Below are positions 1 through 64,000 of a stretch of 64,000 bases of DNA, in pieces. The DNA lies in contig CAVHNN010000002.1 of the NCBI GenBank assembly GCA_963637465.1, positions 22,347-86,346 of the forward strand, written 5' to 3'. The DNA comes from Paludibacteraceae bacterium (lineage in GTDB: Bacteria > Bacteroidota > Bacteroidia > Bacteroidales > UBA932). The position numbers and the translations under genes were made by a program. Each line of letters opens with the position of its first letter. Position 1 is the first letter of the stretch. The notes under the pieces were generated by a model. That model was not told the origin of the DNA and ran no database searches. It was given only the letters and a program-made list of their open reading frames with translations.

Positions 1-984
1 CATCGTGACCTCGTCCCTCCACTTGAGCTTTGGGAGAGGGGCCGAAACGGCCACGGCCTCGAAGATATCGTAAATGTCGCTCTCAAGGAGCGGAAGCACC
101 ACCTCCGTCTCCGGATCGCCGAAGCGGGCGTTGAATTCTATGACCTTGATGCCGTCCGGGGTTTTCATAAGCCCCCCGTAAAGCACTCCGGAGAGGGGTC
201 TCCCCACGGCACACATGGCCCTGGCGGCCTTGAGCATTATCTCGTTATAGGCGAAGTCCCTGTCCTGCTCCGTGATGAACGGAAGGCCGGTGTAGGCCCC
301 CATTCCCCCGGTGTTGGGCCCGGTGTCGCCGTCGAAGGCGCGCTTGTGGTCCTGGGCGAGCGGCATGGGACACACCCTCTCCCCTTCGACGAAACACATG
401 AAGGAGAACTCCGGCCCTTCGAGCCAGTCCTCAATCACCACCTTACCCGCGCCGAAAGCTCCGTCCAGCAGCATGCTGCGCAGAGCGGCGTCGGCTTCAC
501 CCCGGTCAGCGGCGATCACCACCCCCTTGCCGGCGGCAAGTCCGTCGTACTTTATCACTGCGGGGTACGGGCGGGAGTCCACATAGGAGAGGGCCTCTCC
601 GTAGGAAGTGAAACAGCGGTAGGAGGCCGTAGGGATGCCGTAATCCTGCATCAGACGCTTGGCGAACTCCTTGCTGCTCTCTATCATGGTCGCGGCGCGG
701 CTGTGGCCGAAAATCTTGAGCCCCGCCTCGCGGAAACTGTCCACAATGCCGGCTGCAAGCGAGGCCTCCGGCCCGACTACGGTGAGGTCCATGCCTTCCC
801 GGAGCGCGAAAGCCCTGAGGGCCTCCACGTCGGTGTCGGAAATCGGGACGAGCTGCGCCTGAGAGGCGATCAGGGCGTTGCCCGGGGCGCAGAATATCTG
901 CGACACCTGCGGGGAGCGGCTGAGAGCGTCCACTATGGCGTGGCAGCGGCCACCGCCGCCGACCACGAGAACTTTTTTACCCAT
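1..984 (-). CDS. purD: Phosphoribosylamine-glycine ligase, C-terminus cut by the window edge
   Basis: Manual translation from the ATG at 984 gives MGKKVLVVGGGGRCHAIV...AVIKYDGLAAGKGVVIA...GPNTGGMGAY...IEFNARFGDPE, an ATP-grasp GAR synthetase pattern. It is last in the pur operon and not in the ORF track because it has no stop in the window. Confidence 0.9.
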   Translation of the reverse strand, partial: MGKKVLVVGGGGRCHAIVDALSRSPQVSQIFCAPGNALIASQAQLVPISDTDVEALRAFALREGMDLTVVGPEASLAAGIVDSFREAGLKIFGHSRAATMIESSKEFAKRLMQDYGIPTASYRCFTSYGEALSYVDSRPYPAVIKYDGLAAGKGVVIAADRGEADAALRSMLLDGAFGAGKVVIEDWLEGPEFSFMCFVEGERVCPMPLAQDHKRAFDGDTGPNTGGMGAYTGLPFITEQDRDFAYNEIMLKAARAMCAVGRPLSGVLYGGLMKTPDGIKVIEFNARFGDPETEVVLPLLESDIYDIFEAVAVSAPLPKLKWRDEVTM

Positions 985-987
985 TAT

Positions 988-2535
988 CTAATGTTTGAAA
1001 TGTCTTACTCCCGTCATCAGCATCACTATGCCGCACTCGTCGGCCTTGGCGACGGCCTCCGCATCCCTGATGCTGCCCCCCGGCTGGACGATGGCGCTCA
1101 CCCCGTAGCGGGCGGCGAGGGAGACCGTGTCGTCGAACGGCAGGAAGCCGTCGGACGCGAGCACGAGGCCCTCAGTGTATCCGGCCTCCCGGGCCTGTCT
1201 GAGGGCGATTTCGGCGGAGCCCACGCGGTTGGTCTGGCCGGCTCCGACACCTACCGTGTGCCCGTCACGCACCACCGCTATCGCATTGGATTTGATGTGC
1301 TTGACTATCCTCCATCCGAAGTCGAGATCGCGCATCTGCGCCTCCGTAGGCTTCGCTGCGCTGACACACATCTGCGGGGAGAGAGTCTCCGTGCAAGTGT
1401 CGAGCTGCTGAGAGAGAAGACCTCCGCATACGCTGACATACTGCATCTGCGGACTGCTGTCGGGGGTCATGTCCACCTTGAGCACGCGCAGGTTCTTCTT
1501 GGCGGAGAGAATCTCCAGAGCCTCATCGGTGAACGAGGGGGCAATGACGATTTCGAGGAAAATCGGCTTCATCCCCCTCGCGACCTCGGCGGTGAGCTCC
1601 CTGTTGAGAGCGACTATTCCTCCGTATATGCTCACCTTGTCAGCTTCCAAGGCCGCCTGCCAGGCCTGCTCTATGGTAGGGGCGACGGCGGCTCCGCAAG
1701 GGTTCATGTGCTTGAGGGAGATGCAGCACGGCTCCGCGAAGTCGCGTATCGTGCAGAGCGCGGCGTTGGCATCCTGGATATTGTTGTAGGACAGTTCCTT
1801 GCCCTGAATCTGCTCCGCGAACGGAAGGGCGTAGGAGAGCCTCTCCTCCCCGGCGTAGAACTTGGCCTGCTGGTGAGGGTTCTCCCCGTAGCGCAGGGTC
1901 TGACGGAGTTCGTATTCGAGGAAGAGCTTCTCAGTCAGCCCCGCCTTTTCACGCATGTAGCGCGCAATGCAGCTGTCGTATTCGGCGGTGTGGGTGTAAG
2001 CCTTGGCGGAGAGCTTCAGTCTGGTGGCGGGGGAAGTCTCGCCCCTCTCCCGAAGTTCGGAGAGCACCGGAGAGTAGTCGGCGGGGTCGCATATCACGCT
2101 CACGTCCTTCCAGTTCTTGGCCGCGCTGCGAAGCATCGACGGACCGCCGATGTCGATATTCTCGACGGCCTGCTCCATCGTCACGTCCTCGCGGGCTATG
2201 GTCCGGCGGAAAGGGTAGAGGTTGACGCAGACCATATCGATGGGGCTTATCCCCTGCTGCTCAAGGGTCTGCATATGAGAAGGGTCGTCCCGCCGGGCGA
2301 GCAGGCCTCCGTGCACCTTGGGATGGAGGGTCTTGACCCTGCCGTCGAGAATCTCCGGGAAGCCCGTGACCTCGCTTATTCCCCTTGTCTTGATTCCGCT
2401 GTCTTCCAACAGCTTCTGCGTGCCTCCGGTGGCCACTATCTCCCATCCCAGAGAGACCAGCCCCTCCACGAACGGCACCAGTCCGGTCTTGTCGCTGACG
2501 CTGACCAAAGCTCTTTTAGTATTTGTCTTAACCAT
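988..2535 (-). CDS. purH: Bifunctional AICAR transformylase / IMP cyclohydrolase
   Basis: 515 aa. N-terminal MGS-like domain (ALVSVSDKTGLV...GGT...LDGRVKTLHPKVHGGLL) and a C-terminal AICARFT domain. ATG confirmed at 2535. Confidence 0.95.
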   Translation of the reverse strand: MVKTNTKRALVSVSDKTGLVPFVEGLVSLGWEIVATGGTQKLLEDSGIKTRGISEVTGFPEILDGRVKTLHPKVHGGLLARRDDPSHMQTLEQQGISPIDMVCVNLYPFRRTIAREDVTMEQAVENIDIGGPSMLRSAAKNWKDVSVICDPADYSPVLSELRERGETSPATRLKLSAKAYTHTAEYDSCIARYMREKAGLTEKLFLEYELRQTLRYGENPHQQAKFYAGEERLSYALPFAEQIQGKELSYNNIQDANAALCTIRDFAEPCCISLKHMNPCGAAVAPTIEQAWQAALEADKVSIYGGIVALNRELTAEVARGMKPIFLEIVIAPSFTDEALEILSAKKNLRVLKVDMTPDSSPQMQYVSVCGGLLSQQLDTCTETLSPQMCVSAAKPTEAQMRDLDFGWRIVKHIKSNAIAVVRDGHTVGVGAGQTNRVGSAEIALRQAREAGYTEGLVLASDGFLPFDDTVSLAARYGVSAIVQPGGSIRDAEAVAKADECGIVMLMTGVRHFKH

Positions 2536-2557
2536 TTATCTGCCTGTTTGAAGTTTT

Positions 2558-3130
2558 CTAAGCTTTTATCAACTTGGAAATCGTCTCGACGTAGAGCTCA
2601 TGCTCTATCTTCTGCCCGAGGCGGTGTACTTCCCGGGGGTCGTCCCCGTCATATTCGAAGGCGCGCTGGGCGATTATGCGGCCTGCGTCGAGTTCGGAGT
2701 TGACATAGTGAATCGTGATCCCGTAAACCTTGACCCCGTACTCCACAGCCTGCTCCACGGCATGAGCCCCCCGGAACGCGGGAAGAAGGGAGGGGTGGAT
2801 ATTGATGATGCGCCCCCCGTAGGCCTCCAGCAGCACGTCGGAGATGATGCGCATATAACCGGCGAGGCACACGAGATCCACTCCCAGAGCATCCATCCTG
2901 GAGGCTATCTCCCTCTCGAAATCAGCCTTGCAGGCATAGTCCCCGGGATTGAAGACAAAACTCTCCACCCCCCTTCCGAGGGCCTTTCCCACCACCGGGG
3001 CGGACGGCTTGTCGCAGACCATCAGGACAACGTCGGCGTTGAGCCTCCCGTCCTTGCAGGCGTCGTCTATGGCCTCGAAATTGGAGCCTGTTCCGCTGGC
3101 GAAAACGGATAGTTTCTTTCTTTCCCCCAT
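2558..3130 (-). CDS. purN: Phosphoribosylglycinamide formyltransferase
   Basis: 190 aa with SGTGSNFEAI, LAGYMRI and INIHPSLLPAF motifs typical of the PurN formyltransferase family. Confidence 0.9.
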   Translation of the reverse strand: MGERKKLSVFASGTGSNFEAIDDACKDGRLNADVVLMVCDKPSAPVVGKALGRGVESFVFNPGDYACKADFEREIASRMDALGVDLVCLAGYMRIISDVLLEAYGGRIINIHPSLLPAFRGAHAVEQAVEYGVKVYGITIHYVNSELDAGRIIAQRAFEYDGDDPREVHRLGQKIEHELYVETISKLIKA

Positions 3131-3131
3131 A

Positions 3132-4157
3132 TCAGATGATGCTTACTCCCGGCACAGCTGTGACCTTGCCTATCACTGAAGCCTTCTCACCGTGGCTTTC
3201 GAGTATCGAGATGGCCTTCTGCGCTTCGGATTCGTCGAGAACGATGACCATGCCGATTCCCATGTTGAAGACGTTGAACATCTCCCGGTGAGGCACGCCG
3301 CCCCACTTTTCGAGCATTCTGAACACCGGCGGAATCTCCCAGCTTCCCTCATTTATCTCAATCCCCTGGCCGCCCTGCAGCACGCGAGGGATGTTCTCGT
3401 CGAAGCCGCCGCCGGTGATATGGCTGATTCCGTGCACGTCGCAGCTGCGTATCACTTCGAGCACCTGCTTGACATATATCTTGGTAGGGGTCAGCAGCAC
3501 CTCGCCGAGACTGCGTCCGCCAAACTCCGGGATGACATCGGAGTACGAGAGTCCGTTGTCGGAGACTATTTTGCGCACGAGGCTGAAGCCGTTGGAATGC
3601 ACTCCCGAAGAGGCCACTCCCACAAGGATGTCCCCCACCTTGACCTTGCTCCCGTCGATGAGACGGGACTTCTCCACCACTCCGACGGTGAAGCCGGCAA
3701 TGTCGTACTCCCCGCCATCATACATCCCGGGCATCTCCGCCGTCTCGCCTCCGACCAGTGCGCAGCCCGCCTGACGGCAGCCTTCGGCGACCCCGGAGAC
3801 TATAGCCTCAACCTTGAAAGGGTCATTGTGGCCGACGGCCACATAGTCGAGAAAAATCAGAGGCTCGGCCCCCTGCGCGAGCACGTCGTTGACGCACATC
3901 GCCACGGCGTCGATTCCGACAGTGTCGTGCTTTCCCATAGCGAAGGCTATCTTGAGTTTGGTGCCCACCCCGTCGGTGCCGCTGACAAGCACCGGCTCCC
4001 TGTAGCCGAGAGAGGCGAGGTCGAACATCCCTCCGAACGAGCCTATGCCGCCCATCGAGCCCGGGCGGGCCGTGGAGGAGACATGCTTCTTGATGCGGCG
4101 GACCACTTCGTAGCCGGCTTCCAGACTGACTCCGGCGTTTTCGTATGATTTAGCCAT
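3132..4157 (-). CDS. purM: Phosphoribosylformylglycinamidine cyclo-ligase (AIR synthetase)
   Basis: The ORF track gives 3132-4286. I placed the start at the internal ATG 4157 ([11 protein letters not shown]..., the typical PurM N-terminus). The upstream 43 codons overlap purC and look non-coding. GTDGVGTK motif present. Confidence 0.92.
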
Positions 4158-4168
4158 AAATAGTTGAT

Positions 4169-4888
4169 TTATAGATTGTCTATGGATTCGAGGCGCGAGA
4201 GCACCTCTTCGTATGAAGGCATCACGTTGCCCATGTCGTGGCGAAAACGGTCCTTGTCGAGCCGCCTGCCGCTGGCTGCGTCCCACAGGCGGCAGGTGTC
4301 GGGGCTCAGCTCATCCACTATGACCACATTCCCCCTCTCATCCCTTCCGAACTCCAGCTTGAAATCCACGAGAGTTATGCCGGCGCGTCCGAACACGGAA
4401 GAGAGTATCCCGTTGGCCCTGTGTCCCATATCGTAGATGGTCGAAAGCACTTCCCGGCTCACTATGTCGAGGGCCACGGCCTGGGTGTCGTTGATCATCG
4501 GATCGCCGAGGGCGGTGTTGCGATAGTAGATGTCACAGATGACCGAGGAGGGCCTGAAGCCCTCGGCAAGAGAGAGCCTGTCGGCGAGAGAGCCCGCGAT
4601 GAGGTTGCGCACGATGAGCTTCAGCGGAATCAGAGAGCAGCTGCGGCACAGCTGCTCTCTGTCGCCGAGCAGAGATATGAAGTGCGTCCTCAGCCCCCCG
4701 CGCTGCAGACAGTCCATCAGGAAGGCCGAAATCTTGTTGTCCACTATTCCCTTGCGGGGGAAGAGCGCAGTCTTGACCTTGCCGTAGCAGCAGGCCACAT
4801 CCTGAAATCGCAGCACCACCCTGCCGGGAACGTCGGTCGCATAGACCAGCTTCCCGTCGGCTTCGCCAAGCAATTCTCCTTTGACCAT
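4169..4888 (-). CDS. purC: SAICAR synthase
   Basis: 239 aa of SAICAR synthetase-like sequence ([10 protein letters not shown]...[12 protein letters not shown]...[12 protein letters not shown]) in a pur operon context. Confidence 0.9.
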
Positions 4889-4889
4889 A

Positions 4890-7800
4890 TTATCTTGACT
4901 TCTTGTGAAAATATTTCACGGCGTTCTCGAAGAGAGGCTGGTGCAGCTCCTCCTCGATGTTTTTGAACAGGTTCTTCTCATAGCGCTCCGAATGGCCCAT
5001 CTTGCCGAGTATCTGGCCGTCCGGGCTGATGATGCCCTCGATGGCGTAGAGCGAGCCGTTAGGGTTGGCGGGGGACTCCATCGTCACAGCCTCCATCACC
5101 GGGTCGGCATATTGGAAGGCCACCTGTCCGGCGGCGAAAAGTTCCCTCGCAAGGGCCTCGCTCACGACGAACTTGCCCTCGCCGTGGCTCACGGCAACGG
5201 TGTGGAGCTCGCCCGCCTTCATCCCGGAGAGCCACGGCGAGCGCGTCGAGCAGACGCGGGTGGTGACCATGCAGGAGACATGGCGGTTGATGTCGTTGCG
5301 GAAGAGGGTCGGAGACTCTTTCGTGACGGAGCCCGTCCTGCCATACGGAAGCAGGCCGCTCTTGACCAGGGCCTGGAAGCCGTTGCAGATTCCGAGGACA
5401 AGCCCGCCCTTGGCGATGAGGTCCCCGATTGCTGATGCTATCTCCTTGTTTTCAAGGACATTGGCAATAAATTTCCCGCTGCCGTCCGGCTCGTCTCCTG
5501 CGGAGAAGCCTCCGGCGAGGGCGAGTATCTGACATTCGGAGATGTTCTTTTTCATCTCGGCGATGGAGCTCAAGACATCCTCCGGAGTGAGGTTGCGGAA
5601 CACCCCGAAACGCACCTCCGCTCCGGCCGCGCGGAACGCCTTGGCCGTGTCGTAGTCGCAGTTGGTTCCCGGGAACACCGGGATATAGACAAGAGGCTTC
5701 TCCACCGGACCCCCCAGCCAGCGGGGCTCCCTGTAGGAGGGAGAGTCGCACTTGAGATTGAGCAGCTTGCCGTGCGCAGCCGGCACGCTCTGCGGATAGA
5801 CCTTGGAGTAGCGCGCGAGGTTCGCCTCGAGCAGTTCTTCTATGGCGATCTTCTCGCCGTTGATGCGCAGGCAGCAGTCGTCGCCGTCCGTGACCGTGCC
5901 GAGAAGCTCCGCCCCCGGGAAGTCCAGGTCCCTTCCGGACTCGACCACTATCGAGCCGCACAGGCAGCCGAAAAGATCGGCTTCGGATATCGTGACGTCC
6001 GCCCCGAACATGTTGCCGAACGACATCTTGGCGAGGGCCTCGGCCACTCCGCCCTGTCCTACGGCCCAGGCGGCGGTGACGTCGCCCGCCGCTATCGCGT
6101 CCCTTATATAGTTCCACGAAGCCTTGAGCCCCTCCACGTCAGGCATCCTGTCGGCACGCGGAGTATGGCGGAAAAGGTATATCCTGTCGCCGCCCCACTT
6201 GAACTCCGGAGAAATCACCCCGGAGGCATCCACGGTGCAGATTCCGAACGAGATGAGGGTGGGAGGCACGTTGATGTGCTCGAAAGTGCCGCTCATGGAG
6301 TCCTTGCCGCCTATGGACGGGAGTCCGAAGGCGAGCTGCATCCGAAGTGACCCCAGCAGGGCCGCGAGGGGCTTGCCCCAGCTGCGGGGGTCGGAGGTCA
6401 TCCTCTCGAAGTACTCCTGGCAGGAGAAGCGCATGCGGGACCAGTCGCCTCCGGCGGCCACGGTCTTGGCGCAGGCCTCGACCAGCGAATAGGCCGCCCC
6501 GTGATAAGGGCTCCAGCTCGAAATGAAAGGATTGTAGCCGAAGGACATCATGCTCGCGGTGTCGGTATATCCGTCGGTCGGGAGCTTCTGCACCGAGACC
6601 TGGGTCTCGGTGGACTGGGTGACGCCGCCGAAAGGCATCAGGACCGTGGAGCGCCCGATGGTGGAGTCGAACATCTCTATCAGGCCCTTCTGCGAAGCCA
6701 CGTTGGGATCCGCCATCACGGAGAGCATCTTCTCTCTGAGGGTGGCGCCCTCCGGACGGGCCGCGAACGGATCCCTGTCCTCAACGGGAGCGATCTCGGC
6801 GGAGGCATAATGCCGTGCGCCGGCGCTGTCGATGAATTCGCGGCTGAGGTCGGCCACCTTGTCGCCTCCGTTGTACATCACCATCCTGCCGCTGTCCGTG
6901 ACATCCGCCACGTAGGTCACTTCGACGTTCTCGCTGTGGCAGTATCTCTCGAACTCCTCCCTGTCAGCGGCCTCGACCACCACGGCCATCCTCTCCTGGG
7001 ATTCGCTGATTGCAAGCTCGGTGCTGTTGAGCCCGCTGTATTTGACCGGCACGCGGTCCAGATATATGTCAAGCCCGGGAGCGAGCTCGCCAATGGCCAC
7101 GCTCACCCCTCCGGCTCCGAAGTCATTGGATTTCTTGATGAGACGGGTCACCTCGGGACGGCGGAAAAGCCTCTGGAGCTTCCTCTCCTCCGGGGCGTTG
7201 CCCTTCTGAACCTCGCTGCCGCAGGTCTCGATGGAGGCCTCGGTGTGCTCCTTGGACGAGCCCGTGGCCCCTCCGATGCCGTCGCGCCCGGTCCTCCCGC
7301 CGAGCAGGAGAATCACGTCCCCCGGAGATGGGCTCTCGCGGCGCACGTTCTCCGCCTTCACGGCCCCGACCACGGCCCCCACTTCGAGCCTCTTGGCCAC
7401 GTAGCCCTCATGATAGATTTCACGGACATGGGTGGTGGCGAGGCCTATCTGGTTGCCGTAGCTTGAGTAGCCCGCCGCCGCCTTGCGGCTGATCTGCTTC
7501 TGGGGGAGCTTGCCGGGAAGAGTCTCCGACACAGGTCGGCAGATGTCCCCCGCCCCCGTCACGCGCATCGCCTGATACACGTAGGCCCTGCCGGAGAGAG
7601 GGTCGCGGATGGCCCCGCCCAGACAGGTGGCCGCCCCGCCGAAAGGCTCTATCTCCGTGGGGTGGTTGTGAGTCTCGTTCTTGAACTGCAGGAGCCATTT
7701 CTCCGTCCTTCCGTCCACGTCCACGTCCACATAGATGCTGCAGGCGTTGTTCTCCTCGCTGACTTCAAGGTCTTCCAGAAGACCTCTCCGGCGCAGGATG

Positions 7801-8624
7801 CGCGCTCCGACGGTGGCGAGCTCCATGAGGCAGAAGCTCTTGCCCTCGCGGCCCAGCTCGCGGCGGATTTCATTGACCTCGGCAAGGGAGGCCTCGATCT
7901 CCCCCCGGATGAACGAGTCGTCCACGCTCACCCTCTCCAGCTCCGTGGTGAAGGTGGTGTGGCGGCAATGGTCGCTCCAGTACGTGTCCAGGATGCGGAG
8001 CTCGGTCTCCGTGGGCTCGCGACGCTCCCGGCGGAAATACCCGACCACCTCCCCGAGGTCGTCGGAGTTCATCGCGAGGCCCCACCTGCGGCAGAACTCC
8101 GGATATTCTTCCATCTGCATGGCAGTGAAGCCCTCCAGCGAGGCGAGGGGCCTAATGGAGGCCGTCTCGTTGCAGCAAAGGGAGGAGAGGTCCTTCTCGC
8201 GGGACTCGACCGCGTTTATATAATAGTGCCGGACGGCTGCAAGGGCCTCGTCCGACATGTCGTCGTCAAAAATCAGCAGGCGCGAGCTGCGGATGCGCAC
8301 GTCGGCCGAAGGGTCGATAAGGTGCACGCAGTCGACGGCGGACGAGGCGCGCTGGTCGAACTGTCCGGGGATATACTCCACGGCCAGGTAGCGGCGGCCC
8401 TCAAGCGGGAGGCTGTCGCTGACCAGGTCGGTCACCCTCTCGCCGAATACGGTGTAGCGGCACTTTTCGAGGAGCTCCGGAGAAAATCCGAAAAGGTCAT
8501 AGACATTCAGAAGCCTCAGGGAACGGAGCGAGAGGGAGAGGTTTTCGTTGAATTCATTGCGCAGGCTCTCAGCCTCGACCCGGAATCCGGAACACTTCTC
8601 CACGAATATACGCTGTGCTATCAT
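4890..8624 (-). CDS. purL: Phosphoribosylformylglycinamidine synthase, single-chain large type
   Basis: About 1244 aa from the ATG at 8624 (MIAQRIFVEK...). It has AIRS-type repeats and a C-terminal glutamine amidotransferase with GICNGFQ. The annotated upstream extension to 8816 overlaps purE and was rejected. Confidence 0.92.
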   Translation of the reverse strand: MIAQRIFVEKCSGFRVEAESLRNEFNENLSLSLRSLRLLNVYDLFGFSPELLEKCRYTVFGERVTDLVSDSLPLEGRRYLAVEYIPGQFDQRASSAVDCVHLIDPSADVRIRSSRLLIFDDDMSDEALAAVRHYYINAVESREKDLSSLCCNETASIRPLASLEGFTAMQMEEYPEFCRRWGLAMNSDDLGEVVGYFRRERREPTETELRILDTYWSDHCRHTTFTTELERVSVDDSFIRGEIEASLAEVNEIRRELGREGKSFCLMELATVGARILRRRGLLEDLEVSEENNACSIYVDVDVDGRTEKWLLQFKNETHNHPTEIEPFGGAATCLGGAIRDPLSGRAYVYQAMRVTGAGDICRPVSETLPGKLPQKQISRKAAAGYSSYGNQIGLATTHVREIYHEGYVAKRLEVGAVVGAVKAENVRRESPSPGDVILLLGGRTGRDGIGGATGSSKEHTEASIETCGSEVQKGNAPEERKLQRLFRRPEVTRLIKKSNDFGAGGVSVAIGELAPGLDIYLDRVPVKYSGLNSTELAISESQERMAVVVEAADREEFERYCHSENVEVTYVADVTDSGRMVMYNGGDKVADLSREFIDSAGARHYASAEIAPVEDRDPFAARPEGATLREKMLSVMADPNVASQKGLIEMFDSTIGRSTVLMPFGGVTQSTETQVSVQKLPTDGYTDTASMMSFGYNPFISSWSPYHGAAYSLVEACAKTVAAGGDWSRMRFSCQEYFERMTSDPRSWGKPLAALLGSLRMQLAFGLPSIGGKDSMSGTFEHINVPPTLISFGICTVDASGVISPEFKWGGDRIYLFRHTPRADRMPDVEGLKASWNYIRDAIAAGDVTAAWAVGQGGVAEALAKMSFGNMFGADVTISEADLFGCLCGSIVVESGRDLDFPGAELLGTVTDGDDCCLRINGEKIAIEELLEANLARYSKVYPQSVPAAHGKLLNLKCDSPSYREPRWLGGPVEKPLVYIPVFPGTNCDYDTAKAFRAAGAEVRFGVFRNLTPEDVLSSIAEMKKNISECQILALAGGFSAGDEPDGSGKFIANVLENKEIASAIGDLIAKGGLVLGICNGFQALVKSGLLPYGRTGSVTKESPTLFRNDINRHVSCMVTTRVCSTRSPWLSGMKAGELHTVAVSHGEGKFVVSEALARELFAAGQVAFQYADPVMEAVTMESPANPNGSLYAIEGIISPDGQILGKMGHSERYEKNLFKNIEEELHQPLFENAVKYFHKKSR

Positions 8625-8628
8625 ATTT

Positions 8629-9096
8629 CTACAGTTCTGTCTGAAGTACTTTGTCCGCCTGCTTTTGCCTGAACTCGCCGAGGGCGTCGCGCAGCCGGGA
8701 ATCCTGAAGGGCGAGCATCGAGACCGCGAAGAGTGCGGCGTTCTTCGCCCCGTTGATGGCCATCGTGGCCACGGGAACTCCGGAAGGCATCTGGACAATC
8801 GAGAGAAGCGAGTCAAGTCCCCCCAGAGCCGCGCTCCGTATAGGAACCCCGATCACGGGGAGAGGGGTCATGGCCGCCGCCATCCCCGGCAGATGCGCCG
8901 CCCCGCCGGCACCGGCGATGACGATATCGACACCTCTGGAAACGGCCGAAGCCATGTAGTCACAGAAGAAAGCGGGTGTACGGTGGGCGCTGATCACCTT
9001 CTTCTCATAGGGGACGCCGAAAGCGTCGAGGGTCTCGCAGGCGGCTGACATCACTTCCCAGTCGCTCTTCGATCCCATGATGATACTGACTTTCAT
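8629..9096 (-). CDS. purE: Phosphoribosylaminoimidazole carboxylase catalytic subunit / N5-CAIR mutase
   Basis: Start at ATG 9096 (MKVSIIMGSKSDW...). AHRTP and AGGAAHLPGM motifs present. First gene of the operon. Confidence 0.9.
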   Translation of the reverse strand: MKVSIIMGSKSDWEVMSAACETLDAFGVPYEKKVISAHRTPAFFCDYMASAVSRGVDIVIAGAGGAAHLPGMAAAMTPLPVIGVPIRSAALGGLDSLLSIVQMPSGVPVATMAINGAKNAALFAVSMLALQDSRLRDALGEFRQKQADKVLQTEL

Positions 9097-9119
9097 TACT
9101 GCTCTTCCCAAGAAAGCTG

Positions 9120-9127
9120 CAAATTTA
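9120..9127 (-). promoter_or_regulatory. Candidate Bacteroidota -7 promoter box (TAAATTTG) for the pur operon
   Basis: Exact match to TAnnTTTG on the minus strand, 23 nt upstream of the purE ATG. Confidence 0.45.
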
Positions 9128-9186
9128 CAATTAAGAGTCGTGCTCTGCAAGATGAGTTTCCGGCAATGCGATATTATTTTTTTGCG

Positions 9187-9194
9187 TACCTTTG
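9187..9194 (+). promoter_or_regulatory. Candidate -7 promoter box (TACCTTTG) for the pyr operon
   Basis: Exact TAnnTTTG match, 35 nt upstream of the pyrC ATG. Confidence 0.4.
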
Positions 9195-9229
9195 CACGAT
9201 TGCGCTGCAATCATTGAAAATTCCGCTCA

Positions 9230-10480
9230 ATGATACAGGACATTTTGCTCAGAGGCAGCGGCCCGGACATTCTGGTCAGGGACGGCATCATCTGCAGGAA
9301 GGGGTACGACCTGCAGGTCGGAGAGGGCGTTCGCATCATCGACACCTCGGGCTGCCTCGTCACCCACGGCTTCACCGACATCCACGTACATTTCAGAGAA
9401 CCCGGCTTCTCCTACAAGGAGACCATACGCAGCGGTTCGCTCGCCGCGGCGGCGGGGGGCTACACCACCGTCTGCGCGATGCCAAACCTCGACCCGGTAC
9501 CGGACAGCGTGGAGCATCTGGAAGAGGAACAGAGGATCATTGACCGCGACGCAGTGGTGGAAGTCCTCCCCTACGCCTCCATCACCAAAGAGCGCAAAGG
9601 CCTGGAGCTCACGGACATGGCCTCCCTCAAGGGGAAGTGCGTCGCGTTTTCCGATGACGGGAGCGGGGTGCAGGACGAGGATATGATGCTCAAGGCGATG
9701 GAGACCGCAGCCGGGGAGGGGGTCATCATCGCTGCCCACTGCGAAGACAACAGCCTGCTCCGCGGAGGCTACATCCACGACGGACGCTACTGCCGCGAAC
9801 ACGGCCACCGGGGAATCTGCTCCGAAAGCGAGTGGGCTCAGATAAAGCGCGACCTTGAGCTGTGCGCGAAGACGGGGTGCCGATACCACGTCTGCCACAT
9901 CTCCACCGCCGAAAGCGTCAAACTGATACGGGAGGCCAAAGACCGGGGGGTGCGCGTCAGCTGCGAGACCGCCCCGCACTATCTCTGCCTCTGCGAGGAC
10001 GATCTCCGGGAGGAGGGCAGGTTCAAGATGAACCCGCCGCTGCGAAGCGCCGCCGACAGGGATGCGCTGCTGGAAGGCCTGCGGGACGGGACGATCGACG
10101 CGATAGCAACTGACCACGCCCCGCACAGCGAGAGCGAGAAAGCCCTCGGGCTGAAGGGCAGCGCGATGGGAATCACCGGCCTTGAGACGGCCTTCCCGCT
10201 GCTCTACACCACTCTCGTACAGGGCGGAAAGCTGGGTCTGAAGCGGCTCACGGAGCTTCTCTGCACCTCGCCGAGAAGGATTTTCGGCCTCGGGGGCGGG
10301 GTTCTGGAAGAAGGGGCCCCTGCGGACATCACGCTGATCGACCTCAAGGACAGCTATACTATAGACAGCCGGCAGTTCCTCTCGAAGGGACATTCCACTC
10401 CGTTCGAGGGGATGGAAGTCCGCGGCAAGGTGAAAATGACCCTGAAAGACGGGAAAATCGTATATACATGCAAAAACTGA
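9230..10480 (+). CDS. pyrC: Dihydroorotase
   Basis: 416 aa amidohydrolase with DIHVHFREPG, a metal-binding HxH, and ATDHAPH. Confidence 0.9.
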   Translation: MIQDILLRGSGPDILVRDGIICRKGYDLQVGEGVRIIDTSGCLVTHGFTDIHVHFREPGFSYKETIRSGSLAAAAGGYTTVCAMPNLDPVPDSVEHLEEEQRIIDRDAVVEVLPYASITKERKGLELTDMASLKGKCVAFSDDGSGVQDEDMMLKAMETAAGEGVIIAAHCEDNSLLRGGYIHDGRYCREHGHRGICSESEWAQIKRDLELCAKTGCRYHVCHISTAESVKLIREAKDRGVRVSCETAPHYLCLCEDDLREEGRFKMNPPLRSAADRDALLEGLRDGTIDAIATDHAPHSESEKALGLKGSAMGITGLETAFPLLYTTLVQGGKLGLKRLTELLCTSPRRIFGLGGGVLEEGAPADITLIDLKDSYTIDSRQFLSKGHSTPFEGMEVRGKVKMTLKDGKIVYTCKN

Positions 10481-11205
10481 AATTCACGATAGAATCCAAC
10501 GACAAGGTGGCGAGGGACACTTTCCGCCTGCGGCTCGCATCAGCGGAGTTCGAAGCCTGCCGGAGCGGACAGTTCGTCGACATCGCCCTGGAGGGGTTCT
10601 TCCTGCGGCGGCCGATATCGGTGTGCGACTGCGGCCCGGGAACTCTGACCCTGCTCTACAAGACGGTGGGGGCCGGCACAGGGCAGATGTCCCTGATGCG
10701 CCCGGGAGAGGAGCTTGATCTGCTCTGCGGTCTCGGGCACGGATTCACTCCCGAGTCCTGCCGCTCCAAGGCCCTGCTTCTGGGAGGAGGGCTCGGGGCC
10801 GCGCCGCTGCATCTTCTCGCCAAGGAGCTGCTCGCCTCAGGCAGGAGCGTCAGCGTGGCGCTCGGATTCAACAGGGCGGACGAGATAGTGCTCTCCGATG
10901 AATACCGCGCCCTCGGGATAACGCCCCTCATCGCCACTCTCGACGGCAGCGCAGGGGTCAAGGGCTTCGTGACGGACGCCGTCAGGCAGGCTGCTCCGGA
11001 GTATGATTTCTTCTACACCTGCGGGCCGCTGAAGATGATGCAGGCCGTCTGCTCCGGGCTCGACCGCCCGGGAGAGGCCTCTCTGGAAGAGAGGATGGGC
11101 TGCGGGGTGGGCTTCTGCTACGGCTGCAGCTGCCACACCACAGTCGGAGCCAAAAGGATATGCAAGGACGGCCCCGTATTCAGAAAGGAGGATATAATAT
11201 GGTAA
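10468..11205 (+). CDS. pyrK: Dihydroorotate dehydrogenase electron-transfer subunit
   Basis: 245 aa ferredoxin-reductase-like fold with RRPISV and a C-terminal CGxGxCxGC...C cluster. Overlaps pyrC by 13 nt. Confidence 0.88.
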   Translation: MQKLKFTIESNDKVARDTFRLRLASAEFEACRSGQFVDIALEGFFLRRPISVCDCGPGTLTLLYKTVGAGTGQMSLMRPGEELDLLCGLGHGFTPESCRSKALLLGGGLGAAPLHLLAKELLASGRSVSVALGFNRADEIVLSDEYRALGITPLIATLDGSAGVKGFVTDAVRQAAPEYDFFYTCGPLKMMQAVCSGLDRPGEASLEERMGCGVGFCYGCSCHTTVGAKRICKDGPVFRKEDIIW

Positions 11206-12110
11206 GGAATCTTTCGGTGAATCTCTGCGGGATTCGCCTCGACAACCCCGTGATTCCCGCCAGCGGGACTTTCGGCTTCGGGCTTGAGATGGCGGATGCG
11301 TTCGACCTCAACATACTCGGAGGCATCAGCCTCAAGGGGACTACGGAAGAGGCGCGCTTCGGCAACCCGACGCCGCGCATAGCGGAGTGCGAAGGAGGGA
11401 TGATCAACTCCGTCGGGCTCCAGAACCCGGGCATCGACGCTCTGGTAAGGGATAAAGTCCCGTCACTCAGGAAGATATATCACAAGGTCGTGATTGCCAA
11501 CATCAGCGGCTTCTCCGTCGGGGAGTATTCGCGCAACTGCGCCAAGGCCGATGCGTGCGAGGGCATAGACATCGTGGAAGTCAACGTCTCCTGCCCCAAC
11601 GTCCACAACGGCGGCATGGCCTTCGGGACGAGCGCCAAGGCGGCGGCGCAGGTGACGGCGGCGGTCAAGGCCGTGTGCCGCAAGCCCGTGTTCGTCAAGC
11701 TCAGCCCCAACGTGACGGACATAGTGGAGATTGCCCGCGCCTGCGAAGATGCGGGGGCGGACGGACTGACGCTCATCAACACCCTGCTCGGGATGAGGAT
11801 AGACATCCGCCGGCGCAGACCTGTCGTGGCTGCCGGGATGGGGGGATTCTCCGGACGGGCCGTGTTCCCTGTGGCCCTCAGGATGGTGTATCAGGTCTCG
11901 AAGGCCTGCAAGATACCGGTGATGGGCTGCGGCGGCGTGGCAAGCGCGGAGGACGTGGTGGAGATGATGATGGCGGGAGCCTGTGCAGTGCAGGTCGGGG
12001 CGGAGAACATCCGCAACCCCTACGCCTGCCAGGAGATCGTCACCGCCCTCCCGGGGCTCACAGAAAGCCTTGGGATAGAGAGACTTGAAGATATAATAGG
12101 AATCATATAA
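11199..12110 (+). CDS. pyrD: Dihydroorotate dehydrogenase, class 1B catalytic subunit
   Basis: Start at ATG 11199 (MVRNLSVNLCGIRLDNPVIPASGTFGFG) overlaps the pyrK stop. Pairing with pyrK indicates class 1B. Confidence 0.9.
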   Translation: MVRNLSVNLCGIRLDNPVIPASGTFGFGLEMADAFDLNILGGISLKGTTEEARFGNPTPRIAECEGGMINSVGLQNPGIDALVRDKVPSLRKIYHKVVIANISGFSVGEYSRNCAKADACEGIDIVEVNVSCPNVHNGGMAFGTSAKAAAQVTAAVKAVCRKPVFVKLSPNVTDIVEIARACEDAGADGLTLINTLLGMRIDIRRRRPVVAAGMGGFSGRAVFPVALRMVYQVSKACKIPVMGCGGVASAEDVVEMMMAGACAVQVGAENIRNPYACQEIVTALPGLTESLGIERLEDIIGII

Positions 12111-12114
12111 AAGT

Positions 12115-12723
12115 ATGGAGAGAATCATTGCAAAGGAGCTTCTTTCAATAGGAGCCGTGTTCCTCCGCCCGGAGGATCCGTTTACCTGGGCCAGCGGCAT
12201 CAAGAGCCCTATCTATTGTGACAACCGGCTGACCCTCTCGGCCCCGGAAGTCAGGCAGAAAATCGAAGTGGGCCTAGCCTCGCTCGTGATGAAGCACTAC
12301 CCGGAGTGCCAGATGCTGATGGGCACCTCGACGGCGGGCATCGCCCACGCCGCCATCACCGCCTCCATACTCGGGCTGCCGATGGGCTATGTGCGCTCGG
12401 AAGCCAAGAGCCACGGACGCGGCAACAGGATCGAGGGCCGGATGGACAAGGGGACCAAGGTCGTGGTGATCGAGGACCTCATCTCCACCGGAGGAAGCGC
12501 CATCGAAGTGGTGGAGGCGCTCCGCGAGGAAGGGGCCGAGGTGCTGGGCATCGCCAGCATCTTCACCTACGGCATCAAGAAGGGGCTGATGAGGATAGCT
12601 GAGGCGGAGACGGTCAACTATTCGCTCAGCAACCTCGACACTCTCGTGGAAGTGGCCGTGGAGCAGGGATACGTGGCTCCGGAGTGGAAGAACAAGATAA
12701 TCGAATTCAGGGACAGCCTATGA
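12115..12723 (+). CDS. pyrE: Orotate phosphoribosyltransferase
   Basis: 202 aa with the PRPP-binding motif VVVIEDLISTGGS. Confidence 0.9.
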   Translation: MERIIAKELLSIGAVFLRPEDPFTWASGIKSPIYCDNRLTLSAPEVRQKIEVGLASLVMKHYPECQMLMGTSTAGIAHAAITASILGLPMGYVRSEAKSHGRGNRIEGRMDKGTKVVVIEDLISTGGSAIEVVEALREEGAEVLGIASIFTYGIKKGLMRIAEAETVNYSLSNLDTLVEVAVEQGYVAPEWKNKIIEFRDSL

Positions 12724-13796
12724 AACACCTTATAGACCCGACTGACCTCAGCCGCGAGGAGACCGACCGGATAATCACCCTCGCCGAAGAGATCATCAGC
12801 GACAGGACGAAATATCAGAGCCTGATGGAGCACCGCAAGCTCGCGACCCTCTTCTATGAGCCGAGCACCCGCACGCGGCTCAGCTTCACCTCCGCCATGA
12901 TGGAGCTCGGGGGAGGCGTGCTCGGATTTTCGGATGCCAAGAACTCCTCCGTCAGCAAGGGGGAGACGGTGCAGGACACAATAAGGGTGGTGGGGTGCTT
13001 TGCGGACATCATCGCGATGCGCCACCATCTCGAAGGGGCTCCCCTCGTGGCCGCCGAAGTGGCCAAAGTGCCGATAATCAACGCGGGGGACGGCAGCCAC
13101 AGCCACCCTACACAGACCCTGACCGACCTTCTGACCATCAAGCGCGAACTCGGGAGGATAGACGGCATCACGATCGGCTTCTGCGGAGACCTGCGCTTCG
13201 GCCGCACGGTGCATTCCCTCATCAAGGCCCTCTCGCGCTATGAGAACGTGCGCGTGATTCTGATCGCCCCGGACGAGCTCAGGCTTCCGGACTACATCAA
13301 GCAGGATGTCTGCGAGGGCAAGGGTATTCAGTACAGGGAGACCGACAATCTGGACGAGGCCCTGCCCGAGCTTGACGTGCTCTACATGACGAGGGTTCAG
13401 AAGGAGCGCTTCCTCGACGAGGACGAGTTCGACAGGGTGAAGGACAGCTTCGTGCTGGACGGCAGGAGGATGTCCCTCGCCAAGGAGAAGATGGCCGTGC
13501 TGCATCCGCTCCCGAGGGTCAACGAAATCCTCACCGAGGTGGACGACGACCCCCGCGCGGCGTATTTCCGTCAGGTGGAGAACGGCAAGTTCGTCCGTAT
13601 GGCGCTGATATGTAAGCTCTTGGAGTGGAAGGACGACAGCGCCCACAGCATGCCGGAGCAGAAATGGCTGACAGACCCGGCCTTGCACTGCGGCAACCCC
13701 AAGTGCATCTGCAACAACGAGAAAGTCCAGCCCCGCTTCAAGCAGGCCGCCGGCGGCGTGACCCGCTGCTGGTACTGCGACGCCAAGGTGAAATAG
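12720..13796 (+). CDS. pyrB: Aspartate carbamoyltransferase catalytic chain fused to a PyrI-like zinc domain
   Basis: ATGA overlap with pyrE. STRTR, HPTQ and HPLPR motifs present. About 50 extra C-terminal residues carry C-x4-C-x20-C-x2-C (HCGNPKCI...RCWYCD), like the PyrI Zn domain. Confidence 0.88.
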   Translation: MKHLIDPTDLSREETDRIITLAEEIISDRTKYQSLMEHRKLATLFYEPSTRTRLSFTSAMMELGGGVLGFSDAKNSSVSKGETVQDTIRVVGCFADIIAMRHHLEGAPLVAAEVAKVPIINAGDGSHSHPTQTLTDLLTIKRELGRIDGITIGFCGDLRFGRTVHSLIKALSRYENVRVILIAPDELRLPDYIKQDVCEGKGIQYRETDNLDEALPELDVLYMTRVQKERFLDEDEFDRVKDSFVLDGRRMSLAKEKMAVLHPLPRVNEILTEVDDDPRAAYFRQVENGKFVRMALICKLLEWKDDSAHSMPEQKWLTDPALHCGNPKCICNNEKVQPRFKQAAGGVTRCWYCDAKVK

Positions 13797-13806
13797 AACG
13801 AAGTCC

Positions 13807-13820
13807 GGCGGAGTCCCGCC
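13807..13820. terminator. Weak GC hairpin between convergent pyrB and uvrB
   Basis: GGCGG-agtc-CCGCC followed by TTATTTCTCTTT. The stem is only 5 bp. Confidence 0.3.
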
Positions 13821-15965
13821 TTATTTCTCTTTCCAGACTTTAAGGTATTCCTGAAGCGCCCACATCTCGTCGCGGTAGCGCGCCGCGTGGGTGAAGTCCA
13901 GGTCGGCGGCGGACTTCTTCATCCTGCGGCGGTCCTCCTCGATGAGCTTCTCCACCTGCTCCCGGGACATCGAGCGTATCACCGGATCCTGTAGAACTGC
14001 GGCGAGATCGGCCTTGACCTTGCCTTCGGCGAAAGCGGCTCCCGCCTCGCGCAGCGCGGCATGGCCGAAGCCGACGCTGACCCGGCCCTTCCCGAGTTCG
14101 GAAGGGTTCGGGACATAGACCGGAGCGTCGTAGGAGTTGGCGGCGCTGACCCGCCCCGTGGTGCCGCCGGCGAGGTTTTTCGCAAGGACGTTCTGACGCA
14201 CCTGCACCTGCTTCGGGACGATATGATGCAATTCATTGTATTCCACCTGCTTTCTGCGGCGGCGGTCGGTCTCGCGGATAGTCTGCTCCATCGACGCTGT
14301 CACGGAGTCGGCATACATTATCACGAGTCCGTTGACATTGCGGGCGGCGCGGCCGGCCGTCTGGGTCAGGGCCCGCCCCGTGCGGAGGAACCCCTCCTTG
14401 TCCGCGTCAAGTATGGCCACGAGCGACACCGACGGGATATCCAGACCCTCGCGGAGCAGGTTCACCCCGACAAGCACGTCGAAGAGGCCCATCTTGAAGT
14501 CCTCTATGATTTCCACCCTCTCGGCCGTGTCCACGTCGGAATGGATGTAACGCACGCGGATTCCTATCTTGCGCAGATATTCGTCCAGCTCTTCGGCCAT
14601 CCTCTTGGTGAGCGTGGTGACAAGGGTGCGCTCGTCGCGTTCGGAACGCCTGCGTATCTCTTCGACGAGGTCGTCCACCTGATTTTTGGTAGGTCTCACC
14701 TCTATCGGAGGGTCGAGCAGGCCCGTCGGCCTCACCACCTGCTCCACCACGAGGCCTCCGGATTTCTCCAGCTCGTAGTCCGCCGGGGTCGCGCTCACAT
14801 AGACCCTCTGACCGGTGATGGCCTCGAACTCCTCGAACTTGAGCGGCCGGTTGTCGGACGCCGCCGGAAGCCGGAAGCCGTAGTCTATCAGAACCGACTT
14901 GCGGGAATGGTCGCCGCCGTACATCGCCCTGACCTGGGGGAGGGTGACGTGGCTCTCGTCGATGAAGGTGACGAAGTCCTTGGGGAAATAGTCGATCAGA
15001 CAGAACGGCCTCTGCCCCTCCCGGCGGCCGTCGAAGTATCTGGAGTAGTTCTCGATGCCGGGGCAGTATCCCATCTCCTTTATCATCTCGAGATCGTATT
15101 CCACCCTCTGCTTGAGGCGTTTGGCTTCAAGTTCGCGCCCCTGCTCAGTGAAGACCTGCATCTGGCGGACGAGGTCGTCCTGAATCTGGGACACCGCCGC
15201 CGCGCTGCGCTCCTTGGTGGTGACGAAGTTGTTGGCCGGATAGATGCTTATCTCGTCAACGTCCTCGATATGGGCTCCGGTCACCGGGTCTATAAGGCTC
15301 AGGGAATCCACCTCGTCTCCGAAAAACTCTATCCGCACCGCCTCGTCGGCCCCGCTCAGATAGACGTCGACCGTGTCCCCCCTGACCCGGAATGACCCCC
15401 TCTTGAACTCCGCTTCGGTACGGTTGTAGAGCCCCTCGACAAGCCGGTAGAGAAGGCCGGTCAGGCTGCGCGTCTCCCCTCTGCGGACGGTCACGGTCTG
15501 CGCGTGGAAGTCCTCCGGATTGCCTATTCCGTAGAGGCAGGAGACGGAGGAGACCACTATCACGTCCCGCCGCCCCGACATCAGGGCGCTCGCTGCGCTC
15601 AAGCGCAGCTTCTCTATGCGGTCGTTGATGCTGAGGTCCTTCTCTATGTAGGTGTCGCTCGAAGGGATGTAGGCCTCCGGCTGGTAGTAGTCGTAGTAGG
15701 AGACGAAGTACTCCACGGCGTTGTCGGGAAAGAAGGACTTGAACTCGCCGTAGAGCTGAGCCGCGAGAGTCTTGTTGTGGCTGAGAATCAGCGCGGGGCG
15801 CTGGAGGCGCTCGATGACGCCGGCCATCGTGAAAGTCTTTCCGGAGCCTGTCACGCCGAGCAGGGTCACGTCGCCCACCCCGGAATCCAGAGCCGAGCAG
15901 AGCTGGTTTATCGCCTCCGGCTGGTCTCCCGACGGGCTGTATTCTGACTGGAGATGAAACTTCAT
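13821..15965 (-). CDS. uvrB: Excinuclease ABC subunit B
   Basis: 714 aa with [20 protein letters not shown], helicase motifs and a C-terminal UVR domain. Confidence 0.95.
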
Positions 15966-15966
15966 A

Positions 15967-17262
15967 CTACAGTATTCTCGCCAGATCGTTGCCGAACGCC
16001 AGGAACATCAGCGCGAAGAGCAGGGCCATCCCCAGCACCTGCGCCGCGACGAGGAACTTCTCGCCAGGCTTGCGCCCGGTGACGATTTCATAGAAAGTGA
16101 AGAGGATATGGCCTCCGTCGAGGGCGGGAATCGGGATGAGGTTCATCACGGCAAGCATTATGGACAGCAGCGAGAGGATGCTGAGGAACTGATACCAGTC
16201 CCAGCTGGAAGGGAAGACCTGCCCAATGGCGATGAAGCTCCCCACCGACTTGTACGCCCCGGTCGAAGGGCGCACCAGCAGTCCGAGATCCCTTACGTAA
16301 CCGCCTATGGTGCTGCCTGTCAGCTTGATGCCGGCAGGAATGGCCTGCGGGAGAGTGTAGCGTTTCACTTCCATGGACGGCATTCCCATGTACACCCCGA
16401 TGCGCCCGGAAGTATCGACCTTGACCGGCACCGAAAGCGTATCGCCCGCCCGGATGAGCGTGGCCGTCACGGTGCTGTCCTTCATCGAGGCGAGCACCGG
16501 CCGCGAATCCTGGAGATACTCCACCCCCCTTCCTCCGAAGGCGACGATTCTGTCCCCGCGCATAAGGCCGGAAGCAGAATTGGGGCCCTGTGCGACCGAG
16601 TCCACGACAAAAGGCACGGCAAGGTCGAACATCAGAGGAGAATTGAGCACCTCCCCTATCTTCGACTGGTCTATGTAGATGTCGAGCGTGTCCGCGCCCC
16701 GCAGAACCGTGGCCTTGCGGACGTCACGCCGGGCGAGATCCGCCTGCAGCATGGAGAAATTCTCCGGAACGTAGTCGTCGAAGCTCAGAATCCTGTCCCC
16801 GGTGCGGAAACCCATCTCATACGCCAGATCGTTGACATAGATGCGGTTGCCGCTGTTGCTCAGATACGACTGACCCCACACGGAGAGTATCAGGACATAG
16901 CCTATGACGGCGAAAATGAAGTTGTTTATCACGCCTCCCGCCATCACCAGCAGCCGCTGCCAGGCCGGATGAGAGCGGAACTCCCAGGCTTGCGGAGCCT
17001 TGTGCATCTGCTCCAGGTCCATCGACTCGTCGATCATCCCGGAAATCTTGCAATAGCCGCCGAAAGGCAGCCAGCCGATACCGAACTCGGTATCCCCCCA
17101 TTTCCAGCGGGCAATGGCCCTGCCTCCGATGTCGAAGAAGAGGTAGAACTTCTCGACCCGGATTCCGAATATCCTGGCCCAGAGAAAATGCCCCGCCTCA
17201 TGGATGAGGATGAGCAGGGAAAGCGCAAGAATTACCTGCAGAGTCTTAATTAATATAACCAT
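15967..17262 (-). CDS. rseP: RIP metalloprotease (site-2 protease) RseP
   Basis: 431 aa with HEAGHF zinc motif, PDZ-like middle region and multiple TM segments. The dxr-rseP adjacency is conserved. Confidence 0.88.
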
Positions 17263-18400
17263 CGGCTATTGACGCGACCTCACTGTTGGTCCTGAAGATG
17301 TCATCAAGTCCCGGATTCTCGACAAAATCCAGGCCATCCAGACAACGCTCATTGATTTTGGCGATATCATAGAAACCTATCAGTCCCTTGAGATACGCCG
17401 CCACGGCCACTTCGTTGGCCGCATTGAGGGCGCACGGAGCATTGCCGCCCCTGCGGATGGCCTCGTAGGCCAGCTCAAGGCAGGGGAAGCGCTTCAGATC
17501 CGGAGCTTCGAAGGTCAGACGCCCGAGCGAGGCGAAGTCCAGCTTGCGGTTGCCGACCGTCAGCCGTGAGGGGAAACCGAGGGCGAAGCCTATCGGCTCC
17601 CGCATGTCGGGACAGCCGAGCTGGGCGATTACCGCCCCGTCCACGAACTCGACCATGGAATGCACTATCGACTCCGGGTGCACCACCACGCTGATGCGCT
17701 CCGCGCTGACGTCGAAAAGCCAGCGGGCCTCGATTACCTCGAAACCCTTGTTCATCATGGTGGCCGAGTCTATCGTGACCTTGGAACCCATGTTCCAGTT
17801 CGGATGCTTGAGAGCGTCAGCGGCGGTGGCCGCCGCAATCCGGCCCCTGTCCCAGGTGCGGAACGGGCCTCCGGAAGCGGTCAGGTGTATTTTCTCGACC
17901 TCGTTGCCCTGCGCTGCGAGCAGGCACTGAAATATCGCCGAATGTTCGGAGTCCACAGGGAGTATCACACCCCCGTGAGCGCGCATGGTCCCGGTGACCA
18001 GGGCTCCGGCCGCCACGAGAGTCTCCTTGTTGGCGAGCGCCACTATCTTCCCGGCCTCAAGGGCGGCGAGCGTAGGACGCAGCCCGCTGAAGCCCACCAT
18101 CGCACCGACGACGATGTCCACGGAGGGCATGCGCACGAGGTCGCACAGGCTGTCCACGCCGGCCCATACCTTTATGCCGCGCGGCTGGAGAGCGTCCGCC
18201 ACCTTGCGATATCGGGACTCGTCACAGATCACCACGTTCGCGGCGTCGAACTCTATGGCCTGGCTCACAAGCAGATCCGCGCTGCTCCGCGCGGAAATCA
18301 GTTCAAGCTCGAAAAGATCCGGGTGCTGCCGTATGACGTCAAGCGTCTGGGTGCCGATAGAGCCGGTGGAGCCAAGTATCGCGATTTTTCTCTTATTCAT
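17246..18400 (-). CDS. dxr: 1-deoxy-D-xylulose 5-phosphate reductoisomerase
   Basis: 384 aa with GSTGSIG NADPH motif, LANKE, and the full DXP reductoisomerase pattern. Confidence 0.93.
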   Translation of the reverse strand: MNKRKIAILGSTGSIGTQTLDVIRQHPDLFELELISARSSADLLVSQAIEFDAANVVICDESRYRKVADALQPRGIKVWAGVDSLCDLVRMPSVDIVVGAMVGFSGLRPTLAALEAGKIVALANKETLVAAGALVTGTMRAHGGVILPVDSEHSAIFQCLLAAQGNEVEKIHLTASGGPFRTWDRGRIAAATAADALKHPNWNMGSKVTIDSATMMNKGFEVIEARWLFDVSAERISVVVHPESIVHSMVEFVDGAVIAQLGCPDMREPIGFALGFPSRLTVGNRKLDFASLGRLTFEAPDLKRFPCLELAYEAIRRGGNAPCALNAANEVAVAAYLKGLIGFYDIAKINERCLDGLDFVENPGLDDIFRTNSEVASIADGYIN

Positions 18401-18402
18401 GA

Positions 18403-19260
18403 CTAAAAACTTATGAACTGGACAGGATTGAGAGGACGCCCATTGTGCCAGAGTTCGAAATGCAGGCTCCCCTTGCCCGCGGCCCCGTCCGCGCCGCCCG
18501 AAAGGGCTATCGGCGTGCCCGCCTTGAGCTCATCGCCCTGCTGCCTGAGAATCTTGCTGTTGTTTGCGTAGATGCTGAGCAGATTGTTCTTGTGCTGCAG
18601 CATCAGGACATACTCCTTCTCCTCGTTCCACCCGCTGTATATCACCACGCCGTCGAGCACGGCGCTCACGACGCTGCCCGCAGGAGCGACTATGTCCACT
18701 CCGGGATGGGTGAGGTTGTCAAAGCCCTCTGAAACCACCCCTTTGACCGGGGAGAAGAAATGCATGCCCTCGGCCGGGAGGGATTTCGCGGAGGCGTTCC
18801 CCTCGCTGACCCCGAACTTCTCCTCCTTGCGCACGGTCTCGCGCAGCACGGAATCCTGTTTTGAGAGCTCCTCCACCGACTTGTCGGAAAGGTACCTCAG
18901 AGACTTTCCGTCGAACAGACTGTCAAGGCTGAGCGTGCTCTCCCCCGCCAGCACGCGCGAGAGATTCTCCGCATAGAGATTCCAGCGCATCACCGCGCTT
19001 TCGAGAGAGTCCACCTTGATGGCGTTGGCCAGGGAGGTGCGCTTGAAGTTGGCGTCGGGATAGCCCGGTATGGAGAGACGCACGGGAGTGAAAGCTATGA
19101 TGCAGTATATCAGAAGAACCGCCGCCACCACGACCGTCACGGCGAAACAGATGAAGCGGGTCTTGGTGAACAGCACGGTCCGTATGCCCTCGTGGGTGTC
19201 AGCGTCCACAAGCGAAAGCCTGTAGAACTTATGTCTGCTGTCCGGATTTTGTCGTCCCAT
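18403..19260 (-). CDS. M23 family metallopeptidase, membrane anchored
   Basis: 285 aa with an N-terminal TM helix, HPGVDI and HLHFELW (the HxxxD / HxH LytM motifs). Confidence 0.8.
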   Translation of the reverse strand: MGRQNPDSRHKFYRLSLVDADTHEGIRTVLFTKTRFICFAVTVVVAAVLLIYCIIAFTPVRLSIPGYPDANFKRTSLANAIKVDSLESAVMRWNLYAENLSRVLAGESTLSLDSLFDGKSLRYLSDKSVEELSKQDSVLRETVRKEEKFGVSEGNASAKSLPAEGMHFFSPVKGVVSEGFDNLTHPGVDIVAPAGSVVSAVLDGVVIYSGWNEEKEYVLMLQHKNNLLSIYANNSKILRQQGDELKAGTPIALSGGADGAAGKGSLHFELWHNGRPLNPVQFISF

Positions 19261-19283
19261 ACTTTTTATTTAATTTCGCGCCG

Positions 19284-19706
19284 ATGAAAAGGTCAATCGG
19301 GATAGACTACGGCAAGGCCAGAGTGGGAGTCGCGGTAAGCGATCCGCTCGGCATCTTCGCATCTCCGTCCGAAACCGTTCCGACTGCAAAGATAATAGAA
19401 TATCTCCAAAATTACTCCCGCACGGAGGACATCGGGGTGTTCGTGGTGGGCTATCCGCTCAATCTCAACGGAGCCCCCGCCCAGTGCGCCCCGGAAGTGG
19501 ACAAGTTCCTGAAAGTGCTCCGCAAGGCTTTCCCGGACACCACCATAGCCCTGGAGGACGAGAGGTTCACCTCGGTGCTCGCCCACAGGGCGATGATAGA
19601 CGGCGGGATGAAGAAAAGCGACCGCAGGGACAAGGCTCAGACGGACAAGATCAGCGCGGCAATAATTTTGCAGGGCTATCTCGACAAGCAAACAAATAAA
19701 AAATGA
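19284..19706 (+). CDS. ruvX: Holliday junction resolvase-like nuclease RuvX (YqgF)
   Basis: 140 aa of YqgF pattern: IGIDYGKARVGVAVSD. Confidence 0.88.
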   Translation: MKRSIGIDYGKARVGVAVSDPLGIFASPSETVPTAKIIEYLQNYSRTEDIGVFVVGYPLNLNGAPAQCAPEVDKFLKVLRKAFPDTTIALEDERFTSVLAHRAMIDGGMKKSDRRDKAQTDKISAAIILQGYLDKQTNKK

Positions 19707-20257
19707 TACAGCCCATATATCTCTATGGTTCCGGGGTGCTGCGCGAAGTGGCCGCCCCTGCGGACCTCAACGACAAGGAGGGAGTCTCCGCCCTCGTAAA
19801 GGATCTCTGGGAGACCCTCGCGGCCTCGGACGGCTGCGGTCTGGCCGCCCCGCAGATCGGAGACGGCAGAAGAGTCGCCGTGGTGGACGGGGACGTGATG
19901 TCAGACGTCTATCCCTACCTCAAAGGATTCAAACGCACTTTCATCAACCCGGTGATACTCTCCGAGAGCGAGAGCAGCTGCGAATACAACGAAGGCTGCC
20001 TCAGCGTCCCCGGCATCTACGCGGACGTGCGCAGGAGCGAGAGCATCGAGGTCGAATACTATGACGAGAACTTCGAGAAGAAGACGGAGAGTTTCGACAA
20101 GTTCGCCGCGAGGATGATCCAGCACGAGTTCTCCCACCTCGACGGGGTGCTCTTCACGGATCTGGTGGCTCCGGTGCGCAAGAAGATGATTTCAAGAAAG
20201 CTCCAGAGCATCGCCCGGGGCAAGGTGGGCACCTCATACAAATCCAAAATCAAGTAA
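19703..20257 (+). CDS. def: Peptide deformylase
   Basis: EGCLSVPG and QHEFSHLDG motifs. ATGA overlap with ruvX. Confidence 0.93.
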   Translation: MIQPIYLYGSGVLREVAAPADLNDKEGVSALVKDLWETLAASDGCGLAAPQIGDGRRVAVVDGDVMSDVYPYLKGFKRTFINPVILSESESSCEYNEGCLSVPGIYADVRRSESIEVEYYDENFEKKTESFDKFAARMIQHEFSHLDGVLFTDLVAPVRKKMISRKLQSIARGKVGTSYKSKIK

Positions 20258-20261
20258 AAGA

Positions 20262-21626
20262 ATGGGAGCATTTCACGCATACGACATCAGAGGTGTCTAT
20301 GGGAAGGATTTCGACAGGAGCACGGCCTACAAGGTGGGCTATTTCCTGCCCGAACTTCTCAAGGCCGACAAGGTGCTGGTGGGACGCGACTGCCGCGTCT
20401 CCTCTCCGGAAATCCGCGATGCGCTCGTCGAGGGCATTCTCGATGCCGGAGCCGACGTGTACGACCTCGGGCTGAGCAGCACGCCGATGGTATATTTCGG
20501 CACCGCCAACTACGGATTCAAGGCCTCCGTGCAGATTACCGCCAGCCACAATCCCGCTGAGTACAACGGGATGAAGGTGAGCCGCGAAAACGCCCTCCCC
20601 GTCGGTCTGGACAGCGGCCTGGGGCAGATCAAAGAGTGGATTGACAGCGGCCGGCCGACAGAGGCGGCAGCCGTGCGCGGCACCCTGCACGAGATGGACG
20701 TCCACGAGGACTACATCGCCTTCATGAAGAAATTCAAGGGCGACTACGGCAATCTGAAGCTCGCCTTCGACCTGTCCAACGGGATGGCCAACCTCTTCGC
20801 CAAGGAAATCTACGGCGACTCCCCTGAATATCTTTTCGACACCATCGACGGACGCTTCCCGAACCACGAACCCAACCCGCTCGTGGCGAAGAACGTGGAG
20901 CCTCTCAAAGAGTTGGTGCGCCGCAGCGGAGCCGACGTGGGAGTCATCTACGACGGGGACGCGGACAGGGTGATGTTCGTCGATGACAAGGCCAGATTCG
21001 TGGCCCCCGACCTGATAATAGCCCTCATGGCCCTCTATTTCTGCGACGAGAGAGGAGAGAAGAACCCCCGCGTCCTCCAGGAGATACGCAGCTCCAAGGC
21101 CGTGGGAGAGTTCCTCGAAAAATACGGAGCCGACCTGCACACCTGGAAGGTGGGACGGGCGTTCGCCGCTCCGAAGCTCCGCGAGATTGACGGGCTCTGG
21201 GGCGGAGAACTCGCCGGACACTACTATTTCAAGGACTTCTTCTACTCGGACAGCGGCCTGCTCTCCTCGATGATTGTCCTGCGCATCGTCTCCTCCCTCA
21301 AGAAGAAGGGCATAAAGTTCAGCGCCCAGATAGACTCGATGACAAGGTACTTCAACTCCGGCGAAATCAACTTCAAGCTTGAAGACAAGGCCGGGGCGAT
21401 GAAGGCCCTGTGCGGGCATTTCTCCTCGCAGGCCAGGCCCGTGAAGCTCATGGACTTCGACGGATACCGCCTCGAATATCCGGACTGGTGGTTCAATATC
21501 CGCCCTTCCAACACGGAGCCGTACCTGCGCTTCATCTGCGAGGCGCGCAGCGAAGAGCTGCTCCAGGAAAAAGTGAAGGAGACCGTGAGTCTGCTTGAGA
21601 GGGATTTTGGAGCCGTGAGATCATAA
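20262..21626 (+). CDS. Phosphomannomutase/phosphoglucomutase family protein
   Basis: 454 aa with active-site TASHNPAEYNGMK and metal loop DGDADR. Confidence 0.85.
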   Translation: MGAFHAYDIRGVYGKDFDRSTAYKVGYFLPELLKADKVLVGRDCRVSSPEIRDALVEGILDAGADVYDLGLSSTPMVYFGTANYGFKASVQITASHNPAEYNGMKVSRENALPVGLDSGLGQIKEWIDSGRPTEAAAVRGTLHEMDVHEDYIAFMKKFKGDYGNLKLAFDLSNGMANLFAKEIYGDSPEYLFDTIDGRFPNHEPNPLVAKNVEPLKELVRRSGADVGVIYDGDADRVMFVDDKARFVAPDLIIALMALYFCDERGEKNPRVLQEIRSSKAVGEFLEKYGADLHTWKVGRAFAAPKLREIDGLWGGELAGHYYFKDFFYSDSGLLSSMIVLRIVSSLKKKGIKFSAQIDSMTRYFNSGEINFKLEDKAGAMKALCGHFSSQARPVKLMDFDGYRLEYPDWWFNIRPSNTEPYLRFICEARSEELLQEKVKETVSLLERDFGAVRS

Positions 21627-22699
21627 TGAAGACACGGCTCTCACTGCTCACCCTCATACTGCCCTCAATCGTATATGCCCAGCAGACAGACCCTGCGGGG
21701 CGGGCGGCGCTTCAAGGCCGGGAGCCCGGCATAGCCACTCCGGTGACTCCCCCGTCGGTATCGATGATTCCGGAAGACTATATCACGGAACCCGGGGCCT
21801 TCAAGAGAGGCAACGGCGCTCCGGTTGACACCCTCGACATCGGAGACGGATATCTCCAGATTGTCCTTAACGACGACTATAGCTGGAGATACATCAAGAA
21901 TCACAAGAAGGTGGCCCGCTCGGAGACGTTCACGGACTTCTGGGCGGAGAACACCCTCAACCCTTACGCGGAAATAAACCTGTCCGACCTCCCCTACCGC
22001 AGCTCCATCTGCCTCATAGACTCCGTGAGCGGCTTCGTGTGTCCGCATGTCGGAGAAGTATATTCCAAGTTCGGCTACAGGCGCAACCGGCGTCATCAGG
22101 GCGTGGATCTTCCGCTGCCGACAGGGACTCCGATCAACGTGGCATTCGACGGCAGGGTGCGCTACTCTGCTTATGTCCGAGGCTACGGCAACCTCGTGAT
22201 AGTAAGGCACGAAAATGGACTGGAGACATTCTACGGCCACCTCTCCAAGCGGCTCTCCGAGCCGGGGCAGTGGGTGAAGGCCGGGGATGTCATAGGGCTC
22301 GGAGGCTCCACGGGACGCTCGTCCGGGCCGCACCTGCACTTCGAGACCCGCTACAAGGGCTACGCGTTCGACCCTCAGTGGATAGTGGATTTCGAGAAGG
22401 GGGAGCTGCGCAAGAACGTCTTCGTGCTGCGCCGCAGCTACCTCGACCCCTCGTCCAGATATATGCCGGAGTCAATCGACGAGGAGGAGGAGATCTACGC
22501 CACGGACGAGCAGATCATTGAGGAGGAGAAGCGCATAGCTGCGGAAAAGGCCGCCGAGAAGTGGCACAGTGTCCGCTCCGGGGAGACCGTCTCCAGCATC
22601 GCGCGAAAATACGGCAAGACCCTCTCCGCCATCAAGAAGCTCAACCCGGGCCTGAACGTCGACAGAATCCGCAACGGCCAGAAGATCAGGGTAAACTGA
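21626..22699 (+). CDS. M23 family peptidase with C-terminal LysM domain
   Basis: Signal peptide, HQGVDL ... GPHLHFE motifs, and a C-terminal LysM (HSVRSGETVSSIARKYG...). Confidence 0.8.
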   Translation: MKTRLSLLTLILPSIVYAQQTDPAGRAALQGREPGIATPVTPPSVSMIPEDYITEPGAFKRGNGAPVDTLDIGDGYLQIVLNDDYSWRYIKNHKKVARSETFTDFWAENTLNPYAEINLSDLPYRSSICLIDSVSGFVCPHVGEVYSKFGYRRNRRHQGVDLPLPTGTPINVAFDGRVRYSAYVRGYGNLVIVRHENGLETFYGHLSKRLSEPGQWVKAGDVIGLGGSTGRSSGPHLHFETRYKGYAFDPQWIVDFEKGELRKNVFVLRRSYLDPSSRYMPESIDEEEEIYATDEQIIEEEKRIAAEKAAEKWHSVRSGETVSSIARKYGKTLSAIKKLNPGLNVDRIRNGQKIRVN

Positions 22700-22760
22700 C
22701 ACCGTCTGGCGATGTCGTGAGTGCCCATATAGCCGCATACCACATCCAACTCCCGCAAAA

Positions 22761-22794
22761 GGTTATAGCAAATTCTGTCCAAAATGCTATAACC
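22761..22794. repeat. Hairpin module 1: GGTTATAGC-N16-GCTATAACC
   Basis: Perfect 9 bp inverted repeat with a 16 nt spacer, read directly from the sequence. Confidence 0.75.
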
Positions 22795-22833
22795 TAATTC
22801 CCACAATACCCTCCGAAAGCGGTTTTATCGTCA

Positions 22834-22867
22834 GGTTATAGCGTTTTTGCCCATATATGCTATAACC
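22834..22867. repeat. Hairpin module 2: identical stem GGTTATAGC-N16-GCTATAACC
   Basis: Same 9 bp arms and the same 16 nt spacer length, 73 bp from module 1. Ends 5 nt from the GH43 stop codon. Confidence 0.75.
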
Positions 22868-22872
22868 TCTGC

Positions 22873-23865
22873 TTAAGAAGTGATTTCCCCGATGATTTTC
22901 AGGGTCTCGCCCGTATCCTCGAGTTCGAAGATCTTAGGGTGAGTTTCTCCCCAGTAAGGTGCGTGCAGGGCCAGCATCAGTCTGCCGTCGAAGCTGCGGA
23001 ATATCATCCCGTGCCCGGCACCGACCATCAGAGCCTCGTCCTGCTGCCGCCAAGGGCCTGCAATCTTCCCGGAATCCGATATGGCAATGCCGCAGCTGTT
23101 GTTGGTCGTCCAGATCATATACAGCTTGCCGGTCTTGCCCTTGCACAGATACGGGCCGTCGGTGACATAGCCGCTGCCGTCAGGCGCAATGACCTTGCCC
23201 CAACTGTGGTTGACATAGCTCGCACGGAAGAGATTCTTCGGCTCCCCGTCCATATCCGAGAGGTCATCTTTCAGCCGCACATAGCCCACGGCACCGTCAG
23301 TGACCTGCACCCACTCGTGGCAATAGACCATATAAGGCACGCCGTCCTCCACCCAGAGCGTCCCGTCTATGGTCATCATATCCGACGGAAGGGTGGCGTG
23401 AGGCGCGAAAGTCTTGAAAGGGCCGTAGGGAGAGTCGGAGACAAGCACCTGGCTTCCCCTCATCACGCGCCCGGTATGATACCAGTTGCGCCACTGCTCG
23501 GGAAGTTTCTCACTCGTGTCGAATGTCTGGAAAAGGTAGTATTTCCCCTTATAGTAGTGAAGCTCCGGCGCCCAGATGCTGTTGATACGGATATCCCCCC
23601 AGACATCGTCCGGAGCGGTGTAGATAACGGTTGGCCCCTCCCAATGGATGAGATCCCTGCTCTTGTAGCTCTTTACGCTGCGGCCGGCAGGCCCCACCAT
23701 GATATATTCCCCGGAAACGGGGTCCGCAAGCACGCAATTGTCCCGCCAATGAATCTGCTCAAGGGTGTATGTCCCGTATTGCTCCCTGACCGGCTGGGCT
23801 TTCAGGCCGACAGGCAGGCAGAGCAGCACCGCCGTCAGCAAAATTAAATTTCTTTTCATCGACAT
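22873..23865 (-). CDS. Glycoside hydrolase family 43-like protein (secreted)
   Basis: Signal peptide MSMKRNLILLTAVLLCLPVGLKAQ. WAPELHYYKGKYYLF and IDGTLWVEDGVPYMVY blocks are typical of 5-bladed propeller GH43. Start is at 23865 or 23859; the track extension to 23940 was rejected. Confidence 0.78.
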   Translation of the reverse strand: MSMKRNLILLTAVLLCLPVGLKAQPVREQYGTYTLEQIHWRDNCVLADPVSGEYIMVGPAGRSVKSYKSRDLIHWEGPTVIYTAPDDVWGDIRINSIWAPELHYYKGKYYLFQTFDTSEKLPEQWRNWYHTGRVMRGSQVLVSDSPYGPFKTFAPHATLPSDMMTIDGTLWVEDGVPYMVYCHEWVQVTDGAVGYVRLKDDLSDMDGEPKNLFRASYVNHSWGKVIAPDGSGYVTDGPYLCKGKTGKLYMIWTTNNSCGIAISDSGKIAGPWRQQDEALMVGAGHGMIFRSFDGRLMLALHAPYWGETHPKIFELEDTGETLKIIGEITS

Positions 23866-23871
23866 TTGTTT

Positions 23872-24037
23872 TAGAAGCTGTTTTGAAATAATTCCTCCCT
23901 TTTCTCGCGCGGCCTTTCCGGCCATTTTCATCTTTGTCATCGGTCACGTAGCCACCGCTACGCTCCCTCTTCCAAAGCCGAAACTGCCTCGAAAATTCCG
24001 CATAATAAAATTCGGAAACCATTTCAAAACAGCTTCT
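23872..24037. mobile_element. MITE-like 164 bp element, copy A (17 bp terminal inverted repeats)
   Basis: AGAAGCTGTTTTGAAAT at the left end and ATTTCAAAACAGCTTCT at the right end. About 96% identical (7 mismatches by hand alignment) to 42921-43085. Confidence 0.6.
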
Positions 24038-24047
24038 TAGTGATGTG

Positions 24048-24055
24048 CAAAGATA
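24048..24055 (-). promoter_or_regulatory. Candidate -7 box (TATCTTTG) upstream of element A and the GH43 gene
   Basis: Exact TAnnTTTG on the minus strand, 11 nt beyond the distal end of the element. Confidence 0.35.
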
Positions 24056-24107
24056 AGAAATTTGCGTTTTTCTTCCGGACTTTTTGCCGAATATGACAAT
24101 TAATTAA

Positions 24108-24115
24108 TACATTTG
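24108..24115 (+). promoter_or_regulatory. Candidate -7 box (TACATTTG), 5 nt before the ATG at 24121
   Basis: Exact TAnnTTTG. The spacing implies a leaderless or near-leaderless transcript. Confidence 0.45.
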
Positions 24116-24120
24116 CCTGC

Positions 24121-24426
24121 ATGATTAATCATGAGCATATACATTCTTTCTCCGACTACCTTTTCTGGGACACAAACAGGGATACCATCAGCCTTGAGTC
24201 CAATGCTCCTTATTTGATTCAACGAGTTCTGGAGTATGGGCAATTGAAAGACTGGTATCTTATCGTTGAGATATACGGGATTCGACGGATTACAGACATT
24301 GCAAGGGAGCTGCGGACTCTTGACCCGAAAGCAGTATCGCTGATTCCCGCTATTTCATCAGTTCCAAAAGAATCTTTTCGATGCTACACTACGAAACAAT
24401 CTCCCCCACTACATTGGGACTTCTGA
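24121..24426 (+). CDS. Small conserved protein, putative partner/antitoxin of the downstream AbiEii-family gene
   Basis: 101 aa. The FWD...RVLEYG...CYTTKQSPPLHWDF pattern matches what I recall of small proteins that precede Bacteroidota AbiEii-like genes. Overlaps the next ORF. Confidence 0.5.
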   Translation: MINHEHIHSFSDYLFWDTNRDTISLESNAPYLIQRVLEYGQLKDWYLIVEIYGIRRITDIARELRTLDPKAVSLIPAISSVPKESFRCYTTKQSPPLHWDF

Positions 24427-24653
24427 AAAAGTCACAGACCCTTGAAATATTGAAGGATACACGGCTAGTAGGCGGCACGGCGCTCGCCCTACAGATTGGT
24501 CACAGAATGTCTGTCGATCTTGATTTTTTTGGAAAAGCAGATGCTGACTTGGATGAATTGACAGAAGCTTTTTCAACATTTGCAGCCTCCGTATCTCCCA
24601 TATCAGCTTCGAAAATGATGAGATTCCTGATAGTTGACGGCATAAAGGGTTGA
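24381..24653 (+). pseudogene. Nucleotidyltransferase AbiEii/AbiGii toxin family, N-terminal fragment only
   Basis: MLHYETISPTTLGLLKK...RLVGGTALALQIGHRMSVDLDFF is a typical AbiEii N-terminus. The ORF stops after 90 aa (family members are roughly 250-300 aa), at the junction with an IS66 fragment. Confidence 0.65.
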
Positions 24654-24694
24654 GGTCCTCCGGCATATCACACAAAATCAAGACCAAAAAGTAG

Positions 24695-24899
24695 TACTCC
24701 CTTGCCTGCTCCTGCCGGAGCCTCGGAATCAACTTCTTCGACTACATCTCCGATGTGCTGAACAAGGCGGCTGCACTGCCGCCAGAATCTCCAACCGAAG
24801 TATATCGCAATCTCCTCCCGGACAAGTGGACAAAAGATGAGCAGGGCCAGTGACCCTGCTTTCTTTTTACCCACGACATGTCAACCCGGAGACGCTTAC
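24695..24899 (+). mobile_element. IS66-family remnant: transposase C-terminal ~52 codons plus right terminal repeat
   Basis: Frame translation reads YSLACSCRSLGINFFDYISDVLNKAAALPPESPTEVYRNLLPDKWTKDEQGQ*, an IS66 C-terminal pattern. It is followed by ...GGAGACGCTTAC (24893-24899 is the reverse complement of the GTAAGCG terminus). Confidence 0.6.
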
Positions 24900-24919
24900 C
24901 AAGCAATCAATGTGACATC

Positions 24920-25465
24920 CTATTCTCCAGTGCAATATATTTTCCTTACCGGGCCAGATGGTAGTACAGTGGAATATAAAGCCATAAAGCATGTTCGGCT
25001 AGGAACGGTAAAACCTCCTCCAACCTGTTCTATCATCAGACGCAGACTCACCCCGCCAAGAGTTTTCTTTGCCCGCTGAGAGATCCTGTAGGCTCCCGTT
25101 GCACCGACCACGGTACAACCTACGACAAGAGAATAGCCGTCTGATTCGGAAATTTCCGAATCAAAACCAAGCCGTTCGACAACATCCTTTATGACCGCCT
25201 GATCGTTAATAACAATCGCTTCCGTTTCTGCGGTTTCAGCAGTTACAGTCGTCGAAGTACTAATGCCGTTCTGCGCCAACAAGCCCCATGCTACCTCGCG
25301 ATAATCTGAACTTAAATCCAAGCCATCCTCCGAGTCCATAGAGAGCGGAGCAATAGCCTCCTGATCTGTCCATTCAAAAAAATCGGTATCAAGCGGCTCT
25401 TTTTCCGAACAGCTTATTATCCCAAAAGAGAGAATTGAAACGAATAAAAATTTCTTGATTTTCAT
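24920..25465 (-). CDS. Lipoprotein of unknown function
   Basis: 181 aa with lipobox LSFGIISC. It starts 4 nt after the S8 peptidase gene stop and shares its low G+C. Confidence 0.6.
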   Translation of the reverse strand: MKIKKFLFVSILSFGIISCSEKEPLDTDFFEWTDQEAIAPLSMDSEDGLDLSSDYREVAWGLLAQNGISTSTTVTAETAETEAIVINDQAVIKDVVERLGFDSEISESDGYSLVVGCTVVGATGAYRISQRAKKTLGGVSLRLMIEQVGGGFTVPSRTCFMALYSTVLPSGPVRKIYCTGE

Positions 25466-25469
25466 AATA

Positions 25470-27569
25470 TTATTGATTTTGAACAGTTTCGTATATTTTT
25501 ACATAGACCTTACGCCTACCCCCATCGGGAACGGAAGTGGACGGCAAAGTGGTCTCATATGTATCTCCGTCAGAAGAGAATGAGAAAGCATCATAACTGT
25601 TAGGAAAAGGATTGTCAATTGCGACTCCGATATCAAAATATCCGGAATAATCAGAGCAGACGGCATAAAGCCTAACTTCAATATCGGTGATGGCGGTCCC
25701 GGACGAAATATCGCATCCCCTATATACAGGATATCCGACTATGCTGTTTCTTTCCAAACCGCCCAACACGTTTGCAGATACTAGATAAGTAAAGACACCA
25801 TTGACTTTCCCCATCACATCAAATATCATCTCATCGAAATCATATATGGTGCTATTGCTAATCACAAAGTCGAATCCTGAAGTTTGGTCAGTATCATTCT
25901 GAAACTTAAATTGTTCCGCATACATCAGTGCATCGCGAGCATTCACCAGACCATATCCGACCTCATTGTTTCTAGTTAGTGGCGGATATTGGCCATCTGT
26001 CGTGTATGTATACCCAGGCAAATGATCACATCCCTTCTCGATTGCACGACGCACATACTCTTGTGGTAAATCCGGATATTTTGACAGTATCAATGCCGCC
26101 ACTCCGGCCACCTGTGGTGCTGCCGCAGAGGTTCCGTTAAACCTATCTTGATAGCCTCCATTCACATCTGTAGTACTAATATAAACACCAGGAGCCATCA
26201 CATCCAAAGTTCCACCATAATTGCTGCTCCACCAATTCTCCCCATCCGGTGTTGAAAGATTCTTACGCTGCCCATTATAGGATATTGCACCTACAGCCAT
26301 AACATAAGATAAACTTCCTGGATACAGCACAGGATCGTTATCTCCAAATTTCTTGTTTCCAGATGAGAATATGACAACGCAGCCTTTCCCGTCCCTACCT
26401 TGCGTAGTCGCGTTCTGTATGGCCGCAGTCAAAAGGCTGCAAGGGTTTGACAATCCCCACGAACAGTTTATTACATCCGCGCCTTGACTAACAGCCCAAT
26501 TAAAGCCGGACGTAGCCGTAGAGCTATAAACATTCTGTGAATCTCCTATCCTGACAGGTAAAATCTTGCAGCCGGGCGCAACTCCGCTTATTCCGATTCC
26601 GTTATCCTTGACGGCAGCAATGATTCCGGCGACGGGAGTCCCGTGTTTTTCTTCAGCTGAAGTCGGAGCGCCACCGCTGATATTCTGGACGCAATCATAG
26701 CCGGTGACTATGTTTGCCGCCAGATCGGGGTGAGTCAGCAGAACCCCATTGTCAAGCACGGCTACGATTATGTCGCTGCTACCTTCAGTCACTGTCCAAG
26801 CGGATTCAATATTGATGTCATAAAGCGCCGTGCTGTACTGCCCCGTGTTTTTCAGATTCCATTGATACTGATAATACGGATCCTGCGAACCGAAGGCATC
26901 GAACGAAATGAAATCGGGCGAGGTAAACTCGAACAGCCCAGTCTCATAAAATATACTTGAAAGCTGGAGAACACCAAATTCCGATGTCTTGTCAACCTTA
27001 ACAAAAAAGATGTCATCTTCAAAGAAATCCCTCTGAGAAACCGTACAGGCAAACCTCGCCGCCAGCCTGTCAAGCTCGCTTCTCGATGTCCCAGTCTTCA
27101 ATTTGACGGAAAACTCGTCTGAAACGCCCACAAGATGTCCCTCATATTCAAGCACCTTAGACGCAAATACCACAGACGGATTCGCCTTGAGTACGCCTAT
27201 TTGTCTATCTGTTTCAGCGGGGGAGGAACTTTGCAGCAGGAATGTATCGCCTGCAACGCCCATTGTCCGGCTATTTGTCGCCTGCGAGTTGTAAAGAGAA
27301 AGAGCCGACACTCCGCTGGTAATTTGCGTTAGAAATTTTGACTGGTCATCACTGATTTTGACGAACACCATATCCTGCCGTTCTCCCAAGGAAATCGTCT
27401 GGTCGAAATAGTAGTACGACAAATCCTCCCCCGTCCTGACCGATGTCAGCCCGTCATCCTGAGTCGAGATGCTCCCCGCCGATGGCTCGATTTCGAGGTT
27501 CAAATAGGAACACCCCGCGAGGAGACACGCAAGGCAAACAAGAACAACAAATTGAATCGATTGTTTCAT
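25470..27569 (-). CDS. S8 family (subtilisin-like) serine peptidase lipoprotein
   Basis: Start at ATG 27569 (MKQSIQFVVLVCLACLLAGCS). Catalytic triad blocks VAVLDNGV, HGTPVAGIIAA and GTSAAAPQVAGVAALI. Long N- and C-terminal extensions. Confidence 0.88.
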   Translation of the reverse strand: MKQSIQFVVLVCLACLLAGCSYLNLEIEPSAGSISTQDDGLTSVRTGEDLSYYYFDQTISLGERQDMVFVKISDDQSKFLTQITSGVSALSLYNSQATNSRTMGVAGDTFLLQSSSPAETDRQIGVLKANPSVVFASKVLEYEGHLVGVSDEFSVKLKTGTSRSELDRLAARFACTVSQRDFFEDDIFFVKVDKTSEFGVLQLSSIFYETGLFEFTSPDFISFDAFGSQDPYYQYQWNLKNTGQYSTALYDINIESAWTVTEGSSDIIVAVLDNGVLLTHPDLAANIVTGYDCVQNISGGAPTSAEEKHGTPVAGIIAAVKDNGIGISGVAPGCKILPVRIGDSQNVYSSTATSGFNWAVSQGADVINCSWGLSNPCSLLTAAIQNATTQGRDGKGCVVIFSSGNKKFGDNDPVLYPGSLSYVMAVGAISYNGQRKNLSTPDGENWWSSNYGGTLDVMAPGVYISTTDVNGGYQDRFNGTSAAAPQVAGVAALILSKYPDLPQEYVRRAIEKGCDHLPGYTYTTDGQYPPLTRNNEVGYGLVNARDALMYAEQFKFQNDTDQTSGFDFVISNSTIYDFDEMIFDVMGKVNGVFTYLVSANVLGGLERNSIVGYPVYRGCDISSGTAITDIEVRLYAVCSDYSGYFDIGVAIDNPFPNSYDAFSFSSDGDTYETTLPSTSVPDGGRRKVYVKIYETVQNQ

Positions 27570-27589
27570 GATGTGGTTATTATCTGCCT

Positions 27590-27621
27590 TAAAAGTAAAC
27601 ATTGTCTCCTAGAAAAGCAAA
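27590..27621 (-). promoter_or_regulatory. Candidate promoter for the S8 gene (-33 TTTG, 20 nt spacer, -7 TACTTTTA)
   Basis: TTTG at 27618-27621 and TACTTTTA at 27590-27597 on the minus strand. One mismatch to TAnnTTTG. Confidence 0.45.
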
Positions 27622-27628
27622 TTTTTAT

Positions 27629-27666
27629 AAAAAAAGAGATGCCGGCTCCTTGGGGGTCGGCATCTC
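27629..27666 (-). terminator. Rho-independent terminator after susD
   Basis: On the minus strand: GAGATGCCG-13 nt loop-CGGCATCTC, followed directly by TTTTTTT. Confidence 0.8.
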
Positions 27667-27697
27667 CGGAATATAATAGACTACAAACTAACTGTCT

Positions 27698-29884
27698 TTA
27701 GTCACTGCTGAGGTTCTTGAAGCCATAGCCGTTCACGAGACCTGCGGTCTGAAGAACGGTGGTCTCCATAGGGATGAGGTAGATAGGAGCCTTCTTGGCG
27801 GCGTAGTCCGCATCGGTGTAGCCTCCCATGAACTTGGAGCTCCACTCGGCCTCCTGATTGGCGTCTGCCTCTCCGTTCTTTGTGTACATGCCCACAGCCC
27901 AGTCAGTCTTGACATAGCCGCGAGCCTCGAGAGCCTTGGCCTCGTCGCTGTCAGGAGCGATGTACTTGAAAAGACCCTGGATGGCGAGGTTGGTGTTGTC
28001 CTCAACCACGGCCACGCTGACGTTGTTGGCGCGCGTGTTGATCTGGTAGTCCTTGGCGGCCTGCCAGTCATCGTGCTGGCCTCTCCAGCCCGGATAGAGG
28101 ACGGCATACTTGTCTGAGCTCTCATCAAGACCTGACGGAGTCGTCATAGTCAGACGGTAGCCGTAGTCCTCCTTGGCATTGACGGTCTTGGTCCATACAT
28201 AGGCAGGAAGCTGGTTGCCGTTCTCGAACTGAGCATAGCCATTGGCCTTGAGCTCAGCCATGTGGTCAACCATCTTCTTGCGGAACTCGACAGCCACCTT
28301 AGGGAGATTGCCGCTGCGGACAAGATCCCAACGGCGGATGTTCTCACCCTGGAACTCGAGCTGCCTCTCCTTGAGGATGGCCTCCACGAGGGCTGACTGA
28401 GTCTCTGAAGCAGGGGTGGCGAGAAGCTCGGCGAACTTGGCATCACGAACTGAAGCATCGAAAGCACGGTCGTGAACCTTGCGGAGCTCGGTCTGTGCAG
28501 CACCCTCGTTGCCTGTCTGGGCATAAGCCTCGGCAAGCATAAGGATGATGTCGGCCTGACGCATGTGGATATAGCTGATACCGCTGTAGAGCTGACGAAG
28601 GTCAGGAGTAGCGACACGGTTGAGGTCATACTTGTTGAGACCGATACCGATTGTCAGACGGTTACCGAGGGTGAAAGAGTAGAGTTTCTCGACTCCGTTT
28701 CCGCTGGAACCGGTGACACTCATGGAAACGTCGCGACGCTTGTCCTGAGGGTCGAACTCTCCGTAGTAAACCTCCGGATAAGAGCAGATCTGGGCGTTGG
28801 CCTTAGGAGGCATGGCCGGAGAAGCACCGGCGGAGCCGCGGCCGAAGTTGTAGGCGATTCTTGATCCGCCGCTCTCCTTCATCGTCACTTCGAAGATGGT
28901 CTCGGTAGCCTTGTACTGCTCGTTGACCTGCTGGAAGTAGTACTGGAACGGGTTGTCATATACGCGGCCCTGAGTGTCGGAACGAGGATCGACCGTGGTG
29001 AGCACGGCCTCGCCCGGCTGCTCCACAGCCTTCTTGAGGTAAGGCAGGGCGGCCTCGTAGAATTTCTTCCAGTCGCTGCGGCGGCCATACTGAGCGTTCT
29101 TCTCGGCATCGGTTCCCCATACGTCGAAAGAAAGGACATTGCCGTCACCTCCGACATAGAAGTCTGCGCCGAGATCCGTGCGACGGGTCTGATAGCCGGC
29201 CTCCATAAAGCACATGCGTCCGATGAGACCGTCCACGAAGTTGCGGGTAATCTGGTCGGAGTAGTGGCCGTTCTGACCGATGGTGTAGAGGAGAGGCTCG
29301 ATGCGGTAGAGGTTCTCAAGCTCCTTCTCGATGATGTAGTCACGGGACACGAGACCTTCTCCGGCCTTGCCCGGGGTGGTCACATATTCCACGTCGCCGT
29401 AGTACATCACCATATCGTAGTATGAGAGAGCCCTCAGGGCATAAGCCTGGCCGAGCAGGTCGGAAAGCTCGTTAGGAGCATCCTTGCTGATGGTCTCGTA
29501 GTTCTGCTCAAGGTAGTAGATGATGTTGTTGCACTTGCTGATGGTGGAGTAGAAACGGTTCCAGTTTCCTTTCTGGAAGTTGATGTTGAAGTCCCCCTCG
29601 GAGTAAGGCTCATTGTAGAGCTGCGCCCCTCCGACAAGGTCGGTGATGTTGCCCACAGAGCACCTCTCGATATCTGAACCGATATTGGTGAAGTTCGGGA
29701 CATAGCCGTTGTTGTACTCGTTGATGAGCTGGTTGTATGCTCCGAGGATTACGGTCTTGGCAGTCTCGGGTCCCTTGAAGACGAACTCGCCGTCAACTGA
29801 CGACGGAGAGGAAGTCTCCAGGTTGCAGGACATTACGGCTGCGCCACAGAGGGCCACAGACAGATATTTTATATACTTTTTCAT
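27698..29884 (-). CDS. susD: SusD/RagB family nutrient-binding outer membrane lipoprotein
   Basis: 728 aa with lipoprotein signal LCGAAVMSC. Sits immediately downstream of a SusC-like gene. Confidence 0.9.
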   Translation of the reverse strand: MKKYIKYLSVALCGAAVMSCNLETSSPSSVDGEFVFKGPETAKTVILGAYNQLINEYNNGYVPNFTNIGSDIERCSVGNITDLVGGAQLYNEPYSEGDFNINFQKGNWNRFYSTISKCNNIIYYLEQNYETISKDAPNELSDLLGQAYALRALSYYDMVMYYGDVEYVTTPGKAGEGLVSRDYIIEKELENLYRIEPLLYTIGQNGHYSDQITRNFVDGLIGRMCFMEAGYQTRRTDLGADFYVGGDGNVLSFDVWGTDAEKNAQYGRRSDWKKFYEAALPYLKKAVEQPGEAVLTTVDPRSDTQGRVYDNPFQYYFQQVNEQYKATETIFEVTMKESGGSRIAYNFGRGSAGASPAMPPKANAQICSYPEVYYGEFDPQDKRRDVSMSVTGSSGNGVEKLYSFTLGNRLTIGIGLNKYDLNRVATPDLRQLYSGISYIHMRQADIILMLAEAYAQTGNEGAAQTELRKVHDRAFDASVRDAKFAELLATPASETQSALVEAILKERQLEFQGENIRRWDLVRSGNLPKVAVEFRKKMVDHMAELKANGYAQFENGNQLPAYVWTKTVNAKEDYGYRLTMTTPSGLDESSDKYAVLYPGWRGQHDDWQAAKDYQINTRANNVSVAVVEDNTNLAIQGLFKYIAPDSDEAKALEARGYVKTDWAVGMYTKNGEADANQEAEWSSKFMGGYTDADYAAKKAPIYLIPMETTVLQTAGLVNGYGFKNLSSD

Positions 29885-29898
29885 TCCGTTACAAATCT

Positions 29899-32800
29899 TT
29901 ACAGTGTGATGTTAAGACCGAAGGTGAAGGTCTTCGCGATAGGGTATGCGTTGTTGTCCACACCCGGAGTCGGGAAGCCGGAACCTGAAATGCTTCTGGT
30001 ACTGTTGGTGTTGACCTCAGGGTCAAGGCCGGTGTACTTGGTGAAAGTAAGGAGGTTGGAAGCGGTGACGTAAGCACGGATGTTCTTCATTCCGACTTTC
30101 TTCGCCACATCCTTAGGAAGGGTGTAACCAAGGGTGACGTTCTTCAGACGCAGGTAGGAGGCATCCTCCAACCAACGGTCGAAGAGAAGACCCTTCATCG
30201 AGGTCGGAGTGTGCATCGTGGCGTTGGCGTTCATCGCGTCAAGTTCGGCAGGGTCGCTTACGAACTCGATGTCACCGTTGTTCCAGCGATATGCCGTATA
30301 GGCTTCGGAAACGAAGGACTCACGGTTGGCGCCGAAGTAGTTGTCCTTCGCGCCGTAGGTGGACATAAGTGACCAGAAGTTCATCAGGTGTCCGCCGATG
30401 ACGTAGTTGAAGTTGGCGGCGAAATCGAGATTCTTCCAGCGTCCGGAGAGGTTGAATGAACCGGTTGAGCGCGGGGTCATCTCGCCGAGAGAATAGGTAT
30501 CGGTCTCAGTAATCTTGCCGTCACCGTCGAGATCCTTTGCCTTGGCGGCTCCAGGGAATGCTGTCTGGCCGGAAGGAAGCTTGAATGAGTTCGGATATGA
30601 GTCCATAGCCCAGTCAGGAATGCCTTCCTTGAGGGTGTAAACTCCCGTGGTCGGATCGTAATCGAAGTCAGCGGTCGTGTACCAGCCATCGTAAGCGTAG
30701 CCGTTGATGGCACCGATGCCCACGCCCTCCTTGAGGTAGTACTCACCGGTGTTAGGGCTGCGCTCGGATGAGGCCCACTGTCCGTAGTTGGTGGAAGTCA
30801 CGCTCTCGGCAAGCTCCTCGATCTTGTTGACATTGTAGTTATAGATGAAGTTGGCGCTGAGGGTGAAGTCCTTGTTGCGGACGATGTCTCCGCCGAGGGA
30901 GAACTCCAGACCGCGGTTGGCCACGGTACCCATGTTCTGGTACTGGTAAGAGTAACCTGAAGACGCGGCGATGCTGATAGGCATCAGAAGGTCGTAGGTG
31001 GTGCTCCAGTATCCTTCAACGACACCGTAGATGCGCTCGTCGAGGAAACCGAAGTCAACACCGAGGTTGCGGGAGAGGGTTGACTCCCACTTCAGGTCAG
31101 GATTAGGAGCCATGCTGCCGGCGGAGTATGCGTAGCCGTAACCGTTGTTGGTGTCCTTGCGGCTGTCGGAGATGGTGTAGTTGGTGGCTGAAGAGCTCTG
31201 TGACCAGGTCTCCTTCCAGAGGGAGGAGCTGATGGCGTCAGAACCGGTCACACCGTAAGAGAGACGGAGCTTGAGGTTGGAGAGCCAATCCTTGGTTCCG
31301 GCCATGAAAGGCTCGTCAACCACACGCCATGCGAAAGCGGCAGCAGGGAAATAACCCCAGCGGTTGTTAGGAGCGAAGCGTGAGGAACCGTCGGCACGCA
31401 TCGTGAAGGTGAACATATACTTGTCAAGCAGAGTATAGTTGGCGCGGGTGAAGAATGAAAGCGACTTGCCCGGGATGCTGATTCCCTGGGTGAAGGCATT
31501 GTTCTTCGTGCCGTTTACGAGCATGGCGAGAGTGGTCTCGCGGTCGAAGTAGCTCGGGAACACCTCAGCATAGTACTGCATCCACTCGCTGTCGTTGTAG
31601 ATATACTCGTTTCCGACCATGATGTCAGCCCTGTGGAACTCGGTGTTGAGAGGGAGCTCATAAGAGGCCGTGTTGGTCCAGTGCAGGTCGGAAGACTCGC
31701 TCTTGTAGAGGCTGGCGGAGTTGGTGGTGGTGCCGTAGCCGGCCACATAGTTCTCGGTCTTGCCGAAGTTCTTGCTCATACCGAGTTCGCTGCGCAGCTT
31801 GAGGCCCTTGATAGGGGTCCAGTTGGCCGCCGCGATGCCGCGGAAGTTGTGATTGTAGCTGGTGTTCTGGGTGTTCCAGGTAAGCTCCACAGGATTTGCA
31901 CCCTCGCTGATATAGCCGTCATAACCGGCACCGAAAGCGCCGCCGGCTACAGTATCGTCCCCGAGAGGCTCGATAGGCCTGTAGCGGAATGCAGAGGCGA
32001 GACGAGGATTGGAGCGGTTCTGCCTATAGGAGTAAGATACGTTGAGTTCGATGTCGAAGGTGTCGGTAATCTTCTCGATGGTCTTGAGGTTGGCGTTGAT
32101 TCTCTTGAACCAGGAGTTGATGACGGTACCGTCGTCATTGAGGAAGTTCAGGGAGAACATGGTCCTGTTCTTCGCGGTGCCGTTGCTGACCGTGAGGTTG
32201 TGGCTGTGGGCGACGCCTGTCTTGTAGAGGTCGCTCTGCCAGTTCTTGGCCGTCACACCGGCATAATCAGCATAGTGGTTGCCGTTCTCAGCGCCGATAC
32301 CGAAGTACTTGCGCATGTTCTCGTACATCGTGGAGTTGTAGTCTCTCGCGAATCCGAGGTTGAACTTGAGGTAGTCATAGGTATCCATCACGTCACGGAT
32401 GCTGGATGATGAATCCTTGATCTGCACGAAGCCGTTGTAGGTGACCTGAGTCTGTCCCTCGGACGCGCTCTTGGTCGTCACGATGACAACGCCGGATGCT
32501 CCGCGTGAACCGTAGATGGCGGTCGCCGCGGCGTCCTTGAGGACGTTGATGGACTTGATCTGGTCTGAAGGCACGTTGATGAGGCTGCTTACAGGGAAGC
32601 CGTCAACGATGTAGAGAGGGTTGTTGGTCTGGGTGATGGATTTCGCACCGCGGATGCGGATCTGAGGCTCGGCACCCGGAGTGGCGTCGTTGAGTGAGAC
32701 AACCACACCTGCCATCTTGCCCTGAAGCGCCTCGCCGACATTGGCTACCGGAACTTCAAGGTCCTTGGAGCTCACTGCCGCAACGGAACCGGTGAGGTCA

Positions 32801-33168
32801 CGCACCTTGACGGTGCCGTAACCGATGACGACGGTCTCGTCGAGCATCGTGCTGCTCTCGTGGAGAATGATGTCATATTTGTCCCTGCCGGCGACAACGG
32901 TGAACTTCTCATCGTTGTAACCGATGCAGGATACAACCATATTGGAACCTGTAGGAACCGTCAAAGTCCAGTTTCCGTCGAGATCGACCACAACGCCGGT
33001 AGTGGTGCCTTCAACGACGACACCGGCGCCGATCACTCCCTGACCGGAAGCATCCTTAACTGTTCCTGAGATTTTCTGCTGCGCAAACGCTGTCGCGCAG
33101 ACACAGAGAAACGCTCCCCCCAACAGGGCGAGCTTCCTCCATAAAGAAATCAAAGACTGACTCTTCAT
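29899..33168 (-). CDS. susC: SusC/RagA family TonB-linked outer membrane protein
   Basis: 1089 aa with signal peptide, carboxypeptidase-regulatory-like N-domain (ISGTVKDASGQGVIGAGVVVEG), plug and a C-terminal beta-barrel ending in F/L. Confidence 0.92.
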   Translation of the reverse strand: MKSQSLISLWRKLALLGGAFLCVCATAFAQQKISGTVKDASGQGVIGAGVVVEGTTTGVVVDLDGNWTLTVPTGSNMVVSCIGYNDEKFTVVAGRDKYDIILHESSTMLDETVVIGYGTVKVRDLTGSVAAVSSKDLEVPVANVGEALQGKMAGVVVSLNDATPGAEPQIRIRGAKSITQTNNPLYIVDGFPVSSLINVPSDQIKSINVLKDAAATAIYGSRGASGVVIVTTKSASEGQTQVTYNGFVQIKDSSSSIRDVMDTYDYLKFNLGFARDYNSTMYENMRKYFGIGAENGNHYADYAGVTAKNWQSDLYKTGVAHSHNLTVSNGTAKNRTMFSLNFLNDDGTVINSWFKRINANLKTIEKITDTFDIELNVSYSYRQNRSNPRLASAFRYRPIEPLGDDTVAGGAFGAGYDGYISEGANPVELTWNTQNTSYNHNFRGIAAANWTPIKGLKLRSELGMSKNFGKTENYVAGYGTTTNSASLYKSESSDLHWTNTASYELPLNTEFHRADIMVGNEYIYNDSEWMQYYAEVFPSYFDRETTLAMLVNGTKNNAFTQGISIPGKSLSFFTRANYTLLDKYMFTFTMRADGSSRFAPNNRWGYFPAAAFAWRVVDEPFMAGTKDWLSNLKLRLSYGVTGSDAISSSLWKETWSQSSSATNYTISDSRKDTNNGYGYAYSAGSMAPNPDLKWESTLSRNLGVDFGFLDERIYGVVEGYWSTTYDLLMPISIAASSGYSYQYQNMGTVANRGLEFSLGGDIVRNKDFTLSANFIYNYNVNKIEELAESVTSTNYGQWASSERSPNTGEYYLKEGVGIGAINGYAYDGWYTTADFDYDPTTGVYTLKEGIPDWAMDSYPNSFKLPSGQTAFPGAAKAKDLDGDGKITETDTYSLGEMTPRSTGSFNLSGRWKNLDFAANFNYVIGGHLMNFWSLMSTYGAKDNYFGANRESFVSEAYTAYRWNNGDIEFVSDPAELDAMNANATMHTPTSMKGLLFDRWLEDASYLRLKNVTLGYTLPKDVAKKVGMKNIRAYVTASNLLTFTKYTGLDPEVNTNSTRSISGSGFPTPGVDNNAYPIAKTFTFGLNITL

Positions 33169-33239
33169 CTGTAGAAAACAAATTGGTTAATAATTAAAAG
33201 TATATACTAATTACAATATACCCTTGACGTATTCGAGAC

Positions 33240-33247
33240 CAAAGGTA
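33240..33247 (-). promoter_or_regulatory. Candidate -7 box (TACCTTTG) for susC
   Basis: Exact TAnnTTTG on the minus strand, about 70 nt upstream of the susC ATG. Confidence 0.35.
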
Positions 33248-33279
33248 CAAATTTTTTTTTGATTAGTATGTGTTCAAAA

Positions 33280-34272
33280 TTAATTCAGCTCGCGAAATTT
33301 CGCGGAAGTGATCTTGGTCGGCTTGAGAGTGATCGTCTCCTTGATCTTCTCCATCACCTTGCGGTCCTCCACGTTTTCGACAAGATGCTCGACCTGCCTG
33401 CGGTCGCGCAGAACGCTCACCACCGCCTCGTCAACCATCTCCTCGGGAACATTGCCGATGCCGTACATCGCATACTGATATGTCACATAGGCCTTTGCAG
33501 CCTCACGGATTTCGGATTCCTCAACCTTGAAGCCGAACTTCTCCATCAGATAGCCGCGCACAAGCTGCCACTTGAAATCCTCGACAAATCTAGGGAACTC
33601 CTTCTCTACGTCCTCCGATGTGACCTTTCCGTCATTGGCGGCGACAAGCCAGCGCTTGAGGAAAGCCTCCGGAAGAGTAAGGGCGGCCTTCTGCACGAAA
33701 TAGTCGCGGATATCCTTGCCAAGACGCCACTCGGACTCGTTCTTGAACTGATTCTCAAGGCGCTCGGTAACCTCCTTGTCGATGTCCTCCTCGCTCTTCT
33801 CCTCCTTTTTCTCCTCATAGTACTTCTTGAGGCTCTCCGCCATCGAGGTCTTGTCCTTGGCCGCTATGCTGACGGTGTAGGACGGCACGGTGTCAGACTT
33901 CTCCACCTCAAACTCCACCTTCGGAGAAAGGGCGGCATCATAGATGAAGGTGAAGTCGTTGCCATCTTTCCACTCGATCCCGGCCTGCTTCTCGGAAGCG
34001 AGCGGCTCGCCCAGAAGCTTGAGGGAGTTTTTCTCGATATGCTCATCAAGAGCCTCCGAAATCGCCCTGTTGACGGCCTCGACAAGGCACTGGTCTCCGT
34101 ATATGTGCTGAATCATGGAGAGCGGGGCCATGCCCTTTCTGAATCCCTTGAGGTCGGCGTTGCGTCTGCACTCGGCAAGTTTTTTCCTCAAATTCTCAGC
34201 ATAATCGGCCGCCTCCACCTCGACCGTAAGTTCGAGATTGAGGTCATCAATGTTGTTCTGTAATACTTTCAT
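33280..34272 (-). CDS. tig: Trigger factor, short form apparently lacking the PPIase domain
   Basis: 330 aa. Has the ribosome-binding signature GFRKGMAP and a C-terminal chaperone-arm-like region. A Lys/Glu-rich linker sits where the FKBP domain normally lies. Confidence 0.8.
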   Translation of the reverse strand: MKVLQNNIDDLNLELTVEVEAADYAENLRKKLAECRRNADLKGFRKGMAPLSMIQHIYGDQCLVEAVNRAISEALDEHIEKNSLKLLGEPLASEKQAGIEWKDGNDFTFIYDAALSPKVEFEVEKSDTVPSYTVSIAAKDKTSMAESLKKYYEEKKEEKSEEDIDKEVTERLENQFKNESEWRLGKDIRDYFVQKAALTLPEAFLKRWLVAANDGKVTSEDVEKEFPRFVEDFKWQLVRGYLMEKFGFKVEESEIREAAKAYVTYQYAMYGIGNVPEEMVDEAVVSVLRDRRQVEHLVENVEDRKVMEKIKETITLKPTKITSAKFRELN

Positions 34273-34274
34273 AC

Positions 34275-36296
34275 TTATTTTTTGTTCGATTTATTCTTGG
34301 GGTATGCGATGCGCTCATGGTTGAGCTGCACGAGATACTGCTTGAGCGTCTCCTTGACGGTGTTCAGCTCGCTGATGGTGATGTCGGCGTTGTCGAACTG
34401 GCCCTCATCCATCTTGCCGGCCACTATGCTCTCCACGAAATCCGAGTAGGCCTTGAGGCTGTTCTCCCTGACGGTGCGGGAGGCGGCCTCCACGCTGTCG
34501 CAGAGCATGAGGACTATCTGCGCCTTGGTCACCGGCTTGCGTCCGTCGTAGCGGAACTCCTGCGAAAGCGCCGGATCCCCGCCCTCCTTGATGAACTTGT
34601 TGTAGAAATAACGCACGAGGGTGGTCCCGTGATGAGTGGCGATAAAGTCGATGATCAGCTGCGGCATATGTTGCTTCTGGGCTATCTCGACACCGTCGTC
34701 CACATGGCGCTTGATGTCGTGGGCGCTCTGCAGCGGAGTGAGCCCGCTGTGATATTTGTGCTCCTCGTCCTTGTTCAGAAGAGATTCGTTCTCCACGAAA
34801 CAGAGAGGGTTGTTGATCTTGCCTATGTCGTGATAGAGGGCCCCCGCACGGATGAGGTCCGGGTTGACGCCGACGGCCCTGGCCACGACATCGGCCATGT
34901 TCATCACCTGGAGGGAATGCTGGAAGGTGCCCGGAGCCTTCTGCTCAAGTGAGCGGATAAGCGGGTTCGAAGTGTCGCAGAGCTCGATGAGCCGGGAGTT
35001 CGAAACCAGGTTGAAAATCCTCTCGAAGAGGAACACCAGAGGGTAGCCCGCCACGGTGAGCAGCGACCCGGCAAAAAGCGCCATGAGCACGCCCCAAACG
35101 CTCCCGGACACGATGTCAGCAGCCCTGAAGCCAAGGTATGTGCAGGCGAGAATCGCGAAGGTGATCATCGCGGCAACGAACTGCTTCCACCCGCGCTGGA
35201 AATACCTGAATATCCTTATCATCAGCAGTCCGGCGAGAACGTACATCACGAACATCACCGGCCCGCGCGAAGAGGCGAAGAGCAGCGGGGCCATCGACAC
35301 CACATATACCGGAGCAATCTCCTTCGCCTCCATGAAGGCCTGAAGCATGAGGGCGGCCAGCGTGAACGGCACGAAGTACAGCACGGAGGTCCCCGCCCGG
35401 GCGAGCAGGAGCGCGGAGAGGGCGAAAATCAGATAGACCGTCAGCACGTAAGGATACCTGCTGTCGGCAAACACCGCAGGACAGCTGAAGAATATGGCCA
35501 GATAGAGCATCAGGGTCAGAGCGGCGGCGATGATGAAATTGCCCGTGAACATAAGGGCCGGATGCCCCATATAACCGACGTTGGCCTCGAACTCCCTCTT
35601 GTAGGAGTCGAGCATCTGTTCTATCTCCGCCGTCACTATCTCCCCTTTGGAGACAATCACCTGGCCGGCGGAAACATAGCCGGAGGTGGGAGATATCGTG
35701 CGGTCGGCATCTTCATTGACGAGCTGAGTGGTCTGAGGGTCGAAGATGACGTTGGGGACTATGATGTCATATACCCCGCTCACCCTGAAGAGAGAGTCAA
35801 GGTTGACGTCGGACACCCCGCCGAGATCCGCGAGGAGCTTGGCTTTCGCGTCCGACTTGAGATAGACTTCCGTCGAAGGCACCTTGTAGGCGCGCTTGTC
35901 CCTCTGGAGATAAATCACGTCGGAAGCGGAAACGTCGTCCCCGCCGGCGTCGGCTATGATACCTTTATTATATATGGCGCGGATTTCGGAAGCCACGGCC
36001 CCCCTCAGGGAGCCCAGATCCAGAGCCTCGGCGGCGCTGATGTTCTTGTTGGCTATCTCTTCCGAATATTTGTAGTAAGGGACGGGCTGCACAGATGAAG
36101 TCTCGCGCTCGGAGCGCATCTGCTCGGCGGTCTTGTAGATCGGAAATTCGAATTCCGCGAAGAGGGTCTCATACCTCCACGCCTGTCCCCTGCGGTAGTC
36201 GTAAGGAAACTTGGAGCCGCGCGGCAGCGAGACAAGCACTGCGGCGAAAACCAGCACAAGCGGCAGGATGAGCCTGAGGCGCGGGAGATTCTTCAT
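34275..36296 (-). CDS. 7TM-receptor HD-domain phosphohydrolase (PgpH/YqfF-like, HDIG)
   Basis: About 673 aa from ATG 36296. N-terminal extracellular region, 7 TM helices, and an HD domain with ALYHDIGK. Confidence 0.85.
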   Translation of the reverse strand: MKNLPRLRLILPLVLVFAAVLVSLPRGSKFPYDYRRGQAWRYETLFAEFEFPIYKTAEQMRSERETSSVQPVPYYKYSEEIANKNISAAEALDLGSLRGAVASEIRAIYNKGIIADAGGDDVSASDVIYLQRDKRAYKVPSTEVYLKSDAKAKLLADLGGVSDVNLDSLFRVSGVYDIIVPNVIFDPQTTQLVNEDADRTISPTSGYVSAGQVIVSKGEIVTAEIEQMLDSYKREFEANVGYMGHPALMFTGNFIIAAALTLMLYLAIFFSCPAVFADSRYPYVLTVYLIFALSALLLARAGTSVLYFVPFTLAALMLQAFMEAKEIAPVYVVSMAPLLFASSRGPVMFVMYVLAGLLMIRIFRYFQRGWKQFVAAMITFAILACTYLGFRAADIVSGSVWGVLMALFAGSLLTVAGYPLVFLFERIFNLVSNSRLIELCDTSNPLIRSLEQKAPGTFQHSLQVMNMADVVARAVGVNPDLIRAGALYHDIGKINNPLCFVENESLLNKDEEHKYHSGLTPLQSAHDIKRHVDDGVEIAQKQHMPQLIIDFIATHHGTTLVRYFYNKFIKEGGDPALSQEFRYDGRKPVTKAQIVLMLCDSVEAASRTVRENSLKAYSDFVESIVAGKMDEGQFDNADITISELNTVKETLKQYLVQLNHERIAYPKNKSNKK

Positions 36297-36304
36297 CACA
36301 ACGG

Positions 36305-38347
<2,043 letters not shown>

Positions 38348-38368
38348 CTAAAATTCCCGCAAATTTCC

Positions 38369-39940
38369 CTATAGGCTCAGGCAAAGGCCGAGGGTGAAGT
38401 ACGGCCCCTTCTCCACGTATCCGGGATGCCGTTCTATCTTCATGCAGGCCAGATTGCCCGCGTGCAGCCAGACGCTCCACATGCTGTCTATCCTGTACTC
38501 TCCGTAGAGCCCCAGGTCCAGATAGCCGCGAAGATCCTCAAGCGAGGAGACGGCTGCGCTGCGGCCCGAAGCTCCCTCGGCGGTGATGCCGGCATATACC
38601 CTTTTCAACCAATTGTAGGTCAGCCTGAAATCTCCGCTGAACGCAGCCGGGGCATAGACCTCGGAGAGGCTGTCAATCCCGGCATTGGAGAAACGGAAGT
38701 CCGCATCGGCGTTGAGACGCTCGGAGAGCCAGAGCATCTTCAGTTCAGCATAGGCCTCGCGGTAGTCCGCGAAGCCGAGACCGGCGGTCGGAGAGTCGAG
38801 CGGAGAGTCGGAGCGCAGGGCATAACCTCCCTTGAGATTGTACTGGAATGAAGTTCCGATCCGCCCCTGGACTCCGCCGTAGAAGTCAATCTTGTCACGG
38901 GACGCTTCGGGGCCCGCCTGACGGCTGTAGAAGTGGTTGAGACGCTTGAGATCATAGTAGGCGTTGAGCCTGCGGCCCCCTCCGATGCCGGCGAAGAGCC
39001 GAAGATCGAGCCGGGAGACCTCCAGCGAAGCCTTCAAGTGAGGAGCGAGCGTGTATGAGCCGGAATCTCCGGCCAGATAATCCAGACGCACCCCGGCATC
39101 CACGTCGGCAGGGCCAGCGACGAAGCGCAGATGCGGCGTCGCCGTGCCGAAGCCCATCGATCTGTCCGCAAAGCCGGAGCGACCCTCCTTGAGAGCGGAG
39201 ATGGTGAAGTCGAAATCTATCAGCAGGCTGTAGAACTCATTGATGGCGGGCCCGCAGGAGCCGCTGACTCCGAAGAGATGCTCCCCCGTCTTGCCCTGAA
39301 ATGAAATATGGTCGGAGCCATAACGGTAATCCATCCCCAGATCATAGAGCAGGGCCAGGCCCTCCCGCTTCGGGGAGGAGAGACGAAGGGAAAGGCTCGC
39401 GGAGTTGTAGGAGGAATTATTGATTCCGTCCCCGGCGAAAATCCCGCCATAGCCTCCCCGGAAGGAGAACTGCCCCGCGCGGCTGCGGTAGTGTCCGCTC
39501 ACCCCCGCCCTGTCGCTCAGGTCATGGAAGCTGTCCCCGGCATAGCCGGAGCCGCTGTTGTAGAGGCTCAGGCCGACGTTCTCGCCGCTCAGGGGAGCGT
39601 ACGAGAGCTCAAGCACGGGATGCAGAGAATAGCCGGCACCGGCACGCACATAAAGCAGACGCCCGTCATAAGGGACAGGCTCCGGAGTAATCTTGATTTC
39701 GTAAGGGGTGAAATCGTACGCCCCCCTGTACGGAGAGTCGAAGACGGAGTAGTCGAAACTGTAGTCGAAACGATAGACCGAGTCCGGCACGGCCCCTTCG
39801 GGCCCCTTCTTCTGAAAGTCCGAGAAACGGGTCTCGTATTCGTTGGTCACCTCGACACTCTGATTTATGCCCTGGGCGGAAAGGGAAAGCGCCCCCAAGA
39901 GCAGCGAGGCCGATGCGGATATGAGTTTTGTATTCATCAT
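38369..39940 (-). CDS. Putative outer-membrane beta-barrel protein, unknown function
   Basis: Signal peptide MMNTKLISASASLLLGALSLSAQG. Gly/Tyr/Ser-rich with alternating strands. Start moved to ATG 39940 (the track start is a GTG). Directly follows the TPR gene stop. Confidence 0.55.
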   Translation of the reverse strand: MMNTKLISASASLLLGALSLSAQGINQSVEVTNEYETRFSDFQKKGPEGAVPDSVYRFDYSFDYSVFDSPYRGAYDFTPYEIKITPEPVPYDGRLLYVRAGAGYSLHPVLELSYAPLSGENVGLSLYNSGSGYAGDSFHDLSDRAGVSGHYRSRAGQFSFRGGYGGIFAGDGINNSSYNSASLSLRLSSPKREGLALLYDLGMDYRYGSDHISFQGKTGEHLFGVSGSCGPAINEFYSLLIDFDFTISALKEGRSGFADRSMGFGTATPHLRFVAGPADVDAGVRLDYLAGDSGSYTLAPHLKASLEVSRLDLRLFAGIGGGRRLNAYYDLKRLNHFYSRQAGPEASRDKIDFYGGVQGRIGTSFQYNLKGGYALRSDSPLDSPTAGLGFADYREAYAELKMLWLSERLNADADFRFSNAGIDSLSEVYAPAAFSGDFRLTYNWLKRVYAGITAEGASGRSAAVSSLEDLRGYLDLGLYGEYRIDSMWSVWLHAGNLACMKIERHPGYVEKGPYFTLGLCLSL

Positions 39941-39942
39941 GA

Positions 39943-42915
39943 TCACTTGTTCATAAGATCCTCAAGACGGGAGAGCCGCTTGCCCACGTTGTCGGCGACG
40001 TCATCGGCGCCTCCGGCAGGCTCGTAGCCGTCGCGGATGCTCTCGTAGGTGGCCTTGGCCTGCTCGTATGCTCCGCGCTCCACAAAAGAGTCGCCCAGCA
40101 CGAGATACGCCTTGGCGAGCCAGTATGACTGGGAGCCGGCCGTCTGGGAGAAAGCATAGACCTCAGCCTCCACCTTGTCGAAATCGCCGGTGTCAAAGAG
40201 ATTCTGGATGGTCATATAGCGGCCCTCCGCACCTTCCGGAGTGGACGGGTTGGCGCCGAGAGCGGCGAAGAGACTCATGGCCTCGGCCCTGCGGGACATG
40301 GCGAGACAGGACTTGGCCTTGAGATACTGCGCCTCCCTGCGAAGAGACGAGCCGTCGGCGGAGTTGGCGATCACGGCATCACAGGAGCTTATCGCCGCAT
40401 CATAATCCTTGCTCCTGTAGGCGGAGCGCATCATGCCCAGACGGGCCTCTGCCCTGTTCTCCTCCATCTTGGAGGAAGTGAGAAGGGCGGAGTAGCCCTT
40501 GTAGGCGTCTCCGTAGCGCTCAAGCTCGTAGGAGAGCTGGGCATAGCGGAGCATGGACATCTCCGCGAAGGAGTAGTCGGAGGCGGAGACCATGGACTTC
40601 GAATAATAGTCGCAGGCCTTCTCCTTGTCGCCCGCAGAGCGGTAGCACTCCGCAAGGTAGAACTCCGCCTTGAGCATATCGGTGCTCTGCGGATAGGTCC
40701 GGATGAACTTGACAAGGGAGTTTATGGCCTCGCTCCAGTTGCCGGAGAGATACATCTGCTCGGCGGTGCTGAAATACATCTTCTCCTTCTCGGCCTCGGT
40801 TCTGGACGCATTGAGAGAGTTCTCCTCCACATACTCCAGGAACTTGTCCGGACGCTTCATCTTGCGGTAGATGGACTCGATGGCAAGCATCGACTCCTCG
40901 GCATATTCGCTCTGCGGAAGTTCGGAAACGACCTGCTTGTAGCATTCGAGCGACTTCTCGTACTGAGCCATGTTGCGATAGACCATCCCCATCCCGATCA
41001 GGGCCTTGGCCTCGCTTATCTTGTCCGGCACCGTGTCCTTGAGCCGCGTGAAGCTGCGGAGAGCGTCGTTGTTGTTCTTCAGGTCCATCTGCGCCCTTCC
41101 GAGCTCGTAGAGCGCGTCGGCATACATCGGAGCCGAAGGGGACGCGTCCTCCACGTGGAGCAGGGTGGACACCTTGCGCTTCTTGTCTCCGGACAGGCCG
41201 TAGGAGATGGCCTGCTGATAGTACGGGTAGATGTTGTCCGGGGTGAAATACTCCGAGATGACCCTCTGATAGGAAGCGATCGCCGCCTTGTAGTCCCGGC
41301 GGCCGAAATCGCAGTCGGCCCTTCTCAGCATGGCATCCTCGCGGTACTGCGCCCCGGCGTCGGAGAGGCAGATGTCGAACCATCTCGCCGCCCCCGCGTA
41401 GTCGCGCTGCTTGAAGCAGCTGTAGGCCACGTTGTATGCGAGGGCCGCATTCTCCTCGCTTCCCGCGAGAGCGTCGGCGTTGTACAGCTCCGTGAAAGTG
41501 CGCTCCGCCGTGGCATAATCCCCGGACCTGTAGCTCGCCTCCGCGAGACGGTAGCGGGACAGCTGGTTGAGCCTGTCAGTCTTCGGAAGATAGTAGGCGG
41601 TCGCACGGAAATAAGGCACCGCGTCCCGGTACGAGCCTCCCTCGAAGAGCTGCACTCCGCGCAGGAAATTGGCCTTGGTGTAGTTGTTGCGCATGTCGGG
41701 GGTGAGCTCGTCGATATTGTCATAGGCGGCCACGGCGCCGGCATAATCCCGGTCATAGAGAGCCGCGATGGCCATGTAACTGTATATCGCCACTCCCCTC
41801 TTGCGGGTGGACCAGCGCTTGATGTACTGCGAAAAACCTCTGGTATCCTTGTTGAGGTCGAGAGCCAGCTTGGCGTAGTTGAAAGCCGCATCCTCGGTGA
41901 TCTGCGGGTCGAAGTCCACTGCGGAAGCGTCGTGAAAAGCCTCCATCGCGGCCACCTGATTGCGCAGATGGACATAGGCGTTGCCGAGATGGTAGTTCGC
42001 GACCTGCCCGAGAGAGTCGCTGCGGTCGGTCATCTTGCCGTAGTTCTCGACGGCGCCCCGATAGTCGTGCACGGAATAGAGCACGGTGCCCGCGTAGAAA
42101 TAGTCCTTGCGGCTCATCTCCTTCGGGGAGAAGGCCTCGTAATACTCCCTGGCCTTGTCGTTGTCCCCGAGTATGAGGCTGGACTCGGAGATGATCCTGG
42201 CGAGCCTCTCCCTGCGCTCCGGCGGGGCTGTCCGATACACCTTCTCCCCCTCGCGCACGGCGAAAGCGTAATTCTTCTGATTGAACTCGCAGTCAACTAT
42301 GTAGAACTCGCAGAGGGAAGTGAATCTCGGGTCGGAGGAAGCTTTCCAGAAAGAGGCCTCGGCCTGGGCGAAAAGGCTGTCCTCGTAGTATATGACACCC
42401 GTCAGATAGCGTCCGGGGGCGGTATATTCCGAGAAGTCGAGAGCTTCCAGTATCATGAAGAACTGCAGAGCCTCCTCCGCCCTTCCGATGGAGAACTCGC
42501 AGTAGCCGCACTTGAACACGTATTCGGCCGTCTGACGCTCATTGAGCACGGAAGAGTCAACCTTGGAGAACTCCAGCGCGGCCTCGCCGTATTTGCCGTC
42601 ATCAAAAAGCAGGCGGGCGTTCTCGAAACGGATGCGGGGGGTCAGCACCGACGACGGATACTTCCCGTCGTACTCGGAGATGAGGAGCGGATAGTCCTCA
42701 GTACGCATCTTGACCGCGCAAAGAACTGCATACCCATCCGTCACAGGATCGGACGGCAGCGCCTCAAAAATAGTCAAAGCCCTGTCATACAAGCCGTTGT
42801 CGTACAGCTCGACAGCTCTCCTATATTCAGAAGACTCCGGTTCCGCCGCCTGCGCCATGCACGGAAGCGAGAGCGCCGCAGCGAGAGAAACCGCAAGGAT
42901 ATATTTAAGTTTCAT
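39943..42915 (-). CDS. Large secreted tetratricopeptide-repeat protein
   Basis: About 990 aa from ATG 42915 (MKLKYILAVSLAAALSLPCMAQA), with many TPR-like A/Y/L repeats. The track extension to 43071 runs through the MITE-like element and was rejected. Confidence 0.8.
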   Translation of the reverse strand: MKLKYILAVSLAAALSLPCMAQAAEPESSEYRRAVELYDNGLYDRALTIFEALPSDPVTDGYAVLCAVKMRTEDYPLLISEYDGKYPSSVLTPRIRFENARLLFDDGKYGEAALEFSKVDSSVLNERQTAEYVFKCGYCEFSIGRAEEALQFFMILEALDFSEYTAPGRYLTGVIYYEDSLFAQAEASFWKASSDPRFTSLCEFYIVDCEFNQKNYAFAVREGEKVYRTAPPERRERLARIISESSLILGDNDKAREYYEAFSPKEMSRKDYFYAGTVLYSVHDYRGAVENYGKMTDRSDSLGQVANYHLGNAYVHLRNQVAAMEAFHDASAVDFDPQITEDAAFNYAKLALDLNKDTRGFSQYIKRWSTRKRGVAIYSYMAIAALYDRDYAGAVAAYDNIDELTPDMRNNYTKANFLRGVQLFEGGSYRDAVPYFRATAYYLPKTDRLNQLSRYRLAEASYRSGDYATAERTFTELYNADALAGSEENAALAYNVAYSCFKQRDYAGAARWFDICLSDAGAQYREDAMLRRADCDFGRRDYKAAIASYQRVISEYFTPDNIYPYYQQAISYGLSGDKKRKVSTLLHVEDASPSAPMYADALYELGRAQMDLKNNNDALRSFTRLKDTVPDKISEAKALIGMGMVYRNMAQYEKSLECYKQVVSELPQSEYAEESMLAIESIYRKMKRPDKFLEYVEENSLNASRTEAEKEKMYFSTAEQMYLSGNWSEAINSLVKFIRTYPQSTDMLKAEFYLAECYRSAGDKEKACDYYSKSMVSASDYSFAEMSMLRYAQLSYELERYGDAYKGYSALLTSSKMEENRAEARLGMMRSAYRSKDYDAAISSCDAVIANSADGSSLRREAQYLKAKSCLAMSRRAEAMSLFAALGANPSTPEGAEGRYMTIQNLFDTGDFDKVEAEVYAFSQTAGSQSYWLAKAYLVLGDSFVERGAYEQAKATYESIRDGYEPAGGADDVADNVGKRLSRLEDLMNK

Positions 42916-42920
42916 ATCTA

Positions 42921-43085
42921 TAGAAGCTGTTTTGAAATAATTCCTCTCTTTTCTTACATGGCCTTTCCGGCCATTTTCATCTTTGTCATCGGTCACGTAG
43001 TCACCGCTACGCTCCCTCTTCCAAAGCCGAAACTGCCTCGAAAATTCCGCATAATAAAATTCGGGAACCATTTCAAAACAGCTTC
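42921..43085. mobile_element. MITE-like 164 bp element, copy B
   Basis: Same termini and orientation as copy A. Lies 6 nt upstream of the TPR gene ATG. Confidence 0.6.
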
Positions 43086-43099
43086 AAAGCCAAAGCTTA

Positions 43100-43107
43100 C
43101 AAATTTA
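43100..43107 (-). promoter_or_regulatory. Candidate -7 box (TAAATTTG) upstream of element B and the TPR gene
   Basis: Exact TAnnTTTG on the minus strand, 15 nt beyond the distal end of element B. Confidence 0.35.
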
Positions 43108-43122
43108 CTTATTTTTTTCAAC

Positions 43123-43130
43123 TATATTTG
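43123..43130 (+). promoter_or_regulatory. Candidate -7 box (TATATTTG), 5 nt before the ftsE-like ATG
   Basis: Exact TAnnTTTG followed by CGCCT-ATG. Confidence 0.45.
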
Positions 43131-43135
43131 CGCCT

Positions 43136-43813
43136 ATGGACAAAACTCCCGTCATATCCTTTACAGACGCCGACATCCTCAACGGAGAGAGCACGGTCAT
43201 CTACGGCCTCACTCTCCAGGTCTATCAGGGAGACCTCGTGTACGTGGTCGGCAAGGTCGGCAGCGGCAAGACATCCATCATCCGCACCATCACTGCGGAG
43301 AACCGCCTCGGCGGCGGCAGCGGGACGGTCTGCGGCTTCTCTCTGGAGAACATCAGAAAAAAGGACATCCCCTACCTTCGGCGCAAGCTCGGAGTGGTGT
43401 TCCAGGATTTCCAGCTGCTGATGGACAGGACCGTGGAGGAGAACCTCTCTTTCGTCCTCAGGGCGACGGACTGGAAAGACGGCCGGGAAGCCGGGAAAAG
43501 AATCAGAGAAGTTCTCGGAGCCGTGGGGATGGAGACCAAGGCCCACAAGATGCCGTACCAGCTCTCCGGAGGAGAACAGCAGAGGATAGCGATAGCGCGC
43601 GCCCTGCTCAACGACCCGGAGGTCATCCTCGCCGACGAGCCGACCGGCAATCTCGACGAGGGTACGGCGGAAGGCATTCTCCAGCTGCTCAAAAAGATAA
43701 ATGAGGAGAAAAATACGGCGATAGTGATGGTGACCCACAACAGGGGCATCTGCGCGCGCTACCCGGGGAGAGTGTTCGAGACCGGGGATGAAAGCTGCCG
43801 GGAGATCCGATGA
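43136..43813 (+). CDS. ftsE: FtsE-like ABC ATP-binding protein
   Basis: 225 aa with Walker [10 protein letters not shown], signature [15 protein letters not shown], and Walker [12 protein letters not shown]. No permease gene is adjacent. Confidence 0.75.
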
Positions 43814-44442
43814 CACTCAATCAGAGATACGCCGGAATCATCGACCATTTCAGCCGGAACAATCCCGATGCCGGGCCGGAACTGCATTTCGGATCCAAGT
43901 TCCAGCTGCTCGTGGCGGTGATGCTCTCCGCGCAGTGCACCGACAAGCGGGTCAACCTCGTCACCCCCGCCCTTTTCAAGGCATACCCCGACCCGAAGAG
44001 CCTCTCGGAGGCTTCTTTTGAGGATGTACGCACCCTTATCGGATCCATCTCCTACCCCAACAGCAAGGCCCGGCACCTGATAAGCATGGCCGGGAAGCTG
44101 GTCAGCGACTTCGGCTCTGAGGTGCCCTCAAGCATAGAGGAGCTTCTCACCCTGCCCGGGGTGGGACGCAAGACGGCCAATGTCGTAGCCTCGATATGCT
44201 GGGGAGAGCCGGTGATTGCCGTGGACACGCACGTGTTCAGGGTGGCGCGCCGCCTCGGCCTCTCCGCCGGCAAAACCCCTCTTGAAGTGGAGAAAGACCT
44301 CGAAAAGCACATCCCGCGCGGGCTCAGGCCCGCCTCCCACCACTGGCTGATATTGCACGGACGCTACGTCTGCACGGCCATAAAACCAAAGTGCGGGGGA
44401 TGTCCCCTCGCACCTTGGTGTAAAACATATCAAAACTCTTAA
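43810..44442 (+). CDS. nth: Endonuclease III
   Basis: 210 aa with HhH-GPD motif LPGVGRKTANVV and a C-terminal C-x6-C-x2-C-x5-C iron-sulfur loop. ATGA overlap with ftsE. Confidence 0.92.
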   Translation: MTLNQRYAGIIDHFSRNNPDAGPELHFGSKFQLLVAVMLSAQCTDKRVNLVTPALFKAYPDPKSLSEASFEDVRTLIGSISYPNSKARHLISMAGKLVSDFGSEVPSSIEELLTLPGVGRKTANVVASICWGEPVIAVDTHVFRVARRLGLSAGKTPLEVEKDLEKHIPRGLRPASHHWLILHGRYVCTAIKPKCGGCPLAPWCKTYQNS

Positions 44443-44449
44443 CGCCCGC

Positions 44450-44475
44450 GGCGGGTCAATCCCGCCATTCTTTTT
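44450..44475 (+). terminator. Intrinsic terminator after nth
   Basis: GGCGGG-tcaat-CCCGCC followed by ATTCTTTTT. Confidence 0.55.
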
Positions 44476-46139
44476 CAGGCGCAGAACTGCTTCTTGAGAG
44501 CCTCTATCTTCGCGTCGGCGTCGTCGCCCTTGGCCCCGAAGTAGAACTTGATCTTCGGCTCGGTGCCGGAAGGCCTCACGGAGACGACGTCTCCGGCCTC
44601 ATCGAAGAACTGAAGGACATTGGATGAAGGCTGTCCGGTCTTCTCGGGCTCCAGATAATCAATCACCTTGCATACAGGCGAGCCGCAGAGCTGCGATGGA
44701 GGGTTGCCGCGCAGGTCGGACATCATCTTCTGAATCTCCTGCGAACCGCTGATGCCCTTGCGCACCACTGACACGAGCCCCTCCCTGCGGTAGCCGTATT
44801 CTTTGTAGATCTTCTGCATGAGCTGGTAGAGGGTAAGTCCCTGATCCGCAGCCCAGGCCGCGCATTCGCACACCATCATCGCCGAAACCACGGCATCCTT
44901 GTCGCGCACGAACTGCCCGATGTTGAAGCCGTAGCTCTCCTCGCCGCCGCAGACGAACTCCTCGCCCTCAGCCTCGCGGCGCTTGACGACCTCGGCGATA
45001 TATTTGAATCCCGTAAGAACGTTATATACAGGAACATCGAAGCTCTTACATATCTCGGATATCAGCTCGGTCGTCACGATGGTCTTGACCACGTACCTGC
45101 CCTTCCCCAGGGTCCCGAGGGCCTTGCGGCGGGAGAGGATGTAGTAGGTGAGCATCGAGGCCGTCTGGTTGCCGTTGAAGAGCACCATCTTGCCGTCATT
45201 GTCGCGCACGGCGATTCCGAGACGATCCGAATCAGGGTCGGATCCCATCACGATGTCCGCCCCCGTCTGCTCCGCCTTCTCGATGGCCAGCTTGAGGGCC
45301 GCCGGCTCCTCCGGGTTCGGAGAGATGACAGTCGGGAAGTTGCCGTCGGAGATGTCCTGCTCCGGTACGTGGATGACGTTGCGGAAGCCCAGACGGCTGA
45401 GGATTTCGGGTATGAGACGCACTCCGCAGCCGTGCAGAGGGGTATAGACCACTTTCAGATCGGAGTGTGCGCGGCACGACTCCGGACTGAGGCTCAGCGA
45501 GAGAAGGTCGCGAAGATAGCATTCGTCCACTTCCGGACCCATCTTCTCAATCTTGCCGCAGTCCGCCCCCGGCTTGAACCTGACCATGGACGGGTCGGTG
45601 ATTTCGGCCACCTGGGCGACTATCTCCTTGTCAACCGGAGAGGTGACCTGTCCGCCGTCGGACCAGCTTACCTTGTAGCCGTTGTACTCCTTGGGGTTGT
45701 GCGAGGCCGTGATCATCACCCCGGCCACCGCGCCCTTGAGGCGCACGGCGTAGCTCATCTCCGGAGTGGGGCGGATGCCGTCGAAGATATGGACGTGTAT
45801 GCCGTTGGCGGAAAGGACGTCGGCCGCGATATGGGCGAACTCACTGCTGTGATTGCGCGAATCGTAAGAGATGCAGACCTTCGGGTCCGGGTCGTCGCAA
45901 TGGGAGAGGATGTAGTCGGCGAGGCCCTGGGTGGCCATCCCGACGGTGTATTTGTTCATACGGTTGGTTCCCACGCCCATCAGTCCGCGAAGTCCGCCCG
46001 TACCGAACTCAAGGTTCTTGTAGAACGCATCCTCCAAGGCGGCGGGGTCGCTGTCGCGAAGCCGCATCACTTCATTTTTAGTCTCCTGGTCGAAGTCTCC
46101 GTCCAACCAGCTCTGTGCTCTAAGTTCGAATTCTTTCAT
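44475..46139 (-). CDS. Phosphoglucomutase / phospho-sugar mutase
   Basis: 554 aa with active site TASHNPKEYNGYK and metal loop GSDPDSDR. Confidence 0.88.
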   Translation of the reverse strand: MKEFELRAQSWLDGDFDQETKNEVMRLRDSDPAALEDAFYKNLEFGTGGLRGLMGVGTNRMNKYTVGMATQGLADYILSHCDDPDPKVCISYDSRNHSSEFAHIAADVLSANGIHVHIFDGIRPTPEMSYAVRLKGAVAGVMITASHNPKEYNGYKVSWSDGGQVTSPVDKEIVAQVAEITDPSMVRFKPGADCGKIEKMGPEVDECYLRDLLSLSLSPESCRAHSDLKVVYTPLHGCGVRLIPEILSRLGFRNVIHVPEQDISDGNFPTVISPNPEEPAALKLAIEKAEQTGADIVMGSDPDSDRLGIAVRDNDGKMVLFNGNQTASMLTYYILSRRKALGTLGKGRYVVKTIVTTELISEICKSFDVPVYNVLTGFKYIAEVVKRREAEGEEFVCGGEESYGFNIGQFVRDKDAVVSAMMVCECAAWAADQGLTLYQLMQKIYKEYGYRREGLVSVVRKGISGSQEIQKMMSDLRGNPPSQLCGSPVCKVIDYLEPEKTGQPSSNVLQFFDEAGDVVSVRPSGTEPKIKFYFGAKGDDADAKIEALKKQFCA

Positions 46140-46189
46140 CGGTTAGTGTCAGTATTTAATTGTAGTTATCAAGTATTTTGTCAATTCAT

Positions 46190-46197
46190 CAAAAGTA
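46190..46197 (-). promoter_or_regulatory. Candidate -7 box (TACTTTTG) for the phosphoglucomutase gene
   Basis: Exact TAnnTTTG on the minus strand, about 50 nt upstream of the ATG at 46139. Confidence 0.3.
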
Positions 46198-46218
46198 AAG
46201 AAAATAATCAATTATTCC

Positions 46219-46226
46219 TACATTTG
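46219..46226 (+). promoter_or_regulatory. Candidate -7 box (TACATTTG), 5 nt before the ATG at 46232
   Basis: TACATTTG-CGCCG-ATG, the same architecture as at 43123 and 24108. Confidence 0.45.
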
Positions 46227-46231
46227 CGCCG

Positions 46232-47371
46232 ATGAAAAAGAGCTTCGCGGACATACTGACCGATATCGGCGGGGAGACATCCCGCAAGGTGCGGGGGAAA
46301 ATTCCCGCCTGGGAGGGCGCGGAGATTCCTTCGGCCCTCAGCCTTGAGCAATGCTCCTCGCAGGAGGCCGCCGATTATAAGCGGAGAGTTCTGGAGGGCT
46401 TCTTTCCGGGCGGGGCCGGACTCGCGTGCGATCTCACCTGCGGGCTCGGGGTGGACAGCCTCGCCCTCTCGAAAGTCGCCCGGAAAGTCATAAGCTTCGA
46501 AAAGTCGGGCTCCCTAGCCGAGGCCGCCCGAAGGAACTTCGCCCGTTTCGGGGCGGACAACGTCGAAGTGCGCTGCGAGATGGTCGGGCCGGGCTGCGGG
46601 CTCCCCTCCTGCGATGTGTTCTACGCCGACCCCGCGCGGCGGGACGGCTGCGGACGCAAGGTGTTCCGGCTCGAAGACTGCTCCCCGGACATCGGGCCCA
46701 TGCTCCCGGAGCTCCTCGGAAAATCTTCCCTCGTGCTGCTGAAACTCTCCCCGATGGCGGACATCGGAGAGCTGGCGGGAGTTTTCGGTGACGCCCTCAG
46801 AGAAGTCCACATAGTCAGCCTTCACTCCGAAGTGAAGGAACTGCTCTGCGTCCTGAGAGCTGACAACACGGAGGGATACTCCATAAAAGTCGTGGAGCTT
46901 CGCTCTCCGCAGGAGACGTTCACTTTCACCCCGGAAGAGGAAAAATCCGCAAGATTCCGCTGCGCCGCCCCGGCGCGGGCGGGGCAGTACCTCCACGAGC
47001 CCTGCGCCGGACTCCTCAAGTCGGGGGCCTTTCACCTCATAGCAGACAGATTCGGTCTGGAAGAGGCCGACAGGGCCACGAGGCTCTACCTTTCGGACTC
47101 TCCGGTCAGATCCCCTCTGATGAAGACTTTCCTGATAGAGCACGCGCTGCCGATGAGCAAAGAGGGGCTGAGACAGGCGCGCACTCTCTACCCGGCTGCC
47201 GGAGTGAGCGCACGCAACGTCCCACTGGGCAGCGAGGCGCTGCGGGAGAGGCTGAAAGTCGGGGAGAACCCTTCGCGCCACATCTTCGGATGCACCCTCG
47301 CCGCCCGAAGGATGCTACTGCTCTGCAGCAGGCTTCCCCAGCAGGTGGCGGGTCCAGAAGATATGGTCTGA
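46232..47371 (+). CDS. Class I SAM-dependent methyltransferase with THUMP-like C-terminal domain
   Basis: SAM motif I DLTCGLGVDS, then FYADPARR, and a C-terminal ...SARNVPLGSEALRERLKV... block. The 3' end overlaps the convergent S9 peptidase gene by 57 nt. Confidence 0.65.
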   Translation: MKKSFADILTDIGGETSRKVRGKIPAWEGAEIPSALSLEQCSSQEAADYKRRVLEGFFPGGAGLACDLTCGLGVDSLALSKVARKVISFEKSGSLAEAARRNFARFGADNVEVRCEMVGPGCGLPSCDVFYADPARRDGCGRKVFRLEDCSPDIGPMLPELLGKSSLVLLKLSPMADIGELAGVFGDALREVHIVSLHSEVKELLCVLRADNTEGYSIKVVELRSPQETFTFTPEEEKSARFRCAAPARAGQYLHEPCAGLLKSGAFHLIADRFGLEEADRATRLYLSDSPVRSPLMKTFLIEHALPMSKEGLRQARTLYPAAGVSARNVPLGSEALRERLKVGENPSRHIFGCTLAARRMLLLCSRLPQQVAGPEDMV

Positions 47372-49168
47372 CTCCCGGTCGTGCAGGTGCTGGCTTCCCC
47401 GGTAGCCGTGCATCCCGTCGGGATAGATCATCAGCTCGAACTGATAGCCCTCCTTCTGGAGAGCGTCGATGAGCAGCAGAGTGTTCTGGAAATGCACGTT
47501 GTCGTCGCCCGTCCCGTGAGTGAGCTTGAGAGCCCCGGGAGAGGGCTTGCGCTCATTGTCCGGAGCGAAGACTTTCGGCACCCAGCTGAGAACCCCGGCC
47601 TCGGCATAGCCTTCCGGATTGGCCTGGGGAGTATCCATGAAGCGCTCGGTGTAGTGGGAATCGTAGAGGTTCCAGTCATAGACTCCGCCGCCCGCGACAC
47701 CGCAGCAGAAATACTCCGGATAGCGCAGCACCAGCATCGCGGTGGTGGTGCCTCCGAAAGAGAAACCCTCGACACCTATCCTGTCCCCCCGGACGTAAGG
47801 CAGGGACTTCAGCCACTCCGCCCAGGCCAGGTAATCCTGAAGCTCAATCACGGTCATCCTCCGGAAAGCCTGGTCCATTCCGCGCCGTCCGTTCTCCCCG
47901 GAAGAACGCGGATCGACCACTATATATATTATCCCGTTCTCATAGCACCAGCTGTCCGAAGCGTCCCTGTCGGCCCAACAGTCACGTACATACGGGGTGC
48001 CGGGGCCTCCGTAGAGCTGCATCAGCACCGGATACTTGCGCGAAGGGTCGAAGCCGGCGGGCAGTGACATCAGACCATAGAGATCGAAGCCGTCATTTTC
48101 TATCTTCACTATCTGCGGAGACGGGACGGAAGACAGGTCCACGCTGCTGCTGTCCGTCACGACCTTGCAGCTGTAGCGGTCAGTGCGGCCTTCGATGCCC
48201 CGCCACGGCTCCCTGGCGTTGGAGATGTCGGCGCTGAAGGTCTTGCCGTCTTCGGAGAAGCGCACCCGGCGCACATAATAGTCGGGATCCGTGAGAGCCG
48301 TGATTCTCCCCTTGCGGTCAAGCCTGTAGAGGGTCGGATGCAGGCGCGAGTCGCGCTTGGCGGTAAACCACAGGTCGCCCTTCTTCTCATCGTGGCGAAG
48401 CAGGCGTATGTCCCAGTTCTCCCCGTCGGTCAGGCGCTTGAGCGTCCCGTCGTAGGAGAGGAAATAAATCTGCTGCCAGAGCGTCTCGAAGTCCCGGGCC
48501 ATATACAGGCCCTTGTCGGTGAATATCATGCCGTCTATCCAGTTCACCCATGTGGGGTACTCCTCATGATAGACCGCCCTCCTGCTCCCGTCCTCTACGC
48601 TGACGGCATACAGGTCCAGAGTGTTCTGCCTGCGCGGCTCGCGGGATATGTATATCTCCCTGGAATCCGCCCCCCAGAAAGGAATGCCGAAGTACTGGTC
48701 CTGAGACTCGTCAAAATCAGCCCAGAGCGTCCCCCCGTCCTGCAGGTCGATGATGCCCAGCTTCACCTTGGGGTTGGTCTGCCCGGCCTTAGGGTAGCGG
48801 GTCTGCGAGAGCGACCCGTTCTGGCCGAAAGGAGAGAAGATCGGGAACATCGGCACCCGGCTGTTGTCGAAACGGTAGAATCCTATCCGTCTGGAATCCG
48901 GACTCCACCAGAAAGCCCGGTAGTTGGAGGAGCGTCCGAGAATCTCCTCGTAGTACACCCAGGAGGCATACCCGTTGAGTATCAGCGGAGAACCGTCGAA
49001 GGTGAGCCTCGTCTCCACGGAGTCCGCCACGCTGCGCACCCAGAGGTCGTTGTCTCTCGTGAATGCGAGCATCTTCCCGTCCGGGGACGGGGTGGTGTTG
49101 TAGTCCTTGGCCGAGGCGGCGGGGCTGAGCGCCAGGCAGGCGAGCAGCAGAGCGATGATTTTTTTCAT
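47315..49168 (-). CDS. S9 family peptidase (DPP IV-like beta-propeller plus alpha/beta hydrolase)
   Basis: Start at ATG 49168 (MKKIIALLLACLALSPAASA). DPPIV_N-like propeller and a GFSFGG nucleophile elbow. Confidence 0.85.
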   Translation of the reverse strand: MKKIIALLLACLALSPAASAKDYNTTPSPDGKMLAFTRDNDLWVRSVADSVETRLTFDGSPLILNGYASWVYYEEILGRSSNYRAFWWSPDSRRIGFYRFDNSRVPMFPIFSPFGQNGSLSQTRYPKAGQTNPKVKLGIIDLQDGGTLWADFDESQDQYFGIPFWGADSREIYISREPRRQNTLDLYAVSVEDGSRRAVYHEEYPTWVNWIDGMIFTDKGLYMARDFETLWQQIYFLSYDGTLKRLTDGENWDIRLLRHDEKKGDLWFTAKRDSRLHPTLYRLDRKGRITALTDPDYYVRRVRFSEDGKTFSADISNAREPWRGIEGRTDRYSCKVVTDSSSVDLSSVPSPQIVKIENDGFDLYGLMSLPAGFDPSRKYPVLMQLYGGPGTPYVRDCWADRDASDSWCYENGIIYIVVDPRSSGENGRRGMDQAFRRMTVIELQDYLAWAEWLKSLPYVRGDRIGVEGFSFGGTTTAMLVLRYPEYFCCGVAGGGVYDWNLYDSHYTERFMDTPQANPEGYAEAGVLSWVPKVFAPDNERKPSPGALKLTHGTGDDNVHFQNTLLLIDALQKEGYQFELMIYPDGMHGYRGSQHLHDRESDHIFWTRHLLGKPAAEQ

Positions 49169-49182
49169 ATTGAAGCTGTGAT

Positions 49183-50628
49183 TCATTCGAAAAAACTGTC
49201 CTTGAAATTGACCAGATAAACTTTCTTGACCGCCCTGGTGATGGCGGTGTATAGCCACTTGACGTCGTCCAGACTCTGCTCCGGCTGCCAGAAGGGGTTG
49301 TCCACGAAGACACAGTCCCACTGGCCGCCCTGCGACTTGTGGCAGGTGATGGCTTCGGCGTATTTGAGCTGGAGGGCGTTGAAATATTTGTCTTCACGCA
49401 CCGCCTGCCAGATTCTCCTCTTGCTGCCCAGCTCGGCATAGTCGGCGCTGACTCCCTGATACAGAGCATCCTGCTGCTCGCGGGTCAAAGCCGGCGACTC
49501 TGACTGGAGGGTATCCAGACACACCTTGGCCCGGACGGAGACGCCGTCGTAGTCCGGGAAGTCGAGAAGCGCGTCGGCAAAATGCAGGCCGTAGCGCTCT
49601 TCGCGGGAGGAAATCTTCACGAGTTTGGCTATGTCCCCGTTGGCGATGTAATCCAGGCCCGGGATGTCCTCCACGAACTGATAGCAGTTCTTGACTATCA
49701 TCAGCCTGTCCCCCCTCAGCAGTGGCTCCTCCTTGAACTGCACCATCCCCCGGATTCCCGCGTTGTAGCGGTTGGCCCTCTTGTTGGAGCGGCAGAGCAC
49801 GACCGTGCCGTCTTCGCCGTAGCGGGAATATGCGTCGGAAAGGGTGTCGAGGAGCTCCCCTCCTCCAACCCGCTCCACGTCGTCCAGCCCCCTGAGGTCG
49901 AGTCTGAGGTCATCGAACAGCTCATCCGGGGAAGCGGCCGCGATCCGCTCCCGAAGCAGGGTGGCGTTGCGCAGTATGCCGGATTCCCTCTCCTGCCGCA
50001 CCACGGAGCTGAGAGTGGAGTATCTCACTCCCCCGAAGCCGTCCATATACTCGCGGCTCAACGCCGGGGAGGCCTCCATCCCCACCGGAGGCAGCTGGGC
50101 GGCGTCCCCCACCAGCACAAGACGGCAATCGTCCCCGGAACGGACGAAGCTTATCAGATCCTCCAGCAGGTTGCCGGTGCCGAAAAGCGCGGCCGAATCG
50201 CCCTGCCGGGAAGAGTCTATCCCTATCAGCGACACCTCGTCCACTATGAAGAGCGTCCGCGCGAACTTGTTGGGGGCGAGGGAGAAACTGCCGTAGCCGT
50301 TGGAGCCCACCGACTTCTGCCGGTAGATGCGCTTGTGTATGGTGAAAGCCGGCCGGCCGCTCACGGAGGAGAGAACCTTGGCGGCGCGCCCCGTCGGAGC
50401 GAGGAGCACCGACTTCACCCCGAAATCCTTGAAAGCGGCGGTGACGGCGGCCATGGCGCTGGTCTTTCCCGTCCCGGCGTAGCCGTTCACGACCAGTATG
50501 TCCGCATCATCGCAGACAGCAAACGAAGCCACGTCCCGCAGGAGCGCATCCTGGCAGGGGGTCGGTTCCATGGCGAAACGTTCCCTGAAGCGGGAGTACA
50601 GCATTTCCGCACGATCCCCTCCCATCAT
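49183..50628 (-). CDS. RecD-like (SF1) DNA helicase / AAA_30 ATPase
   Basis: 481 aa with Walker A GYAGTGKTS, LAPTGRAAKVL, and a C-terminal AITCHKSQGGQWD (UvrD_C_2-like). ATGA overlap with trkH. Confidence 0.8.
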   Translation of the reverse strand: MMGGDRAEMLYSRFRERFAMEPTPCQDALLRDVASFAVCDDADILVVNGYAGTGKTSAMAAVTAAFKDFGVKSVLLAPTGRAAKVLSSVSGRPAFTIHKRIYRQKSVGSNGYGSFSLAPNKFARTLFIVDEVSLIGIDSSRQGDSAALFGTGNLLEDLISFVRSGDDCRLVLVGDAAQLPPVGMEASPALSREYMDGFGGVRYSTLSSVVRQERESGILRNATLLRERIAAASPDELFDDLRLDLRGLDDVERVGGGELLDTLSDAYSRYGEDGTVVLCRSNKRANRYNAGIRGMVQFKEEPLLRGDRLMIVKNCYQFVEDIPGLDYIANGDIAKLVKISSREERYGLHFADALLDFPDYDGVSVRAKVCLDTLQSESPALTREQQDALYQGVSADYAELGSKRRIWQAVREDKYFNALQLKYAEAITCHKSQGGQWDCVFVDNPFWQPEQSLDDVKWLYTAITRAVKKVYLVNFKDSFFE

Positions 50629-52073
50629 CCCTTTCTCCTGTCAAAAATCATCGCCACGACGGCCAGCACCGGGTAAACCTCCACCCGGCCCAGAAACATG
50701 TCGAGCGAGAATATCATCTTTCCCGCCATCGGCACGGAATTGAAAGAACCCATCGTGCCGAGCGCCCCGCAGCCCGGGCCCACGTTGCTGAGGCTCATCA
50801 CGGTGGACACGAAAGAATTTTCGGTATCCACCCCCGCGCACAGGCACAAGAACACCGACACGAGGGCGAGAAAAGCATACACGCACAGATACAGCAGGTG
50901 CGGAGACACTTCGGAGTCTCCGAGCACCCTCCGGCCCATCCTCACTTCATTGACGGAGGAAGGATGGAGAATGTTGTTGACATAACGGCCCACGCTCTTG
51001 AGCAGCAGCAGAATCCTGTCCACCTTGACGCCGCCGGAAGTCGAACCGGCGCTGCCGCAGACCACCCCGGCGAGCATCATCAGGGCCATCATCCACATCG
51101 GCCAGGAGGCGTTGTCCACGATGGCGAACCCTGTCGTGGAGGAGACGCAGAGCGTGCTGAAAAGACCCTGCCAGAGCGCCGTCCCCCAAGCTCCGGCCGT
51201 CCCCCGAAGTCCGGCGGAGAGAATCAGCGCTGTCACGAGGATGGAGATCGTGTAGAACTTTATCACGGGATTCCTGAAAGGCCTCAGGGACCGTGTCACG
51301 AAGGAGATGTAAATCAAGCCGAAGTGAATGGAAGCCAGATACATGAACAGCATCGTGAGAGCCTCCACCGTCCGGGAGCCGAAAGCCCCGATGGACGCTG
51401 TCCTGGTGCTGAAGCCTCCGGTGGCCGCGACGCTCATCGCATGGCAGACCGCATCGAAGGGGCTCATCCCGGCTAGAAAATAGCTTATCGCGGCCAGCAC
51501 GAACAGCGCTATATATACGTAGGCGAATATGTGCACTATCTTGTTGGGACGGGTGGAATAGCCCGAACGGCTGAGGGTCGTCAGCTCCATGTTGGTGAGC
51601 CGCATGCGCATCGGGCTGGACTCCGGGATGACCAGAAGCAGGAAGACCACGACTCCGAGTCCGCCGATGAAGTGCGTCGAAGAGCGCCAGAAAAGCAGGC
51701 TCCGGGGAAGAGCCTCGACATTGTCCAGAATGGTCGCGCCGCAGGTGGTGAAGCCGCTGACGGACTCGAACCAGGCGTTCTGGAGGGTGAACGGCCCGCC
51801 CCACAGGGCGTAGGGCAGCATCCCGAACACGAATGACAGAAGCCACGAGAGGGTGATGATCACGTAACCCTCCTTGAGGCTGATGGCGGATGTCCTCCGG
51901 ACGAAGATGAACGGGAAAATCCCGACTATGAAAGTGATCAGGAACGATATCGACAGCGCCGCAAGGGCGGAATCGTTGCCGCCGCCCATCGAAACGAAGA
52001 CAGAGAGGAGCATGAAAAGGGCGCTAACGAGCAGCGCGCTCCCTATGTTGCGGCTTATGACCTTCCAGTTCAT
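50625..52073 (-). CDS. trkH: TrkH family potassium uptake protein
   Basis: 482 aa polytopic membrane protein with repeated pore-loop GGFST/TTGF-type motifs. Confidence 0.88.
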   Translation of the reverse strand: MNWKVISRNIGSALLVSALFMLLSVFVSMGGGNDSALAALSISFLITFIVGIFPFIFVRRTSAISLKEGYVIITLSWLLSFVFGMLPYALWGGPFTLQNAWFESVSGFTTCGATILDNVEALPRSLLFWRSSTHFIGGLGVVVFLLLVIPESSPMRMRLTNMELTTLSRSGYSTRPNKIVHIFAYVYIALFVLAAISYFLAGMSPFDAVCHAMSVAATGGFSTRTASIGAFGSRTVEALTMLFMYLASIHFGLIYISFVTRSLRPFRNPVIKFYTISILVTALILSAGLRGTAGAWGTALWQGLFSTLCVSSTTGFAIVDNASWPMWMMALMMLAGVVCGSAGSTSGGVKVDRILLLLKSVGRYVNNILHPSSVNEVRMGRRVLGDSEVSPHLLYLCVYAFLALVSVFLCLCAGVDTENSFVSTVMSLSNVGPGCGALGTMGSFNSVPMAGKMIFSLDMFLGRVEVYPVLAVVAMIFDRRKG

Positions 52074-52885
52074 CTGCGGATCTCCTTGATTCTGCGCCTC
52101 AGCTGCTGATTTTCCCCGGCTATCTCGGATATCCCCTCATTGAGCTCTGAGAGCTGGTCGTCGCCCTCGAAACGCACAGTGTATCTCTTGTCCGAAAGAC
52201 GATAGGCGTTGAGACCGTCCAGCATCCTGCAGAGGGGGTTGACATAGTAGGCAAGGATGAAGAAGAGCAGCATCAGGACGAGCATCAGCCCCACCCCGAC
52301 GGCCACGATTCCGGGGATTATGCTGCGGTAGAAGCCCCGCTCGAAGGTGGCGGAGTTCCTGCCGAGATCCTGGTACATCGCGGAGGTGAGCTTGTCCAGG
52401 TCGGAGCGCAGGCGGTCATAACGCGGCTGCAGCCGCTCGAAATACCACGAGCGGGAGTCGATGAAGTCGGACTGGATCACGTCCTCAAGCTCCATGGAGG
52501 TCAACATATATGCCGCATAGCTGTACATGACGGAGTCTGCGAGCGGAGCCGCATGGTTGAGCGCGGCCTTCATCCGCAGCGAATCGCAATGCAGCTTGAA
52601 GTATTCGTCGTCGAAAGAAGGCAGCCTGCCGGCGGAGCCGTTGTCCCCTATCGCTTCGAGGATGTCGAGGTTGTAGGCGTTCCCCATGCCGGCGAGCCTG
52701 CTTGCGACGTTGATGCTGCTTATGTCGTCAGCGATGAGGCTTGAGACGTAGTTGCTCATTCTGGAGTACTCCATCACGGATATGATGGAGGATACGAGAA
52801 GTATCGCAGCTATCGACAGAAGGCTCAGGATAAGCTTGGACTTCAAAGTCAGGCGAAAAGATCTGATCGACTTCAGAACGGTCAT
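52070..52885 (-). CDS. Membrane sensor stub: two TM helices, periplasmic helical domain and HAMP-like segment, no output domain
   Basis: 271 aa. TM1 at about residues 18-38, a ~170 aa helical periplasmic region, TM2, then NPLCRMLDGL...QLSELNEGISEIAGENQQL. ATGA overlap with trkH. Confidence 0.6.
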   Translation of the reverse strand: MTVLKSIRSFRLTLKSKLILSLLSIAAILLVSSIISVMEYSRMSNYVSSLIADDISSINVASRLAGMGNAYNLDILEAIGDNGSAGRLPSFDDEYFKLHCDSLRMKAALNHAAPLADSVMYSYAAYMLTSMELEDVIQSDFIDSRSWYFERLQPRYDRLRSDLDKLTSAMYQDLGRNSATFERGFYRSIIPGIVAVGVGLMLVLMLLFFILAYYVNPLCRMLDGLNAYRLSDKRYTVRFEGDDQLSELNEGISEIAGENQQLRRRIKEIRR

Positions 52886-52895
52886 TCCAACTCAA

Positions 52896-52947
52896 GTTTC
52901 GCAAGTAATTTATTGTAAAATAAGCATTGTGCAGGTACTTGCAAAAC
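52896..52947. promoter_or_regulatory. Long inverted repeat GTTTCGCAAGT-N30-ACTTGCAAAAC
   Basis: 10 of 11 bp complementary arms. Begins 10 nt upstream of the sensor-stub start codon. Confidence 0.5.
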
Positions 52948-53001
52948 CTTTCCCTCCCGCACAAGCTTCGCTTATTGTTATCACGTCACCCTTTTCCTAA
53001 A

Positions 53002-53022
53002 TCCCTTTCCTCGGGAAAGGGA
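53002..53022. other. Perfect 9 bp hairpin TCCCTTTCC-tcg-GGAAAGGGA
   Basis: Read directly from the sequence. Lies in a divergent intergenic region where no terminator is expected. Confidence 0.6.
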
Positions 53023-53031
53023 CTTACATTC

Positions 53032-53044
53032 GGCCCTGCGGGCC
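53032..53044. other. GC hairpin GGCCC-tgc-GGGCC
   Basis: Read directly from the sequence. Confidence 0.5.
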
Positions 53045-53055
53045 TCTAAAACCGT

Positions 53056-53073
53056 GTTTCGCAAGTGCGAAAC
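53056..53073 (+). other. Hairpin GTTTCGC-aagt-GCGAAAC followed by a T-rich tract
   Basis: 7 bp perfect stem. Its left arm repeats the GTTTCGCAAGT box at 52896. Followed by TTAAAATTCTATTTTTT. Confidence 0.5.
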
Positions 53074-53075
53074 TT

Positions 53076-53099
53076 AAAATTCTATTTTTTCAGAATTTT
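53076..53099. promoter_or_regulatory. AT-rich palindrome AAAATTCT-N8-AGAATTTT, candidate operator
   Basis: Perfect 8 bp inverted repeat, about 35-60 nt upstream of the -7 box of the ROK regulator gene. Confidence 0.4.
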
Positions 53100-53133
53100 T
53101 TACAAATGTATAATATTTTTATAGTATATTTTA

Positions 53134-53141
53134 TATTTTTG
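53134..53141 (+). promoter_or_regulatory. Candidate -7 box (TATTTTTG) for the ROK regulator gene
   Basis: Exact TAnnTTTG, 22 nt upstream of the ATG at 53164. Confidence 0.4.
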
Positions 53142-53163
53142 CATACCAATTAAAACAAACACG

Positions 53164-54366
53164 ATGACATCGTCCTTTCTTAATGACTTAACAGGCAAAA
53201 ACGCCCAGACAAAACGGGAGATACTCCGTCTTTGCATCAAGAACAACAATTCGAGCATCGCCGACTTCAGCAGGGCGCTTGGGATAAGCGTGCCCACCAT
53301 CACCAAACTGATAGCGGAGCTGATGGCGGAGAACTTCCTGCAGGACGAAGGCAAAGTGGGGACCAGCGGCGGCCGCCGGCCGAGCGTTTACGGACTCAAC
53401 CCGGAAGCCGGATATTTCGTGGGGGTGGATATCGCGAGGCATCATTTCCACATCGGCATCAGCAACTTCAAGGGCGAGATAGTCAACTTCATCCAGGACA
53501 TCGAGTTCGTCCTCGAAGCCAACGAGCTGTCGTTCCGGACAATCTGCCGCATGGTCAAGGACGAGGTCACGAAAAGCGGGATACCCTGGATCAAGGTTCT
53601 CGGCGTGGGAGTCAGCCTCTCGGGCCGCGTGAATCCGGAGAAGGGCTACAGCCTGACCTATTTCGTGAGCGACGACATTCCTCTCAAGAACATCTTCCAG
53701 AAAGAGTTCAACGTCCCGGTCAACATCGAGAACGACTCGCGCGCGATGGCCTACGGAGAATACATGACCCTCGGAGACAAGGCCGACAAGAACATGATTT
53801 TCATCAACCTCAGCTGGGGTCTCGGAATGGGGATCATCACCGACGGGAAGCTCTACTACGGCAAGTCGGGCTATTCCGGAGAGATAGGCCACTTCCCGGC
53901 CCTGAGCAACGACATCATCTGCCGCTGCGGCAAGGTCGGATGCCTTGAGACGGGGGCCTCGGGTTCGGCCCTGCACAGGATGATGGTCGAGGAGCTGAAG
54001 AAAGGACACTCCTCCTCGCTGCTCAAGCCGTTCAGCCGGAAGGGGGACATCGAGCTTGACGAGATTCTCACCGCCGTGGAGATGGGCGACGTGCTGGCCA
54101 TTGACGGAATCGGCAACGTCGGCGACACCCTCGGAAGAGGAATCGCCGGAGTCCTCAACGTGTTCAACCCGGGACTCGTGGTGATCGGCGGACGGCTCAT
54201 CGTCGGCAAGGACTACCTGCTCCTGCCCATCAAGACCGCCGTCAACAGGCTCTGCCTCTCCAGGGTTTCTTCGGACACGTCGATAGTGCTCTCGCAGCTT
54301 GACCGCCGCGCCGCCGCCGTGGGGGACTGCCTGCTCTCCAGAGGCAAAGTTCTCGGCATCATTTAG
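53164..54366 (+). CDS. ROK family transcriptional regulator
   Basis: 400 aa. N-terminal winged HTH (ILRLCIKNNNSSIADFSRALGISVPTITKLIAEL), a ROK sugar-kinase-like body and the CxCGxxGCLE zinc motif. Confidence 0.88.
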   Translation: MTSSFLNDLTGKNAQTKREILRLCIKNNNSSIADFSRALGISVPTITKLIAELMAENFLQDEGKVGTSGGRRPSVYGLNPEAGYFVGVDIARHHFHIGISNFKGEIVNFIQDIEFVLEANELSFRTICRMVKDEVTKSGIPWIKVLGVGVSLSGRVNPEKGYSLTYFVSDDIPLKNIFQKEFNVPVNIENDSRAMAYGEYMTLGDKADKNMIFINLSWGLGMGIITDGKLYYGKSGYSGEIGHFPALSNDIICRCGKVGCLETGASGSALHRMMVEELKKGHSSSLLKPFSRKGDIELDEILTAVEMGDVLAIDGIGNVGDTLGRGIAGVLNVFNPGLVVIGGRLIVGKDYLLLPIKTAVNRLCLSRVSSDTSIVLSQLDRRAAAVGDCLLSRGKVLGII

Positions 54367-54372
54367 AAGCTG

Positions 54373-56136
54373 ATGGCAAGTTATCTCCAGATCGAGAACA
54401 TCTCCAAGTCCTATGGACAGAAGATGCTCTTTGAAAATATAGGCTTCAATGTCAACGAGGGGGACAAGATAGCCCTCGTGGCTCCGAACGGCACCGGCAA
54501 GACGACGCTGCTGCGTATTCTCGCGGGACGGGATTCCTCCGACTCCGGAGGCAAGGTCATCTTCCTGAAAGACATCAGGATAGCCTTCCTTGAGCAGGAT
54601 TACGACTACGACCCCGGGCTCGGTATCATGGAGCAGATACTCCGCCACAGCCGCAGGATGCCCTGGGACTTCCATCAGGAGAACCTCGAGGCGTTCGGGC
54701 GCAAGGCGGTGGAATTGCTGACCTCGTTCCGCCTCCCCGACCCTTCCAAAAAGATGGGGGAACTTTCCGGAGGCGAAGTCAAGAGAGTGGCTCTCAGCGA
54801 GATGCTCGCATCCGAAGCGGATTTCCTGATAATGGACGAACCCACCAATCACCTTGACATCGAGGCGGTGGAGTTTCTCGAAGACTACCTGAAACGCAGC
54901 CGCCGCACCCTGCTGATGGTGACGCACGACAGGTATTTCCTCGACAGGGTCTGCAATATCGTGATGGAGCTCGACCACGGGGCCGTCTACAGTTACAAAG
55001 GTGACTATCAGAACTACCTTGAGAAACGGGACAGCCGCATCGCCTCCTACAACGCGGAGACGGACAAGGTGCGCAACCTGCTCCGCAGAGAGCTGGAGTG
55101 GATACACGCCACCCCCTGCGCCCGCTCCGGCAAGGCCAAATACCGCATCAACGCCTTCCACGAACTCTCGGAGCGCGCCTCCCAAGCTTACAGCACGAAG
55201 AGCGTCAGCCTCGAAGGCGTCGGGGAAGCCTCCCGTCTGGGCAGCAAGATCATCAACTGCAAGGGAGTCGATTACCTTTGGGAGGGCCGCTGCCTCCTCA
55301 AGGATTTCAGCTACAATTTCCAAAGATACGACAAGGTCGGAATCGTGGGCCGCAACGGCATAGGCAAGTCCACCTTCCTCGGCCTGCTCACGGGCGAGAT
55401 ACAGCCCGCTGCGGGCATAATAGAGCGCGGAGAGTCGCTCGTCATCGGTTACTACCGGCAGAACGGCATGCAGTTCAACGACAACGACAGCGTGCTCGAC
55501 ATCGTGAGCGACCCCAGGCTGCTCGGACGCTTCCTGTTCCCGCACGACGCGCTGACCACGCCCGTCTCCAGACTCTCCGGAGGCGAGAGGCGCCGTCTGT
55601 ACCTGCTGACCATCCTGATGCGCAACCCCAACCTGCTGATTCTCGACGAGCCGACCAACGATCTGGACATCGTGACCCTCAACCTGCTCGAAGAGTATCT
55701 GTCCGAGTACGGCGGCAGCCTCATCGTCGTCAGCCACGACAGGCACTTCCTCGACAGGGTGACAAGCCACCTTCTGGTCTTCTGCGGAGACGGTGTGGTC
55801 AAGGATTTCGTGGGGAGCTTCAGCGAATACCGCGCCTATATCAAAGATTATGAGGCGGCTCTCAAGAGCGACAGAGAAAGCAGGAAGAAAGCGCCCGCAG
55901 CCCCGAAAGCCCCGGCGCAGGAAAGGCCGAGGAAACTCAGCTACAAGGAAAGCCGCGAGCTGGAGGACATCGAGAAGGCCCTTCCGAAGCTCGAAGAGGA
56001 GAAGGCCGCCCTGGAGGCTCTCATGAGCTCGGGGAATGCGGACTACGAACAGCTGCAGAAGAGCTCCTCGCGGATGGAAGAACTTCTGTCCGAAATAGAC
56101 TCTCTGGAAACCCGCTGGCTGGAACTTCAGCCTTAG
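54373..56136 (+). CDS. ABC-F family ATPase (two ABC cassettes, C-terminal coiled coil)
   Basis: 587 aa with two Walker A sites (APNGTGKTT, GRNGIGKST) and two LSGGE signatures. No TM segments. Confidence 0.88.
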   Translation: MASYLQIENISKSYGQKMLFENIGFNVNEGDKIALVAPNGTGKTTLLRILAGRDSSDSGGKVIFLKDIRIAFLEQDYDYDPGLGIMEQILRHSRRMPWDFHQENLEAFGRKAVELLTSFRLPDPSKKMGELSGGEVKRVALSEMLASEADFLIMDEPTNHLDIEAVEFLEDYLKRSRRTLLMVTHDRYFLDRVCNIVMELDHGAVYSYKGDYQNYLEKRDSRIASYNAETDKVRNLLRRELEWIHATPCARSGKAKYRINAFHELSERASQAYSTKSVSLEGVGEASRLGSKIINCKGVDYLWEGRCLLKDFSYNFQRYDKVGIVGRNGIGKSTFLGLLTGEIQPAAGIIERGESLVIGYYRQNGMQFNDNDSVLDIVSDPRLLGRFLFPHDALTTPVSRLSGGERRRLYLLTILMRNPNLLILDEPTNDLDIVTLNLLEEYLSEYGGSLIVVSHDRHFLDRVTSHLLVFCGDGVVKDFVGSFSEYRAYIKDYEAALKSDRESRKKAPAAPKAPAQERPRKLSYKESRELEDIEKALPKLEEEKAALEALMSSGNADYEQLQKSSSRMEELLSEIDSLETRWLELQP

Positions 56137-56172
56137 AAGCCGCAGCTTCTTAGAAGTTAAGGATATATTTCT

Positions 56173-56180
56173 TACCTTTG
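56173..56180 (+). promoter_or_regulatory. Candidate -7 box (TACCTTTG) for the TerC gene
   Basis: Exact TAnnTTTG, about 70 nt upstream of the ATG at 56250. Confidence 0.4.
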
Positions 56181-56249
56181 CGCCCGGCTTCTTTTCCCAT
56201 GCGCCCCGCACGGGCCGGAAGGGAGGAAATTCGTTTTAAAAAAGAACAA

Positions 56250-57245
56250 ATGATGACAACTGAAGTGTTGTTTCTGGTCGGCTTCGTGATTTTCATAGCG
56301 GCCATATTGGTGTTGGACATGCTGGTCATCGACCGCGACGCGCACGTCGTGTCCATCAAGGAAGCGGGCATCTGGACAGGAGTATGGATTGCTCTGGCTC
56401 TCGTCTTCGCCGTCTTTCTGTATTTCCATGGAGACATGGTGCACGGCATCAGGAACTTCCAGGACCTGCAGGCGGTGGCGTCGCGCTATGCCGCCCATAT
56501 CACCCTCAACCCCGACGATTTCGAGGAGAGCCTGCAGCAGTACCGCCACTATATGGCCATCTCATATATTTCGGGTTATCTGATAGAAAAGACGCTGTCG
56601 GTGGACAATCTCTTCGTTATGATGATGATATTCGCATCGTTCGGCATTGACAAGAAAGACTACCAGCACGCCCTCAACTGGGGTATTCTGGGAGCCATCG
56701 TCCTGCGCTTCATCTTCATCTTCGCAGGTGCCGCCCTCATCAGCCGCTTCGACTGGATACTCCTGATATTCGGCGCGTTCCTGCTGTACAGCGGAGTCAA
56801 GATGTTCGTCAATCGCAACAAGCAGGAGGAGATGAACACCCTGAACCACCCGGTGGTGAAGTTCCTCAACAAGTATTTCCACCTGAAGCCTCTGGTGATA
56901 ACGGTGATATTCATCGAGTTCTGCGACCTGATATTCGCGTTCGACAGCATTCCGGCCGTGTTCTCGGTCACCCTTGACCCTTATGTGGTGTTCTTCTCCA
57001 ACATCTTCGCGATACTCGGCCTGCGGGCCCTCTTCTTCCTGCTGGCGGCCGTCGCGGACAAGTTCCGCTATCTGAAAGTGGGTGTCAGCGTGCTGCTCGT
57101 GTTCATCGGAGTGAAGATGCTCATCCACGAGTATGTGGCGATCGATGCGGTCGCTTCGCTCGTGTTCATCCTCATAGTGCTGGTTGTAAGCATCTGCGCC
57201 TCGATTTTCATACCGGAGCGCGGCACTTCTGAAGAAAAAGCCTAG
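56250..57245 (+). CDS. TerC family integral membrane protein
   Basis: Start at ATG 56250 (MMTTEVLFLVGFVIF...). Multiple TM helices and the characteristic EKTLSVDNLFV and FAFDSIPAVF blocks. Confidence 0.85.
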   Translation: MMTTEVLFLVGFVIFIAAILVLDMLVIDRDAHVVSIKEAGIWTGVWIALALVFAVFLYFHGDMVHGIRNFQDLQAVASRYAAHITLNPDDFEESLQQYRHYMAISYISGYLIEKTLSVDNLFVMMMIFASFGIDKKDYQHALNWGILGAIVLRFIFIFAGAALISRFDWILLIFGAFLLYSGVKMFVNRNKQEEMNTLNHPVVKFLNKYFHLKPLVITVIFIEFCDLIFAFDSIPAVFSVTLDPYVVFFSNIFAILGLRALFFLLAAVADKFRYLKVGVSVLLVFIGVKMLIHEYVAIDAVASLVFILIVLVVSICASIFIPERGTSEEKA

Positions 57246-57281
57246 CGGCGCGCACGCTGCGCTTAATAGATTCTGCTCAAA

Positions 57282-58073
57282 CTATCTGAAAATGTCGTTC
57301 AGCACTGAGGCGAGGCGAAGGCCGGCCCGAAGAAGCTGAGTTTCAATGACCGGAGCCCAGGTGCTCACATAATCATAAGAGAGCTTGGAGCCGACGGGGG
57401 TGGAGTCATAGACCGACTTGCATATCCGGTAAGTCTCCTCTCCCCAGGATTCCGGAGTTCCGGCGGCAATCTCCCGGTTCACTTCCTTGCCGTTGGTGTC
57501 GATCTGCTCGACCCACTCGGTATAGGTCCACTTGTGGGCGCTCTCCACAATCGAGGAGTCCCAGATGGAATGGAGGTTGGTGCCGCTGTTGAAATAGCGC
57601 AGCTGCCAGGAGTTGCCGCCCCGGTCGGACTTGTGCCCCATGTGCATCGGGCAGTGCAGGTCTCCCATGAGATGAACCAGGAATTTGAGAGAAAGAGCCT
57701 GCTCCTCCTTGCTCAGCTTCCCGCTTTTCAAGGCGGCGATCTGCTCGTTTATGGCCCTGATGACATCCCCGTTTTCGTTGAGGGCGGCATCGGAAAAAGT
57801 CTCGTCGGCGTCGATGTTCTTGTAGTGCCAGGTGCTCGTGTATTTGTACTCCGGAGTATGGCTGGCGTTGTCCATCCAGTTGGCCCAATATACGATCGAC
57901 TTCCCGTCCAGAATTTCGGAGATTTTCTTGTCCGCCTTTTTCGTAAGGTGTTTCTGCGCCACGGCGCAGGTCACGTCATGGCCTTTCTGCCCCCAAGAAT
58001 AGCCGGTCACCGACACGGCGAGAAGGCCCGCCGCAAGGCAGAGCCTCTTCAAAATAGTGCTTGTACTTTCCAT
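57282..58073 (-). CDS. S1/P1 nuclease family protein (secreted)
   Basis: Signal peptide then WGQKGHD. Also HYKNID, HLMGDLHCPMH and NLHSIWD zinc-ligand blocks. The ATG at 58073 is preferred over the GTG at 58088. Confidence 0.85.
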   Translation of the reverse strand: MESTSTILKRLCLAAGLLAVSVTGYSWGQKGHDVTCAVAQKHLTKKADKKISEILDGKSIVYWANWMDNASHTPEYKYTSTWHYKNIDADETFSDAALNENGDVIRAINEQIAALKSGKLSKEEQALSLKFLVHLMGDLHCPMHMGHKSDRGGNSWQLRYFNSGTNLHSIWDSSIVESAHKWTYTEWVEQIDTNGKEVNREIAAGTPESWGEETYRICKSVYDSTPVGSKLSYDYVSTWAPVIETQLLRAGLRLASVLNDIFR

Positions 58074-58117
58074 ACCGCAAAGGTGCACAATTTTCTTTAC
58101 ACCTCACCAAAAAATGC

Positions 58118-58125
58118 TAAATTTG
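58118..58125 (+). promoter_or_regulatory. Candidate -7 box (TAAATTTG) for the five-gene RRE operon
   Basis: Exact TAnnTTTG, 29 nt upstream of the ATG at 58155. Confidence 0.45.
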
Positions 58126-58154
58126 CGCCAAATCTGAATATTGCATCAAAAATC

Positions 58155-59294
58155 ATGGACATCGCGACCTCGCTGTTCTTCACTTTGCTCAGAAGCGGCC
58201 TCTGGGGGACAGAGCCGGTTCCGCCCCGACTGTCGGAAAACGGACAATCCGGAGACGTGTCTCCCGAACTTGAAGTCTGGAAAAAGACCTTCCGCCTCGC
58301 GAAGGAACAGACCGTCATCGGACTCATCACCGATGGAGCCTCCAAGTGCCCGGCGGGATATGTCCCGAAGGACGTTTCCATCAGGCTGATGTCCGCCCTG
58401 ATAAACGTAGAGAAGCGCAACGCTTCGGTCAACGCTCTCATTTCCAGGATTATCCCCCTGTTCGATGAGGCAGGGGTACCTGTCATCCTCGTCAAAGGTC
58501 AGGCCGTGGCGCAGTGCTACTCCAGACCGGAGGGGAGGATGAGCGGAGACATCGACCTCATAGTGAGACCGAAGGACTACGAAGATGCCAAGGCGGTTCT
58601 CTCCGGAATAGCTGACAATGTTGACGGGGAGGGGCGCGACAAGCTTCACTTCGGAGCGATGATAGGCGATATCGAGGTCGAGCTTCACGGCACGGTCCAC
58701 ACCAGCCTCGGAGGCAGAATCAACGACGTGCTCGATTCGGCGCAGGAGGCGCTCTTCGAGCCGGGGGGCTGCCGCCAGCTCGACGTGAACGGTGTCCGGG
58801 TCCGCATCCCGTCGATAGATTTCGACGCCATGTTCATCTTCGTCCACCTCCTCCAGCACTTCTACTGCGGCGGCCTGGGGCTCAGGCAGCTGTGCGACTG
58901 GGCAAGGGTTCTTCACACCCACTGCGCCCGGATTGACCGGGAACTTCTCGCCTCAAGGCTCAGGCAGATGGGGATAGTCGGCGAATGGCAGGCGTTCCTC
59001 TCCTTCATCGTCAAATATCTCGCTCTTCCCAAGGAGGAGGCCCCGATGTATGACAGGAAATCGGAGAGCAAGGCCGACAAGCTCTGGAAATTCATAGAAA
59101 AGGTGGGCAATTTCGGCAAGAACCGCCGCCGGCGCAATCGCGGAAAAGATCCCTACGTCATCAGGAAGATCGGCTCGTTCCTTCTCAATTCGGGGGATTT
59201 TCTGCGCCATGTCGCGATTTTCCCGCTTGACTCGGTCAAGTTTTTCTGTAAATATTTCACCTCCGGCACAAGAGCGGTGATACGGGGCGAATGA
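58155..59294 (+). CDS. Nucleotidyltransferase family protein (NTP_transf_5-like)
   Basis: 379 aa from ATG 58155 (MDIATSLFFTLLRSGLWG). Pol-beta-type motif KGQAVAQCY...SGDIDLIV (GDID at 58545-58556). The track ORF start at 57534 is antisense to the nuclease gene and was rejected. Confidence 0.72.
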   Translation: MDIATSLFFTLLRSGLWGTEPVPPRLSENGQSGDVSPELEVWKKTFRLAKEQTVIGLITDGASKCPAGYVPKDVSIRLMSALINVEKRNASVNALISRIIPLFDEAGVPVILVKGQAVAQCYSRPEGRMSGDIDLIVRPKDYEDAKAVLSGIADNVDGEGRDKLHFGAMIGDIEVELHGTVHTSLGGRINDVLDSAQEALFEPGGCRQLDVNGVRVRIPSIDFDAMFIFVHLLQHFYCGGLGLRQLCDWARVLHTHCARIDRELLASRLRQMGIVGEWQAFLSFIVKYLALPKEEAPMYDRKSESKADKLWKFIEKVGNFGKNRRRRNRGKDPYVIRKIGSFLLNSGDFLRHVAIFPLDSVKFFCKYFTSGTRAVIRGE

Positions 59295-60196
59295 CAAACG
59301 ATAAAGAAATGACAAGACAATACTCTATAGCAGACCACCTTATCGAAATCTCGGCGCCGGACGGCTCCGTGCTCTGGGAAGTCTGCACCAACTACGCCCC
59401 GTTCGAGCTGGACGGGAAGGGCGCAGGGACGCAGGAGCCTCTCTGCCGCCTCGAAATCACGGATGAACTGGAAATCCCGGAAGTCACGCACGTATATACG
59501 TCGGCGGAAAAAGGTTTCCCGAGACTGGAAATCAGCCGTTTCGACGGAGGATGGACGGTGAAGATGGCTCCGAACATGGATGCTCCCGAGGCGGCGCTGC
59601 TCCTCTCCGACGAGAATTTCCACAACGTAAGGCTCCGGCTGCTCTCCGGGAGCGGCACGGCTATGCGTTTCGCGCTGGACAACTCCATGATGCTGGCGTT
59701 CGCCCTGGCATCCGCCCCGCTCGGGACTATGGAGATCCACTCATCTGTCACCGTATGCGATGGCCGCGGGTATTCGTTCCTCGGCAAGAGCGGCACCGGC
59801 AAGAGCACGCACAGCCGGCTCTGGAGGGAGAACATTCCAGGCAGCACCCTGCTCAACGATGACAATCCGGTGATCCGCATCAAGGACGGGCAGGCCCGGA
59901 TCTACGGCACCCCGTGGAGCGGCAAGACCCCATGCTACAAGGCTGAGAGCGTTCCGCTCGCGGCGGTAGTCCGCATACGCCAGTCCCCCGAAAACAAGAT
60001 ACGGCGCCTCTCCCCGATAGAGGCCTACGCCTCGCTGTATTCCTCCTGCTCGGCGTTCCGCGAGGTGAAGGGGACGTCCGACGGGATACACGACACTCTC
60101 AGCAGACTCGCCGCCCTCGTGCCGATGTACACGCTGGACTGCCGCCCGGACGCTGAGGCCGCCCTCCTGTGCCATTCAAGCGTAAGCGAGCGATGA
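59291..60196 (+). CDS. HprK-related serine kinase-like protein
   Basis: 301 aa with P-loop GKSGTGKST (59783-59809) embedded in an HPr-kinase C-terminal-like context (IHSSVTVCDGRGYSFLGKSGTGKSTHSRLW...NDDNPVI). ATGA overlap with the upstream gene. Confidence 0.68.
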   Translation: MTNDKEMTRQYSIADHLIEISAPDGSVLWEVCTNYAPFELDGKGAGTQEPLCRLEITDELEIPEVTHVYTSAEKGFPRLEISRFDGGWTVKMAPNMDAPEAALLLSDENFHNVRLRLLSGSGTAMRFALDNSMMLAFALASAPLGTMEIHSSVTVCDGRGYSFLGKSGTGKSTHSRLWRENIPGSTLLNDDNPVIRIKDGQARIYGTPWSGKTPCYKAESVPLAAVVRIRQSPENKIRRLSPIEAYASLYSSCSAFREVKGTSDGIHDTLSRLAALVPMYTLDCRPDAEAALLCHSSVSER

Positions 60197-60654
60197 CACG
60201 GCTCCTGCTCCCCAATGACATCCTGCTTTCGCAGGTGGAGGAGTTCCTGCGCGAAGGCCGCGAGGTGATACTCAGGGCAAGGGGCAACAGCATGCTCCCG
60301 TTCATCCGTGACGGGAGGGACAGCGTGGTTCTGCACAGCTGCGACGACCCGCAGGTCGGGGACATCGTGCTCGTGAAGCTTCCGGGGAGATATGTGATGC
60401 ACCGTATCATAAGGCATGACGGAGAGATTTATACGATGATGGGGGACGGCAACATACGGGGCACGGAGAGCTTCACGAGGGAGGACGTGCTCGGCAAGGT
60501 GACCGGAATCATACGGGGCGAAGGCAGGGAAATCAAGCCCGGAAAGGGCAGACTGTGGCACTTTCTGCTGCCCGTAAGGCGCTGGATTCTCGCCATCTAC
60601 AGAAGACTCCCGGCCCGGGGCGGGAAAGCTTCAAGGCTGAAAAAAAATAAATAA
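60193..60654 (+). CDS. Signal-peptidase-like serine protease (S24/S26 clan; SipW/Sec11-type Ser-His pattern), soluble
   Basis: GNSMLP (Ser codon 60289-60291), GDIVLVK, YVMHRII (His codon 60400-60402) and MGDGN line up with the S26B blocks GSMEP / THRI / GDNN. No N-terminal TM helix. ATGA overlap with the kinase gene. Confidence 0.68.
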   Translation: MTRLLLPNDILLSQVEEFLREGREVILRARGNSMLPFIRDGRDSVVLHSCDDPQVGDIVLVKLPGRYVMHRIIRHDGEIYTMMGDGNIRGTESFTREDVLGKVTGIIRGEGREIKPGKGRLWHFLLPVRRWILAIYRRLPARGGKASRLKKNK

Positions 60655-60665
60655 AGACAAATAAG

Positions 60666-60935
60666 ATGAAAATCAAGGAAGGATTCGTGCTCCGTTCGAT
60701 AGGAGACACTTACATGGTAATCGGAGAGGGCCTGGCCCAGATAGACTTCAACAAGATGGTATCCCTCAACTCCACGGCGGCCTATCTCTGGAACTCGCTT
60801 CTGGGCAAGGAGTTCAACAGAGGCGATGTACGCGACCTGCTGCTCGGGCAGTACGACGTGGACGAGAAGACGGCGCAGGCCGACGCCGACGCGCTCGTGG
60901 AGAAATGGCTCGAAGCGGGGCTTCTGACTGAGTAA
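60666..60935 (+). CDS. PqqD family protein (RiPP recognition element-like)
   Basis: 89 aa. The MVSLNSTAAYLWNSLLGKEFNRGDVRDLLLGQYDVDEKTAQADADALVEKWLEAGLL pattern is typical of PqqD/RRE winged-helix proteins. Confidence 0.75.
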   Translation: MKIKEGFVLRSIGDTYMVIGEGLAQIDFNKMVSLNSTAAYLWNSLLGKEFNRGDVRDLLLGQYDVDEKTAQADADALVEKWLEAGLLTE

Positions 60936-60937
60936 CG

Positions 60938-62572
60938 ATGCGGAGTCTGCGCAGCTGCCTCGGGGGTCTTCGCGGGATGTCCGGCCCTGCGAGGAAGTGG
61001 GCTCTCGCCTGCTTTCTGCTGGGATTGGTGCGGATAGCCGCCTCGCTCTCGTTCGTGTGGATCTGCAAAGAGCTCGTGGACGTGGCGACCGGGGTCTCCC
61101 CCGCCCCTCTTCCCGGCAGAATCGCGCTCATGGCCTGCATCATGGCCACTCAGATAGCGGCCAATCTCGCTTATTCATATTGTGAGAAATACGGCATCCT
61201 GCAAACTCAGAACACTTTGCGGGAGAGCCTTTTCGGGAATGTCCTCTCCTCTGAATGGACGGGGAGGGAGAGGTTCGGCAGCGGGGATGCCGTCAACCGG
61301 CTCGAAGAGGACATAAGGATAGTGTCGGAACTGCTGTGCCGCCATATCCCCGGCGCGGCGGTGACCTTGTGCCAGCTGGTCGCGGCATCGGCCTATCTGC
61401 TGATGATGGCTCCGGGCCTGCTCTGGGTGCTGCTCGTCCTGATGTGCGCGGCAATCGTGGGCTCGCGGCTGTTCTTCCTGAAGCTGCGCTCTCTGACCTC
61501 CGACATCCGCAGCCTCGACTCCGACATCCAGCAGCTGCTCCAGGAGAATCTTCAGAACCGCCTGCTGGCCCTCACCCTGATAGGGACGGCGAGGGTGCTC
61601 GCGTCGCTGGGCGGTCTCCAGTCCCGCCTCAAGAGCAAGACGAAGACCAGGCTGGGCTACCACACGGTCGCGCGCGGCATGATGTCCCTCGGGTTCATGG
61701 GCGGCTACGCGACGGCCTTCATCTGGGGAATACTCGGAATCCGGAGCGGTGCGGTCAGCTTCGGCATGATGACCGCGTTCCTGCAGCTCGTGGGACAGGT
61801 GCAGCGTCCGGTGGCCGACCTCGCAAGCGAACTCCCGGCATTCATCCACGCTCTGACCTCGATAGAGCGCCTCATGGAACTTGACAGCCTGCCCGCCGAG
61901 AAGGACGAGCAGAAGTGGACGGCAGCGCAGGAGGCCGGAGTGCGCTTCGAGAACGTGACCTTCGCCTATCCCGACATCTGCGGACGGAAAGTGCTGAAAG
62001 GGTTCTCGCACGACTTCCGCCCGGGAACCCTCACCGCCATCGCCGGACCTACGGGGGCCGGCAAGAGCACCCTTGTGAAACTCATCCTCGGCCTGCTCAA
62101 GCCCGAGAGCGGCACGGTCACGGTTTACGATGCCAGCTCCTGCCGTCCGGCAGGGGCCGGCACCCGGGGCAACTTCCGCTATGTCCCTCAGGGCAATACA
62201 CTTATGAGCGGCACCATACGGAGCAATCTGCTGCTCTCCGACCCTGCGGCATCCGAAGAGAAGATGAAAGAGGCCCTGCATATCGCGGCGGCCGATTTCG
62301 TGCTCGACCTGCCAGAGGGGCTGGACAGCCCGTGCGGAGAATCCGGCAGCGGACTGAGCGAAGGCCAGTGCCAGAGGATTGCCGTGGCGAGGGCCCTGCT
62401 CCAGAAGGGAAGCATCCTCCTGCTGGACGAGGCCACCTCATCTCTGGACCCCGACACGGAAAAGAAGATGCTCGCCAACCTGCGCTCCTACATGAAACGC
62501 GGATTCACGCTCATCTTCATCTCCCACAGGGAAGCCGTCACCGGCAGCGCCGATGACATCGTAAGCTTGTAA
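60938..62572 (+). CDS. ABC exporter, fused permease and ATPase
   Basis: 544 aa with about 6 TM helices, then Walker A GPTGAGKST, signature LSEGQCQRIAVARAL and Walker B LLLDEATS. Confidence 0.88.
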   Translation: MRSLRSCLGGLRGMSGPARKWALACFLLGLVRIAASLSFVWICKELVDVATGVSPAPLPGRIALMACIMATQIAANLAYSYCEKYGILQTQNTLRESLFGNVLSSEWTGRERFGSGDAVNRLEEDIRIVSELLCRHIPGAAVTLCQLVAASAYLLMMAPGLLWVLLVLMCAAIVGSRLFFLKLRSLTSDIRSLDSDIQQLLQENLQNRLLALTLIGTARVLASLGGLQSRLKSKTKTRLGYHTVARGMMSLGFMGGYATAFIWGILGIRSGAVSFGMMTAFLQLVGQVQRPVADLASELPAFIHALTSIERLMELDSLPAEKDEQKWTAAQEAGVRFENVTFAYPDICGRKVLKGFSHDFRPGTLTAIAGPTGAGKSTLVKLILGLLKPESGTVTVYDASSCRPAGAGTRGNFRYVPQGNTLMSGTIRSNLLLSDPAASEEKMKEALHIAAADFVLDLPEGLDSPCGESGSGLSEGQCQRIAVARALLQKGSILLLDEATSSLDPDTEKKMLANLRSYMKRGFTLIFISHREAVTGSADDIVSL

Positions 62573-62580
62573 ATTCCCCC

Positions 62581-63132
62581 TTACTTGCCCCCGAAGAACC
62601 TCTTGTACAGGCCCTTGAAGCCTGCTCCGTGACGGGCTTCGTCCTTGGCCATCTCGTGTACGGTGTCGTGGATGGCGTCGTAGCCCAGCATCTTGGCGCG
62701 GGTGGCGATGGCGAGCTTGCCCTCGCAGGCTCCGGCCTCGGCCTCAGCGCGTTTCTTGAGATTGGTCTTGGTGTCCCAGACGACCTCCCCGAGAAGCTCG
62801 GCGAATTTGGCGGCGTGCTCGGCCTCCTCGAAGGCATAACGCTTGAAGGCGTCGGCCACCTCCGGATAACCCTCGCGCTCGGCCTGACGGCTCATGGCGA
62901 GATACATCCCCACCTCCGTGCATTCGCCGTTGAAGTGGTCGTGAAGGCCCTGCATCACCTCGGCATCCTCCACCCGGCCGTCGCCCAGCTTGTGCTCACA
63001 GGCCCACTTGCCGTCTTCTTCCTTGACTTCCACGAACTTGTCCGCCTTGGCGTGACATACCGGGCACTCCGCAGGAGGGTTCTCCCCCTCGTGCACATAA
63101 CCGCAAACGCTGCATCTGAATTTCTTTGCCAT
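62581..63132 (-). CDS. Rubrerythrin with N-terminal rubredoxin-like domain (reverse rubrerythrin)
   Basis: 183 aa. CSVCGY...CPVCH at the N-terminus, followed by ferritin-like ExxH motifs (EEAEH, DEARH). Confidence 0.9.
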
Positions 63133-63252
63133 AGTTTTCTAATTTTGAATTATTCTAAATTGTAAAGGCAAAGATAAGAATAATTACATAAGTTGCAAGA
63201 ACATCTCGGAAAATAATCGTACCTTTACGAAGATAAAACTAAAACCATCTTT

Positions 63253-64000
63253 ATGACTAGACAAGTGATTACCACAATCTGCGCTTCGGCGCTTGCACTG
63301 ACCGCGTGCACCCGGTCCGCAGACAACACCCCGTCGGCCCCCGCACCACATCTCGAAAAGAGAGGCGAAGTGACTCAGCTCATCGTGAAAGGCGAGCCTT
63401 ATCTGGCTCTTTCCTGTGAACTTATGAACTCTTCATCCTCAAGCCGGGCATACATGGCTCCGCGCTGGGACGCTCTCAAGCAGGCCGGCATCAACACCGT
63501 CCTCGCCGTCGTCAGCTGGGAGCAGGTGGAGCCGCAGGAAGGCAAATTCGACTTCACCGTGGTGGATGACCTCATCGCCGACGCCAGGGCGCGCGAGATG
63601 AAACTCGTCCTCCTCTGGTTCGGAAGCTGGAAGAACGGCATAAGCAGCTACCACCCGACATGGGTCAAGAAGGACGCGCAGCGCTTCCCTTCAGCCCTTA
63701 CCAAGGACGGCAAGACGCTCCCTATACTCAGCACGCTCGGAGCCGCCACGGCGCAGGCCGACGGCAAGGCTTACGCCGCCATGATGCAGCACGTCAAGGA
63801 CATCGACTCCCGGGAGCAGACCGTGATAATGATTCAGATGGAGAACGAGGTGGGACTCCACGGCTACACCCGCGACTACTGCCCTGCCGCCAATGCGGCC
63901 ATCGCCGGAGCGGTGCCGCAGCAGCTCATGGACTATCTCGTAAAGCACAAGGACTCCCTCCTTCCGGAAACCCTCGCGGCATGGAAGAACAGCAATTTCA
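63253..64000 (+). CDS. Glycoside hydrolase lipoprotein (clan GH-A, GH35/GH42-like beta-galactosidase fold), 3' end outside the window
   Basis: Manual translation MTRQVITTICASALALTACT... then WEQVEPQEGKFDF...LLWFGSWKNG...IQMENEVG (catalytic NE). No stop before the window end. Confidence 0.65.
   Translation, partial: MTRQVITTICASALALTACTRSADNTPSAPAPHLEKRGEVTQLIVKGEPYLALSCELMNSSSSSRAYMAPRWDALKQAGINTVLAVVSWEQVEPQEGKFDFTVVDDLIADARAREMKLVLLWFGSWKNGISSYHPTWVKKDAQRFPSALTKDGKTLPILSTLGAATAQADGKAYAAMMQHVKDIDSREQTVIMIQMENEVGLHGYTRDYCPAANAAIAGAVPQQLMDYLVKHKDSLLPETLAAWKNSNF

Follow-up and report, generated by a model that had tools for sequence, protein, structure and literature searches.

The five genes described here probably encode the machinery for maturing and exporting a ribosomal peptide, in a pathway like that of the linear polyphosphorylated peptides (LPPs), and they form a lasso-type tailoring set without a cyclase. 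They would represent the gut-Bacteroidales version of a pathway that phosphorylates a peptide, cleaves its leader and exports it, first described in 2026 and in Bacillota only. What is new is a kinase-peptidase-RRE (RiPP recognition element) core spread widely in Bacteroidales, fusions of the kinase and the peptidase, loci that mostly lack a precursor gene, and a YEAP peptide family in some relatives. Gene structure, domain and fold identities, catalytic residues, homology to LPP proteins, conservation of the module, the fusions and the candidate precursors of relatives were observed; the chemistry of each step, which substrate this genome supplies and what the pathway does biologically are inferred from these.

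The operon lies in the window, the whole 64-kb stretch of DNA that was analysed, where open reading frame coordinates and sequence agree on five co-oriented + strand genes (58155-62572). Genes 1 and 2 share an ATGA stop/start overlap at exactly 59291-59294, as do genes 2 and 3 at 60193-60196, and the remaining junctions are gaps of 11 nt (60655-60665) and 2 nt (60936-60937). The sole + strand TAnnTTTG between 57.9 and 62.7 kb is TAAATTTG (58118-58125), located 30 nt upstream of the first ATG within a 66-nt intergenic region; its position suggests a Bacteroidetes-type -7 promoter box. These coordinates confirm the head-to-tail packing behind a single box that had been claimed in the original prediction, whose start coordinate of 58118 is that of the box; the first codon is at 58155. 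The operon is bordered by unrelated genes that are convergent or divergent to it, one for an S1/P1 nuclease on the 5′ side (57282-58088, - strand) and one for a rubrerythrin on the 3′ side (62581-63132, - strand).

The first gene (58155-59294, + strand) encodes a 379-aa nucleotidyltransferase of the LppN/PsmN type, and its predicted assignment to NTP_transf_5 was upheld by profile (PF14907, E 2.5e-40). Its place varies among relatives, where the gene comes first, follows the RRE gene or is absent within 10 kb. The protein also matches AbiEii weakly (E 0.054, below the cut-off), which would fit an AbiEii-like nucleotidyltransferase at the centre of a toxin-antitoxin or anti-phage system. We consider such a system extremely improbable, since PADLOC models match nothing in the operon beyond generic ABC ATPase similarity, most relatives can do without the nucleotidyltransferase and there is no mobile-element context.

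The second gene (59291-60196, + strand) encodes a ScmC/HprK-related P-loop kinase of the LppK type (301 aa; precomputed Pfam PF27840, 'ScmC'). The motifs SGTGKST (residues 167-173) and LLNDDNP (187-193) are invariant in an alignment of 16 database homologues. An AF2 model of the kinase (pLDDT 91.6) gave Foldseek matches to ATP-PEPCK (E 8e-9) and HprK/P (E 4e-6). The description of the protein as HprK-like therefore holds at the level of superfamily and fold, but Hpr_kinase_C (PF07475) was not matched in a profile search of the window protein. A true HPr kinase/phosphorylase was rejected: PF07475 is missing, TIGR00679 is matched weakly and by only 4 of 16 relatives, and the likeness is one of fold only. 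The model TIGR04249 is matched by 15 of 16 family members and TIGR04352 by 12 of 16, all below the cut-offs. The link from this kinase to LPP rests on these common sub-cut-off models, the PEPCK/HprK fold and the invariant P-loop; the weak similarity of kinase and RRE to the characterized Lpp proteins counts against an LPP-like reading. ScmC is also known from the SynChlorMet cassette, where it occurs with the PqqD-family protein ScmD and the radical SAM proteins ScmE/ScmF, and TIGR04352 with TIGR04353 from the HPr-rel-A system. Both resemble the operon in pairing a ScmC/HprK-related kinase with a PqqD-family protein. A SynChlorMet cassette was rejected, as no radical SAM gene is found in the operon or its annotated flanks and the window kinase scores 18.7 bits against TIGR04249, for which the cut-off is 125.

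The third gene (60193-60654, + strand) encodes a 153-aa S24/S26 peptidase of the SipW/LppS-like Ser/His type. It had been called a soluble, signal-peptidase-like Ser/His protease. The enzyme class stands, with a match to Peptidase_S24 (PF00717, E 8e-8), invariant Ser33 and His70, and 36% identity to LppS over 94 aa (BLASTP, E 7e-11; the family profile scores 45 bits against LppS). As to solubility, the N-terminal anchor is indeed absent, but a C-terminal amphipathic helix at residues 119-138 is conserved, as in LppS. Across 55 locus-derived sequences and 18 database homologues the invariant residues are G31-x-S33-M34-x-P36, H70-R71, G84-D85-G86-N87 and E92. Ser33 and His70 correspond to S29 and H68 of LppS, and the third catalytic residue is probably Glu92 rather than Asp. 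Even nearer are the RRE-linked clostridial peptidases of the uncharacterized SSN cluster 4 (34% identity over 137 aa, E 1.6e-21; PMC13381572). The TIGR02228 model is matched by 9 of 18 family members and the SodX model by 15 of 18. The window peptidase itself falls below the reach of TIGR02228, and this, together with an acidic residue that would be Glu and not Asp, counts against the LPP-like reading.

With SipW/SEC11-type (S26B) enzymes and the NiSOD protease SodX the peptidase shares the GxSMxP nucleophile, a His where bacterial enzymes use Lys as the general base, and the GDxN box. In contrast to them it lacks the N-terminal membrane anchor, it probably acts in the cytoplasm, and its proposed substrate would be presented by the RRE instead of being recognized as a signal peptide. 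The fold resembles LexA, UmuD and SPase, and the sequence scores just as close to LexA/UmuD (S24). A self-cleaving S24 protein of the LexA/UmuD kind was rejected: the position of the LexA catalytic Lys is taken by the invariant His70, the protein is a bare catalytic core plus the C-terminal helix, and it scores 23 bits against the LexA model (cut-off 111).

The fourth gene (60666-60935, + strand) encodes a discrete 89-aa RRE, and a profile match supports the predicted PqqD assignment (PF05402, E 5e-15). It is 41% identical over 87 aa to clostridial RREs that adjoin SpI-like peptidases (SSN cluster 4). Compared as a single sequence with LppB it gives a weak match (E 0.4), and in the alignment its invariant residues N35 and D73 fall on N33 and D70 of LppB, which fix the Pro kink and the Tyr hydroxyl of the leader. 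Searched against solved structures, the RRE family profile found the lasso RRE TfuB1 as its best match (E 1.4e-4), and LppB was not among the matches up to E 10. The fifth gene (60938-62572, + strand) encodes a 544-aa ABC-B half-transporter of the MsbA/CydDC-like type. The ABC exporter assignment was borne out by the ABC_membrane and ABC_tran domains, and the domain search found no C39 or other peptidase domain. Matches to TIGR02204 (2.4e-57), TIGR02203 (1e-55) and CydD (2.9e-63) are all below the family cut-offs.

Since a lasso B1 protein is the best solved match of the RRE, and since a kinase, an NTP_transf_5 enzyme, a PqqD protein and an ABC exporter make up the accessory set of paeninodin/pseudomycoidin-type clusters, we considered a split lasso pathway, in which cyclase, B2 protease and precursor are encoded elsewhere and used in trans. 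One candidate peptide from a relative also matches the paeninodin-family model weakly (E 0.069, below the cut-off). Such an arrangement is very unlikely. No Asn-synthetase-like cyclase or transglutaminase-like B2 protease occurs in the 64-kb window, neither kind is seen in the annotated contexts of related loci, and neither recurs near the module in ∼80 loci; together with domain searches of the operon, this bears out the reported absence of both. Moreover, a dedicated leader peptidase is always present where B2 would be. As was also predicted, a signal-peptidase-like enzyme takes the place of B2, and the same is true of the homologous LPP clusters, of which only a third in Bacillota are linked to lasso genes and whose products stay linear (PMC13381572).

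The kinase-peptidase-RRE core sits among housekeeping genes in the genomes of at least 594 Bacteroidales species; a pattern search of GTDB genomes gave 600 matches, of which 594 encode relatives. The order kinase-peptidase-RRE, in some cases followed by the exporter, recurs in 80 fetched species loci with differing housekeeping contexts, and proteins in which kinase and peptidase are fused recur among relatives. The neighbours include FtsK, LolA, Lnt, Dus, HtrA, MiaB-like and cell-wall genes, and the module is not in islands; it looks vertically inherited. No other neighbour family was found in more than 14 of the ∼80 loci. The presence of NTP_transf_5 and of the ABC exporter varies among relatives. 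This variation, and a search of 70 kb that found no precursor, would suit a decaying remnant of an orphan cluster that has lost its precursor and has no current function. That reading has little probability, as all five reading frames are intact and translationally coupled, identical copies are present in several assemblies, 982 representatives of the family are found at E<=1e-30, and neither the catalytic residues Ser33, His70 and Glu92 nor the kinase P-loop vary in aligned homologues down to ∼37% identity at the kinase.

The original prediction had reported no visible precursor, which is right for the window: a leader HMM and a scan of intergenic small ORFs for [YW]xxPx[LVIAFMT] found no precursor-like ORF in the operon, in the 64 kb or in 6 kb further downstream on an identical contig (L001). 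This absence counts against the LPP-like reading. Related Bacteroidales loci do carry a family of candidate precursors, although most loci with the module have none linked to it. The candidates are 38-54 aa long, with a TAnnTTTG box of their own. Their YEAP leader of 25 residues is near-invariant, 86% have a Ser at Y+19, and the hypervariable cores, of which 119 are distinct, are rich in Gly, Asp and Ser. In one clade a candidate lies directly after the module, and in locus L019 one is 150 nt from the kinase gene. The peptides may be multicopy, and the genes that follow them regularly encode surface lipoproteins or BspA-LRR proteins, so that the more distal co-occurrence of the peptides with the module (5-8 kb) could be due to chance.

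The apparently vertical inheritance and the housekeeping setting, as opposed to the patchy LPP clusters of Bacilli, could point to a role that is not antibiotic or not that of a RiPP. In such a case the RRE-like protein, kinase and peptidase would process a cellular protein or surface component, and the ABC protein would flip or export it. The breadth of the module, its neighbourhood of housekeeping and cell-wall genes, the many loci without a linked precursor and the position of candidate peptides just upstream of surface protein genes are consistent with this, as is the embedding of Bacilli LPP clusters in capsule loci (PMC13381572). We nevertheless regard a housekeeping or envelope modification as unlikely, because short leader peptides are the ligands of PqqD-type RREs that have the conserved Asn/Asp pair, several lineages have a peptide family with leader and core in physical linkage with the module, and the homologous five-part LPP set demonstrably processes a ribosomal peptide (PMC13381572).

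Under the preferred LPP-like reading, the gene for a small precursor would lie elsewhere in the genome, and the RRE would bind this precursor, whose N-terminal leader has the motif Y-x-x-P. The kinase would then phosphorylate a Ser just past the leader, perhaps repeatedly, and the NTP_transf_5 enzyme may decorate the phosphate. The Ser33/His70 peptidase would remove the leader presented by the RRE, and the half-transporter would export the product across the inner membrane. The predicted sequence of leader-dependent phosphorylation or decoration, cleavage and export agrees with experiments on homologous Bacillota LPP clusters (PMC13381572), but the accompanying statement that the operon matches no characterized RiPP class is outdated: the five-gene set is the defining core of the LPP class.

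Paeninodin/pseudomycoidin lasso clusters resemble the proposed pathway: their HprK-type kinase targets a precursor Ser, the phosphate is decorated by an NTP_transf_5 enzyme, the leader contains [Y/W]xxP, and both a PqqD B1 chaperone and an ABC exporter are encoded. The window differs from them in having neither the Asn-synthetase-like cyclase nor the transglutaminase-like B2; a serine peptidase would remove the leader, and the product is presumably linear.

The closest known system is that of the LPP clusters of Bacillota, such as lppA-K-B-S-D-N of Paenibacillus alginolyticus (Popov et al., Nat Commun 2026, May; PMC13381572). Their core, defined by co-occurrence, consists of an HprK-like protein (TIGR04249/04352), PqqD, an SpI peptidase, NTP_transf_5 and an MsbA-like exporter, and all five domain families are found in the window operon. 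In that system the kinase polyphosphorylates one Ser, and its deletion abolishes +80 Da adducts on Ser3; deletion of the SipW-like peptidase or mutation of S29/H68/D93 abolishes leader cleavage, which also requires the RRE (PMC13381572). Each cluster contains between one and three precursor genes, whose products join a conserved YxxPxVLxHQxIxFET leader to a variable core; the clusters are patchy and transfer-prone in Bacilli, and were called restricted to Bacillota (PMC13381572). The two systems share an HprK-related kinase, a discrete PqqD RRE whose Asn/Asp pair, which reads YxxP, is kept in the window, an MsbA-like exporter, NTP_transf_5, a homologous small Ser/His peptidase (∼150 aa) that has a hydrophobic helix at its C terminus, and the lack of a cyclase. 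The candidate precursors of relatives combine a YxxP leader with a Ser at Y+19, compared with the phospho-Ser at Y+18 of LppA. The operon differs in its phylum and in the probable Glu of its peptidase, in belonging to a module that is widespread and syntenic with housekeeping genes, and in lacking a precursor; its peptidase and RRE are nearer SSN cluster 4 than cluster 1 (PMC13381572). Kinase-peptidase fusions occur in Bacteroidales, the leader in relatives reads YEAPxAExIEMQMPxVLM, and the candidate cores are acidic and Gly-rich without Lys or Arg. Finally, the host is diderm, so that export would reach the periplasm only.

An ORF scan placed the five genes of the operon on the forward strand of the window: a nucleotidyltransferase (gene 1, 58155-59294), a kinase (gene 2, 59291-60196), a peptidase (gene 3, 60193-60654), a PqqD-type RiPP recognition element (RRE; gene 4, 60666-60935) and an ABC exporter (gene 5, 60938-62572). 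All five are co-oriented. Genes 1 and 2 and genes 2 and 3 share ATGA overlaps at exactly 59291-59294 and 60193-60196, and gaps of 11 nt and 2 nt separate genes 3/4 and 4/5, respectively. The TAnnTTTG box TAAATTTG, at 58118-58125 (+) and 30 nt upstream of the first ATG, is the sole TAnnTTTG on the forward strand between 57.9 and 62.7 kb. An S1/P1 nuclease gene on the opposite strand flanks the operon at one end and a convergent rubrerythrin gene, 8 nt past the exporter stop, at the other, and therefore the unit consists of five genes and no more. Public contigs identical to this DNA (two MAGs and one Logan assembly) were annotated independently, and their gene calls contain the same five genes. 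The coordinates, overlaps, gaps and box of the original prediction were thus all reproduced, and the five-gene operon is real. Long antisense ORFs also face the ABC-F gene and genes of the operon, at 53188-56211 (1007 aa), 58146-58922 (258 aa) and 61175-62281 (368 aa), all on the reverse strand. No public annotation of this DNA calls them, and they seem to be a by-product of the G+C content of about 60%.

Profile searches supported the predicted domains of gene 1 (NTP_transf_5, E 2.5e-40), gene 3 (Peptidase_S24, E 8e-8) and gene 4 (PqqD, E 5e-15). Gene 5 consists of ABC_membrane and ABC_tran without a peptidase domain; its top NCBIfam scores were to CydD/CydC and MsbA-type exporters, every one under the family cut-off. 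For the kinase, predicted to be HprK-like, the suggested check against Pfam Hpr_kinase_C gave no match, and the assignment consequently had to rest on precomputed annotation as the newer Pfam family PF27840 ('ScmC'), on family-wide NCBIfam scans and on a fold search. Fifteen of 16 homologues touched TIGR04249 (ScmC), 12 TIGR04352 (HprK-related kinase A) and four TIGR00679. An AlphaFold model built from the 16 homologues (pLDDT 91.6) matched ATP-dependent PEP carboxykinases (E 8e-9) and HprK/P (E 4e-6), and all 16 aligned homologues keep the motifs SGTGKST and LLNDDNP. A PDB sequence search with the kinase returned just a spurious repeat-protein match and ABC P-loop matches. From the PF27840 annotation, the NCBIfam scans, the fold match and the invariant motifs, we conclude that gene 2 is a P-loop kinase of the PEPCK/HprK superfamily; 'HprK-like' holds at the superfamily level only.

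In the peptidase, G31, S33, M34, P36, H70-R71, G84-D85-G86-N87 and E92 are kept in at least 95% of 55 locus-derived homologues and are invariant in 18 of 18 database homologues. In the alignment with LexA, His70 occupies the position of the catalytic Lys; this is the arrangement of SipW/SEC11-type signal peptidases and agrees with the Ser/His protease that had been proposed. A model of the protein (pLDDT 72) shows the LexA/UmuD/signal-peptidase fold. The protease had also been described as free of a membrane anchor. An N-terminal anchor is indeed absent, but a conserved C-terminal helix (residues 119-138, with W122, R129, R130, L133 and Y136 invariant) is present and looks amphipathic. The intact and coupled ORFs and the invariant active sites contradict the idea that the operon is a decaying remnant. 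There is likewise no support for a defence or toxin module, since PADLOC gave no defence-system match.

We also compared the module, that is, kinase, peptidase, RRE and often an exporter, with or without the nucleotidyltransferase, across genomes. In a pattern search across the species genomes of GTDB, at least 594 stretches, among the 600 listed, encoded kinase relatives. The best 80 loci are all from Bacteroidales (Rikenellaceae, Muribaculaceae, Paludibacteraceae, Bacteroidaceae including Prevotella and Phocaeicola, and Proteiniphilum). Among these 80, kinase-peptidase-RRE-exporter is the commonest order (35 loci); the nucleotidyltransferase comes first in five loci, as in the window, follows the RRE in 12, and was not found within 10 kb in most of the rest. 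Every other gene family occurs in 14 of the 80 loci at most. Recurrent neighbours are FtsK, LolA-like, DUF4290-like, Lnt, Dus, HtrA and MiaB-like genes, all of which represent clade-specific housekeeping synteny; the first five were rejected as system components. The kinase family comprises 982 representatives at 50% identity (E<=1e-30), and about one-tenth of the best 150 are kinase-peptidase fusions of 430-470 aa. These proteins (P0060, P0083, P0383, P0391 and about ten others) have an N-terminal ScmC-type kinase and a C-terminal S24/SpI-like peptidase; one verified fusion is 59% identical to the window peptidase. A differing arrangement occurs in SSN cluster 8 of Supplementary Data 1 of the report on linear polyphosphorylated peptide (LPP) clusters of Bacillota (Popov et al., Nat Commun 2026, PMC13381572). 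There, Paludibacter and a Porphyromonadaceae MAG encode an ABC exporter of about 745 aa with an SpI-like peptidase domain fused N-terminally, adjoining its own RRE, and therefore at least two RRE-plus-SpI architectures exist in Bacteroidales.

The most serious rival reading is a housekeeping or envelope function, because the module is seemingly inherited vertically among core genes and the LPP loci of Bacilli are located in capsule regions. It is unlikely that the module is part of a split lasso pathway, as a dedicated serine leader peptidase is constantly present and the cyclase genes are absent; the lack of a lasso cyclase and of B2 noted for the operon extends to every annotated module context. 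A literature search found no paper on the module in Bacteroides, and a rumen lasso peptide paper does not cover it.

Under the reading that we prefer, maturation of a leader peptide, the substrate would be a precursor recognized by the RRE. No small ORF inside the operon fits as one. A precursor was found neither with a leader HMM nor by scanning intergenic small ORFs for [YW]xxPx-hydrophobic, whether in the window or in L001, a contig identical to it that extends 6 kb further downstream, and the original prediction of no visible precursor was borne out there. When the small ORFs flanking the module in these 80 loci were clustered, a comparison also proposed at that stage, one peptide family emerged. 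Most of the small ORFs conserved in its vicinity were rejected as antisense shadows of neighbouring genes. The candidate is an ORF of 41-50 aa directly after the nucleotidyltransferase in seven loci of one clade, on the forward strand in each (L016 12904-13041, L026 12844-12996, L028 7469-7594, L033 12935-13072, L040 12834-12962, L043 12902-13027 and L053 12832-12966). In L019, 150 nt separate the kinase gene from a divergent candidate (3043-3171, -), and five more loci carry one 1.6-8.5 kb from the module (L069 5152-5307, +; L076 14786-14905, -; L020 19274-19417, -; L035 1319-1459, +; L065 19501-19644, +). DNA alignment revealed a near-invariant start codon and leader, a hypervariable 3' half with frame-keeping indels and, in one clade, a conserved upstream TAnnTTTG box, TATTTTTG, features that speak for a genuine gene.

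A profile search with the candidate peptide gave 727 proteins at E<=10. The best 120 are all family members of 38-54 aa (E<=2e-11) without Pfam annotation, and public contigs of the matches repeat the order kinase-peptidase-RRE-nucleotidyltransferase-peptide, with the module 8 kb off in one case. Across 119 members, positions Y-7 to Y+17 form a near-invariant 25-residue YEAP leader, MKKMNKxYEAPxAExIEMQMPxVLM, and Ser occupies Y+19 in 86%. The tails are distinct in 119 of 119; Gly makes up 29% of their residues, Asp 12% and Ser 11%, and both Lys and Arg are missing. This YEAP-leader family is previously undescribed and is paired with the module in some lineages. Since it has the leader-and-core pattern of a RiPP with an RRE-binding YxxP motif, its members are probably precursors of the module in the lineages carrying them. 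The linkage seen in the MKKMNK clade counts as a single evolutionary event and, if the family is multicopy, co-occurrences at 5-8 kb could be due to chance. The module of the peptide-linked clade is kinase-peptidase-RRE-nucleotidyltransferase, with no ABC exporter within 10 kb (L016, L026, L028, L033, L040, L043, L053, L087, L093 and L095); in the clade of the window the exporter is present and the peptide absent.

Often, a gene for a surface lipoprotein or a BspA-LRR protein lies 8-80 nt downstream of the candidate gene on the same strand (L087 10215-11207, L069 5325-7361, L035 1475-3238, L020 18415-19266 and L019 152-3065). These downstream proteins are non-homologous between clades and lack a common Pfam domain, so they were rejected as a module component. 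A 654-aa BspA-LRR surface protein encoded at L019 1101-3065 (-) in a Bacteroidales MAG has an N-terminal ubiquitin-family domain (PF00240, E 1.6e-16).

A wider reading, which we regard as rather unlikely, is that the Bacteroidales module is a chromosomally fixed, trans-acting maturation machine for dispersed and possibly multicopy YxxP-leader peptides with hypervariable Gly/Asp/Ser-rich cores, many encoded upstream of surface lipoprotein or BspA-LRR genes. As with the prochlorosins, one machine would serve many unlinked precursors, and the phosphorylated linear products would perhaps have a role at the cell surface and not as antibiotics. If this were true, phosphorylated linear peptides would be made by the bacterial order that dominates the gut and rumen microbiota. 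A widespread, syntenic and precursor-separated module would carry the LPP class into this main Gram-negative order, give genetically tractable hosts for finding LPP function and bring a large natural library of candidate substrates (over 700 profile matches; 119 distinct cores in the 119 inspected, with a conserved Ser at the equivalent of the mapped phosphorylation site). 'RRE-containing' orphan calls are common in Bacteroidales genome-mining output, and the module would account for many of them.

LPP clusters were first described in 2026 and are defined by five-gene co-occurrence in Bacillota: LppS (a SipW-like signal peptidase I homologue), LppB (a discrete RRE), LppK (an HprK-like kinase), LppN (NTP_transf_5) and LppD (an MsbA-like exporter); only one third of the clusters have linked genes for a lasso cyclase and B2 (PMC13381572). 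The LPP precursors, which include LppA, have the leader YxxPxVLxHQxIxFET. LppK adds up to four phosphates to core Ser3 in a heterologous host, LppS (S29, H68, D93) cuts the 27-residue leader after Thr-1, only with LppB present and poorly on unphosphorylated peptide, and no activity was seen for LppN (PMC13381572). By homology, the Bacteroidales RRE would bind the YxxP leader of a peptide, the kinase would phosphorylate a Ser adjoining the leader, and the Ser33/His70(/Glu92) peptidase would remove the leader upon presentation by the RRE. The nucleotidyltransferase may act like PsmN of pseudomycoidin and decorate this phosphate, and the ABC protein would export the product. Phospho-Ser3 of LppA lies at Y+18, compared with Y+19 for the Ser of the candidate family. 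The original prediction was correct in the logic of the operon. Its claim that no characterised RiPP class matches is outdated; the logic is now documented for the LPP clusters (PMC13381572), so the locus is not a new class.

Sequences from Supplementary Data 1 of PMC13381572 were used for direct comparison. The window peptidase is 36% identical to LppS over 94 aa (E 7e-11) and 34% identical over 137 aa (E 1.6e-21) to RRE-linked peptidases of SSN cluster 4 (Dehalobacter, Anaerocolumna), a cluster unstudied in that report. Nine of 18 peptidase homologues touched TIGR02228, the model marking LppS, and 15 of 18 touched the NiSOD maturation protease model. The window RRE is 33-41% identical to cluster-4 RREs (E 6e-16 to 3e-20), with the start MKIKEGF common to both, and 25% identical to LppB over 57 aa (E 1.4e-4). 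The invariant Asn35 and Asp73 of Bacteroidales RREs align with Asn33 and Asp70 of LppB (PDB 9x8z), which hold the leader Pro kink and hydrogen-bond the leader Tyr; the best solved relative of the RRE family profile is the lasso RRE TfuB1 (E 1.4e-4). The models grouped as 'HprK kinase' in PMC13381572 (TIGR04249, TIGR04352, TIGR04355 and TIGR00679) are the ones touched by the Bacteroidales kinases. Judged by these homology tests on peptidase, RRE and kinase, the window locus is a distant relative of the LPP system. It has all five LPP enzyme and transport parts, but the in-cluster precursor that defines LPP clusters is missing. LPP and paeninodins were said to be restricted to Bacillota, with a patchy, transfer-driven distribution (PMC13381572). 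The operon is a variant that extends the LPP class to Bacteroidales, where the module is widespread, usually separated from its precursor and sometimes fused.
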